In this document: positions 1-64,000 of the stretch, piece by piece
How positions within the stretch are numbered: position 1 is the stretch's first letter
How the letters are laid out: the number at the start of each line of letters is the position of its first letter
NCBI GenBank assembly: GCA_000004695.1
Contig: CM000151.3
Coordinates: forward strand, 4,000,001 to 4,064,000
DNA length: 64,000 nt
Reading direction: 5' to 3'
Source: Dictyostelium discoideum
Taxonomy: Eukaryota
The notes under the pieces: generated by a model
Seen by the model: only the letters and a program-made list of their open reading frames with translations
What the model was told of the DNA's origin: nothing
The model's database searches: none
Program-made: the position numbers and the translations under genes

Positions 1-1665
<1,665 letters not shown>

Positions 1666-1853
1666 ATGATTGATTTCGACCAACTAAAATAAAAAAATAA
1701 AAAATAAAAACAAAAATAAAAAAAAATAAATAAAAATGGTTATTATCCACAATACTTTTTATGTAAATAATCTTTCCTAGTGTTATAAATAATATAAAAT
1801 AAAGTTTTTGTTTTTTTTTTTTTTTTTTTTTTTTTTTAATGTGCAAATCTGAT

Positions 1854-3873
<2,020 letters not shown>

Positions 3874-4148
3874 TTTTAACAAAATAAAATGAATTTTTTT
3901 TTTTTTTTTTTTGTCATATGTAAAATTTTTATTTTTTTATTTTTTTTTAAAAGAGAAGCGAATTTATGGGATAATAATAAAATAACTTGGAAACTTTTTA
4001 TTGGTGATAAAATAATAATAATAAATATATAATTAAGATACTTTTTTTATTTATTTCTTAATTATATATTTATTATTATTATTTTATTATTTCCTTATTT
4101 TTTTTTTATTTTATATATTTTTATATTCTTTTTACATTTCTTTATTTA

Positions 4149-4189
<41 letters not shown>

Positions 4190-4220
4190 TTAATTATATA
4201 ATATAATATTATAAATTTGA

Positions 4221-6226
4221 TTATTTTTGAACTAAAATTGAAGTACCACCTTTAAATTTAGAATTTTTAAATTGTGGTATTTTATTAACTTCCCAATTGA
4301 TTTTATTTGAAAGGTTTTCATCCAAAATATTTGAAATATCTAATGTGTAGATATCATCTATTGATTCTTTTGTGACATTATTATATCCACCTAAAATGTG
4401 AACTATCCTTTTCGAAGAATCAAAAATTATAGAATTACCATTTATCATCATTGGTTTTGGTAATAAAAGATTTTGTAGACCACCACCACTATCACCATCA
4501 TCATCATCATCATCATCATGATTATTGGTTAAAACTGACCAACTATTATCTAAAAGATCATATCTTTGAATTATTGATAAACATTTATTCTCTTTTGAAT
4601 TGTAACCACCTAAAACGTAAATATAATGTTCTTGATCATCATAGAAAACACCAGCACCATAACAACTGACTGGTAATGGAGATAAGGTAGTAAAACTATC
4701 ATTATCAATATCATAACGTTCAAGTGTATCAACTGATTGTCTAGTTATATTACAACCACCAATTAAATAGATTGAATTATTATCTTCTTTATAAATTGCA
4801 CCCATACTCCAAAGATTTCTTGAAGATGTTGTAGATTTGGATTGCTGTTTTGAAAATTGTTCAGTGATAATATTAAATTTTAAAATTGATGTCGATCTTT
4901 GGGAATCCACCAATTAAATAAATATTTTGTTTACCATCAAATACTGAAACAATGTAAAAATCTACCATTATCTGGAATTTCAATATTACCATTGGCACCA
5001 TTAGCACCATTATTATTATTATTATTATTATTGTTTGTTTCAATAATCTCCCATTGGTCTTCTAATAAATTATATTTTAATATACGAGTTGGTTGTAATG
5101 AGCCACCAAATAGATAAATATGATTCTTTCCATCGAAATTACCAGTGAAATCATTATCCATTATTGATGGTATCGATTGTAATGATCTCCATAAACCTTG
5201 TTTAAAATCAAATTTTTCAATTGAATATTGGTCGAATCCATCCTTACATTTTCCACCAATTGAATAAATACATTTTGTATCTTCTAAATTTGAATTCAAT
5301 CTTTTATATTCCAAAGTTTCAATAATTTTAAATTTTAATTTTCCAAATATTTTTAATTTTTTATTTGATTTCATTTTTAAACTATCACCATTATTATTAT
5401 TCTCACAATTATCAAAATCATCTTTATTATCATTATTATTATTATTATTATTATCATAGTCATCTGTATCATCATTATTATTTGAAAATTCTTGAAATTT
5501 TTTATTTAAATCATCAAAACTTTTAAAACTACTATTTAATATTAAATCTGAAGCCATTGATGAAATTGGTTTTGGTTGTTTAATTATTTTTCTATTGGTT
5601 GTATTATTCTCTTGAAATTCATCTTTCCAATCCCATTCAATATATGATATTGATTCTTTTAAAACTTGTAAATAATCAGTTTGAAATGAAGTTGACTTTT
5701 TTAATGGTGATGTCATTGGATTGTTATTATTATTATTAGTGACCATTAATGATGATGTTGAATAATTTAAAGGTGATGAAGCGAAACCTGATGATGCTGA
5801 TAAATAATTTGATAAATTACCACTATAACTTGTACTATGTGATAATCCACCACCACCACCACCGCTAAATACTACTCCTCCACTACCACCGCCACCACTT
5901 GAATTAATATTAATATCAAATTTTGAAGGTGAATTCATTTTCTTATTTAATTGTTCAATTAACATCATTGATTTATCTCTATTTGATTCAATTTGTTGTT
6001 TATGTGCTTCTAATTCTTCACCTAATTGTTGAAGTAATTCAATCTTTCTATCTGTAAGATAATTTATAATTGTATCGAAATCTTGACAAATCTTTTTCTT
6101 TGTTTCTATAAATGATTCATCACATCTTTCCAAGGTTTGTTCGCTAATATCCTTGTAGATTGATAATTTTTCAATGGTATTTCTCCAATGATCATTTAAA
6201 TTTTTAAATTCTTCATTTTCTATCAT
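4221..6226 (-). CDS. Kelch-repeat (beta-propeller) protein with an N-terminal coiled-coil and Ser/Gly-rich region. Best model: complement(join(4221..4786, 4945..6226)) with a 158-nt intron 4787..4944. Alternatively it is frameshifted or a pseudogene.
   Basis: ATG at 6226. Kelch blades are marked by IYSIGGKC, HIYLFGGS, IYLIGGCN, IYVLGGYN and HILGGYN, with W/Y residues at the expected spacing. ORFs 4937..6226 and 4221..4913 lie in different frames. A GTATTT donor at 4944 and an …ataaag acceptor at 4787 restore a textbook blade, IPDNGRFLHCF|KDNNSIYLIGGCN, and give a total CDS of 1848 nt (divisible by 3). Confidence 0.55.
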
Positions 6227-7290
6227 TCTAAAAATAAATAAATAAATAAATAAAATTTATATATATATATATATATTTCTATTTCTAAAATTTTCGGTTT
6301 AAATATATAATATATATAATTATTAATTGTGTGTTTATTATTTTATTTTTATTATTATTAAAAAAATGTTTTTACAATATTTTATTTTATTTTATTTTAT
6401 TTGAATATTACAATTATTTATTAATCTATAGATTTTTTTTTTTTGTATTTTATAAATATAAAAAATAAGTTAGAGATTAAGCATGGAGGAAAAAAAAAAA
6501 AAAAAAAAAAAGTTGTAAAAAAGCAGTAATCGTGTTTGTCCCAACAATTTTAAAAAAAACAAAAAAACAATAAAAAAAAATCTTTTTTTTTTTTTTTTTG
6601 TTGTTGGGTTTTTTTATATTTTTTTATTTATTTATTTATTTTTTTTTTTTTGAGGATTTTTTAGTATTATTATTATTATTATTTTTTTAATAAATATTTT
6701 TTTAGTTTTCTTTTTTTTTATACTCACTTTTGTTTATTATTTTCTTTTAATTATCATGAATTATTGTTTAATTTTTATTTTATTTTTTATTTTTCTTTTA
6801 TTAAAATTTTTTTTTTTTTTTTATATAATTTTGTGGTTTTTATATTTTTCAAACTGTATTACATATTTTCACCACACAATGCTTATGTTGTATTAAAGTG
6901 TGTGGGGTGTATTTATGTATGATATACGTATGTGAGTGGTAATGAAATTTTTTTGTGGTTATATATAAATATTTCCCATTTAAACCCCATTTTTTAATTT
7001 TTATATATTTTTCTTAATTTAAAAAAAAAAATAATAAAAAAAAAAAAAAAAAAAAAAAAAAATCACCAATGGTGATATGATTATTCTAAAAAAAGCCACA
7101 AATATTTACATAAACACAAAAAATTATTTATTTTTTTTATTTTAAGAAAATCCATTTTTTTTTTTTTTTTTTTTTTTATAAATTAATACACGATTAGAAA
7201 TATTTAAATAGATTTCGATTACTATTAATTTTAATAATTATTAATTTAAATTTTTTAATTTTATTTTAAATATATATATTTAAAAATATT

Positions 7291-7719
7291 TTATTTTGAA
7301 ATTAAATTTAAAGATGATAAAGTTTTATGATAATTCTTTTCCAATTCTTTATAGAGTTCAAGTATTTCTTCTAATCTATCTTTTTCAATCTCTTCTTTAT
7401 TTTTTTCAGGTCCTGGAGGTGTTGTCAATTCTTTAGGCTTGATATCGACTTTAATATTTGTACCATTTTTTTTATTTTCAATATCTTGTAACTCTTGTAA
7501 TTCCTCTTGTTCAAGACGTAAATTCTCTTGATTCTCTTCAGCCACTTGTTGTTTAATCTTTTCAATTTGTTCTGAATCACCAATATTTTGTTTATAAAGT
7601 CTTTTTTTAATTGAAATTCTATATTCTTTATATTTTGTATCTGAATTTGGTGTTCCTAAAAATTTACTAAATAAATAAATTTCTAAACAAAGTTTTGATT
7701 GTTTCTACAAAAAATAAAA

Positions 7720-7754
<35 letters not shown>

Positions 7755-8027
7755 ATTAATAAATGATATTTGAAAAAATTATTTATAAAATAAACATACA
7801 TATGGAATTAATAATTTCTTTCTAATTTCTTCAAATACAGATTTATTATTTGCATTTAAATCTAATATTACATTATCAAATAATTTTTCATCCATTATAT
7901 TCTTTAAATCAACATAATTTCTTAATAAATTAAATTCATCAGCTGGATCTTCAATTGTAATATCATAAATTGGTCCATAAAATCCATCATTTGTTTTATA
8001 ATATTGATAAATTGAATTAAATAAATA

Positions 8028-8068
<41 letters not shown>

Positions 8069-9014
8069 TATGTGTATATTTTTTTAAAATTCGACGATGA
8101 TAGTAATTATTATTATTATTAATTACTTACTTCCATGACCCATTCTTTGATAAGGTGGTAAAATTAAATATTGACTAATTCTAGCTCTAGTTTGTTCAGG
8201 ATGATGATAAAAATTATAAATTGTTGAATAACCTGTGATACCATATCTTTTTTCACCATCTATAATTCTCTTTTCAAAAATGAAAAATATATCCCAATTT
8301 GGATCATCAGTCCAAATATAGGAGGAACCATCTATATACCATAATACAAATATTTGAAGTTTCTCATGATATCTAAAAACGACTTGATCTGTTATCCTAC
8401 CAAAATAAATTTCATACTCTGTTTCTTTACCACTTTCTTTATCTATAATTGAATATTCATGTATTTTTTTACCAATTGGTTTAAATAATTTTTCTTTTTC
8501 TTCTATATACTTTTTTTTAAAATTTTATTAGTATGTATATATTAAAAATAATTGTTGTATATTTATAGATAATTACTTTATAAAATGATTGTTTTGAAAT
8601 TGGTGGATCTTGTTTTGAAAAAACTTTTAAAAATTCACCTTCAACATTTGTTAAATTTTTAGATTGTAATGTATAATTTGTATCAATATATGATGTTAAA
8701 GAACCTGCTCCCATATAGATATCAATTTTACAAGGTTCATATCCTTGAATTTTATCTTCATTAAATATTTGATGAGAATATGTTGGATGAAATGATATTG
8801 GTCCACCATCATCTTCTTTCTCTTCCTCTTCTTTTTTTTCTTTTTGTTCTTCTTCTTCACCTTCATCTTTTATATGTGCTTTATTTTCTTTGTCTTTATT
8901 TTCTTTATTATCTTTATTCTTTAATTCTTCAATATCCCAAACTAATTTAATATTGGTTACTTCATTTGCATCAAATGTTAAAAGTGTATTACTTGATTTT
9001 ATTCTATTTGTCAT
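7291..9014 (-). CDS. Histone acetyltransferase type B catalytic subunit (HAT1), 4 exons: complement(join(7291..7704, 7800..8029, 8131..8509, 8577..9014)); 486 aa.
   Basis: ATG at 9014. From memory, it aligns with human HAT1 along its length: FHPTYSHQIFNEDKIQGYEPCKIDIYMGAGSLTSYIDTNY ~ FFPEYTHQLFGDDETAFGYKGLKILLYYIAGSLSTMFRVEY; QYLILPPYQRMGHGKYLFNSIYQYY ~ QMLILPPFQGQGHGAQLLETVHRYY; KQSKLCLEIYLFSKFLGTPNSDTKYKEYRISIKKRL ~ KQHARRVYEILRLLVTDMSDAEQYRSYRLDIKRRL. The introns have GTAATT/GTAAGT/GTATGT donors and AG acceptors, are 67, 101 and 95 nt long, carry poly-A/T tracts, and the exon sum is 1461 nt (487 codons). Confidence 0.85.
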
Positions 9015-9423
9015 TTTATTTGTTTAGGTTTAAAAATTTTAATACAATATATATATAAAAAAAAAAAAAAAAAAAACTAATTAAAAAAATAAAAATAAAA
9101 AAATAAATTAAAAAAAAAAAAATTAAAAAAGAGGCGCTAAAAAAAAAAAAAAAAAAAAATTTATATGTATGTTGGGGCAACATACTAATTAAAAATATTA
9201 TTTTCAATTTTTTTTTAAAAAAAAATAAAAATAAAAATAAATAATAAATAATTTATTATTTTCCAGGAAAATTGAAAAAAATAAAATAATATATTTTGAT
9301 AATAATAATAATAAATAAAAATATAAACATTATGTAATTGTTTTTTAAAATTAAATTTGTTTAGATTTTTTCAAAATCTGTGAAATTTATTTTATTTTTA
9401 TTTTATTTTATTTTTTTTTTTTA

Positions 9424-9771
9424 TTACATAAATAAATCATCTTTGGTTTTTTCAACAAGAAATGGTGAAAAATTATACTTTCTTGTTATATATGCCGACA
9501 AATGATTATGTCTCTTTAAATTATATACCACAGGGGTGGATGGGTCTATTACAACATGCTTTATTTTATATGTGTTTCCATTCATTGCTGATAATGTATT
9601 ATGTATCAATTCTTCACCCCCACATATTCTTTTTAGTGAATTTGATGAACATTTATATTTCATTCTTAATTTAATCAATTTTCTCTTAACATGTTCATAT
9701 CCTTCCCAATTTTCAATATACTTTTGTTGATTTATATTTGTTTTTGTCTTTTTAACGCTTGTATGTGGCAT
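9424..9771 (-). CDS. Single-exon small hypothetical protein (115 aa, basic, with C-x8-C and several His).
   Basis: Clean ATG at 9769-9771 with an in-frame stop 6 codons upstream, and a TAA stop. The composition is not low-complexity (MPHTSVKKTKTNINQQKYIENWEGYEHVKRKLIKLRMKYKCSSNSLKRICGGEELIHNT…). I could not recognise any family. Confidence 0.3.
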   Translation of the reverse strand: MPHTSVKKTKTNINQQKYIENWEGYEHVKRKLIKLRMKYKCSSNSLKRICGGEELIHNTLSAMNGNTYKIKHVVIDPSTPVVYNLKRHNHLSAYITRKYNFSPFLVEKTKDDLFM

Positions 9772-9999
9772 TGTGTTTTTAAATATTTATTTTAATAATT
9801 AAAAAAAAAAAAATTTATATTTTAAAAAAAGAGGGGAAAAAAAAAAAAAAAAATATGTAATATATTATATTTTTATATTTATTTTTTTCAATTATTTGAT
9901 TTAGTTATTTCAATAGTTTTTTTATTTTTATTTTTTTAATATAATGTAACAACATGTTTTTTATTATTTTATTTTATTTTAAAATAAATAAATAAGATT

Positions 10000-10052
<53 letters not shown>

Positions 10053-10058
10053 AATTCA

Positions 10059-11285
10059 TTAAAATAATTTTTTAATAAATTTTTTAGCATCTTTACCAAC
10101 TTGTTGAGCAGTACTTGGATTCTTTTTAACATAACCATTAATGATAGAATAACCTTGTGGTGGGTATTTATTATGATAGATACCTAATGGTTTATTTTTC
10201 TTTGCTTTATGATCATTTTTCTTTTGTTTATTTTTTAATTTTTCATTACCTTTCTTTGAGATTGATGGAATGGAAGCTCTCCATCTTTCATAGTCATATT
10301 TATAAGTTGGTGGTACTAATTCTCTACCGAAATTGATTGCAGTAATTGCAATGTTAATCTCACCATGTGGGACAAAACTTAATTGTTCAGTAGTGACAAC
10401 TTCAATACCACGTGGGAAAGTGGAGGGGTCCAAAGCGACGAACCCAATCAAATCGTCGGAACCCACTTTATCATGGTCGTAAACTTCAATGATGACTAAA
10501 TCATTGACGCAATTGCCTAGATCGATATTAAAAGTTTCATTCCAAATTGGGTTCAATGATTTACTAATATGTCTAGTTTTATAATCTTTGCCATTGGTAG
10601 CTGGTGTTTTAATCTTTACATAAGGATCTGAAGTTCCACCAACATCTGCTGCAATTAAATTACGAGCTGATAAAATTTTAATTTGGAATGTTGAGATTGG
10701 TGATGATGTAAATCTTGCACCTGGTGGTAAAGGAATACTTTTATTTGGACTAATTAGTGGTGCATGTTGTTGTTGTGGTAATGGTGGTGGTACTCCAAAT
10801 GCACTTGGTGGTGGTGGTCCAAATGCACTTGGTTGTGGTGGATATCCAACACCTTGTTGTGGTGGGTAAGCACCGTATTGACCTGGTTGTTGGTGGTGTG
10901 GTGGTGGTGCGCCATAATGGCCTGGTTGTTGTTGTTGTGGTGGGTAAGCACCATATTGACCTGGTTGTTGTGGTGGATAGGCACCATATTGACCTGGTTG
11001 TTGTGGGTATCTATTTAAAAAAAAAAAAAAAAATTAAAAATATGAGATTAATAAATTATTAAGGGTGGTAGGATGTAAAAATTTCATCATTAAGGTGTAG
11101 AAGAGTGATTTTAGGCGGCGCTGGTGGGTTTGTGGCCTCTATTTTTTTATTTTCTATGCGACTCCCCCTATTATTTCCATTAATTTTTTTCTTTTGTATT
11201 TTTTTTTTTTTTTTTTTTTTTCCAAAAATGTCTGGGAAAAAAAAAAAATTAAAAAGAAAATAAAAAATATTTACCCGTTACTCAT
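10059..11285 (-). CDS. C2-domain protein with an annexin-VII-like P/Q/Y/G-rich N-terminal region. Main exon 10059..11010; tentative 11-nt first exon 11275..11285 (ATGAGTAACGG) and a 264-nt intron.
   Basis: The frame is open from 11010 to the stop at 10059, verified codon by codon. It reads YPQQPGQYGAYPPQQPGQYGAYPPQQQQPGHYGAPPP…, then the C2 domain IKILSARNLIAADVGGTSDPYVKIKTPATNGKDYKTRHISKSLNPIWNETFNIDLGNCVNDLVIIEVYDHDKVGSDDLIGFVALDP. This region has no ATG, TTG or GTG, which is why the ORF track starts only at 10556. An acceptor …aaatag|A at 11011/11010 needs 2 nt from an upstream exon. ATGAGTAACGG followed by GTAAAT at 11274 gives M-S-N-G-YPQQPG…. Confidence 0.55.
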
Positions 11286-12480
11286 ATTATTTATTTATTT
11301 AATAATAAAAAAAAAAAAGTTGATTTCTATAAAATTTTTTGTTTGAAAATTAATATAAGAAAACAAAAAAAAAAAACTATTTATATTAATTTTTTGTTAG
11401 TGTGAAAAATAAAAAAAAAAAAAAGAAAAAATAAATAATTAAATAAAATAAAATAAAATAAAAAAAATTAAATCCCACATAAAAAAATGGTTTGATTGAT
11501 TTATTATAATGTTAGTGTAAATGCTCCTCAATTGACATTATTTGTCTGAAAGTATTAAATTATTATTTAAAAAATCATTTTTTTTTTTTTTGACATTTTA
11601 TTCGAAAATGTAAAAAAGTGATTAAAAAAAATAAAAAATAAAAAATGAAAATAAAAAAAAAAAAAAAAAATAAAAAATTAAAAACAAAAAAAAAAAAAAA
11701 AAAAACAAAAAAAAACTCTGGTAGGAAAGTCTAATTAAACATCAACACACAACAACAACACTCCGTTATGAACTAAGAATTAATTAAGATAATAGAAAAT
11801 ATCAAAAAAAAAAAAAAAAAAAAATTAAATAAAGTTCTTTTTTTTTTTTTTTTTTTTTTTCACTTAAAAACTATTTTTAATTAACCTTACCACAAGGTTA
11901 AATATTTTATTTTTGTTTTTTTTTTTTAAAACATTTAGAATTTATTATTAATTTTTTTTTTTCCAAAATAATATATATATATTTTTTTTTTTTCTTTTAC
12001 ACAAAGAAATACAAATGATAAATTTTCTTTATATATAAGTATTCAACTAAATAATTTATCCATTGTTTTTAGTTTATATATTATCATATCTTTTTTTAAA
12101 AAATAAATATTAAAAAATGAATTCATCATTAAATTATATATATTTTTTTGAATTGAATTGAATTATATTTATTTTTTAAAATTTTGGAAATAAAAAATAA
12201 TAATAACCTATGAGAACTAATAGAAAAAAAATTTCTAAGAATCTGGTTTATTTTTGATTATTTTTTTTTTTTTTTTTTTTTTTTGGGTATTTTATCCAAG
12301 AGCAATGACACACTATAAAAAATTTTAAAAAAAAAATATTTGAAATTATCCATATCCACCCAATTTATAACACTAAAAAATACTTAAGTATTTTTATTTA
12401 TATTATGATTTACTATAAAAATGTTTTTTGTTTTTTTATTTTTTTATTATTTAATTATATTTTTATTTTTTATTTATTTT

Positions 12481-22919
<10,439 letters not shown>

Positions 22920-23176
22920 TTTATTTTATATTACATATATATTTTTATTTATTTAATTTATTTTTATCAACACTCTTTTGTAAAATAAAAATAAAAAAAT
23001 AAAAAAAGATACACTTTTTTTTTTTTTTCTGTTTTTATTTGAGATGTAATTGTGTGTGACTTTTTGTGTATTTCAATCGATGTTGTTGAGGAAAAAAAAA
23101 AAAAAACCAAAAAAAAAAAAAAAAATTTTGGCCCACAGATTCAAAAAATATTTTTTACGTTGTCTTTGAATTTTTG

Positions 23177-23209
<33 letters not shown>

Positions 23210-23837
23210 AAAAAAAGAAAAAAAAATATAAAAATAAAAAAAAATTAAAAAAAAAAAAAAAAGTTAAATCCAAATTTGTAGTTGGAGATTGATATATATC
23301 GTTGAGAACCAAAAAAAAAAAAAAAAAAAAAAAAAAATCAAATAAGAAAAGAAAGTTAAGAAAAGAAATAGTCCAATTTAGTAAAAAAAAAAATTTTATT
23401 TAATTTTTTTTAAGAAACATAATTTAGTAAAAAAATAAAAAAATAAAAAAAAAAAAAAAAAAAATAAAAAAACTACATATTTTAATAAATAAACTCGGGC
23501 CACATATTATTTTCTGTTTTGATTGAATCTAAAAATTTTTTTCAAAAAATTGTGGGACCCAAGAAATAAGGAAAAAATAAAAAAAATGAAAAAAATAAAA
23601 AAAAATAAAAAAAATAAAAAAATAAAATTTTTTTTTTTTTACAAAAATAAATATCTCACAAAAATTAATCTAAATTTAGCGCCATTGAAAGAGCTTTTTT
23701 CTTTTTCTTTTTCTTTTTTTTTTTTTTTTCTTTCTCTCAAAGACACACCACGATTATATTTGAAAAAAAAAAAAGGTGTGAAAAAAAAAAAAATAAACTA
23801 AAAGTTTAAACATAAAAAAAGAAATACTATAAGAAAG

Positions 23838-23873
<36 letters not shown>

Positions 23874-24907
23874 GGATTGATTTAAAAAATAATTAAAAAA
23901 AATAAATTAATTAAATTCTTAAATCATTTTGGAAAAAAGCATAAATAAAAAAAAAAATAAAAAATATTTTTTTTTTTTTCCAAAAATTAGATTTTTATTT
24001 TTATTTTATTTTTTTTATACTTTTTTTTTTTTTTTTTTTTACTTTTTTTATTTTTTATTTTTTATTTTTTATTTTTTTATTTTTTTATTTTTTAATTTTT
24101 TTTTAATTTTTTTTTTAAAATAGGAGTAAAAAGATTTATGATCATCAAACACACATAGAGGCATGGTTTATAAAGAGATAAATACACCAAAACCATCAAA
24201 CACAATCACAGAAACAATACCTCGAACACATTTAAATTGTTATAAAAATTTGTTATAAATAATCTAATCAATAAAAGATTTTTTTTTTTTTTTATTTTTT
24301 TTTGTTAAGACGATTATAAAAATAGAATCAATTAATCACACATAAATAAATAATTCACCCCACTCCCCCCACCACCTTTCATTTTTTTTTTTTTTCAAAT
24401 AAAAAAATAATAAAACAAAAATAAAAAAACAACCCGGCCTCCCCCTCATTTTTTTATATGTATAAAAATAATAAAAATAATAAAATATTTTTAATAAAAA
24501 CACAATCACGTACATAAATAATAAAAATAATAAAAATAAATTAATAAATTAATTAATAAAATAACGGACTTTTGTTTTATCTATCTCTCTTTTTTTTTTT
24601 TTTTTTTTTTTTCATAATTTAAAATTATTTTCTAATTGTAAATTAAATTCAAATTCAAATATTATTTTCCCACTGTAAAAAAAAAAAAATAAATAAAAAT
24701 AAAAATAAAAATAAAAATAAAATAAAAATAAATCAATAATAAAAATAAAAACAATAATAAATTTAAAAATAAAAAAAATTAAGAATAACCAAAAAAAAAA
24801 AAAAAAAAAAAAAAAACATCCAATCAAAAAGTTTTATTTTTTATTTTTTATTTTTTTTTGTAAAATTGTAAAATTGTAAAAATAATAAAACAAATAATTA
24901 AATAAAA

Positions 24908-27900
24908 ATGTGGCAAAAACCATCTTTAACAAAATCAATGATGAATGAAGTTTCTTCAAATTCACCAAAATCACCTACATTAACATCATCACCATCAACA
25001 CAATCATTTGCAAATAGAGTATTACCGGGTAGAAATTTAGATGGTGGTGGTGGTGGTAGTAATAGATTAATATTTGGAGGTAGTGGTGGTGGTAGTGGTG
25101 GTGGAAGTTTACCGAGTAGTCCAGTAAGTTCACCAGTGAATCCATTTAATTTAAATGGAGGTGGAGGTGGCAAATCGAGTAGAAGAAGAGGTGTAACAGT
25201 TGCAGCAGGTTCAGAACAAGTTGAAACTAGAAGAAAAATATTATTAGGTAACTCTAGACCATTTAGACGTCGTGCTCGTAGTATGGAAATTTTAAATTCT
25301 TGGGATTTTATACCATATCAAAAAAAACCATCAGATGATGAACAAGGCCAAGTTGATCAATATATTCAAGGAGAGAATGATGAAGATTTAACATCTTATG
25401 AATCATATATTACAAACAATAATACTACTACCACTACAAATACAAATAATAGTAATAATAATAATAGTAATAATGATGGTAGTGGTAGTGGAAGTGGTGC
25501 TGGAGGTAGTTTCATTGGTACCACTACATCGGCAAAAACTACATCAACTACTAGCACATCAGCAGCAACAACTACAACAACTACAACCACATCATCATCA
25601 TCATCATCACCATCATCTTCATCACCATCATCAACATCACCAACAATAGCTTCTAATAATGATAATAATAATAAAATTGAACCGCCACAACCATCAAAGA
25701 TTGCAAATAGTGTGCCACCATTAACTTTATCACAATCACAAACTCAACAACAGCAGCAGCAAAAGGTTAAACCACCACCGCCATCACCAAGATTTTCAAC
25801 AAACAGTAGTGGCAGCCAAAGTCCACCAGTACCACCAAGATCAAGTAAATCATTAGGATTATCAAATGATTTCTCAATTAGTTTATCCTCATCAATGTCA
25901 TCGAACTCATTGTTAATCTCTGGTTCAATTAATACATTACCAACATCGTCATCATCATCATCATCAGTAGGAGGGTCAGGAGCATCGGCAGCATCAGCAT
26001 CCATTTCATCATCATCATCATTATCATCATCATCATTATCTGTTTCAAAATTAATTTATGAAAATAATGAAGAAAATAAATTTGTAGTAGTATCAGGTCC
26101 AAAAGATCAACTTGTAGAATATTTATGTAATAAAAATAAATTAGGTAATTATCTTTATATTATTATAATAATTAATAATTAATAATTAATAATTAATAAT
26201 TAATAATTAATAATTAATAATATTAACTATTTATTTCATTTTTTATTTTTTTAAAAAAAATAGATTTCTCATTTGTAAATAGTTTTATATTATCATTTCG
26301 ATATTTTATTGAACCAGAAGAATTATTTAATCATTTAATGGTAAAATATGAAACAAAGGTTCAAACAACTTCATCAATTAAAGTTTCAAAACAATTTGAA
26401 GAAATTCAAGATAGAATTAGACAAAAGTAAGTTTTTTTAAAAAAAAAACCTGATTTATATATATATATATATTAATTCTTTTTTATTTTATTATTATTAT
26501 TTTTTTTTATAAAAAAAAAAAAGTATTTTAATTATTATATCAGTTTGGGTAGATTGTAATTATAGTGATTTTGAAGATAATTTAAGTTTACATAAGAGAT
26601 TATTTAAATTAGTTCAAGATACACCACATGCTGTATTTTTAAGAGATTCAATTGATAGACAAAAAGTATCGAAAATTCCAATTTTAGATTTATATGAAAA
26701 ATTAAAAGATGAATTATTATTATCATTATCACCAAGAGGTAGTTTAAGTGGTAGTGGTGGTATTAGCAATAATAATAATGGTAGTGATTTAAAAAATAGT
26801 AATAATGGAAATAATAGTAGTAATAATAATAATAGTAGTAGTAACAGTAGTAGTAGTAGTAGTAGTAGTGATATAAAAAATATAAAAAATTCATTCTTTT
26901 CTTTAACAACAATGATGGATTGGTTAATGAATCATTTATCAATTGGTTATGCAACGGCTGATTCAATATTAAAGAAATTATTTAAATTAAAAGTAATTGG
27001 TAGTTTAGGAAGTGGTGGTGGTTTTACAAACATTTCTTCATCACATACTAATTCAAATAGTAAATCTTCAAAAGAAGAATTATACTTTTTTGTAAATGTA
27101 TTGTATTTTTTATTTTTAAAAAAAAAATTTAAAAATTTATATATATATATATATATATTTATTAATATGTTATATTTTATTTTATTTTATTTTAAAATAG
27201 ACATCAACAAAATCAATAATTAATAAAGAAATTTATTCAAGATCATTTATGGATTATAGTCCACAAGATATTGCAAAACAATTAACATTGATTGAATTTA
27301 AATTATTTCAAAGTGTGAAAATGAAAGAACTTTATCATAAGTCATGGACGATTAGTAAGAGTAAGTTTGAGAATTCACCAAATATAATGTCATTGATAAC
27401 AATGTCGAATAAGATTGCCAATTGGGTAGCAACAGAGGTGGTGACAACACCACATCCAAAGAAACGTGTTGAAGTTTTGAAAAGATTTATATCGGTTGCA
27501 GAACATTGTAAAAAGATAAACAATTTCAATACACTAATGGAGGTGATAAGTGGTCTTTCCAATAGCGCAGTATCACGTTTAAAAGAGACTTGGAAATCGT
27601 TGCCTACCAGATACGTAAATTCGTTCAATTCACTTCAAAACTTTCTAAAAACTGACGAAAATTGGAAATCTTACAGACAGACTTTAAAAACCAAAGAAAC
27701 ACCATGTCTACCTTATTTAGGCCTATTCCTACAAGATATCAATTTCATTGAAGATGGTAATTCAAACCTTTCTTCTGAAAATGATTGGGTAAACTTTAAG
27801 AAAATGAATTTATTAACTTCAGTTTTCACTGAAATTCAATACTTTCAAAGACATCCTTATTTTAGTTTTAGTACTCATCAAAATATTCAAACTTATTTCG

Positions 27901-28022
27901 AAAAGGATATAGTTATATTACCTGAAAAAGAACTTTATGCATTTTCAAAATTTATTGAATCACCTTCAAATCCATTATTTAGATTATCAAAATCAAAAAA
28001 TCAATCAATATTTAATATTTAA
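24908..28022 (+). CDS. Ras guanine-nucleotide exchange factor (RasGEF_N plus RasGEF/Cdc25 catalytic domain, with a possible DEP-like segment), 4 exons: join(24908..26144, 26264..26426, 26524..27091, 27201..28022); 929 aa.
   Basis: ATG at 24908 with a stop 3 codons upstream. The N-terminal half is S/T/G-rich and low-complexity. RasGEF_N-type sequence is LIYENNEENKFVVVSGPKDQLVEYL…FVNSFILSFRYFIEPEELFNHLMVKYE. The catalytic domain reads DIAKQLTLIEFKLFQSVKMKELYHKSW…NFNTLMEVISGL…LPYLGLFLQDINFIEDGN…FEKDIVILPEKELYAFS, which are classic Cdc25-homology motifs. The donors are GTAATT/GTAAGT/GTAAAT, the introns are 119, 97 and 109 nt, and all joins are phase-checked; the total is 2790 nt. The length and DEP-like region are reminiscent of what I recall for gefM, but I cannot assign the paralogue. 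Confidence 0.8.
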
Positions 28023-28165
28023 AAAATAAAATAAAATAAAATAAAATAAATTAAATAAATAAATAAATTAATAATAATATATTTATTTATATATATATAC
28101 ATATATAAATATTTTTTTTTCTCAATTATCCATTGCCGCCCTACCCATTATCTGTTTTTTTTTTT

Positions 28166-28203
<38 letters not shown>

Positions 28204-29039
28204 AACAAATGGTAATTTTAAAAACAAAATTAATTCTGGTGTGATACACTTCAATTATGTTTTTAATTTAAAAAATCTCTTATCTCTTTTTTATTTTTTT
28301 ATTTTTTTATTTTTTTTTTATTTTTTTTTATTTATTTTTACTTATTTTATTTATTAGTTTATGTTGAATCAAAAAGAGGGGTCAACTATATTTTATTAGT
28401 AATATTATGATAATTTCAATTATCTTTAGTTGAAAAAATTAATTTTTCCTTTTGTTTTAAAACATCTATATTATGATAGGTGTAATAAATTGAAGAAATG
28501 AGTGAGTGAGTGAGTGGTTGATTACTAAATTGTTTGTTATTGTTGTTGTCGTCTTCTATGGAATAAGCTACGAAATGCTTTGAACATTGGTATTATATTG
28601 CAGTTTTTGGTGATAATAACAATTAAAATATTGAGTGAACTTATAAAATAAAGAAATGAGTAATAGTATCATCGTATAATTTGGTTGATCTAGTTTTCGA
28701 ACACTATCCATTTTTTTGAATTAAGTTAAATCTCTTTAATAATTCCTTAACTTTTTATAAGTTAAGTAAGTTATATATTAGGAATATCCTAATAATAAAA
28801 AATAAATAATAAAAAATTATTTATTAAAATTGATAAAATTATTGTCCAATTTTATCACAATAATCTTATTATTTTCAAATATTAAAATTATAATAATGAA
28901 AATATCTTTTTTTTTTTTTTTTTTTTTTTTCTGAAAATTTTCTTTTTTTTTTTTTTTTTTTTTTTAATCACCATATTTTTTTTATTTTTTATTGTTATTA
29001 TTTTTTTTATAATTTTTTACATTTTATAATAATGTTAAA

Positions 29040-30737
29040 ATGGAATTAAATTCAAAATTATTTTTTAAATTATGGAGAAATAAAGTTATTAGATTACGTA
29101 TATTTTATCATTTAAATATATTTTATAGTCATATATTTTCAAGAGAGTTTTCAATTCATGAAATTAGATTATATAAATTTAAAGAGTATTTACAAAATGT
29201 AATATTAACAGATCAAGAATTTTATAAATGTAAAATTAATTTACCATTAAATGTTGAAAAGTTAGCATTTAAAAATTTTAATCAAGAGATTGGTTCAGGT
29301 TGGTTAGATGGTAATGAAAAATTAACTCATTTAGATCTTGGTAAAAGTTACAATCATCCTTTGAAAATTGGTGATATTCCAAATGGAATTACAAATTTAA
29401 CACTAAGTTATAATTTCGATTTCCAAATTCAACCATTTGCAATACCATCAAGTGTAACATCCATTACATTTGGTAATCGTTGGAATCAACAATTAATTAA
29501 AGATAGTTTACCAAAATCTTTAAAATCTTTAAAATTTGGTTCTTGTTTTAATAATAAAGGTAATCCAATTGATTTTTCAATATTTCCAAAATCAATTGAA
29601 TCTATTATTTTTGGTAAAGATTTTCAACAATTAATTGAACCAAATTCATTTGAAACTTTTTTACCAAATTTAGTAAAATTAGAATTTAATTCAGAATATA
29701 AAAAAAAATTAAAATTAAATTCAATTCCAAAAACTGTAAAAGAATTATTCTTAGGTTATAATAATAATTTTAATAATAATAATAATAATAATGATGAATC
29801 AATATTTAAATGTATACCAAATAGTGTTACAAAATTAACATTGGGTGATTATTTAAGTAATCCAATTGAAGCATATGATTTACCAGATTCAATTACAGAT
29901 TTATCATTGGGTTTAAATAATTCAATTAATGTTGGATCAATACCAAACTCAGTGAAATCATTGGAATTCTTTAGTTATAATAGGTCAACACCAGATGGTA
30001 CATTACCAAATTCATTGGTTAAACTTAAATTTAGTCAAGATTTTAATCAAGAATTATCATATGGATTATTTAAAAATTGTTATGAAAGTTTAACAAGTTT
30101 AGATTTAGGTTACCTTTTCAAACGTTTTAAATCTGGTGTTTTACCAAAGAATTTAAAAGAATTAAAATTTAATCGTCTTTTTAATCCAGATTATTTAGAC
30201 CCAAATTCAATACCAGATTCAGTTGAAACTTTACAAATTATGCCAAATTTTAAATTAAATCAAAATAATAATAATAATATACCAAAATCTTTAAAAAATT
30301 TAATTTTAATTAATTTTAATTGTGTAATTCCAAAAGATTATTTTAAAAATTCAAATGTTTTATGGAATCAATTAAAATCATTAGACCTTAGTGAATCATC
30401 ATTCAATTCGGTCATTCATGAAGGTTGTTTACCTTTAAATTTAGAAATTTTAAAATTTAGTTCAGAATTTAATCAAAATTTAACATTGGAAATGTTACCA
30501 CCAAATCTTAAAACTCTTCAATTAGGTTCAAATTTTAATAAAATAATTAATAGAGATAATATGCCTGAATCATTAACAACTCTATGGGTTTTAGGTTGTC
30601 CAAAATTAACCCATGATCAATTACCAATTAATTTAATTTCAATTTTCACTTATAATACTAATAAAGAATTTTTAAATTCTTTAGATTATGATTATTTTTG
30701 GTATTTTTTAAAAATTATAAAAAAATATTATTGGTAA
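29040..30737 (+). CDS. FNIP-repeat-containing protein (565 aa) with an N-terminal F-box-like LFFKLWRNKVIRLRIFYHL motif.
   Basis: Single ORF with the ATG at 29040. It has >15 tandem ~22-aa repeats with the Dictyostelium FNIP signature (…FNQEI..G.LP.SLT.L.FG..FNQPL..G.IP.SV..L.F…). Confidence 0.75.
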   Translation: MELNSKLFFKLWRNKVIRLRIFYHLNIFYSHIFSREFSIHEIRLYKFKEYLQNVILTDQEFYKCKINLPLNVEKLAFKNFNQEIGSGWLDGNEKLTHLDLGKSYNHPLKIGDIPNGITNLTLSYNFDFQIQPFAIPSSVTSITFGNRWNQQLIKDSLPKSLKSLKFGSCFNNKGNPIDFSIFPKSIESIIFGKDFQQLIEPNSFETFLPNLVKLEFNSEYKKKLKLNSIPKTVKELFLGYNNNFNNNNNNNDESIFKCIPNSVTKLTLGDYLSNPIEAYDLPDSITDLSLGLNNSINVGSIPNSVKSLEFFSYNRSTPDGTLPNSLVKLKFSQDFNQELSYGLFKNCYESLTSLDLGYLFKRFKSGVLPKNLKELKFNRLFNPDYLDPNSIPDSVETLQIMPNFKLNQNNNNNIPKSLKNLILINFNCVIPKDYFKNSNVLWNQLKSLDLSESSFNSVIHEGCLPLNLEILKFSSEFNQNLTLEMLPPNLKTLQLGSNFNKIINRDNMPESLTTLWVLGCPKLTHDQLPINLISIFTYNTNKEFLNSLDYDYFWYFLKIIKKYYW

Positions 30738-30901
30738 AAAAAAAAAAATAATAAAAAAATAAAAAAAAGAAAATTACACAACCAACGGATTTGATAAAAA
30801 AAATGATAAAAAAAAAAAAAAAGATATTTTTTTTTTCGATTATTTTGATTTTAATTTTATTTTTATTTTTATTATTTTTTTTTTTTTTTTTTGATTGCCA
30901 C

Positions 30902-30981
<80 letters not shown>

Positions 30982-31009
30982 CAAAAAAATAAAAAGGAAA
31001 ATAAAAAGA

Positions 31010-33624
31010 ATGAAAAATATTGAATATGAATTTAATAATAATGAAAGATTATTTTGGAAAGTTTTTAAAGATAAATTTTTATTTAATTATATATTTAATC
31101 AAATGATTACAACAGAAATAATTTATAAAGATGAAAAGAAATATTATGTTGGTAATAGAATTCAATGGAAATATATAAAATCAATTGAATGGATGATTGC
31201 AAATAATCAAATAACATTATTTAAAGATAAATTAAAATCTAATCAATATATAATTGTTGATTATTTCAGTTTAGAAATATTTATTAAAGAATGTAAAGAT
31301 ATTGAATTAATGAAATTATTAATAGATAAAAGAGGTGACGATTTACCAATTGAAAGTTTAGTTAGTTTATCATTAAATCTTGGTAATATTGTAGCATGTT
31401 CAGCTTTTATTGATTTAAATTTACCATTTGCTCGTTCCTCATTTACAAGTGCGATTTCAATTGGTAATCTTCAAATTTTTAAAAAATTATTAACAAAATT
31501 ATCACCTCAAGATTTTGATAATCCATCAAAGTATCCAAAACATGAAATTTTTCAATTAATTGATTCAAATAATGAAATTATGGAATTTATTTTACTTGAT
31601 GAAAATCTTTATTCAAAAAACCACCAACATGATAATGATAAAACACAATTAGTATCAATTCAAAATTATTTTTTATTTAAAAAAGAAATTTCAAAAAAAT
31701 TATTAAAATTAAATTTAGTAAATAAAAAAATGAATAATGAAGAAAATAATAATAATATTAACAGTAATAATGATAATAATAATAATAATAATAATAATGA
31801 TTTATCAATTCATCATTTAATATTAAGAATTATAAAAAATGAACCATTAGAAATTGAACAAGATGAATTATTATTTTTAATTGAATCTTATTATTTAGTA
31901 TGTTTAAATTTACAAGAAATACCAATACAGATTTTAGATAGAATTGAAAAAATTAAATTATTAGATACCTCTAGAGATAATGAACTTACAAAACGTTATC
32001 ATTTAGAGATGATACTAGTTGAACAACTTCAAGATAAACATAAATTTAGTGAACACGTTTATAAATTACTTTATAAAACTAATAATTTATCAGGTATTAG
32101 AAATATGTCATCACTTTATCATTACTCATATAAATCATTATGTATGGATGGTTTATGTTTGTTAATGTCCTATTATAAAGATTTTCAATGTATTTCACCT
32201 GATCAATTGACAATTAGAGATTGCAAAGTTGAATCTTGTGATAAATCATTAATAGATACCGATCCAGATCGTGTAGTTGCTTTCCTACAACTTTATTATG
32301 CAAAAAATAATAATATCAGATATCTACCAGAATTAGATAAAGAATTTATTGCAAAGGTATTTGTTAATTGTTCAATTGAAATTTTAGAGACAATTTTAAC
32401 TACAAATAGTCAATTTAATGAAATATTTGGTAACCTTCATTTAGGTGAACAATATACTATACCATTTAGTAAATATAGTTGGTTTATAAAAAGATATTGT
32501 CAATGTGTAAATGAACCAAACCTATCCTTCTTTAATTGTAATATAGAATTTAAATCAATTCAAGAGAAAAAAGATTTCATTGATATCTTATCAATTTATC
32601 AAACTCAATCTTTAAATTTACCATTTAATTCAATTGATTGTTTAGGTTCAATTGAAACTTGTGATTATTATACCTTTAAAATACCTTGGAATATAATACC
32701 TGATATTTATAAATTTGCATTCAATTATTCATTATCAATTTGTGATATTATTGAATTAAATAAATTACAATCAATAAAAACAAAATCAACAACAATAGAA
32801 ACAGATTTTAAGGATTATCAAATTGAATTTAAAAGTTTTAATATTAATTCATCAACGTCATTAATTTTATCACTTTTTAAATTTATAAATTTAAATGAAA
32901 GTTTTTATCAAAATCATTTATTTCAATTAATAAATAAATTTGAAGATTTAATTAAATCAGAAGAAAAAGAGAAAACTATTAAATCATTAGTAAATGTAAT
33001 TGATTTTAATAAATTTCAATTTTCAACTATAAAATTATTATTAAATAAAATTATTGAATTTGATTTATTATGGATTCAATTAATATTTGAAAGTGGTTTT
33101 AAAGTTCAAGATTATAATTTGATTAATCAAGTTGGAATTAAACCACCAAATGTTCAATTATTTAATGTATTAGATAATCAACCATTGGGTTTATATCAAT
33201 GTAAAACCTCAAATTATCAAACATTATTAGAAATTATTAAATTATTAAATTCAAATATACCAAATGAACATATTCATCGTTTTCAAGATTTTCAATATTA
33301 TCTCTACTTAAATTTATTATCTTGTAATGGTGTCACTATCAATTATTTAAAATATCAAGTTTTAAAAGTTTATCCAATTAATCAAGATTCTCAATTGTTT
33401 TATTTAAATTTAGTAATTTATTATTTGAGAATAAAATCAACAAAATTATTTAAATATATAATTGAAAATGAAAAATTAATCAATTATATTTGTAACAATG
33501 GTAATGGTTTATTTTTATTAAAATCAAGTTTCTTTTCATTTAATCAAATTTGTAATTCAAATTTTCAACAATTATTTTTTGAATTTAAAAATAATATACT
33601 TGAAAATAAAGAAAATATTAAATT

Positions 33625-33696
<72 letters not shown>

Positions 33697-34366
33697 TAAT
33701 AATAATTATAATTATTTACAAACTATTTATAATATTAATTATTTATTATCAGTTGGAGAAATTGATATAATTTTAGAAAATAAAAATGAATTCATAATTA
33801 ATAATTGTATTAATGAACATTCAATGATGGCAAGTTCAAATAATGCAAAACTTAATAGTATTAATAGTTCAATTAATTCTTTAATTTCAAAAATTAATGA
33901 AAAGCTAATGATTAATACTCCAGTTGAAAAGATTAAAGAATTTAATGAAAATATAATTGTAGATTATGATGGTAAAGATATATTTAAATCAGCATTAAAT
34001 TATGAAAGATTAGATGTAGTTCAATGGTTAATGACTGTTAATAGCTTTTGGATTGAAAAACTTTGGCATAGAATGGTGTTTGGTAATCATTTAGAAATTT
34101 CAAAATTTATTTATAAAAATTATTCAAATGAATTTACAATTGATCAACTTTCATTAAATGAAATTTTAAATTTTGGTTATCAAAATATGTTTGATTTAAT
34201 AATTAAAAGTTCAAAAAATATCTCTCCAACAATTCAAAAATTAAAAAATCAATTAGATGAAAAGGATGAAATTATTAAAAATTTAAATTTACAGTTATCT
34301 TTATTAAAAAAAAGAAAATTTGATGATTTAATTGATGATAAAAGTGGTTTTAATAATAAAAAATAA
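31010..34366 (+). CDS. Large hypothetical protein (~1118 aa) with an N-terminal RLFWKVFKDKFLFNYIFNQ motif (same type as the neighbouring FNIP gene), I/L/N/K-rich, with a poly-N tract at 33630–33700.
   Basis: ORF 30791..34366 is open. Its 5' 220 nt is poly-T/poly-A read-through (MIKK…FFFF…), so the first plausible start is the ATG at 31010 (MKNIEYEFNNNERLFWKVF…). No introns are needed. I did not recognise a family; it may carry ankyrin-like helical repeats. Confidence 0.55.
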
Positions 34367-34426
34367 AAAATAAAAATTTGTTTAATTAACTTTCTTTTTA
34401 TTTATTTAATTTTTTATTTAATTTTT

Positions 34427-36817
34427 TTAAAATTCTTGAATTGGTGGACCAAAATAGTTATAAATAAATGATGTTGTTGCTTTATTACCACCACTTATAA
34501 TTGTTAATGTCGAAAAGCCAAGTGGTCTTGGTGGATAATTAATTTTAACAGTATATTTAGTTAATTGGGTGAAATCACAAACGATACCATCAATTAAAGC
34601 TGTGAATGTATTTACGTTGAATGAAGAACCGAAATCACCTGATATATCCTTAGTTCCACCATTAGAATTAATTTGACCACTAACATCAAGGATTGAAATA
34701 GTTTCCCTATTAAATGTTCTAATATTTGAGAGGATACCATCTTTTTTAATGAATAATGAGAATGATGTTAAGCTTGATACAATTGGAGAAGTGAATGTAA
34801 CTGAACCTGAATTAACTTGAGTGATTGGATATTCAACATAATTTATAATAATTTTATAAGTTGATGAAGTTGGTCCGAATTCTGGTCCATAAACAGTGAT
34901 GGTATTTGATTCAACAATAAAGTAATTAATTTCAACAATTGGTGGATCAATATATTTAATTTGTGATTTTAAATAATCTACACCATTTACTTGTAAAATG
35001 AATGGATATAAGCCAACACCATTAAACACTTGAGGATAGCCAATTTCTATTGATGATCCACTAACACTAACAATATCAGCAACATCATTACCGATTAATA
35101 TATTCAATTGATTAATATCATTTGTTGGTAATCCACCTGGAATAGTTAAAACTTTTGAACCACCACTTGTATATAAATTTACAGTTGTTGAAAATTCTTT
35201 AATATAAGTAAACTGGTCAGTTGATTGACCCTCAACTTGTACACTAAAAGTAAATGAATTTAAAGTTGACGAAATATATGTACTAACATATCCATAAATA
35301 GTTTTTGGTACAACTATTGATGCTGAATTAATTAATATATTCATATTTGAAACATATGATAAACCACTTCCAAAAATATAAAGTAAATTTGATTCTAATT
35401 TAAAGCTAGAAATAACTGGTTTTTCATAACTAAAAACAAAATTGAATGGAATTGATAAGGTATTTTGGAAATAATAAGTATATGAAATATCTTTACCAGC
35501 GCCTCTTGGAATTGTAATTGTAAATTCTGTATTTGGTACAGTGAATTTTGCAAATGGTATAACCGAATTATTTTTAATACTATAACCTAAATCCTTTCCT
35601 TGAATTGTTATAATTGTTTCTTGTGAAGTTGATGCAATTTTATTATAATTTGGGTTTATCCAAAATGTAGCTAATTTAAAAAAAAAAAAAGTTTGATTAA
35701 ACCAATTAATACTTTTTTGGTTAAAAAAAAAAAAAATTATAATTTTTAATTAATATTATTACTACTACATACGACAAGTTGGTGTTGAATATTTATTAAA
35801 ATCAACAAATGAATTTGGGAAAATTTTATAAATACTTCCGCCAGCACATCTCATACATGATGGTACATTGGTTAAATAATTACCACCTAAATTAAGATTA
35901 TTTGGTTTAATTTGACAATATTCCTCTGGAATTGTTCCAATAAACTATTTATTTTCAAAAATTAGTAAATAAAAAAAATAAAAAAAAAATTGTAATTTAA
36001 TAAACTTACATTGTTCATAGAAAGGTCACTATAAATAAAAATTTTGGAAAAAAAAAAGTTAATTAACTAATTATTTTTAATATTATTATTTCTTTAAATA
36101 ATAATTATTTTTTAAAAATTAAAAACTTACATATATTGAGTTTGTTTGAAATCAATTGTATTAACTGGTAAAGTTCTTTGTGGTTGAGTATGATTATTTA
36201 TTATTATACTATTTGTGAAATTTGTAAAATCAATTAAATCAAGAGAAACTGAAGATCTATAAAGGTTAATTCTTGAACCCTTACTTACTTTAATACATGG
36301 TTTTTGAGTACAAGTTGAAAAGAAATTTGATAGATAATGGAAATATAAAAACATTGGTTTACCAGTATATGAAAAATCAAGTAATCCATTGGAAGGTGGA
36401 AGAATATAATCACCACTAATTGTAAAACTATTTAATTTTTGAATTTGTTTAATACTACTTGGAAGTTGGAATGTATGATAGGTTGAATAAAATGATATAT
36501 ATAAAGATTCCAAATTTATAAATTCATTAAAATTATTTGGAAGAGCTAAATTTGTTCCGAGGTCACCTTGAATTAAAACTTTTAATGAGACCAAACCATT
36601 CAAATGTCCTCCATATGGCAATCCACTAGTTGGTGTTATTGGAAGTTCTAAATTATATAATAATGTATTTGGAGGGAATGAACTAATAATTGAATAACCA
36701 GGTTCAGCCATTGATATTGATAATGATCCAAGACTAGATGTAAAGAATCCATTGTGAACCATTCCACCATATTGATATATAGTCCTAATAATGATAATTT
36801 AATTAATATAAAATTGA

Positions 36818-36848
<31 letters not shown>

Positions 36849-37276
36849 TAATATACTTACAATGATGTATCTTTAAATATTACATTTATTGGCACTGTTG
36901 TTGATTGCCTATTGATGTCAAGTTCATATAAACGATTAAAATTAATTAAATTTAAATAAAATTGATCAGGTACATAAAATCCAGAACCAATTTCAATAGT
37001 TGTAGCATTTTTAAAAATTGAAAAATCTTCTGTAATGAGAGTAATGGTTGAATCATATTTTGCAAATTTTATTGAATTAAAATATTGAATTGTTGGATTA
37101 TTATAATCAGATTGACATGTAAATTGTGGAGTTGAACAAGGATCAGTTGCAATTATATTGAAATATTTTAAAATCATTGATTTGGATAAATTATTTTGAT
37201 CTAAAAGCAACTCTCCCTTTATTTTGTTTAAAAAAACAAATAAAAATAATAAAACCAATAAAGCATTTATTTTCAT
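34427..37276 (-). CDS. Secreted LRR plus IPT/TIG-like extracellular protein, 5 exons: complement(join(34427..35670, 35773..35944, 36010..36028, 36131..36784, 36861..37276)); 834 aa.
   Basis: ATG at 37276 followed by a signal peptide (MKINALLVLLFLFVFLNKIKG). Exon 2 carries LRR-like units. A 19-nt micro-exon (TGACCTTTCTATGAACAAT) plus exon 4 give …IDLSMNNFIGTIPEEYCQIKPNNLNLGGNYLTNVPSC, a plant-type LRR consensus (LxLSxNxFxGxIP). Exon 5 has repeated beta-rich TIG-like units (…TIQGKDLGYSIKNNSVIPFAKFTVPNTEFTITIP…). All four introns have GTAAGT/GTATGT donors and AG acceptors and are 76, 102, 65 and 102 nt long; the phases are consistent and the total is 2505 nt (divisible by 3). There is no C-terminal TM segment. 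Confidence 0.65.
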
Positions 37277-37851
37277 TTTATATTTATTTTTATTTTTTTA
37301 TTTGATGATTTCAACTCAACCGATTGGTTTTTTTTTTTTATACTTTTTTTTTTTTTTTTTCAAAACAAAAATTAAAAAAAAAAAGTCAATTTTTTTCTTC
37401 ATATTTAAAGATTCCATTCACTGATTTTTGATGTATTTGAAATTGTGCAACCCACAACCGAAAATTCAAAAAAAAAAAAAAAAAAAATAAAAATAAAAAT
37501 GAAAGTTAAATCCTATAATTCGAGATAAGATTTTTTTTTTTTTTTTTTTTCTTTTAACAACTTTATTGGTAAAGGATATTTTTTAAAAAAATACATAACT
37601 TCCATGAACTTGTTTTTATAATAATAATTGTATCAACACCAAAAAGTAGTTAATTATTATTTTTTAAAAAATTTAATGATAATATGAATTTACAAGTTTA
37701 ATAATATATTCTTTATTTAATTATTTTAAAAATCAAAAATAATAATAATAATAATAATATTGGAAATATATTTTTTAAATAATTTATATTTATAAATATT
37801 ATTTTTTTATTTTTTTTTTTAAATTTATAATTATTTCCTGGTTTGATTTTA

Positions 37852-37893
<42 letters not shown>

Positions 37894-37919
37894 AAATTTT
37901 GTTTGAAGGTTGATTTTTT

Positions 37920-37954
<35 letters not shown>

Positions 37955-37995
37955 CTAATCAAATTAATTTTCAATTTTGACAGATACATATTAAA

Positions 37996-39471
37996 ATGTT
38001 TAATACAAATACATCTAACATTTCAACAAATGTATATGGTTTATCACAAAAGACAAGAGCATTATCACATATTACAGCGGAAGCAGATGTAAACCGATTT
38101 TTAGTTGGAACAACAGCATTAAGAGAAGAGAATGAAATTGCATTATTAGAAGCAAAAGAAGGTGAAGGTGTTAGATGTTTATCAATATTTCCACACCCAA
38201 AAGAAATCCATTCAATAACGTCATGTCCATTTGATTCATCATTATTCTTTTCAGTATATAATACATCAGGTGGTGGTAATAATAATAGTAATAATACAAA
38301 TAACAATGATAATACAAATAACAATACAAATAATAATGATTTTAAATCATCATTATGGAGAATTAATGAATCTATGGATTCAATTGAAGAATTATTTGAA
38401 TTAAAAGGACACACAGGTATAATTAAACCAATCCTTTGTGATCCATCAGGTTCAAATAATTTCATTATCTCATTAGATGATTCAAACATTAGATTATGGT
38501 CAAAGATTGATGATCAAAATGAACCAACAGTTATTAAACAATTTGGTAATCTTTCAAAATTATCTGTTGGTTCAATTAATCCAAATATATCAAACCAATT
38601 AGCAACTGCAAATGATGTTAATATTAAAGGTTGGGATTTTAGAAATGCAAAGTATGTAAAAAATAAAAATAAAAAAAGTACACACACACACACACACCGT
38701 CATACTCAAATTATTTTCATTAATTTAATAATTTATTTTATTTTATTTTATTTTATTTTATTTTATTTTATTTTATTTTATTTTATTTTATTTTATTTTA
38801 TTTTTTATAGAGAAACATTTAGTATGGATAAAGCACATTCAGAACAAATTAGAGATATTGATTTTAATCCAAATAAACCATATTATTTATTATCAGCAGG
38901 TGATGATTGTAAATTAAAGATTTGGGATACTAGACAAACTAGAGATCCTGTTAAAATATTCTCTGGTCATAATCATTGGATTTGGTCTGCTAAATTTAAT
39001 AGATATCATGATCAATTAATCATTACTTCAAGTAGTGATAACACTGTAAAATTATGGAACCTTTATTCTTTATCTTCTGCTTTCAATAGTGAAAATAATA
39101 TTAGTAATAGTAATGAACAACAACACTCACAACAACCAAATGAACAACAACCACAACAACCACCACAACCAGTTAAACAAAAGAAAAAGTTTGTATTTAT
39201 TTATTTTCTAAAATCTATAAAAATTATTAATATTATTATTTTATTTTATTTTATTTTATTTTATTTTATTTTATTTTATTTTATTTTATTTTATTATTAC
39301 AGTAAAAGAAATGAAGATCAATTAATTAAAACTTATGAAGAACATGAAGATAGTGTTTATAATATATCATGGAGTTCAAGTAATTTCTTATTTGCATCTT
39401 TATCTTATGATGGTAGATTTGTTGTTAATAATGTACCAAAAGAATATTCCGATATTTTATCTTATATTTGA
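37996..39471 (+). CDS. EIPR1/TSSC1 orthologue (WD40, EARP/GARP-interacting protein), 3 exons: join(37996..38651, 38811..39188, 39303..39471); 400 aa.
   Basis: From memory, it matches human EIPR1: [27 protein letters not shown] ~ [55 protein letters not shown] ~ [65 protein letters not shown] ~ [38 protein letters not shown]. The introns are 159 and 114 nt; both are multiples of 3 and stop-free, which is why the ORF track shows one 491-aa ORF. They use GTATGT and GTTTGT donors and carry (ATTTT)n. Confidence 0.85.
   Translation: [491 protein letters not shown]
38716..38806. repeat. (ATTTT)~18 pentanucleotide repeat in intron 1 of the EIPR1 gene. A second (ATTTT)~14 run lies at 39222–39295 in intron 2.
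   Basis: Read directly from the sequence. Confidence 0.9.
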
Positions 39472-39592
39472 AAATAAAAAAAATAAAAATAAAAACCAAT
39501 ATAAATATAAATATAAATTATTTATTCATTTTTCTTTTATTATTTATTTATTTAATTTAATTTTAATTTTAATTATAATTTTAATTATTTAG

Positions 39593-41016
39593 TTAACCAG
39601 TGAATTTCTTTGGTCTATTTTTATTAGTAGTGGATTGTTGTTGTTTATTTATTGATTTATTTGTGAATTTTGAAGATCTATCATTGCCATATTTTAATTC
39701 ATTTTCTTTACGTTGTTTTAATTGTGCAGCCAATTTATTGAATTGATTTGGTTCATCTTGAGATAAATGTTTTTTAGTTTTAACTTTTTTAACTCTACCA
39801 AGATCAAAATGTTTATTATGTTCATCCTTTTCATGTTTAATTTCTTTTAATAACTCATCACCTAATAATTCCTTTCTAGCTTGTTTAAAATCACTACCAA
39901 TATCTTCAATATCCCAAGACCCAACTTTAAATGGTAAATGGCCATTTTCTGGATTAATTTTTGAATTTTCTAAATTTTGTTTTGAATTATTAATTGATTT
40001 TAATTTCCTTTTATCATCAGTTGTTGATTGTTGTGGTACTCTAATTTTTTCCCAATCTAATCCTTCTTCTTGTTGTTGTTTAGTTGTTGTTGTTTTATTT
40101 TCATTTTCTTGTTTTTGTTTTTCTAATTTTTCAGCATCCTTTTTATCCTTTTTAGATTGATTATGAATATTAATAATTGTTGAAGGTGTAGTTAATTTTG
40201 GTGATAAATTAGTTGATATTAAAGATGGTGAAATTCCACCATTATCAGATTCTGATGATGGACCTGATAATGATGATTCATCAGAATCTGAATAACTATC
40301 ATCATCTTCTTCATCATCATCACTAGTTTGATTCTTTAAAGTTTGTTTATCTATTATTTCATCATTTCCAAGTGAAATTGATTTCATCTTTGGTGATGGT
40401 GATGGTGATTGTGATTGTGATAATGATGTTGATTTTATTTGTGGTGATACTTTTTTTGTTGACTCAATCTTTGGTGAAGAAGTGACTGTATTATTATTAT
40501 TAATTGGTTTTGTTGTTGTTGTTGTTGTTGTTGTAGTAGTTGTAGTAGTTATATTAGTAATTTTTTGTTTCTTTATATTTTGTTTTTCATCAGCTGTTAT
40601 TTCTGGTGTTGTTGTTATTGTTGTTGTTGTTGTTGTTGGTGTTGTTATTTTTGAAGTTAATTTTTCATCATCTAATTTTCTTTTATTACCAATAGTATTT
40701 ATTGAAACTGTATTTGTATTAATTGATTGATCAATATTTCTTTTTGAATAAAATAACATATATGCTTTTTGTGATAAAACTGTATTTAAACTAACTTGTG
40801 ATACTGATGAATCATCCATATTATACCAAATACCATTTGAACCTTTAACATAACAATAATAATGACCTGATGATGTACTACCACCTAAATGTACTAATAC
40901 TGCATATAAATCATAAATTGAATGATTCTAAAAAAATAAAAAAAATAAAAAAAAAAAGGAATTTAATCCAACAAATACATAATAAATATATATATATAAT
41001 AAAATATTATTATTAT

Positions 41017-41054
<38 letters not shown>

Positions 41055-42522
41055 TATATAAATATTTATATTATAATTATTATTTATATATACAAACATT
41101 TGATTGAGTCATAAATGGTGAAAGATTTAAACTTTGATCAAATTGAATTTGTCTATTAATTTTACCACCATAAGAACCTAAGAAACTAAAACGTTTAATT
41201 TGACAAGTTAAAATTGGAGGAGCTATATGAATTTGTAAACGTTTTTGAGCTTTAACTAATTTTTTACATTTTGAACATTTATATTTATTTGAACCATCCA
41301 ATAGTTCAGATTTAACGAAATTTGTTAAACCTTTAGTTAGAGAATCTGCTTGATTAATATCAACACATAAATCCATGAATGGATCATATGTATTTGATTC
41401 ATATTGACATTGTGAACATTTAACTTGTGATCGTAAATAACCACCGAAAATACTACCAATAACAGTGGTCATTGCATCACGATGATTTATTGAGCCTTTT
41501 GGATACTTTGATAAACTAACCTTTTGCAATGACTCAATCATGAATCTAATAAATTCATGAGAATCTTCTTGACGACCAATTCTAAATGTTGGTGCTATTT
41601 TCCTAATATTTGAAGCAATCTCCTTTGGTGTGATACTCTTACCACCACATTTATGGCTTTGTAGAACCTGAGTTTCTAAACTACAAAATATACAAAACCC
41701 ACTAGCCTGACACTGTCTTGAGTGTTCACGTGACATCATGAAATTGGCCAATGGCACAGTGTATGTCAAGCATTGTAATACTGAATTCATGAAACATGTA
41801 TTACCAACATTATTTAAACCACTACCAATACGTTGAACTGATTTCCATTCCATGAGCTTGGACAATTGGTCAACACTAAATAAAACTTTTTTAGGTTTTG
41901 CTAAAATATTATCATCATCTTCCTCTTCCTCGCCTCCCTCTTTCTCTTTCTTTTTAGCTTCACTCTTTGCTTTTGCCAAATCTGCTAATTTCTTTGATGC
42001 ACTATCATTTAATTTATTAATTGGTTTATACTTATTTTTCAATTGATCATTTGAATCATCTTGAATCTCTGCTTCTTTAAATTTAATCATTCTATGAAAT
42101 AATGGTTTTGCTTCGTTTGAAATGGCTGAATTAACTTGTTTCTTTTTAATATTAAGTTTTTCAATCTCTTCTTTATTTTTAATTTTATCTTGTTTTTTTT
42201 TTAATTTATTATCTTGTTCATTATTATTATTATCTTGTTCATTTTCATCATCATCTTTATCTTTATTTTCTATTAAATTTTGTTTTTTATATAGAATATT
42301 TTGCATAGTTTCTCCAATTGTTTGTTGAGTTGATTGTTGTTGTTGTAGTTGTTGACTCTTTATTAATTTATTTTTTTGTTTTAATTTTTCAATTGGTGAT
42401 ATTGTATCACTGTTTGTTGTTGTTGCCATTTTCTTTTTAATTGGGGTTTTATTAATTTTTTTTAAAATATTACCATTTTCCAATGTGGATGTAGTAACAT
42501 TTGAACTTGTAATGATTGGCAT
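39593..42522 (-). CDS. Ubiquitin carboxyl-terminal hydrolase of the USP36/USP42 type, 2 exons: complement(join(39593..40927, 41098..42522)); 919 aa, with a long acidic/basic low-complexity C-terminal tail.
   Basis: ATG at 42522 with a stop 3 codons upstream. The Cys box is [37 protein letters not shown]…[17 protein letters not shown]…[28 protein letters not shown]…[32 protein letters not shown]. After a 170-nt intron (GTTTGT donor, tttttttag acceptor) the His box follows: [63 protein letters not shown]. From memory, it tracks human USP36 nearly residue for residue. Confidence 0.85.
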
Positions 42523-42620
42523 TTCTATTTATTTATTTTTTTTGTTTTTTGTTTTTTTATTTTTTATTTTTTATTTTATCTTCTTTTTTTAGTAATTAAT
42601 TATTATTTTTATTAATATTA

Positions 42621-42658
<38 letters not shown>

Positions 42659-43428
42659 CTATTATTATTATTATTATTGTTATTATTATTAAATAAAAAT
42701 TATTAAATGTAAAAAAAAAAAATTAATTATAACAATAAACAAATAATAATATATAGTACGTTTTTATTTTATTTTTTATTTTTTATTTTTTATTTTATTT
42801 ATTTTTTTTTATACGTTATAAAATAGTAATAATAATAATAATAATAATAGAAAAAAATAAAAATAAAAATAAACAAATAAAAAAGTTAACAAAAAAAAAA
42901 AAAAATTAAAAGGTTTATATTTTTTTTTTTTTTTTTTTTAAGTAATGAAAACAATCAACAAACAATAAAAATTCTGTTTTAAAACTAGCATAAAAATCGA
43001 AAAAAAAAAAATAAAAAAAAAATAAATAAAAAAATAGAAAAATAAAAAAACCGAAAAAAAAGTTCGCTATAACTTTTTTTTATTGATTAATTCCCAAGAA
43101 AAATAGTGTTGTGTGGGTTTAAAATTTTGGACTTTTAAAAATATATATATATAATTAATTTAAAAAAAAAAAAAAAATAAAAATAAAAATATAATATAAA
43201 TATATATAAACAAATAATCGATAACATTAAAAATAAAACTATTATCTTATCTTCTTAATTTATTGTTATCTTAAAAAAAATAAAAAAAAATAAATAAATA
43301 AAAGTTTATTTCTTTATAAAAGAACAAAGATATTTTTTATTTTAAAAAAAAAATCTTATCTTCTTAATTTTATTTTATTTATTATTTTTATATTTATTTT
43401 TGTTTATCAAAACCAATTTTATCCTTTA

Positions 43429-43464
<36 letters not shown>

Positions 43465-43574
43465 CCGTTTAAATAATTTGTGATTAAAATTATTTCCAAA
43501 AAGGAGATATTTTCGTGGGGACGGAAGGGGGTTGTTTTGTTGAAAATCTGTTTTTTGATTACCAAAATTTTGGC

Positions 43575-43627
<53 letters not shown>

Positions 43628-43723
43628 TTTCAAAAATTTTACAAAATTATCATTTTTCATATTCTTGTTCGTATATTACACATTATATATATATATATAT
43701 ATATATACCAACTAGTTATAAAG

Positions 43724-44426
43724 ATGAACAATACAACCACATCATCATCATCAACAACTGCAACATCTTCAACATCATTAGCACCAAATAATACATTAAA
43801 TAATGAAAATCCTATAGTATTTATGGATGTTGCAATTGTAAATCAACAAAACCCAGTACATTTAGGTAGAATAAAAATAGAATTATTTGCAGATATCGTA
43901 CCAAAAACAGCAGAGAATTTTAGACAATTTTGTACTGGTGAACATAGAGTTGCAGGTTTACCAATTGGGTATAAAGATTGTACATTTCATAAAATTTCTA
44001 AAGATTTCATGATTCAAGGTGGTGATTTCGTAAAAGTAAATACTATTATTATTATTATTATAATAAATAAATTAACTATTTATTAATATATTTTTATTAT
44101 TATTATTATTTTATTATTATTATTATTTATAGAGAGATGGGTCAGGTAGAACATCAATTTATGGTGAAAGATTTGCAGATGAAAATTTTAAAATTAAACA
44201 TTCAGGACCAGGTTTATTATCAATGGTAAATAGTGGACCAAATTCAAATGGTTGTCAATTTTTCATAACGTGTGTTGCTGCTGAATGGTTAGATGGTAAA
44301 AATGTAGTTTTTGGTAAAGTTATCGATGGTTTAAAAGTTGTTAGAACAATTGAAGATATACCTGTTAATCCACCACCAAATAGACCAAAATATGATGTAG
44401 TTATAACTGAATGTGGTCAATTATAA
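43724..44426 (+). CDS. Cyclophilin-type peptidyl-prolyl cis-trans isomerase with an S/T-rich N-terminal extension, 2 exons: join(43724..44035, 44133..44426); 201 aa.
   Basis: Cyclophilin signatures: [41 protein letters not shown]…[17 protein letters not shown] | [77 protein letters not shown] donor lies at 44036 and a ttatttatag acceptor at 44132 (97-nt intron); the spacing between GGDF and IYG equals that in CypA. Confidence 0.85.
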
Positions 44427-44789
44427 AAAAATAAAAAATTAAAAATTTTGTACAAAATAAAATAAAAAAGTTTTTTTTTTTTTTTTTTTATTTTAAAAAA
44501 AAGAAATCGAATCGATAAATCTATATATATTAATTTTTTTTATTAATTTTAATTAATGTAATTTGTCTTTTTTGACAGTACTATTACTATACCAACCAAG
44601 GAAGATATGATGAAGAATTGACATATATTTAATGATGAACTTTCTTCTTTTACCTTTACCAAAGAATTTCATATGAATTTGTTTTTCGGCAAATTCTAAA
44701 TGTTCTAAAATAACTGAATGATGTTTATTAACAGCAACAGTGGTAGTGGTTGTGGTGGTGGTAGTAGTGGTGGTGGTGGTGGTAGTGGT

Positions 44790-45943
44790 TCATGGTACAA
44801 CAACAACATTTGCACCATTAACTAGATTTTGATTTTGATTTTGAATTTGGTGTGGTTGCTGATGATGATTATGATGATGATTATGTTCATTATCTTTTTT
44901 TAATAAATTTGAAGGTAATAAACTCTCCAAAATACAAAAATAATGGAATAAAGTACCAGCGGATACGAAAAGATGCCAAACGGCATGATTGAAAGGAGCA
45001 GTTTCCCAAATTAAGAAACCAACACCACCAGTATATGTAATACCACCTGATACTAAAAGTTTTAACCCTTTTTGTGGTAAATTTTTAATTAAATCCTTTA
45101 ACCCAATCACTGATACCCATCCCATTAATAAATAAAAGCTATTCGATATGATATCTGGTACTCCGTTTGCACCCAATACTAATTTACTACCAACTCCAAG
45201 TACACACATTGCCCAAATTAAAACAAACATTGCCCATCCAATTTTAACTGCTTTTGCTATTGGTGTTTTTATTTTTTGTTGTTGTTGTTGTTGTCCCCCG
45301 TTAATCATTGGTTGATTGGAAGAACTACTACTATTGTTGTTGTTATGATTTAAATTATTATAAACTAAATTGATTAGGGTCAATGGTGTGTAGGTACCTG
45401 CTATTAACATATAAATTGCACAATGATCTAAATCCTTAAAGAAATTTCTATACTTTTGAAGATGAATTATATCAACAGAATGATATAAAGTCGAGCAAAA
45501 GTACATTGTCATCTAAATTTAATTAAATAATGAAAAAAAAAAAAAAAATCAAATATTAATAATTAAATTACACACCCCCCACTGACACACATAAAATAAA
45601 ATAAAAAAATAAATAAAAATAAAAATCTATCTAATTATCTTATTTATTTTTTTTTTTTTTTTTGTTCTGTTGTGTTTTTTTATTTTTTATTTTTTTTTAT
45701 TTTTTATTTTTTTTTACTTACAAGTGTGATACCATAAATTGTACAAGATACTACATGCCATTTTGAACCCTTCATTCTAGCTAATGATAATAAAAAAAAG
45801 ACAGCTGGTATACAAAGAAGTAAACCAATACCATGTGAAAGAGAATTTAAAACTTCTTCACTGTATGTTTGAACCTCTGGACCATCATTCAAAAACAATG
45901 CTGCTTCATTATTTTCTACTAGTATATCTGTTGAATTAATCAT
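44790..45943 (-). CDS. Hemolysin-III / PAQR (adiponectin-receptor) family 7-TM protein, 2 exons: complement(join(44790..45512, 45722..45943)); 314 aa.
   Basis: Family motifs: …LNSLSHGIGLLLCIP…GSKWHVVSCTIYGITL | MTMYFCSTLYHSV…LDHCAIYMLIAGTYTPL…NHAVWHLFVSAGTLFHYF. A GTAAGT donor lies at 45721 and an aaatttag acceptor at 45513 (209-nt intron, which contains a C-rich cacaccccccactgacacac element). Confidence 0.8.
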
Positions 45944-46007
45944 ATATACTTGATTTTTATTTATTTATTTTATATATAGATAAATATATAAAATATAATT
46001 TTCTTAT

Positions 46008-46085
46008 TTATTGTTGTTGTTGTTGTTTTTTTTTTAGTTGTTGTTGTTTGTTGTTGTTTGTTGTTTGTTGTTGTTTGTTGTTATT
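46008..46085. repeat. (TTG)n/(TTGTTTG)n microsatellite in an intergenic region.
   Basis: ttgttgttgttgttg…gttgttgtttgttgttgtttgttgtttgttgttgtttgttg is read directly. Confidence 0.8.
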
Positions 46086-47655
46086 TTATTTGTTTGTTTT
46101 ATTTGTTTTCTCTATATGTTATTTTTAATTTAAAATTAAAAAAAAATAATAAAAAAGGTTGATCAAAAAGAAAAAGAAAAAAAATTTAAAAATTGAAAAA
46201 ATAAAAGTTAATAAAAAAAAAAAAAAAAATCGTTATTTGTATAAATCAATATTACAAGTAAAATTTTTTTTTATTTTTTTTATTTTTTTTTTTTTTTTAT
46301 TTATATAATTTATTAAAAAAGGGTGCAGAGTGTACAAACAAAAAAAAAAATTAAAAAAATATGAAAAAAAAAAATTTTATTAACCCAGTACAAAAAAAAA
46401 AAATGGGAAAATTGTTTTTTTTTCTTTTGTTAAAATATTTAATAAAAAAGTTGTGGGTGATAATATCACGTGTGTTTAGAAAAAAAGATATTTTTTAATA
46501 CGGGAAAATAGTTTTTCTTTTTTTTTTTTAAAAATTTTATTTTAATTAATTTTTTTTTTTTTTTTAAGTATTCTACACCAAAAAAAAATTCGATTTCCCA
46601 AATATTTTTTATTTTTTTAACTTTTTTTTTTTAATTTTTTAACTTTTTTTTTTTTTTAACTTTTTTTTTTTTTTTTTTTTTTAACTTTTTTTCTTTTTTT
46701 TTTTTTTCTTTTTTAAATTTTTTTTTAATTTTTTTAATAAATAATAAATAAAAAATATAATTGATTAAGTTTTGTTTTTTTTTTAAAAAAAAAATTATTT
46801 ATGTTTTTTTTTAAAAAAAAAATTATTTATGTTTTTTTTTTTTTTTTAAAAAAAAAATAAAATTAAAAAAAAAAAAAAGACTTTCTGGTGTTGTCCAAAT
46901 ACTTCATATTTCTGTATATCTTGCTTTCATTTATTTTTGGCAGTTTTTCGATAAAAATGGAAAAACTATTATTTTATTGTCTTTTTTTTTTTTCCTTTTT
47001 TATTTTTTCTTTTTTTATTTTTTTTTTTTTTTTTACTTTTTTATTTTTTTTTTTTTACTTTTTTATTTTTTTTTTTTTTCCTTTTTTTATTATTTTTTTT
47101 ATTTTTATTTTTTTTTTGTTTTATTTGTTTTAAACAATCAAATAATTTTTTCTTATAAATAAAAACAAATAAAATTATTATCAATAATTCATTTGATTAT
47201 CTAAAAAAGGATTTATTCATATATTTAATTTTACAATATCAACTCTCAAAAAAATTAAATAAATATTAATAAATCATTTTTTATATATTCAATTAAATAA
47301 ATAGTATAAAAATAAAAATTATATTTAATACTTTTTTCTTGTTTGAATAAAAATCAACAACCATTAAAATTTGGTACTGATTCAACCAAATATTACTACA
47401 TGGTGAGTTTAAGAATGAAATTGAAAACCTTATCTTATGAAATGATTTTAACCAGCCAACTTGGTGTTTTAGGTCATATATTACCTCAATTGTCAATTTC
47501 CAGAAATTATACAACAATTATTGATAATTCATTTTCGAAAGTATCAATTTTTAGAAAGTAACACTTTTTAATAACACAATAAATCTCTATTGATTTATTA
47601 AATTAAAATAAAAAATAAAAATAAATAAAAAGATTTATATTAATTTTTTTTTTTT

Positions 47656-47690
47656 GATGGCTGGATAAAGATCAACAACCACTAAAAATA
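47656..47690 (-). other. Conserved actin 3'-UTR block TGGATAAAGATCAACAACCAxTAAA (copy A). The other copies lie at 51950–51988 (B), 54902–54936 (C, rc) and 57150–57178 (D, rc); a partial extra copy lies at 47345–47368.
   Basis: An identical ~25-nt core lies 40–110 nt downstream of each actin stop codon. It is a candidate polyadenylation or mRNA-stability element. Confidence 0.5.
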
Positions 47691-47768
47691 AGATTATATT
47701 TTATTATTATTATACATTTAAATATATTTGTTTGTGTGAGAAGCACTTTCATCACTAGTTTTAATTGT

Positions 47769-48905
<1,137 letters not shown>

Positions 48906-48984
48906 TTATATTTATTTATTTGATTATTTTTTGAATTGATTAAAAAAAAAAAAAAAAATTTCATTTTTATAATTTCAGAAACCT

Positions 48985-49026
<42 letters not shown>

Positions 49027-49027
<1 letters not shown>

Positions 49028-49104
49028 AAAATAAAATCCCATTTTTAAGGCGTGTGACACCCATGGTTTGAAAATTTCAATCAAATTCAAATAACTTTAC
49101 TACT
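49027..49104 (-). promoter_or_regulatory. Conserved actin upstream element (AGTAAAGTTATTTGAA[A/T]TTGATTGAAATTTTCAAACCATGGGTG…GGGATTTTATTTTTATTTT), copy A, ~130–200 bp 5' of the ATG.
   Basis: The same ~75-nt block lies upstream of all four actin copies: 49027–49104 (rc), 53308–53391 (rc, with an internal ~20-nt duplication), 53491–53565 and 55717–55790. Confidence 0.6.
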
Positions 49105-49392
49105 AAAAAAAAAAAACCCACTTTTTATTTAAAAATTTCTTTTTTAATTAGGCAAAAGAATATCAATTCCTTGTTTATTATTTGAATTTTAGGAAAAAAA
49201 AAAAAAAAAAAAAATAATATTATTTTTTTATCAATATCTATTTTTTTATATAAACATATTATTCCTCAAAATAAAAAACAACCATACAAAAAAAATATAT
49301 ATATATTTTTTTTTTTTTCAAAGTGTTAATATGAATGAACTATTTATAGATTATTAAAATATACATAAATATTTTTTTAATTTTTTTAAATA

Positions 49393-49423
<31 letters not shown>

Positions 49424-49950
49424 TTAAAATTAATTAAACTTTATGGTTTTTCTAGATTTTGATATAAAACCCGAACGACAGTGTGTTTTTACATTTTTTT
49501 TATTTTTTATTTTATTTTTTTTTTTAATTTTATTATTTCGTGCAACTCTGAAAAAATAAAAACGACAAGTTTTTATAAAATATCTTTTTTTTGATAGGCA
49601 GTGAAAAAGTTTTTAATCGATTATTTTCAAAGGATTGGACAGTTTTTCTTTTAAATGGGGCAAATCTGTAAATTTCAGGGTATATATAATCAGATTATTA
49701 AGATTATTTTACTTTTTAGTTTTGAATAATTTTTTAAAAAATAAACCACCAAAAATTCCAAATTTCAAAGTACACCAGTTTTTTTTATTTTTTTTATTCT
49801 TTATTCTTTTTTTTTTCTTTTTTATTTTTTTATTTTTATTTTCCGGAACACGAATCAGAATAAAGAAAAATAAAAAAAAAAGAATAAATAATTAATATTA
49901 ACATAGATTTTTTTTTTTTTTTTAATAAATAAATAAATAATAAAAAAAAA

Positions 49951-51858
49951 ATGAAATTTAAATTAATTATTTTTATAATAATAATTTATATTATTAAAAT
50001 TTTAAAAAGTGAAATATTAAATGAATTTGGTTATGGATTAGTAGATGAAAATTTAAAATGTTTATCTTTTATTGGAGATTCAAATAATCAACAATTATGT
50101 AATAATAAATTAATAAATAAACAATTAATATATAGTACAATTAATAAATCAAATCAAATTCAAAGTTTAAAAATGGTTGAACAATCATTTAAACAATTAA
50201 CATTTTTACAAGGAAAATGTTTAAATTTAAATTTTGCTCAATTTGGAATTTGTGATATTTATTTCCCATCGTGTGTTGAAACAAGTTTTGGAATTTCTTT
50301 ACCAAAGAGATTATGTAAATCAGTTTGTAAACAAATTGTTACCGATTGTCCAACACTTGGAGTATCATTAAATTGTTCAGATTCAAATAAATTTCCAACA
50401 ATTGGTACTCTTTACAATTTAACAAAATATGGATATACTGAAAATAATGGATTTTATCAAGTAGAATGTTCAAATCCAACAAATTATTATTATAATGAAA
50501 TAAATTCAACAAATAATCAATTTATTGAAATTTGTCCAAGCCCATTAGTTTTAAGAAATCAGTCTGATTCAAAATATGGAGAAGATAAAGGTTATACATA
50601 TTTATCACCAACAAATTGTGTACTTGGTTGTCCTCAACCATTTTTTAAAAATAATAAATGGGTACAAATGTATAAAATGTCAATAGTTTTATCAACATTA
50701 AGTTTTATTTGTAGTATTTATAATATTATAACATTTGGTTTACTTTCAAAATTAAAAAGTAAATATAATTTATGTATTACCTTTTTTTCAGTGTCAACTG
50801 TTTTAATGAGTTTAATGGATATTGTAACATATGGTATTGGTTATGAAGAATTATTATGTCCTGAATCAGGTAGATATGCCATTCAATCTGATGTTGCATG
50901 TGGAGTTACAGGTGCTTTCTTTCATATTGGTATTACAACTGGTGTTCTATGGTGGACAACAATGTCAATTTGTTTATACTCTGAAGTTAAAAGATTTAAA
51001 ATGATTAGTTTTAGATATATCATAATTTTCAACTCTGTAATTAGTTTAATACTTTTAATAATACCTTTATCTGGACAAGCTTTTATGAGTGGTAATGGAT
51101 CATTGGGATGCTGGATTAGAAAAACTTGGTATGCAAATGGTACTTTCTGGATTCCTTGTGGTATTTCATTATTTATTGGTGCAATTTGTATTGTTTTAGT
51201 AATTTATGAAATTTTTAAAATTTCAAGAAACCTTTCAAAAGATAACAAACCATTAATGTTTCAAATTAGACCATTCCTTTGTGTATTGTTAGTTGGTGGT
51301 TCATTTTTATATTTATTCATTTTTTATTTTAATAATGAAAGAAATCTTGATAAATATAAAGCTGCAATTCCAAGTTATGTTCAATGTTTATTATCATCCG
51401 ATGAAAATGGTGAAGATTGTTTAACTGATGGCCCTGGATTTGGAGCTTATTTTACCTTTTATTTCTTTACTAGATTATTTGGTATCACTTCTTTTTCTAT
51501 TTATGGTACTTCAAAAATTGCAAGAGATATCTGGTTTGAATCAGCTTATAATCATCCATTCTTTAATCCTTATATTGTTAAATGTTTATCTTTACTTGGT
51601 ATTAGTAAACATTTCAGTTCAAATAGTATTAGTGGTTCAAACCAAAAAAGATTTAATCGTAATGGAAGTAATTTCAATATGAAACAAAATAAATCAAATC
51701 CTAATGATTCAATTTCCCTATCAGTGGTTGAATCAACGAAAAAACAAGATACTGAAAATGAATTAGAAAGTAACATAGAAACAAAAGAAAATCGTAGTAC
51801 TGATATTAGTATTGAAAATACTACTTCCTCAAAAGATTCAAATACTAATAGTTTTTAA
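49951..51858 (+). CDS. Frizzled/smoothened-like (fsl family) receptor: signal peptide, Frizzled-type cysteine-rich domain, 7 TM helices, S/N-rich C-terminal tail; 635 aa.
   Basis: Signal/TM start MKFKLIIFIIIIYIIKILKS. The CRD Cys pattern is C-x7-C…CLNLNFAQFGICDIYFPSCV…LPKRLCKSVCKQIVTDCPTLGVSLNC. At least 7 hydrophobic segments are present (MSIVLSTLSFICSIYNIITFGLL; ITFFSVSTVLMSLMDIVTYGI; GVLWWTTMSICLY; IIIFNSVISLILLIIPL; FWIPCGISLFIGAICIVLVIY; FLCVLLVGGSFLYLFIFYF; YFTFYFFTRLFGITSFSIYG). Single exon. Confidence 0.75.
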   Translation: MKFKLIIFIIIIYIIKILKSEILNEFGYGLVDENLKCLSFIGDSNNQQLCNNKLINKQLIYSTINKSNQIQSLKMVEQSFKQLTFLQGKCLNLNFAQFGICDIYFPSCVETSFGISLPKRLCKSVCKQIVTDCPTLGVSLNCSDSNKFPTIGTLYNLTKYGYTENNGFYQVECSNPTNYYYNEINSTNNQFIEICPSPLVLRNQSDSKYGEDKGYTYLSPTNCVLGCPQPFFKNNKWVQMYKMSIVLSTLSFICSIYNIITFGLLSKLKSKYNLCITFFSVSTVLMSLMDIVTYGIGYEELLCPESGRYAIQSDVACGVTGAFFHIGITTGVLWWTTMSICLYSEVKRFKMISFRYIIIFNSVISLILLIIPLSGQAFMSGNGSLGCWIRKTWYANGTFWIPCGISLFIGAICIVLVIYEIFKISRNLSKDNKPLMFQIRPFLCVLLVGGSFLYLFIFYFNNERNLDKYKAAIPSYVQCLLSSDENGEDCLTDGPGFGAYFTFYFFTRLFGITSFSIYGTSKIARDIWFESAYNHPFFNPYIVKCLSLLGISKHFSSNSISGSNQKRFNRNGSNFNMKQNKSNPNDSISLSVVESTKKQDTENELESNIETKENRSTDISIENTTSSKDSNTNSF

Positions 51859-51892
51859 AAATATTTTAAATAAAATTGTATATATTGTATAG

Positions 51893-51950
<58 letters not shown>

Positions 51951-52061
51951 TGATTGGATAAAGATCAACAACCATTTAAAGATTTAAATTATATTTTATT
52001 AAGGTTTTATTATTATTATACATATATTATATTATAAATGCTCATTGCAAAAATTAATTAT

Positions 52062-53198
<1,137 letters not shown>

Positions 53199-53275
53199 TT
53201 ATATTTTATTTATTTTAGAGTTTTAAATTATGAAAAAAAAAAAAAAAAAATTTCATTTTATGATTTCAGAAACCT

Positions 53276-53307
<32 letters not shown>

Positions 53308-53309
<2 letters not shown>

Positions 53310-53391
53310 AAAATAAAAATAAAATCCCACAGTTTGAAAATTTCAATCAGTGGGTCTGAAAATTTTTGTCAATTTCAAATAACACTGAATC
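53308..53391 (-). promoter_or_regulatory. Conserved actin upstream element, copy B (variant with an internal insertion).
   Basis: Matches copy A's element except for the insertion gtgggtctgaaaatttttgtc. Confidence 0.55.
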
Positions 53392-53490
53392 CATTTTTTT
53401 TTTTCAAAATTTTCTTTGAAATTTAATGGAGATTTTGAATATAAAAGTTTTATTTATTTTTTTTGGGAAAAAAAAGGTGTTTTTTTTTTT

Positions 53491-53565
53491 AGTAAAGTTA
53501 TTTGAAATTGATTGAAATTTTCAAACCATGGGTGGTTTCTCGCTTTAAAATTGGGATTTTATTTT
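53491..53565 (+). promoter_or_regulatory. Conserved actin upstream element, copy C.
   Basis: Identical to copy D's element apart from one or two bases. Confidence 0.6.
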
Positions 53566-53682
53566 TATTTTTTTTAATTTCATATTTTTTTTTTTTTTTT
53601 TTTGTTTTCTTACCCTATAAATAAATTTTTTTTTTTTTTTTTTTTTTTCATAATTTTAAACTCTAAAATAAATAAAATATAA

Positions 53683-54819
<1,137 letters not shown>

Positions 54820-54961
54820 ATTTAAAAAAATAATTTTGCAATGCGCATTCATAATATATGTATAGTAATAATAATAAAACCTTAATAAAATATAATTCAA
54901 ATCTTTAAATGGTTGTTGATCTTTATCCAATCACTTTAAAAAAAAAAAAAAAAAAAAAAAT

Positions 54962-54992
54962 TCTATATAAAAATAATTATTTTAAATTTCAT
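54962..54992 (-). pseudogene. Truncated remnant of the frizzled-like gene's 5' end (ATGAAATTTAAAATAATTATTTTTATATAG…), 9 codons then a stop. It lies at the breakpoint of the inverted duplication.
   Basis: 54968–54992 is the reverse complement of the fsl start ATGAAATTTAAATTAATTATTTTTAT (49951–49976) with one substitution. It is followed at 55080–55450 by an inverted copy of the fsl upstream region 49440–49910. Confidence 0.7.
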
Positions 54993-55716
54993 TTTTTATT
55001 TTTGTTTATTTATTTATTTAATTTTTAATATTAAAAGTTATTAAAAAAAAAAATATATGTTAATATTAATTTTTTTTTATTTTTTTTATTTTGCTTATTC
55101 TATTCGTGTTCCAGAAATAAAAAAATAAATAAAAAAAAAAAATAGAATGAAAAAAAATAATAAAATAAAAGTTTGGTGTATTTTGAAATTTGGAATTCAG
55201 AGGTTTATTTTTAAAAATTACAAAAACTAAAAAGAAAAATAAAAAGGAAAAATCTTATTAATCTGAAAATTACAGATTTGCCCCAATTTAAAGAAAAATT
55301 ATCCAAAATAATCAATCAACAACGATATCTTTTTGATAGATATTTATAAAAACTTTATCTTTTTTATTTTTTCAAAGTTGCGCAAAATAATAAAATTAAA
55401 ATAAATATAAAAACTGTAAAAAGAAAAAAAAAAGTGTAAAGGTTTATTAATTATTTAATTATTATTCACTTTTTGTAATTATTTTTTTATTTTGAAGAAT
55501 AATGATGGATATTTTATATAAAAAAAAAAAGAGATATGAAAAAATAATAATTATAAAAAAAAAAAAAAAAAATAGAATTTTAAAGTTTTAGTACAAATGG
55601 ATGATTTTTTTTTTTTTTTTTTTTTTTTCCTAAATAATTCAAGTAATAAACAAAGAATTGATATTCTGATGCCTAATTAAAAAAGAAATTTTTAAATAAA
55701 AAATGGGTTTTTTTTA

Positions 55717-55790
55717 AGTAAAGTTATTTGAAATTGATTGAAATTTTCAAACCATGGGTGGTTTTTCGCTTTAAAATTGGGATTTTATTT
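55717..55790 (+). promoter_or_regulatory. Conserved actin upstream element, copy D.
   Basis: See copy C. Confidence 0.6.
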
Positions 55791-55909
55791 TTATTTTTTT
55801 ATATTTTTTATTTTTTATTTTTTTTTTTTTTGAGGTTTCTGAGATTATAAAATGAAATTTTTTTTTTTTTTTTAATTAATTCAAAAAATAATCAAATAAA
55901 TAAATATAA

Positions 55910-57046
<1,137 letters not shown>

Positions 57047-57177
57047 ACAATTAAAACCAGTGATGAAAGTGCTTCTCACACTTAACAATATAATATTTAT
57101 ATGTATAATAATAAAATCTCAATAAAATATAATTCTTATTTTTATTTTTGAATGGTTGTTGATCTTTATCCAGCCAT

Positions 57178-57211
<34 letters not shown>

Positions 57212-57448
57212 CAAATGAAACTATTAATTTTTTTTTTTTTAACCCAAAATTCCTTTATTGTAATTTGTATTATCGTTAAATAACAAAATAATATATATTT
57301 TTTTTTTTTTAAAAAAAACAAAGTCTTTGTAATTCAATTATATGATTGATTTTATTATTAATTTTTTATTTATTTTATTTTATTATTATTTACAATTTTT
57401 TTATTTTTATTTTTTAAAAAGTGAATATATCTTTTTTTTTTTTTTTTT

Positions 57449-58614
57449 TTAAAAGTAAACAGTTTTTACATTTGATAAATTTTGTTCAGCAGGACAATAT
57501 GGACATTTAAAACGATTTGAGGAACCTTTTAATAAACGTTGCATTGAATTTTTACATAATAGATGACCACAAAATAACATAACAGGAGGATTTTGAGAAG
57601 TACTTTGTTCTCTACTGACAGGACAAGCGAAAACACTATGAAATTTATATTTTTCATCGACATTGATTTCAACGGTTAATGAATCATCATTTACACCCTT
57701 CAATACACTAAATGATGATAACTTTAATAGGGTTGGTAAAGATTTGATACCAACGGTAATGGTTATTGATAAGGGTGATTCTTGAGGTAACCCCATTAAA
57801 GAGCAATTATCCCTCGAGAATGTATTTCTAATTTCAAACCATTGATCATCGATTGATTGTTGTTCAAAAATATCTTTATAGGGTGATTGATCTAACCTCT
57901 TGGCAAAGAGGAATGTACCCATCAATTGTTGAAGATCTTTCATATGTGTCGTTGAGAACTCTTCGAGATAATCTCTTGCATATTGTAAAGCATCGTCTGA
58001 TTTTTGATTCTTTAACAATTGTATAATATGTAACCTATGTAATTTAAACTCTAAACTACTATCAATACTTGATAAACCTTCTCTATGTAATCTACACCAT
58101 TCAATCACTGGTTTCAAATTGAATTGTTCAATTGATTCCAATATCTTATGATGCTCTATAAAACAATCCTTTATTGAGATTGCCACCTTTTTATCAATAC
58201 CAATTTCATTTGCAAATATATCACCAATTTCAAATTTACCAACTCTATATAAATGATTTAATATAACTTTATTTAAAATTTTTGTATCAAATCCAATATC
58301 TTTTGTTGATTTTTCAATATCATTTCTAAAATTCTAATTTATATAATAATATTAATATATCATTACAAAATAAAATAAAATAAAATATTAATATATCACT
58401 ACAAAATAAAATAAAATAAAAAATTTGTAATTAAATTATATTTACTTTATCTACTAATTTACCAAATTTAGAAATTGGTGCATGTAATTCTTTATGTTCG
58501 CTAACTAATTTAGTACATAATTTAGAATCTATTAAAGATTGATTTAATTTTGAAATTGCTTTTGGTATTATATCATTTGTTGTTTCAACTATCATTTGAT
58601 CATCATCATTATTG

Positions 58615-58679
<65 letters not shown>

Positions 58680-58896
58680 TGTTATTATCGATATTATTAT
58701 CATTATTACTTGATAAAGATAAAACTTGTTTACATTGTTTTAAACTTGAAATTATTGTATCAATATCAGAAATTGCTTTACTTAAACATGTTTTTTGCTT
58801 TTTTATTATTCTAGTTAACCCATCATCTAACTGGTCAAATTCTACTTTATTTCCTCCTCCACCACTACCTCCGTTATTACTAACACTTTCTTCCAT
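57449..58896 (-). CDS. RMD5/GID2-type CTLH–CRA–RING E3 subunit (RMND5 orthologue). Model: complement(join(57449..58333, 58446..58588, 58710..58896)); 404 aa.
   Basis: ATG at 58896 immediately after a stop. From memory, it matches human RMND5A: LVSEHKELHAPISKFGKLVDK|NFRNDIEK ~ [45 protein letters not shown] ~ [49 protein letters not shown]…KCPYCPAEQNLSNVKTVYF ~ [33 protein letters not shown]…KCPYCPMEQSPGDAKQIFF. Intron 2 (GTAAAT donor, aaattag acceptor, 112 nt) is secure. Intron 1 (GTAATA at 58709 to gatag at 58589, 121 nt) is inferred, because the two ORFs 58609..58896 and 58431..58703 are in different frames across an (AAT)n run. Confidence 0.75.
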
Positions 58897-59003
58897 TTAA
58901 ATATTATTAATATATGAATACTTTTTTTATTTTATTTTATTTTTTTTTTTTGGAATAGCTTTTTTTTTTTTTTAAATTAAAAAAAAAAAAAAAAAAAATT
59001 TTG

Positions 59004-59035
<32 letters not shown>

Positions 59036-59891
59036 TTATTTAATTTCAGATAAATTAAAAATCTTTAAAAAAATAAAAAAAATTAAATACTTAATATGGA
59101 AAGTAGTATTATGTTAATAAAAAATCATAATAAGCAAAAATAAAAAAATAAAATAAAATAAAATAATTTATAAAAAAATTTTTTCGGGTAAGTTTTAGAT
59201 TTTTAGATAAATTCCCTATACAATCATTTTAGAAAAAAAAAAGTTTTCTTAATCAAAGTAAATGGAATTTTTTTTTTTTTTAAAAAATTCTGGAAAATTA
59301 TTTAATAACATATTTGAAATTAATTGGGAAATTGGGTTTTAAAATATAATTAATTATGGTAAATTATTATTTAAAGAATTTTATAATTTGTTTAAAAAAA
59401 AAAAAACCAAAAAATCCCATGTATATTTAAATATTTAATTTTAAAAATCCCATGTATATTTAATTTCAAAAAAAAAATATATAATCATCAAAATCAATTG
59501 ACCAATTTAGCTTTAAAGCTGTTTAATTAATAAAAAAGTGGTAATTTACAAATTTGACATTTAAAATTTAAATAAAATTAAAAAAAACAATTAGGGTTAC
59601 AATTTAATAATTTTTATAATTTTCAATTAATAGCTTGCCTGGGTTAAAAGAAATAAATTTAAATAAATTTAATTATAATAAAAAAAAACAATAAAAATAT
59701 ATAAAGGGTTACTGGAAGGGGTTAAAAATCATTTAAAAAGAACAAGGTATATCACTTTTTTTTTTTTATTAAAATTTTTTTTTTAATTCAATTATTATTT
59801 TTTAATTAATTTTTTTTTTTATTTTCATTTTTTTATTTTTGATAATTAAACTTTTTTTTTATTATTACTTTTTTTTTTTATTATTAATAAA

Positions 59892-61463
59892 ATGTTATTA
59901 AAAATTTTAATTATTTATTTCATTTTTTTAAATTGGTTTGTTTTATCATTGGGACAATTAAAAAATTATAATGATAATTCAATTACATTAATAGTTGATC
60001 CATTTTCAAACAAAAATATAAACTTTTATAAAAGTGGAGAAAAATGTGGAGATACTCATAACAGATGTAAATCAATTAATGATGCAATTTTATATTTCAA
60101 TACCATCGCAATTGCAACCCCAAATAATAATAAATTAAGTTATCAACAATTAAATTTACAATTAGCAGATGGAATTTACTCAACTACAGAATATTCTTTT
60201 AATTTATTTGAATTTAATATAAATATAGAACCATTTAATAAAAATTCAAAAAAGGTAGTATTTGATGGTAGTAATAGTAGTAATAAAAATAATAATAATA
60301 ATGCATTATTTTATGTTGAACCAGTTTCAAATACTACCTCATTACCATTTAAAAAAAGAACAATTAATTCAGCCACCACTAGTATATTATCAAGTATATC
60401 AATTTCAGATATTACATTCATTTCATTCTCAAATACAATAATTAAAATTGATAATAGAAATGATGATAGTTATAATATAATTAATATAAATAATTGTGTT
60501 TTTAAAAATTTTACATCATCACCTCAAAAAATTGAAAAATATGGTTCACCAATTATTTATTTACAATCATCATCATCACCATCATCATTTTTAGAACAAA
60601 ACCAAACACAAAAACAACAATTAAATATTAATAACTCAGTTTTTAAATCTTCAAATTTATTTACGTCATTATGGAAAACTAGATTAATTCATATTGAAAA
60701 TACAAAATCATTAATGAATAATAATGTTTTTCATAATTTAAATGGTTTGAAAAGTTTATCAAATTTGATTTATTCAAGATTTAATTCAGATATTACAATT
60801 AATTCAAATCAATTTCATGATATAGTTACATATAATGGTTTAATTAATAGTGATAATTCAATGATTAAAATAATTAATTCAAATTTTAGATCAATCATTG
60901 GTAATAATTTTGGTTCAGTATTATATTTTACAACTTCATCAACTTTTCCATCATTTACATTTTTTATTGAAAATTGTAATTTTTGGAATTGCACTTCATT
61001 ATATAGTAGTGGTGTTATAAATGCTGTTGGTATAAATAATAATAATAATGATAATGATAAAAATAAAATAATTGATTGTAGTTTCTTTAATAATAAAGGA
61101 CCTGATTCAAGTATATTATCATGTCAAACAATTGATATAACAATTCAATATTCAAAATTAATATCAACCAATTCTCATGGTGGTACATTTTTAATTTACA
61201 CTTCAAATTTATTTGTTCAAAATAATTATATCCAAGATGAGATTAATGATGATTCAATCGTTGATTCTGGTAGAATTCAAACAATGGGTAAAGCAAATTT
61301 AACAATGTCTTCAAATAATTTTGGTAATGATTTAAATCATAAATTTAAATTTTCTTGTGATGATTCAATAATTAATTTACAAAATAGTCAAGATTTAATA
61401 CCATCATTTATTTGTAATCAATGTTTAGATTTTACAATTAATAATAATAATTCAATTTGTTAA
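59892..61463 (+). CDS. Secreted protein with a signal peptide and parallel beta-helix-like repeats (pectin-lyase-fold-like), 523 aa.
   Basis: The N-terminus MLLKILIIYFIFLNWFVLSLG is hydrophobic. Short N/S/I-rich ~22–25-aa units recur (NCVFKNF…, NSVFKSS…, NNVFHNL…, NSNFRSI…, NCNFWNC…, DCSFFNN…). Single open ORF; the family call is tentative. Confidence 0.55.
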   Translation: MLLKILIIYFIFLNWFVLSLGQLKNYNDNSITLIVDPFSNKNINFYKSGEKCGDTHNRCKSINDAILYFNTIAIATPNNNKLSYQQLNLQLADGIYSTTEYSFNLFEFNINIEPFNKNSKKVVFDGSNSSNKNNNNNALFYVEPVSNTTSLPFKKRTINSATTSILSSISISDITFISFSNTIIKIDNRNDDSYNIININNCVFKNFTSSPQKIEKYGSPIIYLQSSSSPSSFLEQNQTQKQQLNINNSVFKSSNLFTSLWKTRLIHIENTKSLMNNNVFHNLNGLKSLSNLIYSRFNSDITINSNQFHDIVTYNGLINSDNSMIKIINSNFRSIIGNNFGSVLYFTTSSTFPSFTFFIENCNFWNCTSLYSSGVINAVGINNNNNDNDKNKIIDCSFFNNKGPDSSILSCQTIDITIQYSKLISTNSHGGTFLIYTSNLFVQNNYIQDEINDDSIVDSGRIQTMGKANLTMSSNNFGNDLNHKFKFSCDDSIINLQNSQDLIPSFICNQCLDFTINNNNSIC

Positions 61464-61567
61464 CTGAAAAAAAAATAGAATAAAAAATAAAATAAAATAA
61501 AATATGTATGTTTTGAAATTATATTTATTTATTAATAAATGTTAATTTTAAGATTGGTAATTATAAT

Positions 61568-62080
61568 CTATTTGTAAGCATTGAGAGTTCCAGTTTCAAT
61601 TACACTAATTACTCTATTTGAACGATTTGGAGTTTGATGATTCCAAGTTGAGTTTTTCATTTCTTTTGCTGCTTCAGCCCACTTTTTTTCTTCAATTAAT
61701 TTTAATGACATTTTAAAAGTTAAAACATTGTTTACACCCATTTGGAAAACCATATTGATTATAGCCATTTTACGAATATTATCTAAATTTTTATAAATTG
61801 TTGATAATGTTGGATTACTCTCAATTGATTTTGTGGCTACAGATAAATCCTTTTCAAATAAAGCTTCTGATTCTGAACTTGTAATTATTGGTTCATTTTT
61901 TGAATCCATTTTTACCTTATGACCAATTTTTTCTTCAAGGGATAAGATAGCAGCATTTCTTTCTTTAATTCTTGTAATTAAATGACCAATTCCAATTGTA
62001 TAATAACCTTCAGTATCTTTATACATTTCTAACTTTTCACCCTCATCATATTTTAACATATCTTTTATTGAAGAAACCAT
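61568..62080 (-). CDS. Phage-T4-type lysozyme (GH24), copy 1, 170 aa.
   Basis: Near-colinear with T4 lysozyme as remembered: [37 protein letters not shown] ~ [46 protein letters not shown] ~ [17 protein letters not shown]…[28 protein letters not shown] ~ RWDEAA…[28 protein letters not shown]. The catalytic Glu (in YDEGEKL), Asp (in YKDTEG) and Thr (in YTIGIGH) are present. Confidence 0.9.
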   Translation of the reverse strand: [170 protein letters not shown]

Positions 62081-62692
62081 TCTTTTTTAAAATTATTTAA
62101 TTAAAAAATATATTTTAATTGAATAATGGATTATATATATTTTTTTTTAATTTAAATAGGGAAAAAAAAAAATATATTATTTAAAAAAATAAGTTATTAA
62201 TTGAATTTTTAAGTAATTTATTATTATAAATGAATTATTTTTAAATTCATTTAATTGAATTATAAAAATTACAAATTTAAATTTTTTGCACCCACCCTTA
62301 ATTATAGTATTTTTAAATGCTGAATATTGTTTGTGTTATTAATGAATAATTGAATATAATAATTAAAATTGAATAATTATATTTTTTTTTTTTTTTTTTT
62401 TTCAAAAAAAAAAAAAAAAAAAAAAAAAATAAAAACAATATATTTAAATTTAAAATAAAATATTCCAATATTTATTTCTATTATATAAAAAAAATGAAAA
62501 AAAAAAAATTTAATAATTTGTTCAATAAAATATTGTATTTCCTCTGTAAATAATTATTTATTTATCTTTTTCATAAAATTAATTTTTTTTTTTTTTTTTT
62601 TTATTTTTCTTATAGAATTCTCCAAGTATAGGCTATTTACAGTTGAACCGATTATTTATTTATTAATATTAAACAAGTGTACCAGTTGTGAT

Positions 62693-63205
62693 CTATTTGT
62701 ATTCTTTGAGAGTTCCAGTTTCAAATACACTAATTACTCTATTTGAACGTTTTGGAGTTTGAGTATTCCAAGTTGAATTTTTTAATTCTATAGCAGCTTC
62801 AGCCCACTTTTTTTCTTCAATTAATTTAAGAGATTTTTTAAATTTTGAAACATTGCTAGCACCCATTTGAAAAACCATATTTGCCAAAGCCATCTTACGA
62901 TTTGAGTCCAAATTATTATAAATTGTTGATAGGGTTGAACTATTTTCAATGGAATTAATGGCAACTGATTTATCTTTTTCAAATAAACTCTCTGATTCTG
63001 AACTTGAAATTTCTGGTTCTTTTTTTGAATTCAATTTAACCGTATGGCCAATTTCACCTTCAAGAATTTTGATTGCTTCATTTTTATCTTTATTTTTGGT
63101 AATTAAATGTCCAATTCCAATAGTATAATTACCTTCAGTATCTTTATACATTTCTAACTTTTCACCTTCATCATACTTTAACATATCTTTTAATGAAGAA
63201 ACCAT
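62693..63205 (-). CDS. Phage-T4-type lysozyme (GH24), copy 2, 170 aa, a tandem paralogue of copy 1.
   Basis: [37 protein letters not shown]…[11 protein letters not shown]…[28 protein letters not shown]. The same catalytic residues are present. The 3' coding ends of the two copies are nearly identical at nucleotide level (…gagagttccagtttcaa[a/t]tacactaattactctatttgaacg[a/t]tttggagtttga…). Confidence 0.9.
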   Translation of the reverse strand: [170 protein letters not shown]

Positions 63206-63390
63206 TATTTTTTATTTATTTTTTTTATTTAAAATTTATTTATTTATATATATATATATAATTATTTAATTATTTCCAATTGTATGTGTGTATGTGTGTA
63301 ATATATTTTTTTTTTTTTCAATCCTATTAAATAATAACCCCACAAAAAAAATAAAAAATAAAAAAATTAAAAATAAAATAAAATTAAATT

Positions 63391-63625
63391 GTAAATAGTA
63401 CAATTTAAGTGAATATAATAAACAACTTATTTTTTTAAGAATAAATTAAACAAATATAGAAATTTAATTCTTTTTCAAATTATTAAACTTTTTTTTTTTT
63501 TTTTTTTTATTTTAATAGTACAATTTAAGTAATTATAATAAACAACTTATTTTTTTAAGAATAAATTAAACAAATATAGAAATTTAATTCTTTTTCAAAT
63601 TATTAAACTTTTTTTTCTTTTTATT
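63391..63625. repeat. Tandem direct repeat, two ~121-bp units (…tagtacaatttaagtg/aattataataaacaacttatttttttaagaataaattaaacaaatatagaaatttaattctttttcaaattattaaactttttttt…). It lies in the promoter region of lysozyme copy 2 and the 3' flank of the edge gene.
   Basis: 63397–63497 and 63517–63620 align by eye with ~3 mismatches. A third partial match (ttttaattctttttcaaaagt) lies at 63661–63681. Confidence 0.8.
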
Positions 63626-63638
63626 TTTTTTTTTTATT

Positions 63639-64000
63639 TTAAGTAAAAGAAACTTTTAATTTTAATTCTTTTTCAAAAGTATCAAAGAATATATTCGAAT
63701 ATTTTTTAAAATGTGATTCTATTAAATCTCTATTTGATTTTAATTGATCAAATGTACAAAAATAACTAAAGATAACTCTATTATTTTCAGATTGATAGCC
63801 TATATCCATAATTTCATCGATTTGTGAATCTTGACTATCATTACCACTATTGACATTCTCTTTTAAAGTGAATGGATAATCTAATAATTTTGAGAGTTGA
63901 TTTTCTTTTAAATATAATTCAATTGAACCATTTGATAATGTCGATGAACTAATCAATTGAATAAACTCTTGATTGTATAATGGATGAAGCTTATTATAAA
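63639..64000 (-). CDS. 3' end of a gene that continues beyond the right window edge (C-terminal ≥120 aa; no family recognised).
   Basis: The minus-strand ORF is open from the window edge (…LHPLYNQEFIQLISSSTLSNGSIELYLKENQLSKLLDYPFTLKENVNSGNDSQDSQIDEIMDIGYQSENNRVIFSYF…KVSFT*) to the stop at 63639. Confidence 0.4.
   Translation of the reverse strand, partial: YNKLHPLYNQEFIQLISSSTLSNGSIELYLKENQLSKLLDYPFTLKENVNSGNDSQDSQIDEIMDIGYQSENNRVIFSYFCTFDQLKSNRDLIESHFKKYSNIFFDTFEKELKLKVSFT

What the first reader, a model, noticed from the sequence alone, without database searches (positions are those of the whole stretch)
4787..4944. Kelch gene: frame break spanned by a 158-nt segment that itself looks like a decayed Kelch blade
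The upstream and downstream Kelch ORFs are in different frames. Splicing GTATTT(4944)…AG(4787) yields a perfect blade (IPDNGRFLHCF|KDNNSIYLIGGCN). Yet the removed 158 nt is only ~70% AT, atypically GC-rich for a Dictyostelium intron. In two further frames it encodes Kelch-like peptides (SVFDGKQNIYLIGGF and STSILKFNIITEQFSKQQ…WSMGAIY) that mimic the neighbouring blade (ILKYNLLEDQWEII). It is either an intron born from a duplicated, then frame-decayed, exon segment (intronization), or the gene carries two frameshifts (a pseudogene or assembly error).
Basis: seen in the sequence. Interest (0 to 1): 0.55.

Follow-up and report, generated by a model that had tools for sequence, protein, structure and literature searches.

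The report
Two reference-sequence frameshifts, not an intron
The supposed 158-base intron is ordinary, strongly conserved coding sequence for one blade of a six-bladed Kelch protein; the reading frame breaks only because this reference sequence carries two extra single bases, which the Dictyostelium database curators had already patched.

Summary
On the minus strand, a 429-codon ORF (6226..4937) and the downstream Kelch ORF (..4221) are in different frames. Removing GT(4944)..AG(4787) joins them in frame.

The interpretation as an intron fails. Deleting one T from the run at 4947-4949 and one A from the run at 4898-4900 gives a 667-aa protein. That protein is identical to the curated AX4 protein Q86J11.2 (DDB_G0274267).

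A published list of dictyBase "tiny introns", which are artificial fixes for genome-sequence errors, has two 1-bp entries at chr2:4004947 and 4004899 (minus strand). These are exactly those two bases, so the window is AX4 chr2:4,000,001-4,064,000.

Three other D. discoideum assemblies and three sister species have an uninterrupted, intron-free gene. Nine orthologues across Dictyostelia keep the blade. pN/pS inside the segment is 0-0.09. The segment has exon composition (27% GC, against 9-12% in non-coding flanks).

The AlphaFold model has six four-stranded blades, and the segment is essentially blade 3. All differences between the window and its closest relative (probably AX2-214) are private to the window. 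They are about 1000-fold too dense for laboratory mutations.

Verdict: reference sequencing errors, or less likely real AX4 mutations. Already known, low interest.

The parts
4221..6226 (-). Coding sequence of the Kelch repeat protein DDB_G0274267 (UniProt Q86J11). It is 667 aa once two extra bases are skipped, and a single exon in all relatives.
   Evidence: The translation after removing one T and one A is identical to P0013 = Q86J11.2 / XP_002649180.2. Gene lengths in the six related loci equal 3 x (aa+1), so there are no introns.
4947..4949 (-). First frameshift site.
   Evidence: Pairwise and 4-way alignments. The dictyBase curator 1-bp 'tiny intron' chr2 4004946-4004948 (-) corresponds to window 4947.
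4898..4900 (-). Second frameshift site. The run reads AAA where every other assembly has AA (one extra A), shifting frame B to frame C.
   Evidence: The dictyBase curator 1-bp 'tiny intron' chr2 4004898-4004900 (-) corresponds to window 4899, with the same parent model DDB0304412.
4787..4944 (-). It is coding sequence for residues V428-K479 (plus the first base of E480). That covers most of Kelch blade 3, its loop, and the first strand of blade 4. It is not an intron.
   Evidence: Fifteen columns invariant across ten sequences fall in it: D430 I435 Y436 L437 G440 F441 P442 L448 F450 N451 T454 F457 L471 W472 Y478. pN/pS is 0-0.09. GC is 27% against 8.5-11.7% in non-coding flanks.
4845..4966 (-). 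Kelch blade 3 (about G421-Q460): four beta-strands, RFLHCSVF / NIYLIG / SILKF / EQFSK.
   Evidence: In the AlphaFold2 model of the orthologous allele P0001 these are strands E421-426, E431-436, E444-448 and E453-457. P0001 numbering is AX4 numbering minus 3 in this region. Block pLDDT is about 70-80.
4224..5275 (-). Six-bladed Kelch beta-propeller domain (about residues 318-667).
   Evidence: Pfam Kelch_1 E=8.7e-23, Kelch_6 2e-18, Beta-prop_ATRN-LZTR1 2.8e-19. There are 24 strands in six groups of four plus a closing strand. Foldseek matches whole six-bladed Kelch domains: KLHL2 2xn4_A at E=7e-17 and target TM 0.84, plus KLHL3, KLHL12 and KEAP1.
5936..6214 (-). N-terminal long helix (residues 5-97), probably a coiled coil.
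   Evidence: DSSP helix H5-97 in the model, block pLDDT about 70-79. There is only a sub-threshold TRIM_CC hit (E=0.21).
5045..5046 (-). Third window-private discrepancy in the same 149-bp stretch. The window reads TT where all other assemblies read AA, giving Ile394 instead of the Lys found in all group-4 relatives.

Best explanation
The 158-nt segment is normal coding DNA. With the few bases upstream of it, it encodes blade 3 and the first strand of blade 4 of the six-bladed Kelch beta-propeller of DDB_G0274267, an intron-less gene.

The reading frame appears broken because the AX4 chromosome 2 reference sequence, which this window is (chr2:4,000,001-4,064,000), contains two extra single bases 48 nt apart. 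One T is added to a TT run (4947-4949) and one A to an AA run (4898-4900). Each shifts the frame by +1.

These are most likely base-calling errors in a locally poor stretch of the 2002-2005 Sanger assembly. A TT-for-AA discrepancy lies 97 nt further upstream.

The cell almost certainly makes an ordinary colinear mRNA and a 667-aa protein. dictyBase curators already encode this by putting two artificial 1-bp 'introns' at exactly these bases.

Shown:
- the two extra bases and their positions;
- identity of the repaired translation to the curated protein;
- the curator fixes at these positions;
- conservation and purifying selection in the segment;
- the six-blade fold.

Inferred: that the extra bases are sequencing errors rather than real AX4 mutations.
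For: (1) Removing one T and one A yields a protein identical to Q86J11.2 / XP_002649180.2.

(2) Singh et al. 2017 (PMC5282741), Additional file 3, lists dictyBase-curator 'tiny introns' of length 1 at chr2 4004946-4004948 (-) and 4004898-4004900 (-), both with parent DDB0304412. The authors argue that such sub-5-bp introns are artificial constructs compensating for genome-sequence errors, and they demonstrate this with RNA-seq for clcD and DDB_G0279477.

(3) The coordinate mapping is confirmed independently. Two further listed sites, chr2 4044790-92 (3 bp) and 4058617 (1 bp), fall in the window on an in-frame TGA and on a frame switch respectively.

(4) Over the 2-kb gene, the closest assembly (L001, GCA_054883475.1) differs from the window only at 5046-5045, 4949 and 4900.

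(5) In a 4-way 8-kb alignment, both gene indels and all 7 substitutions separating the window from L001 are private to the window. Two assemblies about 4% diverged agree with L001 every time, a 7:0 split.

(6) L001 is 0.11% from the window. It comes from a project that sequenced the lab strain AX2-214 plus wild isolates chosen for genetic distance, so it is probably AX2-214. Even harsh NTG mutagenesis gives only 13-34 variants per 34-Mb genome (PMC5052037). About 1 difference per kb therefore cannot be laboratory-lineage mutation.

(7) All six related genes are single-exon. The blade is present in nine orthologues, with 15 columns invariant across the ten aligned sequences falling inside the segment. 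pN/pS there is 0-0.09.

(8) Segment GC is 27.2%, close to the median D. discoideum CDS GC of 28.35% (PMC4683709). Adjacent non-coding DNA is 8.5-11.7% GC.

(9) The model has six four-stranded blades and matches six-bladed Kelch domains at target TM 0.79-0.85.
Against: - No AX4 genomic or RNA reads could be inspected here, so the extra bases have not been shown directly to be absent from AX4 DNA.
- The strain identity of L001 (AX2-214) is inferred from the paper's strain list, not read from the record.
- Singh et al. did not discuss this particular gene individually.
- Two independent overcalls plus a dinucleotide miscall within 149 bp is an unusual error density, unless the stretch rested on a single poor read.
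Confidence: 0.88

Rival explanations
1. The two extra bases are real mutations of the AX3/AX4 laboratory lineage. The gene is then a very young strain-specific pseudogene in AX4, making a truncated 429-aa protein with two Kelch blades, and the curated 667-aa protein describes the ancestral state.
For: The reference sequence as deposited carries them. AX3 was derived by chemical mutagenesis (my own knowledge). No AX4 read data could be examined.
Against: - Window-private differences occur at about 1 per kb across 8 kb, including intergenic DNA, with none private to L001.
- NTG mutagenesis gives about 1 variant per Mb (PMC5052037). The spontaneous rate is 2.5e-11 per site per generation (abstract of PMC7466956, listed).
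- The substitution spectrum is mixed and not NTG-like.
- Three lesions cluster in 149 bp of an otherwise identical 2-kb gene.
- Curators chose to read through.
Confidence: 0.09
2. The 158-nt GT(4944)..AG(4787) piece is a genuine spliceosomal intron created by intronization of an exon segment. It gives a 615-aa protein with a chimeric blade and five blades in all.
For: GT..AG boundaries exist and their removal restores the frame in register with the blade repeat.
Against: - 21 alternative GT..AG pairs restore the frame too.
- The donor GTATTT departs from the Dictyostelium GTAAGT consensus (my own knowledge).
- GC is 27%, like exons and unlike the 9-12% non-coding DNA nearby.
- The segment is base-identical to functional alleles apart from one inserted base.
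- The gene is intron-less in all relatives.
- Splicing would delete four strands of a six-bladed propeller.
- The 615-aa product is absent from a 15-billion-protein collection.
- The curated model does not use this splice.
Confidence: 0.01
3. Both frameshifts are real and are bypassed at expression level, by programmed +1 ribosomal frameshifting or by transcriptional slippage at the short T and A runs.
For: Both sites are homopolymer runs.
Against: - The runs are only 3 nt long.
- No relative carries the frameshifts, so there is no conservation of a recoding signal.
- Two such events 48 nt apart in one gene would be unprecedented.
Confidence: 0.005

Closest known systems
dictyBase curator 'tiny introns' (<5 bp) that compensate for AX4 reference-sequence errors, e.g. 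clcD DDB_G0278639 and DDB_G0279477 (Singh et al. 2017, BMC Genomics 18:120, PMC5282741)
   Same: This locus is literally in that list: two 1-bp entries on chr2 minus strand at 4004947 and 4004899, parent DDB0304412. The purpose is the same, to keep a conserved domain in frame across a suspected reference error.
   Different: RNA-seq proof of the error was shown by the authors for other genes, not for this one.
Six-bladed Kelch beta-propeller domains (KLHL2, KLHL3, KLHL12, KEAP1; Pfam Kelch_1 PF01344)
   Same: There are six four-stranded blades with the GG / Y / W repeat signature. Foldseek gives E about 1e-16 to 1e-17 and target TM 0.79-0.85.
   Different: There is no BTB/BACK module. The N-terminus is a long helix followed by about 200 low-complexity residues. 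Sequence identity to solved Kelch domains is only 14-19%. Its function is unknown.
Intronization (de novo intron from former exon sequence), as described in nematodes and other eukaryotes (my own knowledge)
   Same: Former coding sequence is bounded by GT..AG, and its removal keeps the frame.
   Different: The sequence is still under purifying selection as coding sequence in all relatives, has exon composition, and has no transcript support. The test failed.
Strain-specific unitary pseudogene
   Same: There are two frameshifts and a premature stop in the deposited sequence.
   Different: There is no further decay, and the lesions are clustered along with other reference-private differences. 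This points to errors rather than mutations.

Membership tests
Spliceosomal intron of Dictyostelium | GT...AG boundaries whose removal restores the frame | tested here: met
   GT 4944 and AG 4787, 158 nt, in frame. This is non-specific, because 21 alternative pairs do the same.
Spliceosomal intron of Dictyostelium | Non-coding composition, much more AT-rich than exons | tested here: not met
   The segment is 27.2% GC and the flanking exons 24.5% and 26.5%. Local non-coding DNA is 8.5-11.7%. Median CDS GC is 28.35% (PMC4683709).
Spliceosomal intron of Dictyostelium | No protein-coding constraint on the sequence, and an intron or nothing at the same place in orthologues | tested here: not met
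   Orthologues encode the same 52 residues as exon, with 15 columns invariant across the ten aligned sequences. pN/pS is 0-0.09. The genes are intron-less.
Spliceosomal intron of Dictyostelium | Absent from mature mRNA | not testable with these tools
   No Dictyostelium RNA-seq or EST data could be reached. The spliced 615-aa product is not in the protein collection.
Curated reference-sequence error (dictyBase tiny intron) | The curated gene model skips 1-4 bases at the site to keep the frame | tested here: met
   GFF entries chr2 4004946-48 and 4004898-900 (-), length 1. The curated protein equals the translation with those bases skipped.
Curated reference-sequence error (dictyBase tiny intron) | Independent sequence of the same lineage lacks the lesion | tested here: inconclusive
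   L001 is 0.11% from the window and lacks both bases, and all differences are private to the window. That L001 is the NC4-derived strain AX2-214 is inferred. AX4 reads themselves were not seen.
Kelch-repeat beta-propeller | Significant matches to Kelch profile HMMs | tested here: met
   Kelch_1 scores 79.9 bits (cut-off 20.1). Kelch_6, Kelch_4 and Kelch_2 are also above their cut-offs.
Kelch-repeat beta-propeller | Closed propeller of six four-stranded blades | tested here: met
   There are six groups of four strands plus a C-terminal closing strand. The domain superposes on full six-bladed domains at target TM up to 0.85. The model has moderate confidence: domain pLDDT is mostly 60-90, pTM is 0.50 overall because of disordered regions, and the alignment holds only 9 sequences.
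Pseudogene | Disabling lesions accompanied by relaxed constraint or further decay | tested here: not met
   Two frameshifts are present, but the rest of the segment is identical to intact alleles. The whole gene differs from L001 at only one other place.
Programmed ribosomal frameshift | Frameshift site conserved in relatives | tested here: not met
   No relative has either frameshift.

The most novel reading that the evidence does not exclude
AX4 really carries both extra bases, and the cell partly rescues the gene by splicing out the 158-nt GT..AG piece. That would be an intronization event caught at birth in a laboratory strain, producing a five-bladed Kelch variant.
Probability: 0.01. Interest if true: 0.55.

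Novelty: already known. Interest (0 to 1): 0.04.

Why it matters
It matters only as housekeeping. It illustrates that the AX4 reference still contains single-base errors that break conserved genes. Naive ORF or intron reading of the raw sequence will produce false introns or pseudogenes at the 119 curated 'tiny intron' sites, three more of which were checked in this window's range. If the lesions were real, AX4 would lack a Kelch protein conserved across all Dictyostelia, which would matter to users of that strain. The evidence points the other way.

Tried and rejected
- An exact look-up of the curated AX4 protein in the assembly index found no record. This is expected, because no gene caller can derive it from the frameshifted DNA. 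The AX4 record itself could therefore not be fetched.
- A literature search for DDB_G0274267 found nothing.
- The spliced 615-aa model, the 429-aa upstream ORF and the downstream ATG-started ORF are all absent from the 15-billion-protein collection. No annotation or transcript assembly supports those products.
- The Eichinger et al. 2005 genome paper is not held. Intron composition was therefore judged from local non-coding DNA and a published CDS median instead.
Eight other species served instead.
- No Logan or RNA-seq-derived fragments of the gene appeared among the hits or cluster members, so transcript evidence could not be obtained.
- Programmed frameshifting and intronization were considered and rejected on conservation grounds.
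- A second structure prediction, of the spliced five-blade product, was judged unnecessary.

Full report
**Observation.** The gene lies on the minus strand.
- A 429-codon ORF runs 6226..4937 and stops at TGA 4939-4937. The rest of the Kelch sequence continues to 4221 in the +2 frame.
- The hexamer GTATTT begins at 4944 and an AG ends at 4787. The interval is 158 nt, and deleting it gives one open frame reading ...GRFLHCF|KDNNSIYLIGGCN....
- The interval is 27.2% GC. The flanking coding parts are 24.5% and 26.5% GC. The adjacent intergenic DNA is 11.7% (6227-6900) and 8.5% (3881-4220) GC.
- The other two frames of the interval encode SVFDGKQNIYLIGGF and STSILKFNIITEQFSKQQ...WSMGAIY.

The GT..AG pair itself carries little weight, because 7 donors x 3 acceptors near the break (21 pairs) restore the frame equally well.

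**What breaks the frame.** Frame A passes to frame B, and frame B to frame C, each by +1. Deleting one T from the run at 4947-4949 and one A from the run at 4898-4900 gives an uninterrupted 2004-nt ORF. Its 667-aa product is identical, residue for residue, to P0013. That entry is UniProt Q86J11.2 / XP_002649180.2 / EEU04128.1, 'Kelch repeat-containing protein DDB_G0274267' of D. discoideum AX4. The curated reference protein therefore already reads straight through the supposed intron.

**How the curators did it.** Singh et al. 2017 (PMC5282741) inspected all dictyBase gene models. They found 119 'introns' shorter than 5 bp in 102 genes. For clcD and DDB_G0279477 they showed with RNA-seq that these compensate for errors in the genome sequence. 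They argued that none of the 119 is genuine.

Their Additional file 3 lists two entries with parent DDB0304412:
[quoted passage not shown] If the window is chr2:4,000,001-4,064,000, these are window bases 4947 and 4899, one base in each of the two runs I had identified independently.

Two further entries of the same table fall in the window's range and confirm the mapping:
- chr2 4044790-92 (3 bp) coincides with an in-frame TGA at window 44792-44790. That TGA ends a 240-codon ORF and is followed in frame by a run of 17 Thr.
- chr2 4058617 (1 bp) coincides with a frame switch just after a long (AAT)n run.

**Relatives.** It also returned three further D. discoideum assemblies.

All of them contain the blade. 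Inside the 52 residues of the segment, 15 columns are invariant across ten sequences: D430 I435 Y436 L437 G440 F441 P442 L448 F450 N451 T454 F457 L471 W472 Y478.

DNA was fetched for six of them (L001-L006). In each, the gene length equals 3 x (aa+1), so the gene is a single exon.

Across the 45 alignable codons of the segment, synonymous differences greatly outnumber non-synonymous ones. For example, D. discoideum versus D. firmibasis shows 17 synonymous and 4 non-synonymous differences. pN/pS ranges from 0 to 0.09 over all species pairs. The three other D. discoideum assemblies are base-for-base identical to the window in this stretch once the extra bases are removed. The segment is not 'decayed'.

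**Structure.** Pfam finds Kelch_1 (E=8.7e-23) and related families. An AlphaFold2 model of the allele P0001, built with the nine-sequence alignment, gives a long N-terminal helix (5-97), about 200 disordered residues and a C-terminal beta domain. The domain has six groups of four strands plus a closing C-terminal strand.

Strands E421-426, E431-436, E444-448 and E453-457 form blade 3. E472-476 is the first strand of blade 4.

That amounts to exactly one blade, in register. This explains why the junction looked like 'a perfect blade': the result would be a five-bladed product.

Foldseek aligns the domain over entire six-bladed Kelch propellers, including KLHL2, KLHL3, KLHL12, KEAP1 and designed SAKe6 proteins. 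E-values are 1e-17 to 1e-15 and target TM 0.79-0.85. Model confidence is moderate: domain pLDDT is mostly 60-90, from only 9 sequences.

**Error or real mutation?**
- Over the 2-kb gene, the closest assembly (L001, GCA_054883475.1) differs from the window at only three places. These are TT/AA at 5046-5045, the extra T and the extra A, all within 149 bp.
- Over 8 kb, the window and L001 differ by 0.11%. Both are 4.1-4.5% from L002 and L003.
- At all 7 substitutions and at both gene indels that separate the window from L001, L002 and L003 agree with L001. Every difference is private to the window and none is private to L001.
- These assemblies come from Holland et al. 2025 (PMC12745789). That project sequenced the NC4-derived lab strain AX2-214 plus wild isolates deliberately chosen for genetic distance. 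By elimination L001 is most probably AX2-214. This is an inference, because the accession-to-strain link was not visible.
- Even harsh NTG mutagenesis introduces only 13-34 variants per 34-Mb genome (PMC5052037). About one private difference per kb is therefore roughly a thousand times too dense for laboratory-lineage mutation, and it fits local inaccuracy of the Sanger-era reference.
- Nanopore homopolymer under-calling cannot explain the TT/AA state. Six independent assemblies agree, the runs are only 2-3 nt long, and the result is the conserved open frame.

I put about 0.9 on sequencing error, about 0.09 on real AX4 lesions, and about 0.01 on any splicing or recoding mechanism.

**Comparison with known things.**
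- The locus is a member of the published set of dictyBase 'tiny intron' corrections.
- The protein is an ordinary six-bladed Kelch propeller, with a non-BTB N-terminus and unknown function.
- Intronization was tested and failed on composition, on conservation and on the absence of an intron at this position in every relative.
- A pseudogene reading fails for lack of any further decay.
- A programmed frameshift fails because no relative has the shifts.

**Verdict.** The matter is already known and handled in the curated annotation, so interest is low.

**Not done.**
- No AX4 read data or transcripts could be examined.
- The AX4 record could not be fetched.
- No paper mentions the gene by identifier.
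- The decisive check is simply to look at AX4 genomic and RNA reads across chr2:4,004,880-4,005,060.

Noticed in passing
window 5045-5046 (-): The window reads TT where L001, L002 and L003 read AA, giving Ile394 instead of Lys. Lys is present in all group-4 relatives and in P. violaceum. This third window-private discrepancy lies 97 nt upstream of the first extra base. It suggests a locally poor stretch of the reference, and the curated protein keeps the Ile.
   Followed up: partly
window 44790-44792 (-): An in-frame TGA ends a 240-codon ORF (45512..44790). It is followed in the same frame by 17 Thr and further ORF. It coincides with a dictyBase 3-bp 'tiny intron' (chr2 4044789-4044793, parent DDB0349337). 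This is probably another reference error, or a real stop that curators read through.
   Followed up: partly
window 58617 (-): There is a frame switch immediately after a long (AAT)n Asn-coding run, in a gene starting MEESVSNNGGSGGGG.... It coincides with a dictyBase 1-bp 'tiny intron' (chr2 4058616-4058618, parent DDB0306205).
   Followed up: partly
window 1739, 6856, 6927, 6980, 7338; length differences at 1394-1422, 1835-1837, 2637-2642, 4175-4184, 6922, 7032-7040, 7746-7752, 9063-9076: Further differences exist between the window and the closest assembly L001. All five substitutions are private to the window (L002 and L003 agree with L001). The rest are homopolymer or microsatellite length differences. 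Together they suggest about 1 questionable base per kb in this part of the reference.
   Followed up: partly
L002:1-8016 and L003:1-8019: Two assemblies labelled D. discoideum are 4.2-4.5% mismatched to the window over this 8-kb locus, and 2.2% to each other. By contig counts and sizes they are probably OT3A and CR116C of Holland et al. 2025. That is far above the mean within-species gene diversity of 0.003 quoted in bioRxiv 10.1101/2025.10.22.684067. Part of the excess may be misalignment of AT-rich intergenic repeats.
   Followed up: no
window 2385-2940: A long trinucleotide-repeat tract gives poly-Ile, poly-Leu and Ser-Leu ORFs in several frames on both strands. It lies downstream of the neighbouring gene and is presumably non-coding microsatellite.
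   Followed up: no
window 5936-6214 (-): The N-terminus of the Kelch protein is a single predicted helix of about 93 residues, with a sub-threshold match to the TRIM coiled-coil family (PF25600, E=0.21). It is followed by about 200 low-complexity residues. This is a coiled-coil plus Kelch architecture without a BTB or B-box domain, conserved across Dictyostelia.
   Followed up: no

Follow-up and report, generated by a model that had tools for sequence, protein, structure and literature searches.

The 5' end of a gene for a C2-domain protein in Dictyostelium discoideum raises two questions, namely whether its coding sequence really begins with a tiny exon far upstream of the rest, and what a GC-rich island in the intervening intron represents. 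Here we report an analysis of this locus within a 64-kb stretch of genomic DNA (the window) and in orthologous loci from related genomes. An earlier note, made from the window sequence, had proposed the split gene structure, and had suggested that the intron might harbor an embedded regulatory element or a small RNA such as a snoRNA.

Gene structure of the C2 locus

The gene is read from the minus strand, and its coding part comprises two exons separated by one intron:

11275..11285, minus strand: coding part of exon 1 of the C2 gene, ATGAGTAACGG (Met-Ser-Asn-Gl...), ending in phase 2
11011..11274, minus strand: intron 1, 264 nt, GTAAAT...AAATAG, 23.5% GC
10059..11010, minus strand: exon 2, the remaining coding sequence with the PQY-rich tail and the C2 domain, stop codon TAA at 10061-10059

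A TAA just ahead of the acceptor closes the reading frame of exon 2, and the 316 codons that follow include zero methionines, which bears out the claim that the C2 frame has no start codon downstream of the acceptor at 11011 and makes a start exon further upstream obligatory. Exhaustive enumeration of open, phase-compatible stretches leading from an ATG to a GT within 1.1 kb upstream returned a single candidate, ATGAGTAACGG (11285-11275, minus strand), directly followed by the donor GTAAAT at 11274-11269. The tiny exon that had been proposed at 11285-11269, GTAAAT included, is hence the unique in-phase candidate, and it is both conserved and in agreement with the annotated protein XP_643975.1. 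Among the other possibilities, a first exon ATGGAAATAATAGGGGGA|GTCGCA has the wrong phase, and a start at ATGATGAAA... (11090) runs into a stop codon without a GT. The acceptor, t(17)aaatag, extends to 11011, with exon 2 beginning at the next base, 11010; donor 11274 and acceptor 11011 give the same intron length of 264 nt that had been stated before. The intron has a GT donor and an AG after a pyrimidine tract, and its removal makes an in-frame join to the 316-codon ORF. The spliced junction ATG AGT AAC GG|A TAC CCA encodes MSNGYPQQ, and the product starts with MSNGYPQQPGQYG. No ORFs of note were found across intron 1.

Exon 2 encodes a Pro/Gln/Tyr/Gly-rich tail located N-terminal to a C2 domain at amino acids 111-204 (~10691-10410), which was detected with Pfam model PF00168 (E=2.9e-23, 82.5 bits versus a cutoff of 22). 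The number of repeats in this N-terminal tail differs between strains, and the proteins vary from 310 to 330 aa.

A protein search with the spliced product led to a cluster including DDB_G0274273 of D. discoideum AX4. The 320-aa product is identical, residue for residue, to DDB_G0274273 (XP_643975.1, UniProt Q86J14), and thus the existing annotation already has the same 11-nt coding exon, 264-nt intron and exon 2. The gene structure is correct, was already known, and has been re-derived here from raw sequence. Literature searches on DDB_G0274273, Q86J14 and annexin GYPPQQ returned no paper. The analysis confirms the existing gene model as sound and deeply conserved, and the overall importance of this result is small.

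Conservation of the micro-exon and of the upstream region

Orthologous loci were compared from D. firmibasis, D. citrinum, D. dimigraforme, two genomes labelled 'D. cf. discoideum', two more genomes labelled D. discoideum (L005, GCA_054859355.1; L006, GCA_054859385.1), and a second D. discoideum assembly (L008, GCA_054883475.1). In the alignment, the start ATGAG(T/C)(A/C)ACGG|GTA, an AT-rich intron and the acceptor side AG|ATACCCAC are kept in nine genomes. The L008 assembly encodes an identical C2 protein and shares 99.5% identity with the window over 7.2 kb, so that it confirms the sequence independently but does not count as an independent lineage. The L005 and L006 genomes are ~88-91% identical to the window in the intron region. 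Across window positions 6500-14600 their identity is ~85-91%, no closer than that of the 'D. cf. discoideum' assemblies, and several deeply diverged lineages, or cryptic species, seem to go under the label 'Dictyostelium discoideum'.

D. purpureum has a 13-nt micro-exon, ATGAGCGCTCAAG|GTAATT, followed by a 120-nt intron and AG|GTTATCCACCACAACAAGG... (acceptor side AG|GTTATCC), and its spliced frame is continuous via GYPPQQ repeats (at least eight, approximately nine) into the annotated protein. Since the micro-exon is found in the nine genomes and in D. purpureum, a coding micro-exon of 11-13 nt after the ATG is, judging from the aligned sequences, ancestral for the C2 gene in group-4 dictyostelids.

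In D. purpureum the orthologue is annotated as DICPUDRAFT_44765, a 229-aa protein whose first residue is an internal Met (GL870947.1, L013 2088-2500). A longer product, MSAQ-GYPPQQ(x~9)..., is supported by the DNA, with the 13-nt micro-exon as its coding start and two more short introns (120 and 74 nt); the current annotation of this orthologue is without its N-terminus. The first intron is in phase 1 in D. purpureum versus phase 2 in the D. discoideum group, with the junction shifted by one base within a Gly codon.

Upstream of the ATG, the alignment revealed one further gene-proximal feature:

11378..11386, minus strand: TATA-like box ATATAAATA, invariant or nearly so in nine genomes (alignment A2)

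Downstream of this box, a T-run at 11376-11365 and then a conserved leader are present in the nine-genome alignment. A TATA element combined with oligo-dT is the classical arrangement of Dictyostelium core promoters, and by analogy we infer that ATATAAATA, the T-run and the leader form the core promoter of the C2 gene. Given these three elements, the physical first exon would be ~70-90 nt long with its 5' UTR, 11 nt of them coding. The description of an '11-nt first exon' thus holds for the coding part and not for the whole exon.

Further upstream, at 11470-11615 on the minus strand (~185-330 nt upstream of the ATG), three blocks, ACATTTTCGAATAAAATG, AATAATTTAATACTTTCAGACAAATAATGTCAATTGAGG and ACATTATAATAAATCAATCAAACCATTTTTTTATGTGGGATTTAA, are invariant or nearly so in nine genomes, and the surrounding intergenic DNA is barely alignable. 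Upstream of the ATG, TTTAATACTTTC is kept in D. purpureum too, and a short uORF, ATGTCAATT..., is likewise kept upstream of the C2 gene. The three blocks were considered as a non-coding RNA and rejected, as their consensus fold has an energy of -4.5 kcal/mol with no compensatory pairs or covariation and no Rfam match. They are probably promoter or enhancer elements.

Two other observations concern the flanks of the gene. In the interval that separates the C2 gene from the 3,400-aa gene upstream of it, at ~11717-11790 (minus strand), a patch that is conserved and not AT-rich, cggagtgttgttgttgtgtgttgatgtttaattaGACTTTCCTACCAGAG, is followed by a very long T-run; GACTTTCCTACCAGAG is common to the window, L002, L004 and L007, and is partly present in L001. 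This patch may belong to the 3' end or the terminator of that upstream gene. On the other side, at ~9424-9771 (minus strand), a 115-aa ORF, MPHTSVKKTKTNINQQKY...DDLFM, lies between the C2 gene and the Hat1_N gene; it has no Pfam match, and it is called as a gene in the L008 annotation only, not in seven other orthologous loci.

The GC-rich island and the origin of the inserted DNA

Within intron 1, the following features were located:

11114..11137, minus strand: GC-rich island ggccacaaacccaccagcgccgcc, a 24-mer with 18/24 G+C (75%)
11084..11089, minus strand: TGATGA, a box-C-like hexamer
11115..11169, minus strand: insert A, 55 nt, agggggagtcgcatagaaaataaaaaaatagaggccacaaacccaccagcgccgc, in the window and L008 only (alignment A1, columns 149-203)
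11055..11114, minus strand: insert B, 60 nt, carrying TGATGA, in the window, L008, L005 and L006
11205..11252, minus strand: low-complexity hairpin made of a T-run, CCCAGACATTTTTGG and an A-run

The GC-rich patch that had been reported at 11115-11150 with ~70% GC is real, and its position is refined here to 11137-11114, at 75% GC. The reported TGATGA is also present, at 11089-11084, approximately 10 nt away from the ~11075 given originally. The ggccacaaacccaccagcgccgcc site is the sole place in the 64-kb window, coding regions included, where a 24-mer reaches at least 17 G+C, against an overall 22.8% GC; this uniqueness indicates that the island is more than chance composition.

The lengths of the first intron across genomes follow the presence of the two inserts:

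Window and L008: 264 nt, inserts A and B
L005 and L006: 184 and 202 nt, insert B only
D. cf. discoideum (two genomes): 99 and 104 nt, neither insert
D. citrinum: 119 nt, neither insert
D. dimigraforme: 138 nt, neither insert
D. firmibasis: 142 nt, neither insert
D. purpureum: 120 nt, neither insert

In the six more distant genomes, including D. purpureum, the insert-free introns are short and AT-rich (99-142 nt). In the alignment, all of the extra length falls at a single point, between GGAAATAAT and TTATTAA, and subtracting 115 nt from the window intron leaves 149 nt, a value in the normal range. The hairpin at 11205-11252 belongs to the older part of the intron, since its layout of T-run...TTCCA/TTGGA...A-run recurs in every orthologous intron, and is therefore older than the insert. 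As the island is absent outside the window and L008, and as the intron is of ordinary length without the inserts, the GC island is best explained as a young, lineage-restricted insertion in an old intron, not a conserved intronic element, on the basis of these sequence comparisons. The history is ambiguous: either two insertions were nested, or a single insertion of 115 nt was later shortened by 55 nt in the lineage of L005 and L006, and both routes cost two events.

We consider it likely that the island region is the 5' end of DDB_G0274273 carrying a young insertion that is spliced out with the intron. Under this explanation, transcription would start some tens of bases upstream of the ATG, a start placed by inference and expected near 11364-11340; exon 1 would contribute only ATGAGTAACGG to the coding sequence, and removal of the GT-AG intron would join GG|A, encoding MSNG-YPQQ.... 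Foreign DNA of about 115 nt, in parts of 60 and 55 nt, would have entered at one point, GGAAATAAT / TTATTAA, and it is because of this insertion that the intron is long (264 nt) and partly non-AT-rich. The inserted DNA would be transcribed in the pre-mRNA and discarded with the intron lariat, and it may have arisen as filler DNA at a repaired break or as the footprint of a mobile element. Several points weigh against the same explanation: the island is compositionally extreme, being the only 24-mer of its kind in 64 kb, it is carried by two near-identical genomes only, and no donor sequence was found, which makes 'junk' a default rather than a demonstration. The inserted DNA most likely has no function of its own, neutrality being the default adopted where no donor is matched. 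If so, the locus offers a small, clean example of a Dictyostelium intron growing by insertion of non-AT-rich DNA.

Searches for a source of the insert covered several kinds of donor. A local templated origin was rejected: outside the insert itself, neither the window nor the orthologous loci contain a match of at least 11 nt to its GC-rich parts, and the sequence in common with the gene's own YPPQ codons, ACCCACCA, is just an 8-mer. The insert has no match in E. coli genomes and plasmids, and exact searches with two probes in 185,579 prokaryotic genomes and in JGI metagenomes were likewise negative. A viral source was also rejected: a 19-mer was found in four phage contigs, where the match does not extend into the flanks, and is thus attributable to chance.

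These searches bear on the suspicion that the island arose as an error of assembly or cloning, or reflects bacterial or vector contamination in the reference, which its atypical, CpG-rich composition (GCGCCGCC) and its absence from most other genomes might raise. The identical 115 nt are present in the independent assembly GCA_054883475.1, so the island is not an assembly artefact, and bacterial DNA is contradicted by the missing matches in E. coli, plasmids, prokaryotic genomes and JGI metagenomes. An artefact or contamination has a vanishingly small probability in our estimate, and this reading is already effectively refuted.

A different account of where the insert came from, as distinct from what it does, is that it represents a single ~109-nt mobile element (MITE-like or a short retroposon) flanked by a 6-bp target site duplication AATAAT and bounded by imperfect terminal inverted repeats, AGGGGGAGT...ACCACCCTT, with the left 55 nt later lost in the L005/L006 lineage. 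The terminal AATAAT of insert B, the last 6 nt of the insert, is a copy of the 6 nt that precede the insertion point, and an AT-only word of 6 nt recurs at that spacing at 1.4% of window positions. The ends match as inverted repeats at 6/9 positions, a level reached by 0.7% of shuffles; the minimum free energy fold pairs both insert ends; and the empty sites in L004 and L007 read GGAAATAAT|TTATTAA. These statistics are, however, post hoc, with k=9 and the boundaries picked after looking; the inverted repeat is essentially GGG/CCC, the flanks are of low complexity, and a second copy is absent from the 64-kb window and ~57 kb of related loci. Moreover, such an element requires a deletion beginning exactly at its left edge. 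An origin as a single mobile element therefore appears possible but unlikely, to judge from the sequences compared.

Small-RNA and regulatory readings, and known systems

The preferred reading, a young insertion removed by splicing, was weighed against functions for the intron. A small RNA gene hosted by intron 1, in the form of a box C/D or H/ACA snoRNA, a Class I RNA or a miRNA, would draw on the ATGATGA at 11090-11084, on the CCC-containing AAACCCACCA, which is loosely DUSE-like, and on the locally raised GC content. The island and TGATGA, however, sit in segments of different phylogenetic distribution, and the GC island is missing from the two closest diverged genomes (L005 and L006), where ATGATGA reads AATGCTGA and GATGGTGA, respectively, and the hexamer becomes TGCTGA and TGGTGA. 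The box D sequence CTGA is absent from both strands of intron 1, which makes a canonical box C/D snoRNA impossible.

Rfam 15 gave no matches at the gathering score across the whole 64-kb window. A more permissive Rfam scan, at E<=10 over 10800-11900, produced nothing credible over the island and returned only low-complexity miRNA-family and lncRNA noise. The sole match overlapping the island was an lncRNA fragment (11 bits, E=7.1). Matches of miRNA families to the hairpin at 11205-11252 were rejected as a low-complexity artefact, the best scoring 23.7 bits where the gathering score is 80; the intronic miRNA loci published for D. discoideum are in other genes.

No stable hairpin beyond composition, as for an H/ACA snoRNA or a miRNA, was found in the insert or in the whole intron. 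The fold z-scores against shuffles were 0.32, -0.57, 0.36 and 1.63 for the insert on either strand and insert A alone, and the whole intron 1, at -0.92, is within the shuffle distribution. The DUSE reportedly follows the pattern [AT]CCCA[CT]AA of Hinas and Soderbom; this pattern, the TGTG box AAATGTG and CTGT are all absent from both strands of intron 1. ARAGORN found no tRNA or tRNA-like gene in the 64-kb window, and the A-box- and B-box-like stretches TAGAAGAGTGA and GGTTTGTGGCC, picked by eye on the plus strand, were rejected in view of mismatches in their cores, lack of covariance-model support and the differing age of their segments. Taken as an intronic snoRNA or small RNA, the suggested element lacks a box D, an Rfam match, a conserved TGATGA and excess folding, and we regard the chance that intron 1 hosts such a gene as very remote.

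The other suggested function, an embedded regulatory element, can be phrased as a newly acquired intronic cis-regulatory element, such as a G-box or CA-rich site for the developmental factor GBF, that changes expression of the C2 gene in the D. discoideum lineage. [quoted passage not shown] Such heptamers are, however, common, with 57 copies in the window versus ~34 expected, several of them in the gene's own coding repeats (YPPQ codons). Only a single full half-site is present in the island, the site is not conserved, and the gene has an unrelated proximal promoter that is strongly conserved upstream. The suggestion finds nothing in its support, and the island is absent from other lineages; from its sequence, a GBF-type role for the island appears quite improbable.

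Considered more broadly, the proposition that the ~115-nt insert is either an uncatalogued short mobile element, or a lineage-specific small-RNA or GBF-type module affecting expression of DDB_G0274273, strikes us as highly improbable from the sequence. Should the insert turn out to belong to a dispersed repeat family, or to act as a regulatory site in this lineage, it would add a minor detail to the genome biology of Dictyostelium.

Comparison with known systems places these features as follows. The annotated DDB_G0274273, a C2 domain-containing protein on chromosome 2 of AX4, agrees with the gene described here in its coding exon, intron and exon 2, with no difference. D. discoideum annexin VII (synexin, nxnA) has N-terminal GYPPQQ repeats. 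The C2 protein resembles it by analogy in having a Pro/Gln/Tyr/Gly-rich repetitive N-terminal tail before a module that binds Ca2+ and lipid, and at least eight copies of the annexin VII-type GYPPQQ occur in the D. purpureum orthologue of the C2 gene; unlike in annexin VII, what comes after the tail is a C2 domain and not a set of annexin repeats, and the likeness of the two tails may be compositional only.

Intron-hosted box C/D snoRNAs of animals, yeast and plants share with this locus the intronic position, the sense strand, a RUGAUGA-like heptamer and raised GC; the intron described here differs from them in having no box D, terminal stem, covariance-model match or conservation, and its C-like box is mutated in the nearest relatives. 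Class I RNA genes, according to passages of PMC7919456, have a DUSE, which contains CCC, ~60 nt upstream and an optional TGTG box, and the same passages describe RNAs that start with (A)AG, end with CUGU, and have a terminal stem and an 11-nt motif. The locus is similar to DUSE-driven ncRNA genes of Dictyostelium (Class I RNAs and snRNAs; Kjellin et al. 2021, PMC7919456) in its CCC-containing, A/C-rich motif and AT-rich context, but it lacks an exact DUSE and a TGTG box, and an (A)AG...CUGU RNA with a terminal stem is likewise missing ~60 nt downstream. Finally, the MITE-like small repeats of D. discoideum (thug-S, PMC6161686), to which the insert is likened by description, are also short non-coding inserts with a flanking direct repeat and weakly complementary ends, and the insert differs from them in that neither the window nor the related loci contain it a second time.

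What the first reader, a model, noticed from the sequence alone, without database searches (positions are those of the whole stretch)
36010..36028. A 19-nt micro-exon supplies the core of a leucine-rich repeat
In the secreted LRR/IPT gene, exons 2 and 4 can only be joined in frame through TGACCTTTCTATGAACAAT, which is flanked by …tttatttatag and GTAAGT. Together with exon 4 it spells IDLSMNNFIGTIPEEY, an almost textbook plant-type LRR (LxLSxNxFxGxIP). Micro-exons this small are easily missed by gene finders, and skipping it would shift the frame, so it may be a regulated splice.
Basis: seen in the sequence. Interest (0 to 1): 0.5.

Follow-up and report, generated by a model that had tools for sequence, protein, structure and literature searches.

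The report
Conserved, already-annotated 19-base exon
The 19-base exon is real and conserved in seven social-amoeba genomes, but it is already part of the reference gene model of Dictyostelium discoideum DDB_G0274825 and looks like an ordinary constitutive exon, not a hidden or regulated one.

Summary
TGACCTTTCTATGAACAAT sits at 36028-36010 on the minus strand, between ...tttatttatAG and GTAAGT. The five-exon, 834-aa model closes only when it is included. That model is residue-for-residue the annotated D. discoideum AX4 protein DDB_G0274825 (XP_001134604.1, UniProt Q1ZXL3), so gene finders did not miss the exon.

In six further genomes, out to D. purpureum, the exon is always exactly 19 nt with AG and GT borders. 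Its flanking introns vary from 74 to 124 nt and from 61 to 73 nt.

It encodes I357-N363, the beta-strand (xLxLxxN) of the penultimate leucine-rich repeat. That repeat is the part of the protein that best matches plant LRR receptor ectodomains, so the "LRR core" reading holds. Pfam LRR models themselves stay below threshold.

Nothing supports "regulated splice", and no RNA data were available here. The length breaks the frame, the flanking introns carry little beyond splice signals, and amoebozoans show little exon skipping.

The downstream intron is shared with two paralogues. The upstream intron is specific to this orthogroup. The micro-exon therefore probably arose when a second intron appeared 19 nt upstream of an older one. 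Low interest, already known.

The parts
36010..36028 (-). 19-nt micro-exon (exon 3), TGACCTTTCTATGAACAAT. It starts in codon phase 2 and ends in phase 0, and encodes I357-N363 (IDLSMNN).
   Evidence: It is 19 nt with AG|..|GT borders in seven taxa. GC is 32% against 8-9% in the flanking introns.
36029..36130 (-). Intron 2 (102 nt): GTAAGT...TTAAC (branch-like, about 31 nt before the 3' splice site)...T-run...TATAG. Specific to the DDB_G0274825 orthogroup.
   Evidence: Absent at this position in all eight paralogous copies examined.
35945..36009 (-). Intron 3 (65 nt): GTAAGT...TTTACTAAT (conserved branch-like motif about 18 nt before the 3' splice site)...AAATAG. Phase 0, two codons before the invariant Gly of GxIP.
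   Evidence: Paralogues P0014 (D. purpureum, L008) and P0022 (L007) have an intron at the same position and phase.
36131..36784 (-). Exon 2 (654 nt), irregular LRRs. Ends ...TQY + AT.
   Evidence: No gap columns across orthologues, and third codon positions vary most (122/218 against 44/218 at second positions).
35773..35944 (-). Exon 4 (172 nt): FIGTIPEEYC..., the last LRR and the Cys-rich cap.
   Evidence: G366, P369, C373, C393, C396 and C420 are invariant across the 16-member family alignment.
36861..37276 (-). Exon 1 (416 nt): start codon, signal-peptide-like N-terminus MKINALLVLLFLFVFLNKIKG, and a Cys-containing N-terminal cap.
34427..35670 (-). Exon 5 (1244 nt including the stop): tandem IPT/TIG (Ig-like) domains.
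   Evidence: Pfam TIG 23 bits against a 20.9 cut-off. Foldseek finds plexin-A IPT arrays at 7.6e-9.

Best explanation
This is a constitutive 19-nt coding exon of the D. discoideum AX4 gene DDB_G0274825. The product is a protein of about ten irregular LRRs, a Cys-rich cap and tandem IPT/TIG domains, inferred to be secreted from its signal-peptide-like N-terminus. The exon contributes residues I357-N363, the inner beta-strand and Asn position (xLxLxxN) of the penultimate LRR. Exon 4 supplies the rest of that repeat (FxGxIPxxYC). Shown: the exon is required for the ORF. Its length and its AG/GT borders are kept from D. discoideum to D. purpureum while the flanking introns change freely in length and sequence. 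Inferred: it is spliced by intron definition. Each flanking intron is short (102 and 65 nt) and extremely AT-rich (8-9% GC against 32% in the exon). Each carries its own consensus donor (GTAAGT), a branch-like TTAAC or ACTAAT motif and a T-rich tract ending in TAG. The spliceosome can therefore recognise the two introns independently and does not need to 'see' the 19-nt exon. Inferred origin: intron 3 is old, because it is shared in position and phase with two paralogues. Intron 2 is found only in this orthogroup. A second intron appearing 19 nt upstream of an existing one, before the discoideum/purpureum split, would have cut the micro-exon out of a longer exon.
For: The spliced model is an exact match to XP_001134604.1/Q1ZXL3. 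All annotated orthologues contain the peptide. The DNA alignment shows 19 nt with no indels and AG|GT borders in six sequences, and the same in D. purpureum (AGAAATTGAAAATTCTAAT, TTTTAG|..|GTATGT, same phases). Intron 2 is 74-124 nt and intron 3 is 61-73 nt across taxa. The micro-exon and exons 2 and 4 have no gap columns, and exons 1 and 5 have at most 6, against 3-73 in the introns. There is a unique in-frame candidate and a 0.3% shuffle rate. The AlphaFold model has pLDDT 90-94 around residues 350-400, strands every 21-27 residues from 156 to 335, and short strand segments at 357-358 and 364-367. The lower-confidence first model has the strand at 356-360. Profile hits to plant LRR ectodomains centre on the repeat, and the family alignment supports the same.
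Against: No transcript evidence could be examined here, and the Logan fragments in the cluster are unspliced ORFs (P0011 ends ...TQYM, reading into intron 2). The orthologue annotations are not fully independent: the D. firmibasis annotation used the D. discoideum proteome as evidence alongside RNA-seq transcripts (PMC11193728). The peptide is only moderately conserved (IDLSMNN / VGLTMSN / IDFSSSN / IEIENSN), with 11 of 19 sites variable among six sequences. Gain of intron 2, as opposed to its loss in all the paralogues, rests on parsimony over eight paralogous copies.
Confidence: 0.85

Rival explanations
1. Regulated cassette micro-exon. Developmentally controlled skipping would shift the frame, giving either an NMD-targeted transcript (down-regulation) or a 375-residue product truncated within the LRR region and lacking the last two LRRs, the cap and the IPT domains.
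For: Skipping gives a premature stop at codon 375 in AX4, and the frame shifts in all seven taxa. No tool result shows that skipping happens.
Against: The length is not a multiple of three. Both flanking introns have consensus donors and acceptors. Flanking intron sequence is poorly conserved beyond splice and branch-like motifs. Amoebozoans show comparatively low exon skipping (PMC6142364). No literature was found on Dictyostelium micro-exons or on this gene.
Confidence: 0.07
2. Annotation artefact. The gene would be a frameshifted pseudogene, or mis-assembled, and the 19-nt 'exon' only a device that restores the frame.
For: The exon is very short, and Pfam finds no LRR above threshold.
Against: The same 19-nt segment with both splice sites occurs in seven independently assembled genomes, including D. 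purpureum. All five exons are open, with codon-position-biased variation. The chance expectation is 0.3%.
Confidence: 0.03
3. The main isoform bypasses the micro-exon through another in-frame direct splice, for example the internal GTAAGT at 36288 (last exon base 36289) joined to acceptor 35944. That would delete 59 residues, about 2.5 LRRs.
For: Sixteen formal in-frame, open direct joins exist, including 36289>35944 with a perfect GTAAGT donor and 36166>35944.
Against: The internal GTAAGT is GTTAGC, GTTAAT or GTTAGT in D. citrinum, D. dimigraforme and D. firmibasis. The GT at 36165 is AT in all other sequences. The bypassed segment 36288-36131 has no indels and varies most at third codon positions (31/52 against 14/53 at second positions), so it is coding. 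The resulting 344-nt intron would be far longer than this gene's four introns of 65-102 nt.
Confidence: 0.03

Closest known systems
DDB_G0274825 (XP_001134604.1 / EAS66920.1 / UniProt Q1ZXL3, 'IPT/TIG domain-containing protein'), D. discoideum AX4
   Same: Identical.
   Different: Nothing differs. The entry is a 'hypothetical protein' with no functional study found.
Plant-specific-type LRR ectodomains of LRR receptor kinases and receptor-like proteins (HSL1, MIK2, HAESA/RLK5, GSO1, BRL3, PSKR1)
   Same: The repeat 353-376 (QTQYIDLSMNNFIGTIPEEYCQIK) follows LxxLxLxxNxLxGxIP. Profile E-values run from 2.4e-9 to 3.4e-7 for the top ten hits (PSKR1 2e-4), and the best-scoring stretch lies at positions 340-400 for nearly all of them. 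A family profile retrieves plant LRR proteins at up to 1e-37.
   Different: Only the last two or three repeats fit the consensus, and the upstream repeats are irregular (21-27 residues). There is no kinase and no transmembrane segment. The LRRs are followed by IPT/TIG domains. Pfam LRR models are below threshold.
Dictyostelid LRR-IPT paralogue family (P0014-P0032; about 740 aa, many with an S/T-rich stretch and a hydrophobic tail)
   Same: Same architecture and the same invariant GxIPxxYC...PSCxxCxGG block. Two members share intron 3.
   Different: None of the eight paralogous copies examined has intron 2, so none has the micro-exon. The DDB_G0274825 orthogroup lacks the hydrophobic C-terminal tail.
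Micro-exons of animals (neuronal, 3-27 nt, SRRM4-dependent) and of plants (conserved constitutive micro-exons). From general knowledge; not tested here.
   Same: A very short internal coding exon with conserved boundaries, encoding a few residues inside a structured domain.
   Different: Regulated animal micro-exons are mostly multiples of three and lie in long introns with conserved regulatory sequence. This one is 19 nt, so it breaks the frame if skipped, and it lies between 65- and 102-nt introns with little conserved sequence. That pattern matches constitutive intron-definition splicing, as with plant micro-exons.
Plexin/Met-type IPT/TIG arrays
   Same: The C-terminal half folds as tandem Ig-like IPT domains. 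Foldseek hits plexin A4 and A1 ectodomains at 7.6e-9 and 1.2e-8, and Pfam TIG is above its cut-off.
   Different: There is no Sema/PSI domain and no transmembrane or cytoplasmic part. This half has no bearing on the micro-exon.

Membership tests
Micro-exon (internal coding exon of 30 nt or less) | Short segment bounded by a canonical 3' splice site (AG) and a 5' splice site (GT) | tested here: met
   TATAG|19 nt|GTAAGT. Borders are kept in seven taxa.
Micro-exon (internal coding exon of 30 nt or less) | Inclusion is required to keep the reading frame between the flanking exons | tested here: met
   834-aa ORF with the exon, stop at codon 375 without it. It is the unique in-frame candidate in the interval.
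Micro-exon (internal coding exon of 30 nt or less) | Transcript evidence for both junctions | not testable with these tools
   No RNA-seq or EST resource was available. The Logan fragments are unspliced ORFs.
Regulated (alternatively spliced) micro-exon | A skipped isoform exists and varies with condition | not testable with these tools
   No expression data. The literature reports low exon skipping in amoebozoans (PMC6142364).
Regulated (alternatively spliced) micro-exon | Frame-preserving length (a multiple of three), so that both isoforms encode protein | tested here: not met
   19 nt in all seven taxa, and skipping shifts the frame.
Regulated (alternatively spliced) micro-exon | Conserved flanking intronic sequence beyond the core splice signals | tested here: not met
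   Introns 2 and 3 have 123/144 and 57/81 variable or gapped columns. Only the donor, a TACTAAT-like motif and the acceptor are conserved.
Leucine-rich repeat, plant-specific type | Repeat matching LxxLxLxxNxLxGxIPxxLxxLxx | tested here: met
   Residues 353-376. HMMER alignments to HSL1 and MIK2 repeats and the family alignment.
Leucine-rich repeat, plant-specific type | Tandem array with a beta-strand every 20-30 residues (solenoid) | tested here: met
   In the AF2 model (pLDDT 80-94 over most of residues 30-560), strands at 156-165, 183-188, 205-210, 232-237, 258-262, 284-288, 310-314 and 331-335, then short segments at 357-358 and 364-367. This is a prediction, not a solved structure, and the solenoid geometry itself was not inspected.
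Leucine-rich repeat, plant-specific type | Pfam LRR_1 or LRR_8 above the gathering score | tested here: not met
   LRR_1 scores 12 bits against a 20.6 cut-off, E=0.27, at residues 355-373. LRR_8 gives no hit.
IPT/TIG domain | Pfam PF01833 above the gathering score, and an Ig-like fold | tested here: met
   23 bits against 20.9. Plexin IPT arrays are the top Foldseek hits.

The most novel reading that the evidence does not exclude
The 19-nt exon could be a conserved 'poison by omission' switch. Occasional or stage-specific skipping would frameshift the message, either tuning the level of this putatively secreted LRR-IPT protein through NMD or producing a 375-residue product truncated within the LRR region. 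That would be a rare case of regulated exon skipping in an intron-definition amoebozoan. A milder novel reading is that the locus records an intron gain 19 nt upstream of an older intron, which would make it a natural test of the minimum exon size Dictyostelium splicing tolerates.
Probability: 0.07. Interest if true: 0.4.

Novelty: already known. Interest (0 to 1): 0.15.

Why it matters
It matters little beyond annotation hygiene. The micro-exon is already in the reference gene model and in every orthologue model examined. What this analysis adds is modest. The exon is conserved in length and borders across group-4 Dictyostelium as far as D. purpureum. It encodes the beta-strand of the most canonical LRR of the protein. 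It probably arose when a second intron appeared next to an older, family-shared intron. If skipping were shown to be regulated, it would be an unusual example of exon-skipping control in an amoebozoan, but nothing here points that way.

Tried and rejected
1. Direct in-frame splices that bypass the micro-exon. Sixteen formal solutions were found. They were rejected because their donors are not conserved and the bypassed segment behaves as coding sequence.

2. Transcript evidence from Logan cluster members. P0011 and P0012 turned out to be unspliced ORF fragments.

3. Literature. Searches for Dictyostelium with 'microexon' or 'micro-exon', and for DDB_G0274825, returned nothing relevant.

4. First AlphaFold run with five close orthologues. 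It gave pLDDT 48, and its Foldseek hits were weak (none at E<=0.001). The run was repeated with a 16-member family alignment and reached pLDDT 77.7.

5. Profile search through the word-indexed database. It was swamped by plant LRR proteins and returned no dictyostelid paralogues. Paralogues came from the exhaustive representative search instead.

6. Paralogues inside the window. There are none.

7. Whether this gene is unusually polymorphic between AX4 and other 'D. discoideum' assemblies. It is not. The whole 9-kb block differs by 2.3-4%.

Full report
**What is in the sequence**

The window has about 22% G+C, typical of Dictyostelium. On the minus strand, 36028-36010 reads TGACCTTTCTATGAACAAT, preceded by ...TTTATTTATAG and followed by GTAAGT.

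Joining exons 37276-36861, 36784-36131, 36028-36010, 35944-35773 and 35670-34427 gives a 2505-nt ORF of 834 aa. All four introns start GTAAGT or GTATGT, end TAG, and are 76, 102, 65 and 102 nt long. Exon 2 ends in codon phase 2 (..TAT AT). The micro-exon supplies T + GAC CTT TCT ATG AAC AAT, which reads I-D-L-S-M-N-N. Exon 4 continues TTT ATT GGA... (FIGTIPEEYC). Omitting the exon shifts the frame and gives a stop at codon 375.

**Is it more than chance?**

The 186 nt between exons 2 and 4 contain one, and only one, AG..GT segment that is in frame, open and leaves introns of at least 40 nt. Only 0.3% of composition-matched shuffles produce such a segment with a GTAAG or GTATG donor. The exon has 32% G+C against 8-9% in its flanking introns, the usual exon/intron contrast of this gene.

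The claim that exons 2 and 4 'can only' be joined through it needs a qualification. Sixteen other direct donor/acceptor pairs are formally in frame and open, including a perfect GTAAGT inside exon 2 (36288) joined to 35944. These are rejected for two reasons:
- The internal GTAAGT is GTTAGC, GTTAAT or GTTAGT in three other species, and the GT at 36165 is AT in all the others.
- The segment they would remove has no indels and varies most at third codon positions.

**It is already annotated**

An exact-sequence look-up shows that the 834-aa spliced model is the D. discoideum AX4 protein DDB_G0274825 (EAS66920.1, XP_001134604.1, UniProt Q1ZXL3, 'IPT/TIG domain-containing protein'). It lies on an 8,484,197-bp record, which from my own knowledge is the size of AX4 chromosome 2. 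Annotated orthologues all contain the micro-exon peptide. They come from three other D. discoideum assemblies, two D. cf. discoideum assemblies, D. citrinum, D. dimigraforme and D. firmibasis. So does the D. purpureum model. The gene finders and curators did not miss it.

The models are not fully independent evidence. The D. firmibasis annotation used MAKER with RNA-seq-derived transcripts and also the D. discoideum proteome (PMC11193728).

**Comparative DNA evidence**

I fetched the genomic loci and aligned them.

| Taxon | Micro-exon | Peptide |
|---|---|---|
| AX4 (window) | TGACCTTTCTATGAACAAT | IDLSMNN |
| D. discoideum ACTFIR | CGACCTTTCTATGAACAAT | IDLSMNN |
| D. cf. discoideum ACTFIZ | TGATCTTTCTATGAATAAT | IDLSMNN |
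| D. citrinum | TGATCTTTCTATGAATAGT | IDLSMNS |
| D. dimigraforme | TGGCCTTACTATGAGTAAT | VGLTMSN |
| D. firmibasis | TGACTTTTCATCGAGTAAT | IDFSSSN |
| D. purpureum | AGAAATTGAAAATTCTAAT | IEIENSN |

- The exon is exactly 19 nt in all seven sequences, always after AG and before GT (GTAAGT, GTATGT or GTAGGT).
- Intron 2 varies from 74 to 124 nt and intron 3 from 61 to 73 nt.
- The micro-exon and exons 2 and 4 have no gap columns against AX4, and exons 1 and 5 have at most 6. The introns have 3-73.
- A TACTAAT/TATTAAT branch-like motif about 18 nt before the intron-3 acceptor is conserved.
- The peptide itself is only moderately conserved. It keeps hydrophobic residues at positions 1 and 3 and Asn or Ser at positions 6-7.

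This pattern is that of a real, constrained exon.

**What it encodes**

Pfam finds TIG above its cut-off (23 against 20.9 bits). LRR_1 reaches only 12 bits (E=0.27) at residues 355-373, and LRR_8 gives no hit.

A profile of the orthologues nevertheless hits plant LRR-receptor ectodomains in the PDB: HSL1 at 2.4e-9, then MIK2, HAESA, GSO1, BRL3 and PSKR1. The best-scoring stretch lies at profile positions 340-400 for nearly all hits, for example 'kyidlsmnnfigtipeeyc' against MIK2 'SYVDLSMNRFSGTIPPQF'. A family profile retrieves plant LRR proteins at up to 1e-37.

An AlphaFold model built on a 16-member family alignment has mean pLDDT 77.7, and 90-94 around residues 350-400. It shows beta-strands every 21-27 residues from 156 to 335 and short strand segments at 357-358 and 364-367. 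The lower-confidence first model placed the strand at 356-360. The C-terminal half resembles plexin IPT arrays, with Foldseek E-values down to 7.6e-9.

The micro-exon therefore encodes the beta-strand and Asn segment (xLxLxxN) of the penultimate LRR, which is the most canonical repeat in the protein. It lies just before the invariant GxIPxxYC...PSCxxCxGG cap. 'Textbook' applies to this repeat only.

**Origin**

An exhaustive profile search found a dictyostelid family of about 30 members with E<=1e-10, most about 740 aa. I mapped eight paralogous copies onto their genomic loci.

| Copy | Intron at the intron-3 position | Intron at the intron-2 position |
|---|---|---|
| P0014 (D. purpureum) | yes, same phase 0, two codons before the invariant Gly | no |
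| P0022 | yes, same position and phase | no |
| P0013 copies 1 and 3, P0016, P0018, P0019, P0026 | no | no |

Intron 2 occurs only in the DDB_G0274825 orthogroup. By parsimony, intron 3 is the older one. The micro-exon was created when a second intron appeared 19 nt upstream of it, before the D. discoideum/D. purpureum divergence. This is an inference from a limited sample of paralogues.

**Mechanism**

What is shown is that the exon is required for the frame and that its borders are conserved. What is inferred is how it is spliced. Each flanking intron is short and very AT-rich, and each has its own consensus donor, branch-like motif and T-rich tract ending in TAG. Each intron can therefore be defined on its own (intron definition). 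A 19-nt exon then poses no recognition problem and needs no dedicated regulator.

**Regulated splicing?**

Nothing supports it.
- The exon length breaks the frame in every taxon.
- Flanking introns carry little conserved sequence beyond the core signals.
- A 65-species survey reports comparatively low exon skipping in amoebozoans (PMC6142364).
- No paper mentions this gene or Dictyostelium micro-exons.

It remains untested because no RNA data were accessible. The two Logan fragments in the protein cluster are unspliced ORFs.

**Verdict**

The feature is part of the reference gene model, so it is already known. Interest is low (0.15). The residual novel possibility, regulated frameshifting skipping, has a probability of about 7%.

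Noticed in passing
window 36283-36288 (minus strand), inside exon 2: A perfect GTAAGT (codons AAA GTA AGT AAG = KVSK) could splice in frame to the exon-4 acceptor at 35944, removing 59 residues (about 2.5 LRRs). It is kept only in the three discoideum-complex sequences and reads GTTAGC, GTTAAT or GTTAGT elsewhere. It is a possible cryptic donor.
   Followed up: partly
L004 about 2902-3000 and L005 about 2902-3000 (upstream of the annotated starts): The 801/802-aa models of D. discoideum ACTFIR, ACTFIW and ACTFIT and of D. cf. discoideum ACTFIZ start at Met34. The upstream ATG and the signal-peptide-like MKINALLVLLFLFVFLNKIKG are intact in L004 and L005, the two loci checked. Those two annotations are therefore N-terminally truncated.
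   Followed up: yes
L006 1501-8530 and L008 501-10732 (D. purpureum GCA_000190715.1): Gene models P0013 (1909 aa) and P0014 (1419 aa) are merged. P0013 fuses three tandem LRR-IPT paralogues, of which the middle one is the orthologue of this gene. P0014 fuses an LRR-IPT paralogue to an unrelated Q/N-rich protein.
   Followed up: partly
window 31331-40322 compared with L004: AX4 and the 'D. discoideum' ACTFIR assembly differ by 2.3-4% of aligned bases across the whole 9-kb syntenic block. That covers the upstream partial gene, the neighbouring WD40 gene, this gene and the 1088-aa gene downstream. The divergence is not specific to the LRR-IPT gene, and it seems high for a single species.
   Followed up: partly
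window about 33640-33740: A long AAT/ATT triplet run lies in the neighbouring region, which the syntenic loci suggest is a gene on the + strand (probably a poly-Asn tract). This is typical Dictyostelium low-complexity coding sequence.
   Followed up: no
C-termini of family proteins P0016-P0030 compared with window 34427-34500: Most paralogues end in an S/T/P-rich stretch plus a hydrophobic tail, which looks GPI-anchor-like. The DDB_G0274825 orthogroup ends ...YNYFGPPIQEF without one, suggesting a soluble secreted member of a mostly cell-surface family.
   Followed up: no

Follow-up and report, generated by a model that had tools for sequence, protein, structure and literature searches.

The analysed stretch, referred to here as the window, comprises 64,000 nt of Dictyostelium discoideum chromosome 2 and has a G+C content of 22.8%. 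Four actin open reading frames (ORFs) of 376 codons each are found in it, at 47769-48899 (-), 52062-53192 (-), 53689-54819 (+), and 55916-57046 (+), and the four encoded actins are identical. In the initial annotation they had been labelled actA, actB, actC, and actD. The genes act20, act21, act19, and act6 are assigned to chromosome 2 in Table 2 of Joseph et al. 2008 (PMC2441452), and the spacings of the ORFs in the window (4293, 1627, and 2227 nt) as well as their strands match those in that table, so that actA, actB, actC, and actD correspond to act20, act21, act19, and act6, respectively. Between act20 and act21 lies a single ORF of 635 aa (49951-51858, +), whose product is identical to FslC (Frizzled and smoothened-like protein C; UniProt Q86J18, XP_643987.1) of D. 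discoideum AX4. In the Pfam search, FslC scored 32.4 bits for the Frizzled seven-transmembrane domain (PF01534; cutoff 22.3) and 24.6 bits for the N-terminal Fz cysteine-rich domain (PF01392; cutoff 32.1). A search of the available literature library found no paper mentioning fslC. Along the window, the order is thus act20(-), fslC(+), act21(-), act19(+), a remnant of fslC (-), and act6(+), with act21 and act19 standing head-to-head as an ancestral inverted pair whose centre falls at about 53384-53496.

The remnant lies between the ORFs of act19 and act6. It had been annotated as the fossil 5' end of an fsl gene, made up of the reading MKFKIIIFI* and ~450 bp of upstream sequence, inverted between actC and actD, and both the reading and the colinear alignment bear this out. 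The segment 54958-55440 (-) is inverted and colinear with 49488-49977, i.e., with the first 27 nt of fslC and ~460 nt upstream of them. In a self-BLAST run without low-complexity filtering, which matched 55440-54958 to 49488-49987, the identity between remnant and parent was 77.1% over 528 columns with gaps counted (E-value 1e-62), while for aligned bases only it was 83% by MAFFT and 84-91% in pairwise alignments, depending on the gap penalty. The alignment with 49440-49980 that the annotation had proposed is therefore colinear at 77.1% identity or more, as opposed to the identity below ~70% or the lack of colinearity that it had named as speaking against homology. The local alignment score was 417, compared with 49 ± 7 for 200 dinucleotide-preserving shuffles (z = 53), and none of the 208 real AT-rich segments taken from the window as a control exceeded 102.

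The coding stub (54966-54992, -) is identical to nt 1-27 of fslC at 26 of the 27 positions. Read from 54992 to 54963 on the minus strand, it gives ATG AAA TTT AAA ATA ATT ATT TTT ATA TAG, and its single difference, at nt 13 (A versus T), is an ancestral state common to D. cf. discoideum and D. dimigraforme. The reading frame is disabled, as nine codons are followed by TAG and 1881 of the 1908 nt of the coding sequence (CDS) are gone. Upstream of the stub, the copied promoter and 5' UTR (54993-55440, -) are homologous to 49488-49950, with many indels and a long private branch. The homology does not end there, but runs past 55440, first weakly through a shortened and strongly diverged copy of the middle of the act20-fslC intergenic region (55441-55603, -; counterpart of 49219-49487) and then at ~90-94% identity to 48900-49218 through the act20-type 5' flank of act6 (55604-55915, +). 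Therefore, the entire act20-fslC divergent intergenic region (48900-49950 in the parent) was copied and not only ~450 bp of it. Altogether, homology covers ~920 bp upstream of the fslC copy and continues into the neighbouring actin at both sides, which shows that the copy arose at the DNA level and not as a retro-copy.

The abrupt end of the coding homology had been read as a duplication breakpoint located within the first 30 nt of the fsl CDS. This is contradicted by the bases that follow nt 27, which match the 3' flank of fslC. When written in the orientation of fslC, the remnant reads ATGAAATTTAAAATAATTATTTTTATA-TAGAA-T23-AAAGTGATTGGATAAAGATC, while at the corresponding point the 5' end of the parent reads ATGAAATTTAAATTAATTATTTTTATA followed directly by ATAATA. 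The 3' flank of the parent, 31 nt past the stop codon, reads ...ATTGTA-TAGAA-T54-AAAATTGATTGGATAAAGATC and runs into the 3' end of act21. In other words, nt 1-27 of fslC are joined straight to the last bases of its 3' flank. The junction TATAGAA (54961-54967, -) equals 51888-51894 of the parent 3' flank, and its TA (54966-54967), which overlaps with the 5' homology, represents a microhomology. The stop codon of the stub (TAG, 54965-54963) is accidental. Next to the junction, an A23 run (54938-54960) is the counterpart of the T-run that starts at 51895 between the fslC 3' flank and the 3' end of act21, and beyond this run the 3' UTR of act19 (54820-54937, +) is of the act21 type (93.6% identity to the act21 3' UTR). 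Everything past nt 27, from TAGAA through the homopolymer run to the act21-type 3' UTR, is thus sequence from the opposite end of the parent gene. The window contains 140 homopolymer runs of at least 12 nt, only two of which are flanked by TAGAA, namely those at the junction and in the parent 3' flank.

As both ends of fslC are kept at the junction and an act21-type UTR adjoins it, the middle must have been deleted from a once-complete inverted copy. The parent interval absent from the remnant is 49978-51889 (+), i.e., 1912 bp consisting of 1881 of the 1908 CDS nt and 31 nt of 3' flank. Judged from the sequence, the end of the remnant at nt 27 very probably represents the junction of a 1912-bp internal deletion and not a duplication breakpoint. 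The 3' side of the junction itself is a short piece of evidence, of just 5-7 nt, that is strengthened by the adjoining act21-type UTR and by a second pseudogene described below. The junction is common to all four D. discoideum assemblies, unchanged in L001 and with one extra TA in L009 and L010, indicating that the deletion is older than the divergence of these strains.

The flanks of the actin genes place the ends of the duplication elsewhere. The 3' UTRs pair act20 with act6 and act21 with act19; those of act21 and act19 are of the GCAATGxGCATT type, while those of act20 and act6 belong to a separate type common to both (AGTGATGAAAGTGCTTCTCACAC). The 5' flank of act19 is orthologous to that of the third actin in related species and its 3' flank is of the act21 type. 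Conversely, act6 has a 5' flank of the act20 type, whereas on the 3' side both its UTR and the DNA beyond are orthologous to the relatives' third actin, as seen in CACACTTAA..., TTATTTTTATTTTTGAATGG..., and CCAAAATTCCTTTATTGTAATTTGTATTAT. The third actin of D. cf. discoideum is colinear with act19 from the left (51929-54960) and with act6 and the CTLH gene from the right (55698-58380), and relative to this region the window holds ~2.3 kb of extra DNA. Both act19 and act6 are thus chimeras, with act21 as the source of the 3' part of act19 and act20 as the source of the 5' part of act6. The resulting order is a mirror image, act20(-) fslC(+) act21(-) on one side and act19(+) psi-fslC(-) act6(+) on the other. 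Based on this flank typing, the inserted block is an inverted copy of the 5' part of act20, the intergenic region, fslC, and the 3' part of act21. Both ends of the duplication fall within actin CDS, a hallmark of events mediated by homology.

Within the actin CDS, 45 variable sites were found when the four actins of the window were compared with those of D. cf. discoideum. These sites are species-specific and not orthologue-specific; at most of them, the D. discoideum paralogues share one state and the D. cf. discoideum paralogues the other, indicating that the actin genes are under concerted evolution. Mapping of the crossovers in the actin CDS by diagnostic sites was attempted, but the points were not recoverable because gene conversion has erased them.

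To compare the locus among relatives, fslC orthologues were located by protein search in D. cf. discoideum (L004), D. citrinum (L005), D. firmibasis (L006), and D. dimigraforme (L007). In D. cf. discoideum, D. firmibasis, and D. dimigraforme the order is act(-) fslC(+) act(-) act(+), followed by a CTLH/RING gene. Neither the remnant nor a second fslC start is present in any of the four loci, each of which carries three actins. Assembly collapse as the source of the three-actin state of D. cf. discoideum was considered and is unlikely, given a 4.7-Mb contig and the same state in three other species. In D. citrinum (L005, 6700-19500), the act-fslC-act-act cassette is inverted relative to its CTLH/RING and HlyIII/cyclophilin flanks, as judged against D. 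discoideum and the three other species, and the inversion break points are in the outer inverted actin genes. This flipped cassette is what a recombination of the two outer actins, which are inverted relative to each other, would be expected to yield.

A second fslC pseudogene (psi-L) was found in two other D. discoideum strains, L009 and L010, which have five actins and an fslC CDS that is 2.5% diverged from that of AX4. It lies between two tandem minus-strand actins, at 13209-14328 in L009 and 13217-14340 in L010. The extra spacer of L010 consists of an act20/act6-type actin 5' flank, diverged fslC upstream sequence, and the 3' end of fslC. The last ~150 nt of the fslC CDS are kept in psi-L together with the 3' flank, including TGTATAGAA and the T-run, and this 3' part is 81-91% identical to 51692-51915 of the window. 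The deletion in psi-L differs from that in the remnant, as it removed roughly the interval from -240 to CDS nt ~1745 and left neither a proximal promoter nor an ATG. The different end points show directly that fslC is duplicated as a whole at this locus and that the copies afterwards decay through internal deletions independent of one another. The flanks of psi-L resemble those of act6 on the 5' side and act19 on the 3' side. The arrangement suggests that psi-L may have originated as a mirror-image copy of the right arm at a time when neither deletion had yet occurred.

The age of the duplication was approached through the fslC-proximal block of the promoter. In this block, the remnant is 82.6% identical both to the functional AX4 copy and to the D. 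cf. discoideum orthologue, while the two functional promoters are 91.1% identical to each other. With D. citrinum as the outgroup, the site patterns (16 : 3 : 3) favour the grouping ((functional AX4, D. cf. discoideum), remnant), with 30 private changes in the remnant and nine in each of the two functional copies. The remnant is also approximately equidistant from both functional promoters under three gap-penalty settings. In a neighbour-joining tree of all copies, built on computed distances with bootstrapping, the remnant copies were monophyletic (100%) and inside D. citrinum (100%). In 85% of the replicates, they branched off outside a clade uniting every functional promoter of D. discoideum and D. 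cf. discoideum, while the alternative grouping of the D. discoideum functional promoters with the remnant received 1%. These results are suggestive of a duplication about three times as old as the split between AX4 and L010, at or before the split from D. cf. discoideum. However, long-branch attraction and homoplasy are serious risks for such dating, as the DNA is nearly 90% A+T and the alignments depend on the gap settings, and as an alternative to an early duplication, long-branch attraction in AT-rich DNA may have misled the tree. If the duplication is older than the D. cf. discoideum split, D. cf. discoideum has lost the remnant again. Recombination between act19 and act6 as direct repeats would restore the three-actin state of this species precisely.

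Taken together, the remnant is most probably an unprocessed pseudogene of fslC that arose as a whole inverted copy and then suffered the 1912-bp deletion. From the end products, we infer the recombination mechanism and the following order of events. The ancestral locus would have had the order act(-) fslC(+) act(-) act(+). Recombination or template switching between the inverted actin repeats would then have placed an inverted copy of the act20 5' part, the intergenic region, fslC, and the act21 3' part in the third actin. By this insertion, act19 and act6 would have arisen from the two parts of the third actin, and the existing act21/act19 palindrome would have grown outward. The redundant fslC copy would subsequently have lost the 1912 bp in a single deletion at the 2-nt TA microhomology, after which 27 nt of CDS remained, together with ~920 bp of DNA upstream and 5-7 nt of the 3' flank. 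Gene conversion would since have kept the actin units similar to one another, whereas the fslC promoter, now orphaned, would have drifted. In agreement, the actin-proximal flanks and UTRs are ~90-97% alike, well above the orphaned promoter, and this likeness fits conversion tracts reaching a few hundred bases beyond the actin CDS.

Two routes could have led to the inverted copy. In the first, template switching or break-induced replication would have proceeded from the third actin to the inverted act21, through fslC, and back via act20. In the second, unequal crossing-over would have taken place between the standard cassette and its flipped isomer. Both routes explain the end product equally well, and the data cannot separate them. 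A crossover between the plus-strand actins of the two isomers gives exactly the order act20-fslC-act21-act19-fslC'-act6, and the flipped isomer does exist, being fixed in D. citrinum. The two fslC copies could in that case have been diverged haplotypes already when they were joined, and this would explain why the remnant seems older than the split between D. discoideum and D. cf. discoideum. We nevertheless regard the inter-isomer origin of the whole copy and its later deletion as rather unlikely, since both isomers would need to have coexisted in the D. discoideum lineage, the affinity of the remnant is with D. discoideum and D. cf. discoideum and not with D. citrinum, and the predicted end product is identical to that of the inverted duplication between actin repeats described above.

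The remnant contained no ORF of at least 60 aa, no gene called by an independent annotation, and no tRNA or Rfam match. AX4 and L010 differ by 7.2% in the remnant and by 4.3% in the functional promoter, and the branch of the remnant is 3-5 times as long as that of the functional copy. Overall, the remnant has diverged 1.7-5 times faster and accumulated 2-3 times as many indels, which argues against a conserved function. The L010 copy lacks an additional block of the proximal promoter. From the rate of decay we infer that the remnant has probably retained no function. A contrary view would be that it was kept as a working element, which might act on act6 as an upstream enhancer or bidirectional promoter, or might give rise to a short non-coding transcript. 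Its persistence, with a shared junction, throughout the four D. discoideum assemblies, the survival of a few short blocks such as GGGGCAAATCTGTAA and GGAACACGAAT, and the fact that act6 is an expressed gene (PMC2441452) would fit such a role. However, we consider it improbable in view of the long branch, the 1.7 times higher between-strain divergence, the excess of indels, and the block missing in L010, and also because the locus works without the remnant in the three-actin relatives. In addition, the conserved act6-proximal 312 nt are actin-type and not fslC-type sequence. The initial annotation had stressed that an fsl promoter now stands divergently upstream of actD; its position is as described, but the juxtaposition is not a new one, since the block was inherited whole from the act20-fslC pair.

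The least probable explanation, which we judge very unlikely, is the insertion model of the earlier reading, in which a 2.3-kb unit of act20, the intergenic region, and ~27 nt of fslC was inserted inverted downstream of act19; it accounts for the ~2.3 kb by which the locus exceeds that of D. cf. discoideum, about as much as the segment 47644-49987 spans, and for the fslC CDS homology stopping after 27 nt, but it is at odds with the act6 3' UTR and downstream flank, which are orthologous to the ancestral third actin and not to act20, with the act21-type and non-ancestral 3' UTR of act19, with the rare TAGAA of the fslC 3' flank at the junction, and with the fslC CDS 3' end kept in the second pseudogene of L009 and L010, and its rescue needs two extra gene-conversion tracts with coincident boundaries.

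An unprocessed pseudogene within a repeat-mediated inverted duplication is a well-known kind of object. Like other unprocessed pseudogenes in segmental duplications, the remnant was copied together with its promoter and flanking genes, its ORF was destroyed, here by a large internal deletion, and its substitutions and indels accumulate faster than those of the parent. It differs from the usual cases in being reduced to 27 of 1908 CDS nt, hence its appearance as a breakpoint, and in lying within a palindrome, the arms of which consist of actin genes homogenised by gene conversion. The ends inside pre-existing inverted homologous genes, the chimeric boundary genes, and the mirror-image order of the actin locus resemble palindrome growth mediated by inverted repeats, i.e., by non-allelic homologous recombination, template switching, or break-induced replication, the mechanism being deduced here from the end products. 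The inverted isomer in a sister species and the variation in actin copy number from three to five are also reminiscent of flip-flop inversions between inverted repeats. As to the Fsl receptor family, the parent is FslC itself, while the remnant encodes no receptor and is no functional member of the family.

The genes act20, act21, act19, and act6 are the chromosome 2 members of the Act8-group actin clusters, with identical proteins (PMC2441452). In the study of Joseph et al. 2008, analysis of the flanking DNA yielded no further information on the actin duplications (PMC2441452), whereas here the flanks, the fslC remnant, and the sister genomes together allow the duplications of four of the 17 D. 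discoideum actin genes with identical proteins to be traced explicitly. The fslC relic and the reconstructed history of the locus may be undescribed so far, though they are unsurprising. Existing in three-, four-, and five-actin as well as flipped states, the locus offers a natural case of palindrome growth, concerted evolution, and precise reversal. A joint reading would be that the actin-repeat palindrome drives inversion, gain, and precise loss of actins and of the passenger fslC among very close relatives; should the tree be correct, the duplication would have preceded the split between D. discoideum and D. cf. discoideum and would have been reversed by act19-act6 recombination. We put this forward only tentatively. 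A bolder extension is that the orphaned fslC promoter may give act6 a regulatory input that the other actins are without.

For annotation, the locus is a caution that an apparent duplication breakpoint can be a deletion scar, and that the bases just past the end of homology, together with sister genomes, can reverse the inference of a breakpoint. The upstream DNA of act6 beyond ~310 bp is fslC-derived and does not represent actin promoter. The 'actin 6 promoter', taken from act6, is widely used, and the fslC-derived part may matter when fragments of it are chosen for vectors. A literature search on this fragment found only papers using the promoter, and the fragment boundaries were not found in them.

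Several minor observations were made in the window and at the related loci. Between act20 and fslC, at 49470-49700, unusually G+C-containing blocks such as CGAACGACAGTG, GATAGGCAGTGAAAAAG, and GGGGCAAATCTGTAA are conserved out to the D. citrinum and D. dimigraforme orthologues, and they may be promoter elements of fslC or act20; no tRNA or Rfam family was found in the conserved blocks of this intergenic region. Sub-threshold Rfam matches to mir-3533 (53-55 bits, gathering score 104) were seen inside actin CDS only, at 52305-52388 (-) and 54493-54576 (+), and most likely reflect an actin-derived family model and no miRNA at these sites. The contig of another D. cf. discoideum assembly (L008) stops within the second actin of the locus, a pattern that fits a break in the assembly at these repeats. 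In D. dimigraforme, the gap between the head-to-head second and third actins, which are only ~500-700 bp apart in the other species, holds ~4 kb of extra DNA with a called 202-aa gene (L007, 15284-16528) that has no Pfam match. Long imperfect short-period low-complexity tracts are typical of Dictyostelium, and such repeat arrays, with many overlapping self-BLAST matches, occupy 16807-17895, 2434-2904, and 18387-18619 of the window. Self-BLAST also revealed a direct repeat (61566-62089 and 62691-63214; 83.7% identity), and the counterpart of the region 61566-63214 in L001 and in D. cf. discoideum (L004) carries tandem 170-aa phage-type lysozyme genes (PF00959).

What the first reader, a model, noticed from the sequence alone, without database searches (positions are those of the whole stretch)
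61568..63205. Tandem pair of intact phage-T4-type lysozymes in an amoeba
Both 170-aa proteins are colinear with T4 gene e lysozyme, including the 14-residue identity [15 protein letters not shown] and the catalytic Glu/Asp/Thr. This is a bacteriophage fold, most plausibly acquired horizontally and duplicated, and is consistent with a bacterivore's digestive arsenal. Neither copy has an obvious signal peptide (MVSS[I/L][10 protein letters not shown] starts directly in the catalytic helix), so targeting to phagosomes would need another route. Copy 2 has a 121-bp tandem-duplicated promoter segment.
Basis: partly seen in the sequence, partly recalled or inferred. Interest (0 to 1): 0.6.

Follow-up and report, generated by a model that had tools for sequence, protein, structure and literature searches.

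The report
Known Dictyostelium phage-type lysozyme gene pair
The two genes are the already annotated T4-phage-type lysozymes lyT4-1 and lyT4-2 of the social amoeba Dictyostelium discoideum, so the reading is right but the finding is not new.

Summary
Two intact, intron-less 170-aa ORFs lie head-to-tail on the minus strand (61568-62080 and 62693-63205). They are 76% identical to each other and 47%/45% identical to T4 gene e lysozyme over the full length. The catalytic Glu/Asp/Thr are present, and the predicted fold matches T4 lysozyme (TM 0.92-0.97).

Both proteins are exact matches to UniProt LYST1_DICDI and LYST2_DICDI, "Probable T4-type lysozyme 1/2" (DDB_G0274831 and DDB_G0274291) of D. discoideum AX4. 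They are annotated as GH24 and cited in the literature as lyT4 genes, so this is already known.

What I could add:
- Homologues turned up only in D. discoideum, D. cf. discoideum, D. citrinum, D. firmibasis and D. dimigraforme, always at the same locus.
- They form one clade (100% bootstrap) among T4-like phage endolysins, which fits a single, fairly recent transfer.
- The duplication is younger than the transfer. lyT4-1 is a pseudogene in one wild D. discoideum assembly and absent from one D. citrinum assembly.
- No signal peptide and no upstream exon.
- Published proteomes show LyT4-2 absent from vegetative axenic cells and abundant from aggregation to culmination. A purely digestive role is therefore too simple.
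- The 120-nt (not 121-nt) tandem repeat starts 6 nt after the upstream gene's stop, so calling it a promoter duplication is unproven.

The parts
61568..62080 (-). lyT4-1 coding sequence (DDB_G0274831, UniProt Q556F2, Probable T4-type lysozyme 1). 170 aa, no intron.
   Evidence: ORF. Exact sequence match. Pfam PF00959. 47% identity to T4 lysozyme. Gene ID from PMC12821622 supplement. GC 27%, GC3 16%.
62693..63205 (-). lyT4-2 coding sequence (DDB_G0274291, UniProt Q86AA1, Probable T4-type lysozyme 2). 170 aa, no intron. This is the conserved and more strongly expressed paralogue.
   Evidence: ORF. Exact match. Pfam. 45% identity to T4 lysozyme. Present in all seven assemblies examined. Protein abundance.
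62081..62692 (-). Intergenic region of 612 bp (11% GC). It should hold the 3' end of lyT4-2 and the promoter of lyT4-1, and contains a T-run, one C, then an A-run of about 32 at roughly 62376-62435.
   Evidence: Sequence. Composition. A-run. No similarity to the region upstream of lyT4-2 beyond low complexity.
63206..63638 (-). Intergenic region of 433 bp (10% GC) between the stop of the upstream same-strand gene and the lyT4-2 ATG. A TATA-like motif lies 43 nt before the ATG.
63394..63636 (.). Tandem duplication of a 120-nt unit (2.0 copies, 115/120 identical). It begins 6 nt after the upstream gene's stop codon and ends 189 nt before the lyT4-2 ATG.
   Evidence: Two copies are also present in a wild D. 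discoideum assembly (L004:5546-5799). One copy is present in D. cf. discoideum (L005:4648-4769). None is recognisable in D. citrinum.
63639..64000 (-). 3' part of the upstream neighbouring gene, cut by the window end. Its orthologues are 241-285 aa with no Pfam family.
   Evidence: ORF. No Pfam hit. Syntenic genes.
59892..61463 (+). Convergent neighbour of 523 aa with a clear N-terminal signal peptide. It is context only, not part of the lysozyme unit. It is probably DDB_G0274289, inferred from adjacent gene numbering.
   Evidence: ORF. No Pfam hit. Hydropathy 2.7 at residues 2-11. Syntenic 510-536 aa genes. Name.

Best explanation
These are lyT4-1 and lyT4-2 of Dictyostelium discoideum AX4 (chromosome 2). 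Each encodes a stand-alone GH24 muramidase of the phage T4 gene e type.

Mechanism (inferred). Glu13, Asp22 and Thr28 correspond to T4 Glu11, Asp20 and Thr26. By homology, the enzymes should cut the MurNAc-beta-1,4-GlcNAc bond of peptidoglycan by the inverting mechanism established for T4 lysozyme.

Origin (shown by distribution and tree). One gene was captured from a T4-like phage of enterobacteria, or from a bacterial copy of such a gene. This happened in the ancestor of the D. discoideum / citrinum / firmibasis / dimigraforme lineage. Its composition has since converged on that of the host.

Later history (shown). The gene duplicated in tandem before D. discoideum and D. citrinum split. lyT4-2 is kept everywhere. 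lyT4-1 is dispensable: it is a pseudogene in one assembly and absent from another.

Targeting (unknown). The proteins keep the leaderless architecture of a canonical phage endolysin. They cannot enter the secretory pathway in the classical way, and how they reach peptidoglycan is not known.

Expression (from papers). lyT4-2 is induced by E. coli at the mRNA level. Its protein accumulates from aggregation to culmination. The most likely role is antibacterial clearing of Gram-negative prey or contaminants around and during development, not bulk digestion in growing cells.
For: Identity:
- Exact matches to LYST1_DICDI and LYST2_DICDI, annotated 'glycoside hydrolase family 24 protein'.

Family:
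- PF00959 above its cut-off. T4 lysozyme chains at E = 1e-46. 47% and 45% identity over the full length.
- E13, D22 and R153 are invariant in a 32-sequence alignment, and T28 is nearly so.
- AlphaFold model at pLDDT 96.1, matching T4 lysozyme at TM 0.92-0.97 and rmsd about 1.1 A.

Origin:
- 1649 phage records match, all below 60% identity. The best hits are T4-like phages of Cronobacter, Erwinia, Klebsiella and Citrobacter.
- The closest metagenomic relative, P0010 (51%), sits on a 108-kb contig alongside genes with Pfam hits named ValRS_modifier and Antiholin, families that T4-type phages carry.
- An exhaustive HMMER search of 1.84 billion representatives gives one Dictyostelium cluster, followed by T4 lysozyme constructs and phage proteins. 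The named members of the next clusters are phage or Klebsiella.
- A Dictyostelium-only profile recovers only five closely related Dictyostelium taxa before phage and enterobacterial hits.
- Neighbour-joining tree: Dictyostelium clade 100%, lyT4-1 clade 100%, lyT4-2 clade 78%.

Not contamination:
- The same gene neighbourhood appears in seven assemblies: an unnamed gene of about 240-285 aa, the lysozyme(s), a secreted protein of 510-536 aa, a CTLH/RING gene, then actin.
- GC3 of 0.16 is like the neighbouring genes.

Selection:
- Pairwise dN/dS is 0.14-0.61.

Expression:
- lyT4-2 mRNA is up 2-5 fold on E. coli (PMC2443395).
- LyT4-2 protein is up in 5-h developed cells (PMC6830349 Table 1).
- In the life-cycle proteome it is not detected in vegetative cells. 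It reads 3.5e7 to 9.7e7 from aggregation to culmination and about 2e5 in fruiting bodies. LyT4-1 is at trace level only (PMC12821622).
Against: - Muramidase activity has never been shown for either protein, as far as the searchable literature goes. UniProt calls them 'probable'.
- A leaderless enzyme has no evident route to phagosomal or extracellular peptidoglycan.
- Absence from other dictyostelids rests on protein databases. The word-indexed search missed the 63%-identical D. firmibasis protein the first time. I could not search the D. purpureum genome or other eukaryotic genomes directly.
- The sister group among phage and bacterial sequences is unresolved, with bootstrap 6-18%, so the donor is not identified.
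- The tree is neighbour-joining only.
- The lyT4-1 pseudogene call depends on a single assembly.
Confidence: 0.85

Rival explanations
1. The enzymes are not digestive at all. As leaderless cytosolic proteins made mainly during development, they would act inside the cytoplasm. They could attack bacteria that escape the phagosome, or process peptidoglycan fragments. Alternatively they could reach lysosomes by starvation-induced autophagy, or the outside by unconventional secretion.
For: - No signal peptide, no hydrophobic segment and no upstream exon.
- The protein is undetected in vegetative axenic cells but abundant from aggregation to culmination, and up at 5 h of development.
Against: - lyT4-2 mRNA is induced by exposure to E. 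coli, which fits a feeding role.
- Vegetative cells in the proteome studies were grown without bacteria, so absence there does not exclude induction by prey.
- No localisation data were found. The one phagosome proteome I tried has no supplementary files held.
Confidence: 0.3
2. The genes are relics drifting toward loss. They would be a neutral leftover of a chance transfer with no present function, at least for lyT4-1.
For: - lyT4-1 carries a nonsense codon plus a frameshift in wild D. discoideum assembly GCA_054859385.1.
- lyT4-1 is absent from D. citrinum GCA_054859325.1.
- LyT4-1 protein is at trace level only.
Against: - dN/dS is well below 1 for both paralogues, 0.14-0.25 between lyT4-1 orthologues.
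- The catalytic and core residues are conserved in the Dictyostelium sequences: Glu and Asp are invariant, and the third site is Thr or, in D. citrinum, Ser.
- lyT4-2 is intact in all seven assemblies, and its protein is abundant and regulated.
Confidence: 0.08
3. The family is an old eukaryotic or amoebozoan lysozyme inherited vertically and lost elsewhere, and the phage similarity reflects transfer in the other direction or deep common ancestry.
For: None found. The only opening is that eukaryotic genomes could not be searched at the DNA level.
Against: - 45-51% identity to T4-like phage endolysins over the full length.
- Thousands of phage and bacterial homologues against one tight Dictyostelium clade.
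- No hit from D. purpureum or any other eukaryote.
- No introns.
Confidence: 0.03
4. The sequences are phage or bacterial contamination in the assembly, or the annotated start is wrong and a hidden upstream exon supplies a signal peptide.
For: Dictyostelium is grown on Klebsiella/Enterobacter, the hosts of the closest phages (my own knowledge).
Against: - The genes are embedded between eukaryotic genes (actin, CTLH/RING) with conserved synteny in seven independent assemblies of five taxa.
- Codon composition matches the host.
- The protein has been detected by mass spectrometry in Dictyostelium.
- Stops lie 2-3 codons upstream of both ATGs. An AG directly before the ATG exists only in copy 1. 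The upstream DNA is 10-11% GC, with no sequence conserved between the two copies.
Confidence: 0.02

Closest known systems
Bacteriophage T4 gene e endolysin (T4 lysozyme, GH24)
   Same: - Same length class and colinear from residue 3 to the C-terminus, at 45-47% identity.
- Catalytic Glu/Asp/Thr present. The residues that in T4 lysozyme form the His31-Asp70 pair and Arg145 (my own knowledge of the enzyme) are also conserved in the alignment.
- Same predicted two-lobe fold (TM 0.92-0.97).
- No signal peptide.

   Different: - Encoded in a eukaryotic nuclear genome with host-like codon usage.
- Two extra residues at the N-terminus.
- A 6-residue Lys/Glu-rich insertion after T4 residue ~53, predicted to form a small beta-hairpin at residues 57-65.
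- Lower pI: 8.6 against 9.6.
- No holin partner is evident nearby.
Bivalve co-opted phage-type GH24 lysozymes (Ren et al. 2017, PMC5303276)
   Same: Phage GH24 genes taken up by a eukaryote, then duplicated, and proposed to be used against bacteria.
   Different: The bivalve genes gained introns and fused with other genes, and the transfer is dated to hundreds of millions of years ago. The Dictyostelium genes are intron-less, unfused, and confined to a few sibling species. I did not test whether the two acquisitions share a donor lineage.
Other Dictyostelium lysozyme families (Aly, C-type LyC, Entamoeba-type)
   Same: They belong to the same organism's set of at least 15 predicted lysozyme genes, and are regulated by bacterial food.
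   Different: The families are unrelated. AlyA has been purified and shown to be active, whereas the T4-type proteins are uncharacterised. In Sillo et al. the aly genes go down on E. coli while lyT4-2 goes up.
T4 gp5 baseplate hub / tail lysozyme
   Same: It contains a homologous GH24 lysozyme domain. Such proteins of 560-760 aa match at 35-41% identity.
   Different: gp5-type proteins carry additional N- and C-terminal domains and were used as the outgroup of the tree. The Dictyostelium proteins are stand-alone and group with e-type endolysins.

Membership tests
GH24 / Pfam PF00959 Phage_lysozyme | Profile match above the curated gathering score | tested here: met
   48.9 and 44.4 bits against a cut-off of 22.3.
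GH24, T4 gene e subtype | Full-length colinearity with T4 lysozyme as a stand-alone protein of about 160-170 aa | tested here: met
   Residues 5-170 align to T4 residues 3-162 at E = 1e-46, with 47% and 45% identity and one 6-residue insertion.
GH24, T4 gene e subtype | Catalytic Glu11, Asp20 and Thr26 equivalents | tested here: met
   E13, D22 and T28 are present in both window proteins. E and D are invariant, and T is at least 90% conserved in 32 sequences. D. citrinum has Ser at the Thr site.
GH24, T4 gene e subtype | Two-lobe alpha/beta lysozyme fold | tested here: met
   AlphaFold2 model at pLDDT 96.1 and pTM 0.88. Foldseek against the PDB gives T4 lysozyme at TM 0.92-0.97 and rmsd 1.0-1.5 A. 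This is a prediction, not a solved structure.
GH24, T4 gene e subtype | Muramidase activity on peptidoglycan | not testable with these tools
   No biochemical report was found in five literature searches. UniProt labels the proteins 'probable'.
Canonical (holin-dependent) endolysin architecture | No signal peptide or signal-anchor-release segment | tested here: met
   The maximum 10-residue hydropathy in the first 35 aa is 0.3-0.5. No hydrophobic stretch above 1.3 occurs anywhere. The same short MVS/MVT start without a leader is seen in all 11 Dictyostelium sequences.
Canonical (holin-dependent) endolysin architecture | A partner holin gene | tested here: not met
   Holins are a phage feature, so none is expected in a eukaryotic host. 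The neighbouring ORFs checked are an unnamed gene cut by the window end, a secreted 523-aa protein, a CTLH/RING protein and actins, and none of them is a holin.
Horizontally acquired gene (phage or bacterium to eukaryote) | Nested within donor-group sequences, patchy distribution in the recipient group, and integrated in host chromosomes | tested here: met
   Monophyletic clade (100%) among phage endolysins. Found in only five sibling Dictyostelium taxa. Conserved synteny in seven assemblies. Caveats: neighbour-joining tree only, and no DNA-level search of other eukaryotic genomes.
Bivalve-type co-opted GH24 lysozymes | Shared ancestry with the bivalve clade; intron gain or fusion | not tested
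The Dictyostelium genes have neither introns nor fusions.

The most novel reading that the evidence does not exclude
A leaderless phage endolysin was captured only recently, after the D. discoideum group split from D. purpureum. The amoeba now uses it outside the classical secretory route, either in the cytosol or through autophagy or unconventional release. There it would serve as a development-stage antibacterial that protects the aggregating multicellular body, not as a feeding enzyme. It would be a young and experimentally tractable case of a phage weapon turned into eukaryotic cell-autonomous immunity. The natural presence/absence variation of the second copy would help such a study.
Probability: 0.25. 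Interest if true: 0.5.

Novelty: already known. Interest (0 to 1): 0.22.

Why it matters
As it stands, the finding re-identifies two annotated genes of a model organism, so it adds little. The comparative detail gathered here could still seed a small study:
- a transfer confined to a few sibling species;
- a later tandem duplication, with one copy decaying in some isolates;
- no targeting signal;
- a developmental protein profile.

Such a study would ask how a phage endolysin is put to work in a eukaryote that eats the phage's hosts. Dictyostelium genetics makes knockouts, tagging and growth or clearance assays straightforward.

Tried and rejected
- Further copies in the window. tblastn with both proteins and T4 lysozyme found none.
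- Hidden upstream exon or signal peptide. In-frame stops, no conserved upstream sequence and a uniform N-terminus argue against it.
- Contamination. Rejected on synteny and composition.
- Donor identification. The neighbour-joining tree leaves the sister group unresolved at 6-18% bootstrap. The first bootstrap run with Biopython timed out.
- Literature on the transfer or on enzyme activity. Five searches found only passing mentions. Muller et al. 2005 is not held (one search was a malformed query).
- Localisation from the phagosome proteome of Boulais et al. No supplementary files are held.
- RNA genes or tRNAs near the locus. None in the whole window.
- Remnants of lyT4-1 in the single-copy assemblies L002, L006 and L007. 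No blastn or tblastn trace.
- Similarity between the two promoters. Nothing beyond low-complexity A/T runs.
Full report
**What is there.** The window is 22.8% G+C. At the stated coordinates the minus strand carries two uninterrupted 170-codon ORFs, 61568-62080 and 62693-63205. They are 76% identical at the protein level with no gaps. Homology between the two copies covers the coding sequence and about 7 nt beyond the stop, but not the upstream DNA. Both match Pfam PF00959 Phage_lysozyme above the curated cut-off. Against all solved structures the best hits are T4 lysozyme chains, E = 1e-46 to 1e-43, aligned from residue 5 to 170.

BLASTP against wild-type T4 lysozyme gives 47% identity for copy 1 and 45% for copy 2. 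The only gap is a 6-residue insertion after T4 residue ~53. The equivalents of Glu11, Asp20 and Thr26 are E13, D22 and T28 in both copies. An AlphaFold2 model of copy 1 has mean pLDDT 96.1. It superposes on T4 lysozyme with TM 0.92-0.97 and rmsd about 1.1 A. The insertion is predicted to form a small beta-hairpin at residues 57-65.

The identical stretch [15 protein letters not shown] is 15 residues long and is unbroken only in copy 1. The tandem repeat has a period of 120 nt, not 121.

**Identity.** Both proteins are exact, full-length matches to database entries. Copy 1 is XP_643993.1 / Q556F2, LYST1_DICDI, "Probable T4-type lysozyme 1". Copy 2 is XP_643994.1 / Q86AA1, LYST2_DICDI, "Probable T4-type lysozyme 2". 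[quoted passage not shown] The gene identifiers are DDB_G0274831 and DDB_G0274291 (PMC12821622 supplement).

The literature already lists phage-type lysozymes among at least 15 predicted lysozyme genes of this amoeba, citing Muller et al. 2005 (PMC5890168). It also names lyT4-2 as up-regulated 2-5 fold in cells exposed to E. coli, while the aly genes go down (PMC2443395).

**Origin.**
- tblastn against 50,697 phage records gives 1649 matching records, all below 60% identity. The best, at about 49%, are T4-like phages of Cronobacter, Erwinia, Citrobacter, Klebsiella and Salmonella.
- The nearest metagenomic relative, P0010 (51%), lies on a 108-kb contig. Its neighbours have Pfam hits named ValRS_modifier and Antiholin, families carried by T4-type phages.
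- An exhaustive HMMER search of 1.84 billion cluster representatives returns one Dictyostelium cluster at E = 1.6e-58. Synthetic T4 lysozyme fusions follow, then phage endolysins, then the longer gp5-type tail lysozymes.
- The named members of the next clusters are Aeromonas phages and Klebsiella.
- A profile built from Dictyostelium sequences alone ranks ten protein clusters first. They come from D. discoideum, D. cf. discoideum, D. citrinum, D. firmibasis and D. dimigraforme. There is then a drop of 30 orders of magnitude to phage and enterobacterial proteins. No D. purpureum or other eukaryotic protein appears.
- In a neighbour-joining tree rooted on gp5-type domains, the Dictyostelium proteins form a clade with 100% bootstrap among e-type endolysins. 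Their sister group is unresolved.
- T4-type lysozymes at 49% identity also sit on megabase-sized Enterobacter and Klebsiella contigs. The immediate donor could therefore have been a bacterial copy and not a virion.

**Integration and later history.** In seven assemblies of five taxa the gene or genes occupy the same place. An unnamed gene of about 240-285 aa lies upstream. A convergent secreted protein of 510-536 aa lies downstream in most assemblies. A CTLH/RING gene and actin genes follow. Coding G+C (27%) and GC3 (0.16) match the host. This rules out contamination.
- D. dimigraforme and D. firmibasis have one copy.
- AX4, D. cf. discoideum and one D. citrinum assembly have the tandem pair.
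- The tree places the duplication after D. dimigraforme diverged, which was the only single-copy species included, and before the discoideum/citrinum split (lyT4-1 clade 100%, lyT4-2 clade 78%).
- A second D. citrinum assembly lacks lyT4-1 without trace.
- A wild D. discoideum assembly carries lyT4-1 with an AAA-to-TAA nonsense change at codon 97, a 1-nt insertion and a 3-nt deletion.
- Pairwise dN/dS is 0.14-0.61, so both lineages have been under purifying selection. lyT4-1 is nevertheless evidently dispensable.

**Targeting.** The N-termini are charged (MVSS[I/L][11 protein letters not shown]...). The highest 10-residue hydropathy in the first 35 residues is 0.3-0.5, against 2.7 for the signal peptide of the neighbouring 523-aa protein. 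In-frame stop codons lie two to three codons upstream of both ATGs. An AG directly before the ATG exists only in copy 1. The upstream DNA is 10-11% G+C, with nothing conserved between the copies. All 11 Dictyostelium proteins begin directly with the same short MVS/MVT start, without a leader. The proteins thus keep the leaderless build of a canonical phage endolysin, which in the phage needs a holin. How they meet peptidoglycan in the amoeba remains unexplained.

The life-cycle proteome (PMC12821622) gives, for two replicates:

| Stage | LyT4-2 abundance |
|---|---|
| Vegetative (axenic) | not detected |
| Aggregation | 3.5e7 / 3.5e7 |
| Mound | 3.5e7 / 5.4e7 |
| Culmination | 9.7e7 / 5.4e7 |
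| Fruiting body | about 2e5 |

LyT4-1 appears only at about 1e6 in single samples. This does not fit a simple feeding-enzyme picture. It suggests a role around starvation and multicellular development, when autophagy is high and residual bacteria must be cleared. That last step is inference.

**The repeat.** The 120-nt unit is duplicated at 63394-63636 with 115/120 identical positions. It is also duplicated in the wild D. discoideum assembly, single in D. cf. discoideum and unrecognisable in D. citrinum. The duplication is therefore recent. It begins 6 nt after the stop of the upstream gene on the same strand, each unit starts with an AATAAA, and it ends 189 nt before the lyT4-2 ATG. A TATA-like motif lies 43 nt before that ATG, outside the repeat. 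The repeat could be 3' UTR of the upstream gene, distal promoter of lyT4-2, or both.

**Verdict.** This is a correct reading of an already annotated gene pair. The residual interest lies in the young age of the transfer, the missing targeting signal, the developmental expression and the natural loss of one copy. None of these changes the classification.

Noticed in passing
window 47769-48899(-), 52062-53192(-), 53689-54819(+), 55916-57046(+): Four actin genes of 376 aa each. Their proteins are 100% identical and their DNA 98.7-99.2% identical, which suggests a multi-copy actin cluster kept uniform, presumably by gene conversion.
   Followed up: partly
window 49951-51858(+): A 635-aa ORF with Fz and Frizzled/Smoothened membrane-region matches sits between the actin genes. 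A Frizzled-like gene is also near the actins in D. firmibasis.
   Followed up: no
window 12481-22341(-): A single 3286-aa ORF with no Pfam family at E <= 0.001.
   Followed up: no
L004:7131-7645 (wild D. discoideum, GCA_054859385.1): The lyT4-1 orthologue carries a nonsense codon (AAA to TAA at codon 97), a +1 T insertion and a 3-nt deletion, and no gene was called there. This is a likely pseudogene, although it rests on one assembly.
   Followed up: yes
L006:6514-7595 (D. citrinum, GCA_054859325.1): lyT4-1 is absent without any blastn or tblastn trace, while another D. citrinum assembly (L001) has the pair. This is presence/absence variation within a species name.
   Followed up: yes
L001:4994-5515 and 6001-6513; L006:6001-6513: All D. 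citrinum copies have Ser instead of Thr at the position equivalent to the catalytic Thr26 of T4 lysozyme (YYSIGIGH).
   Followed up: no
proteins P0273-P0277, P0284, P0344: T4 gene e-type lysozymes of 155-162 aa, 46-49% identical to the D. firmibasis protein (P0269) where scored. They are annotated in Enterobacter, Serratia and Klebsiella on contigs of 0.7-5.5 Mb. Chromosomal or prophage copies therefore exist in typical Dictyostelium food bacteria.
   Followed up: no
window 59892-61463(+): A 523-aa Asn-rich protein with a clear signal peptide and no Pfam hit. It is convergent with lyT4-1, only 104 bp from its stop. It is syntenic in most relatives, but no gene is called at that place in D. firmibasis. 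[quoted passage not shown]
   Followed up: partly
window 62376-62435: A run of about 27 T, one C, then about 32 A in the spacer between the two lysozyme genes. It forms a perfect A/T hairpin-like inverted repeat, typical of Dictyostelium intergenic DNA.
   Followed up: no
window 1-64000: No tRNA gene and no Rfam family at gathering score in the whole 64-kb window.
   Followed up: yes
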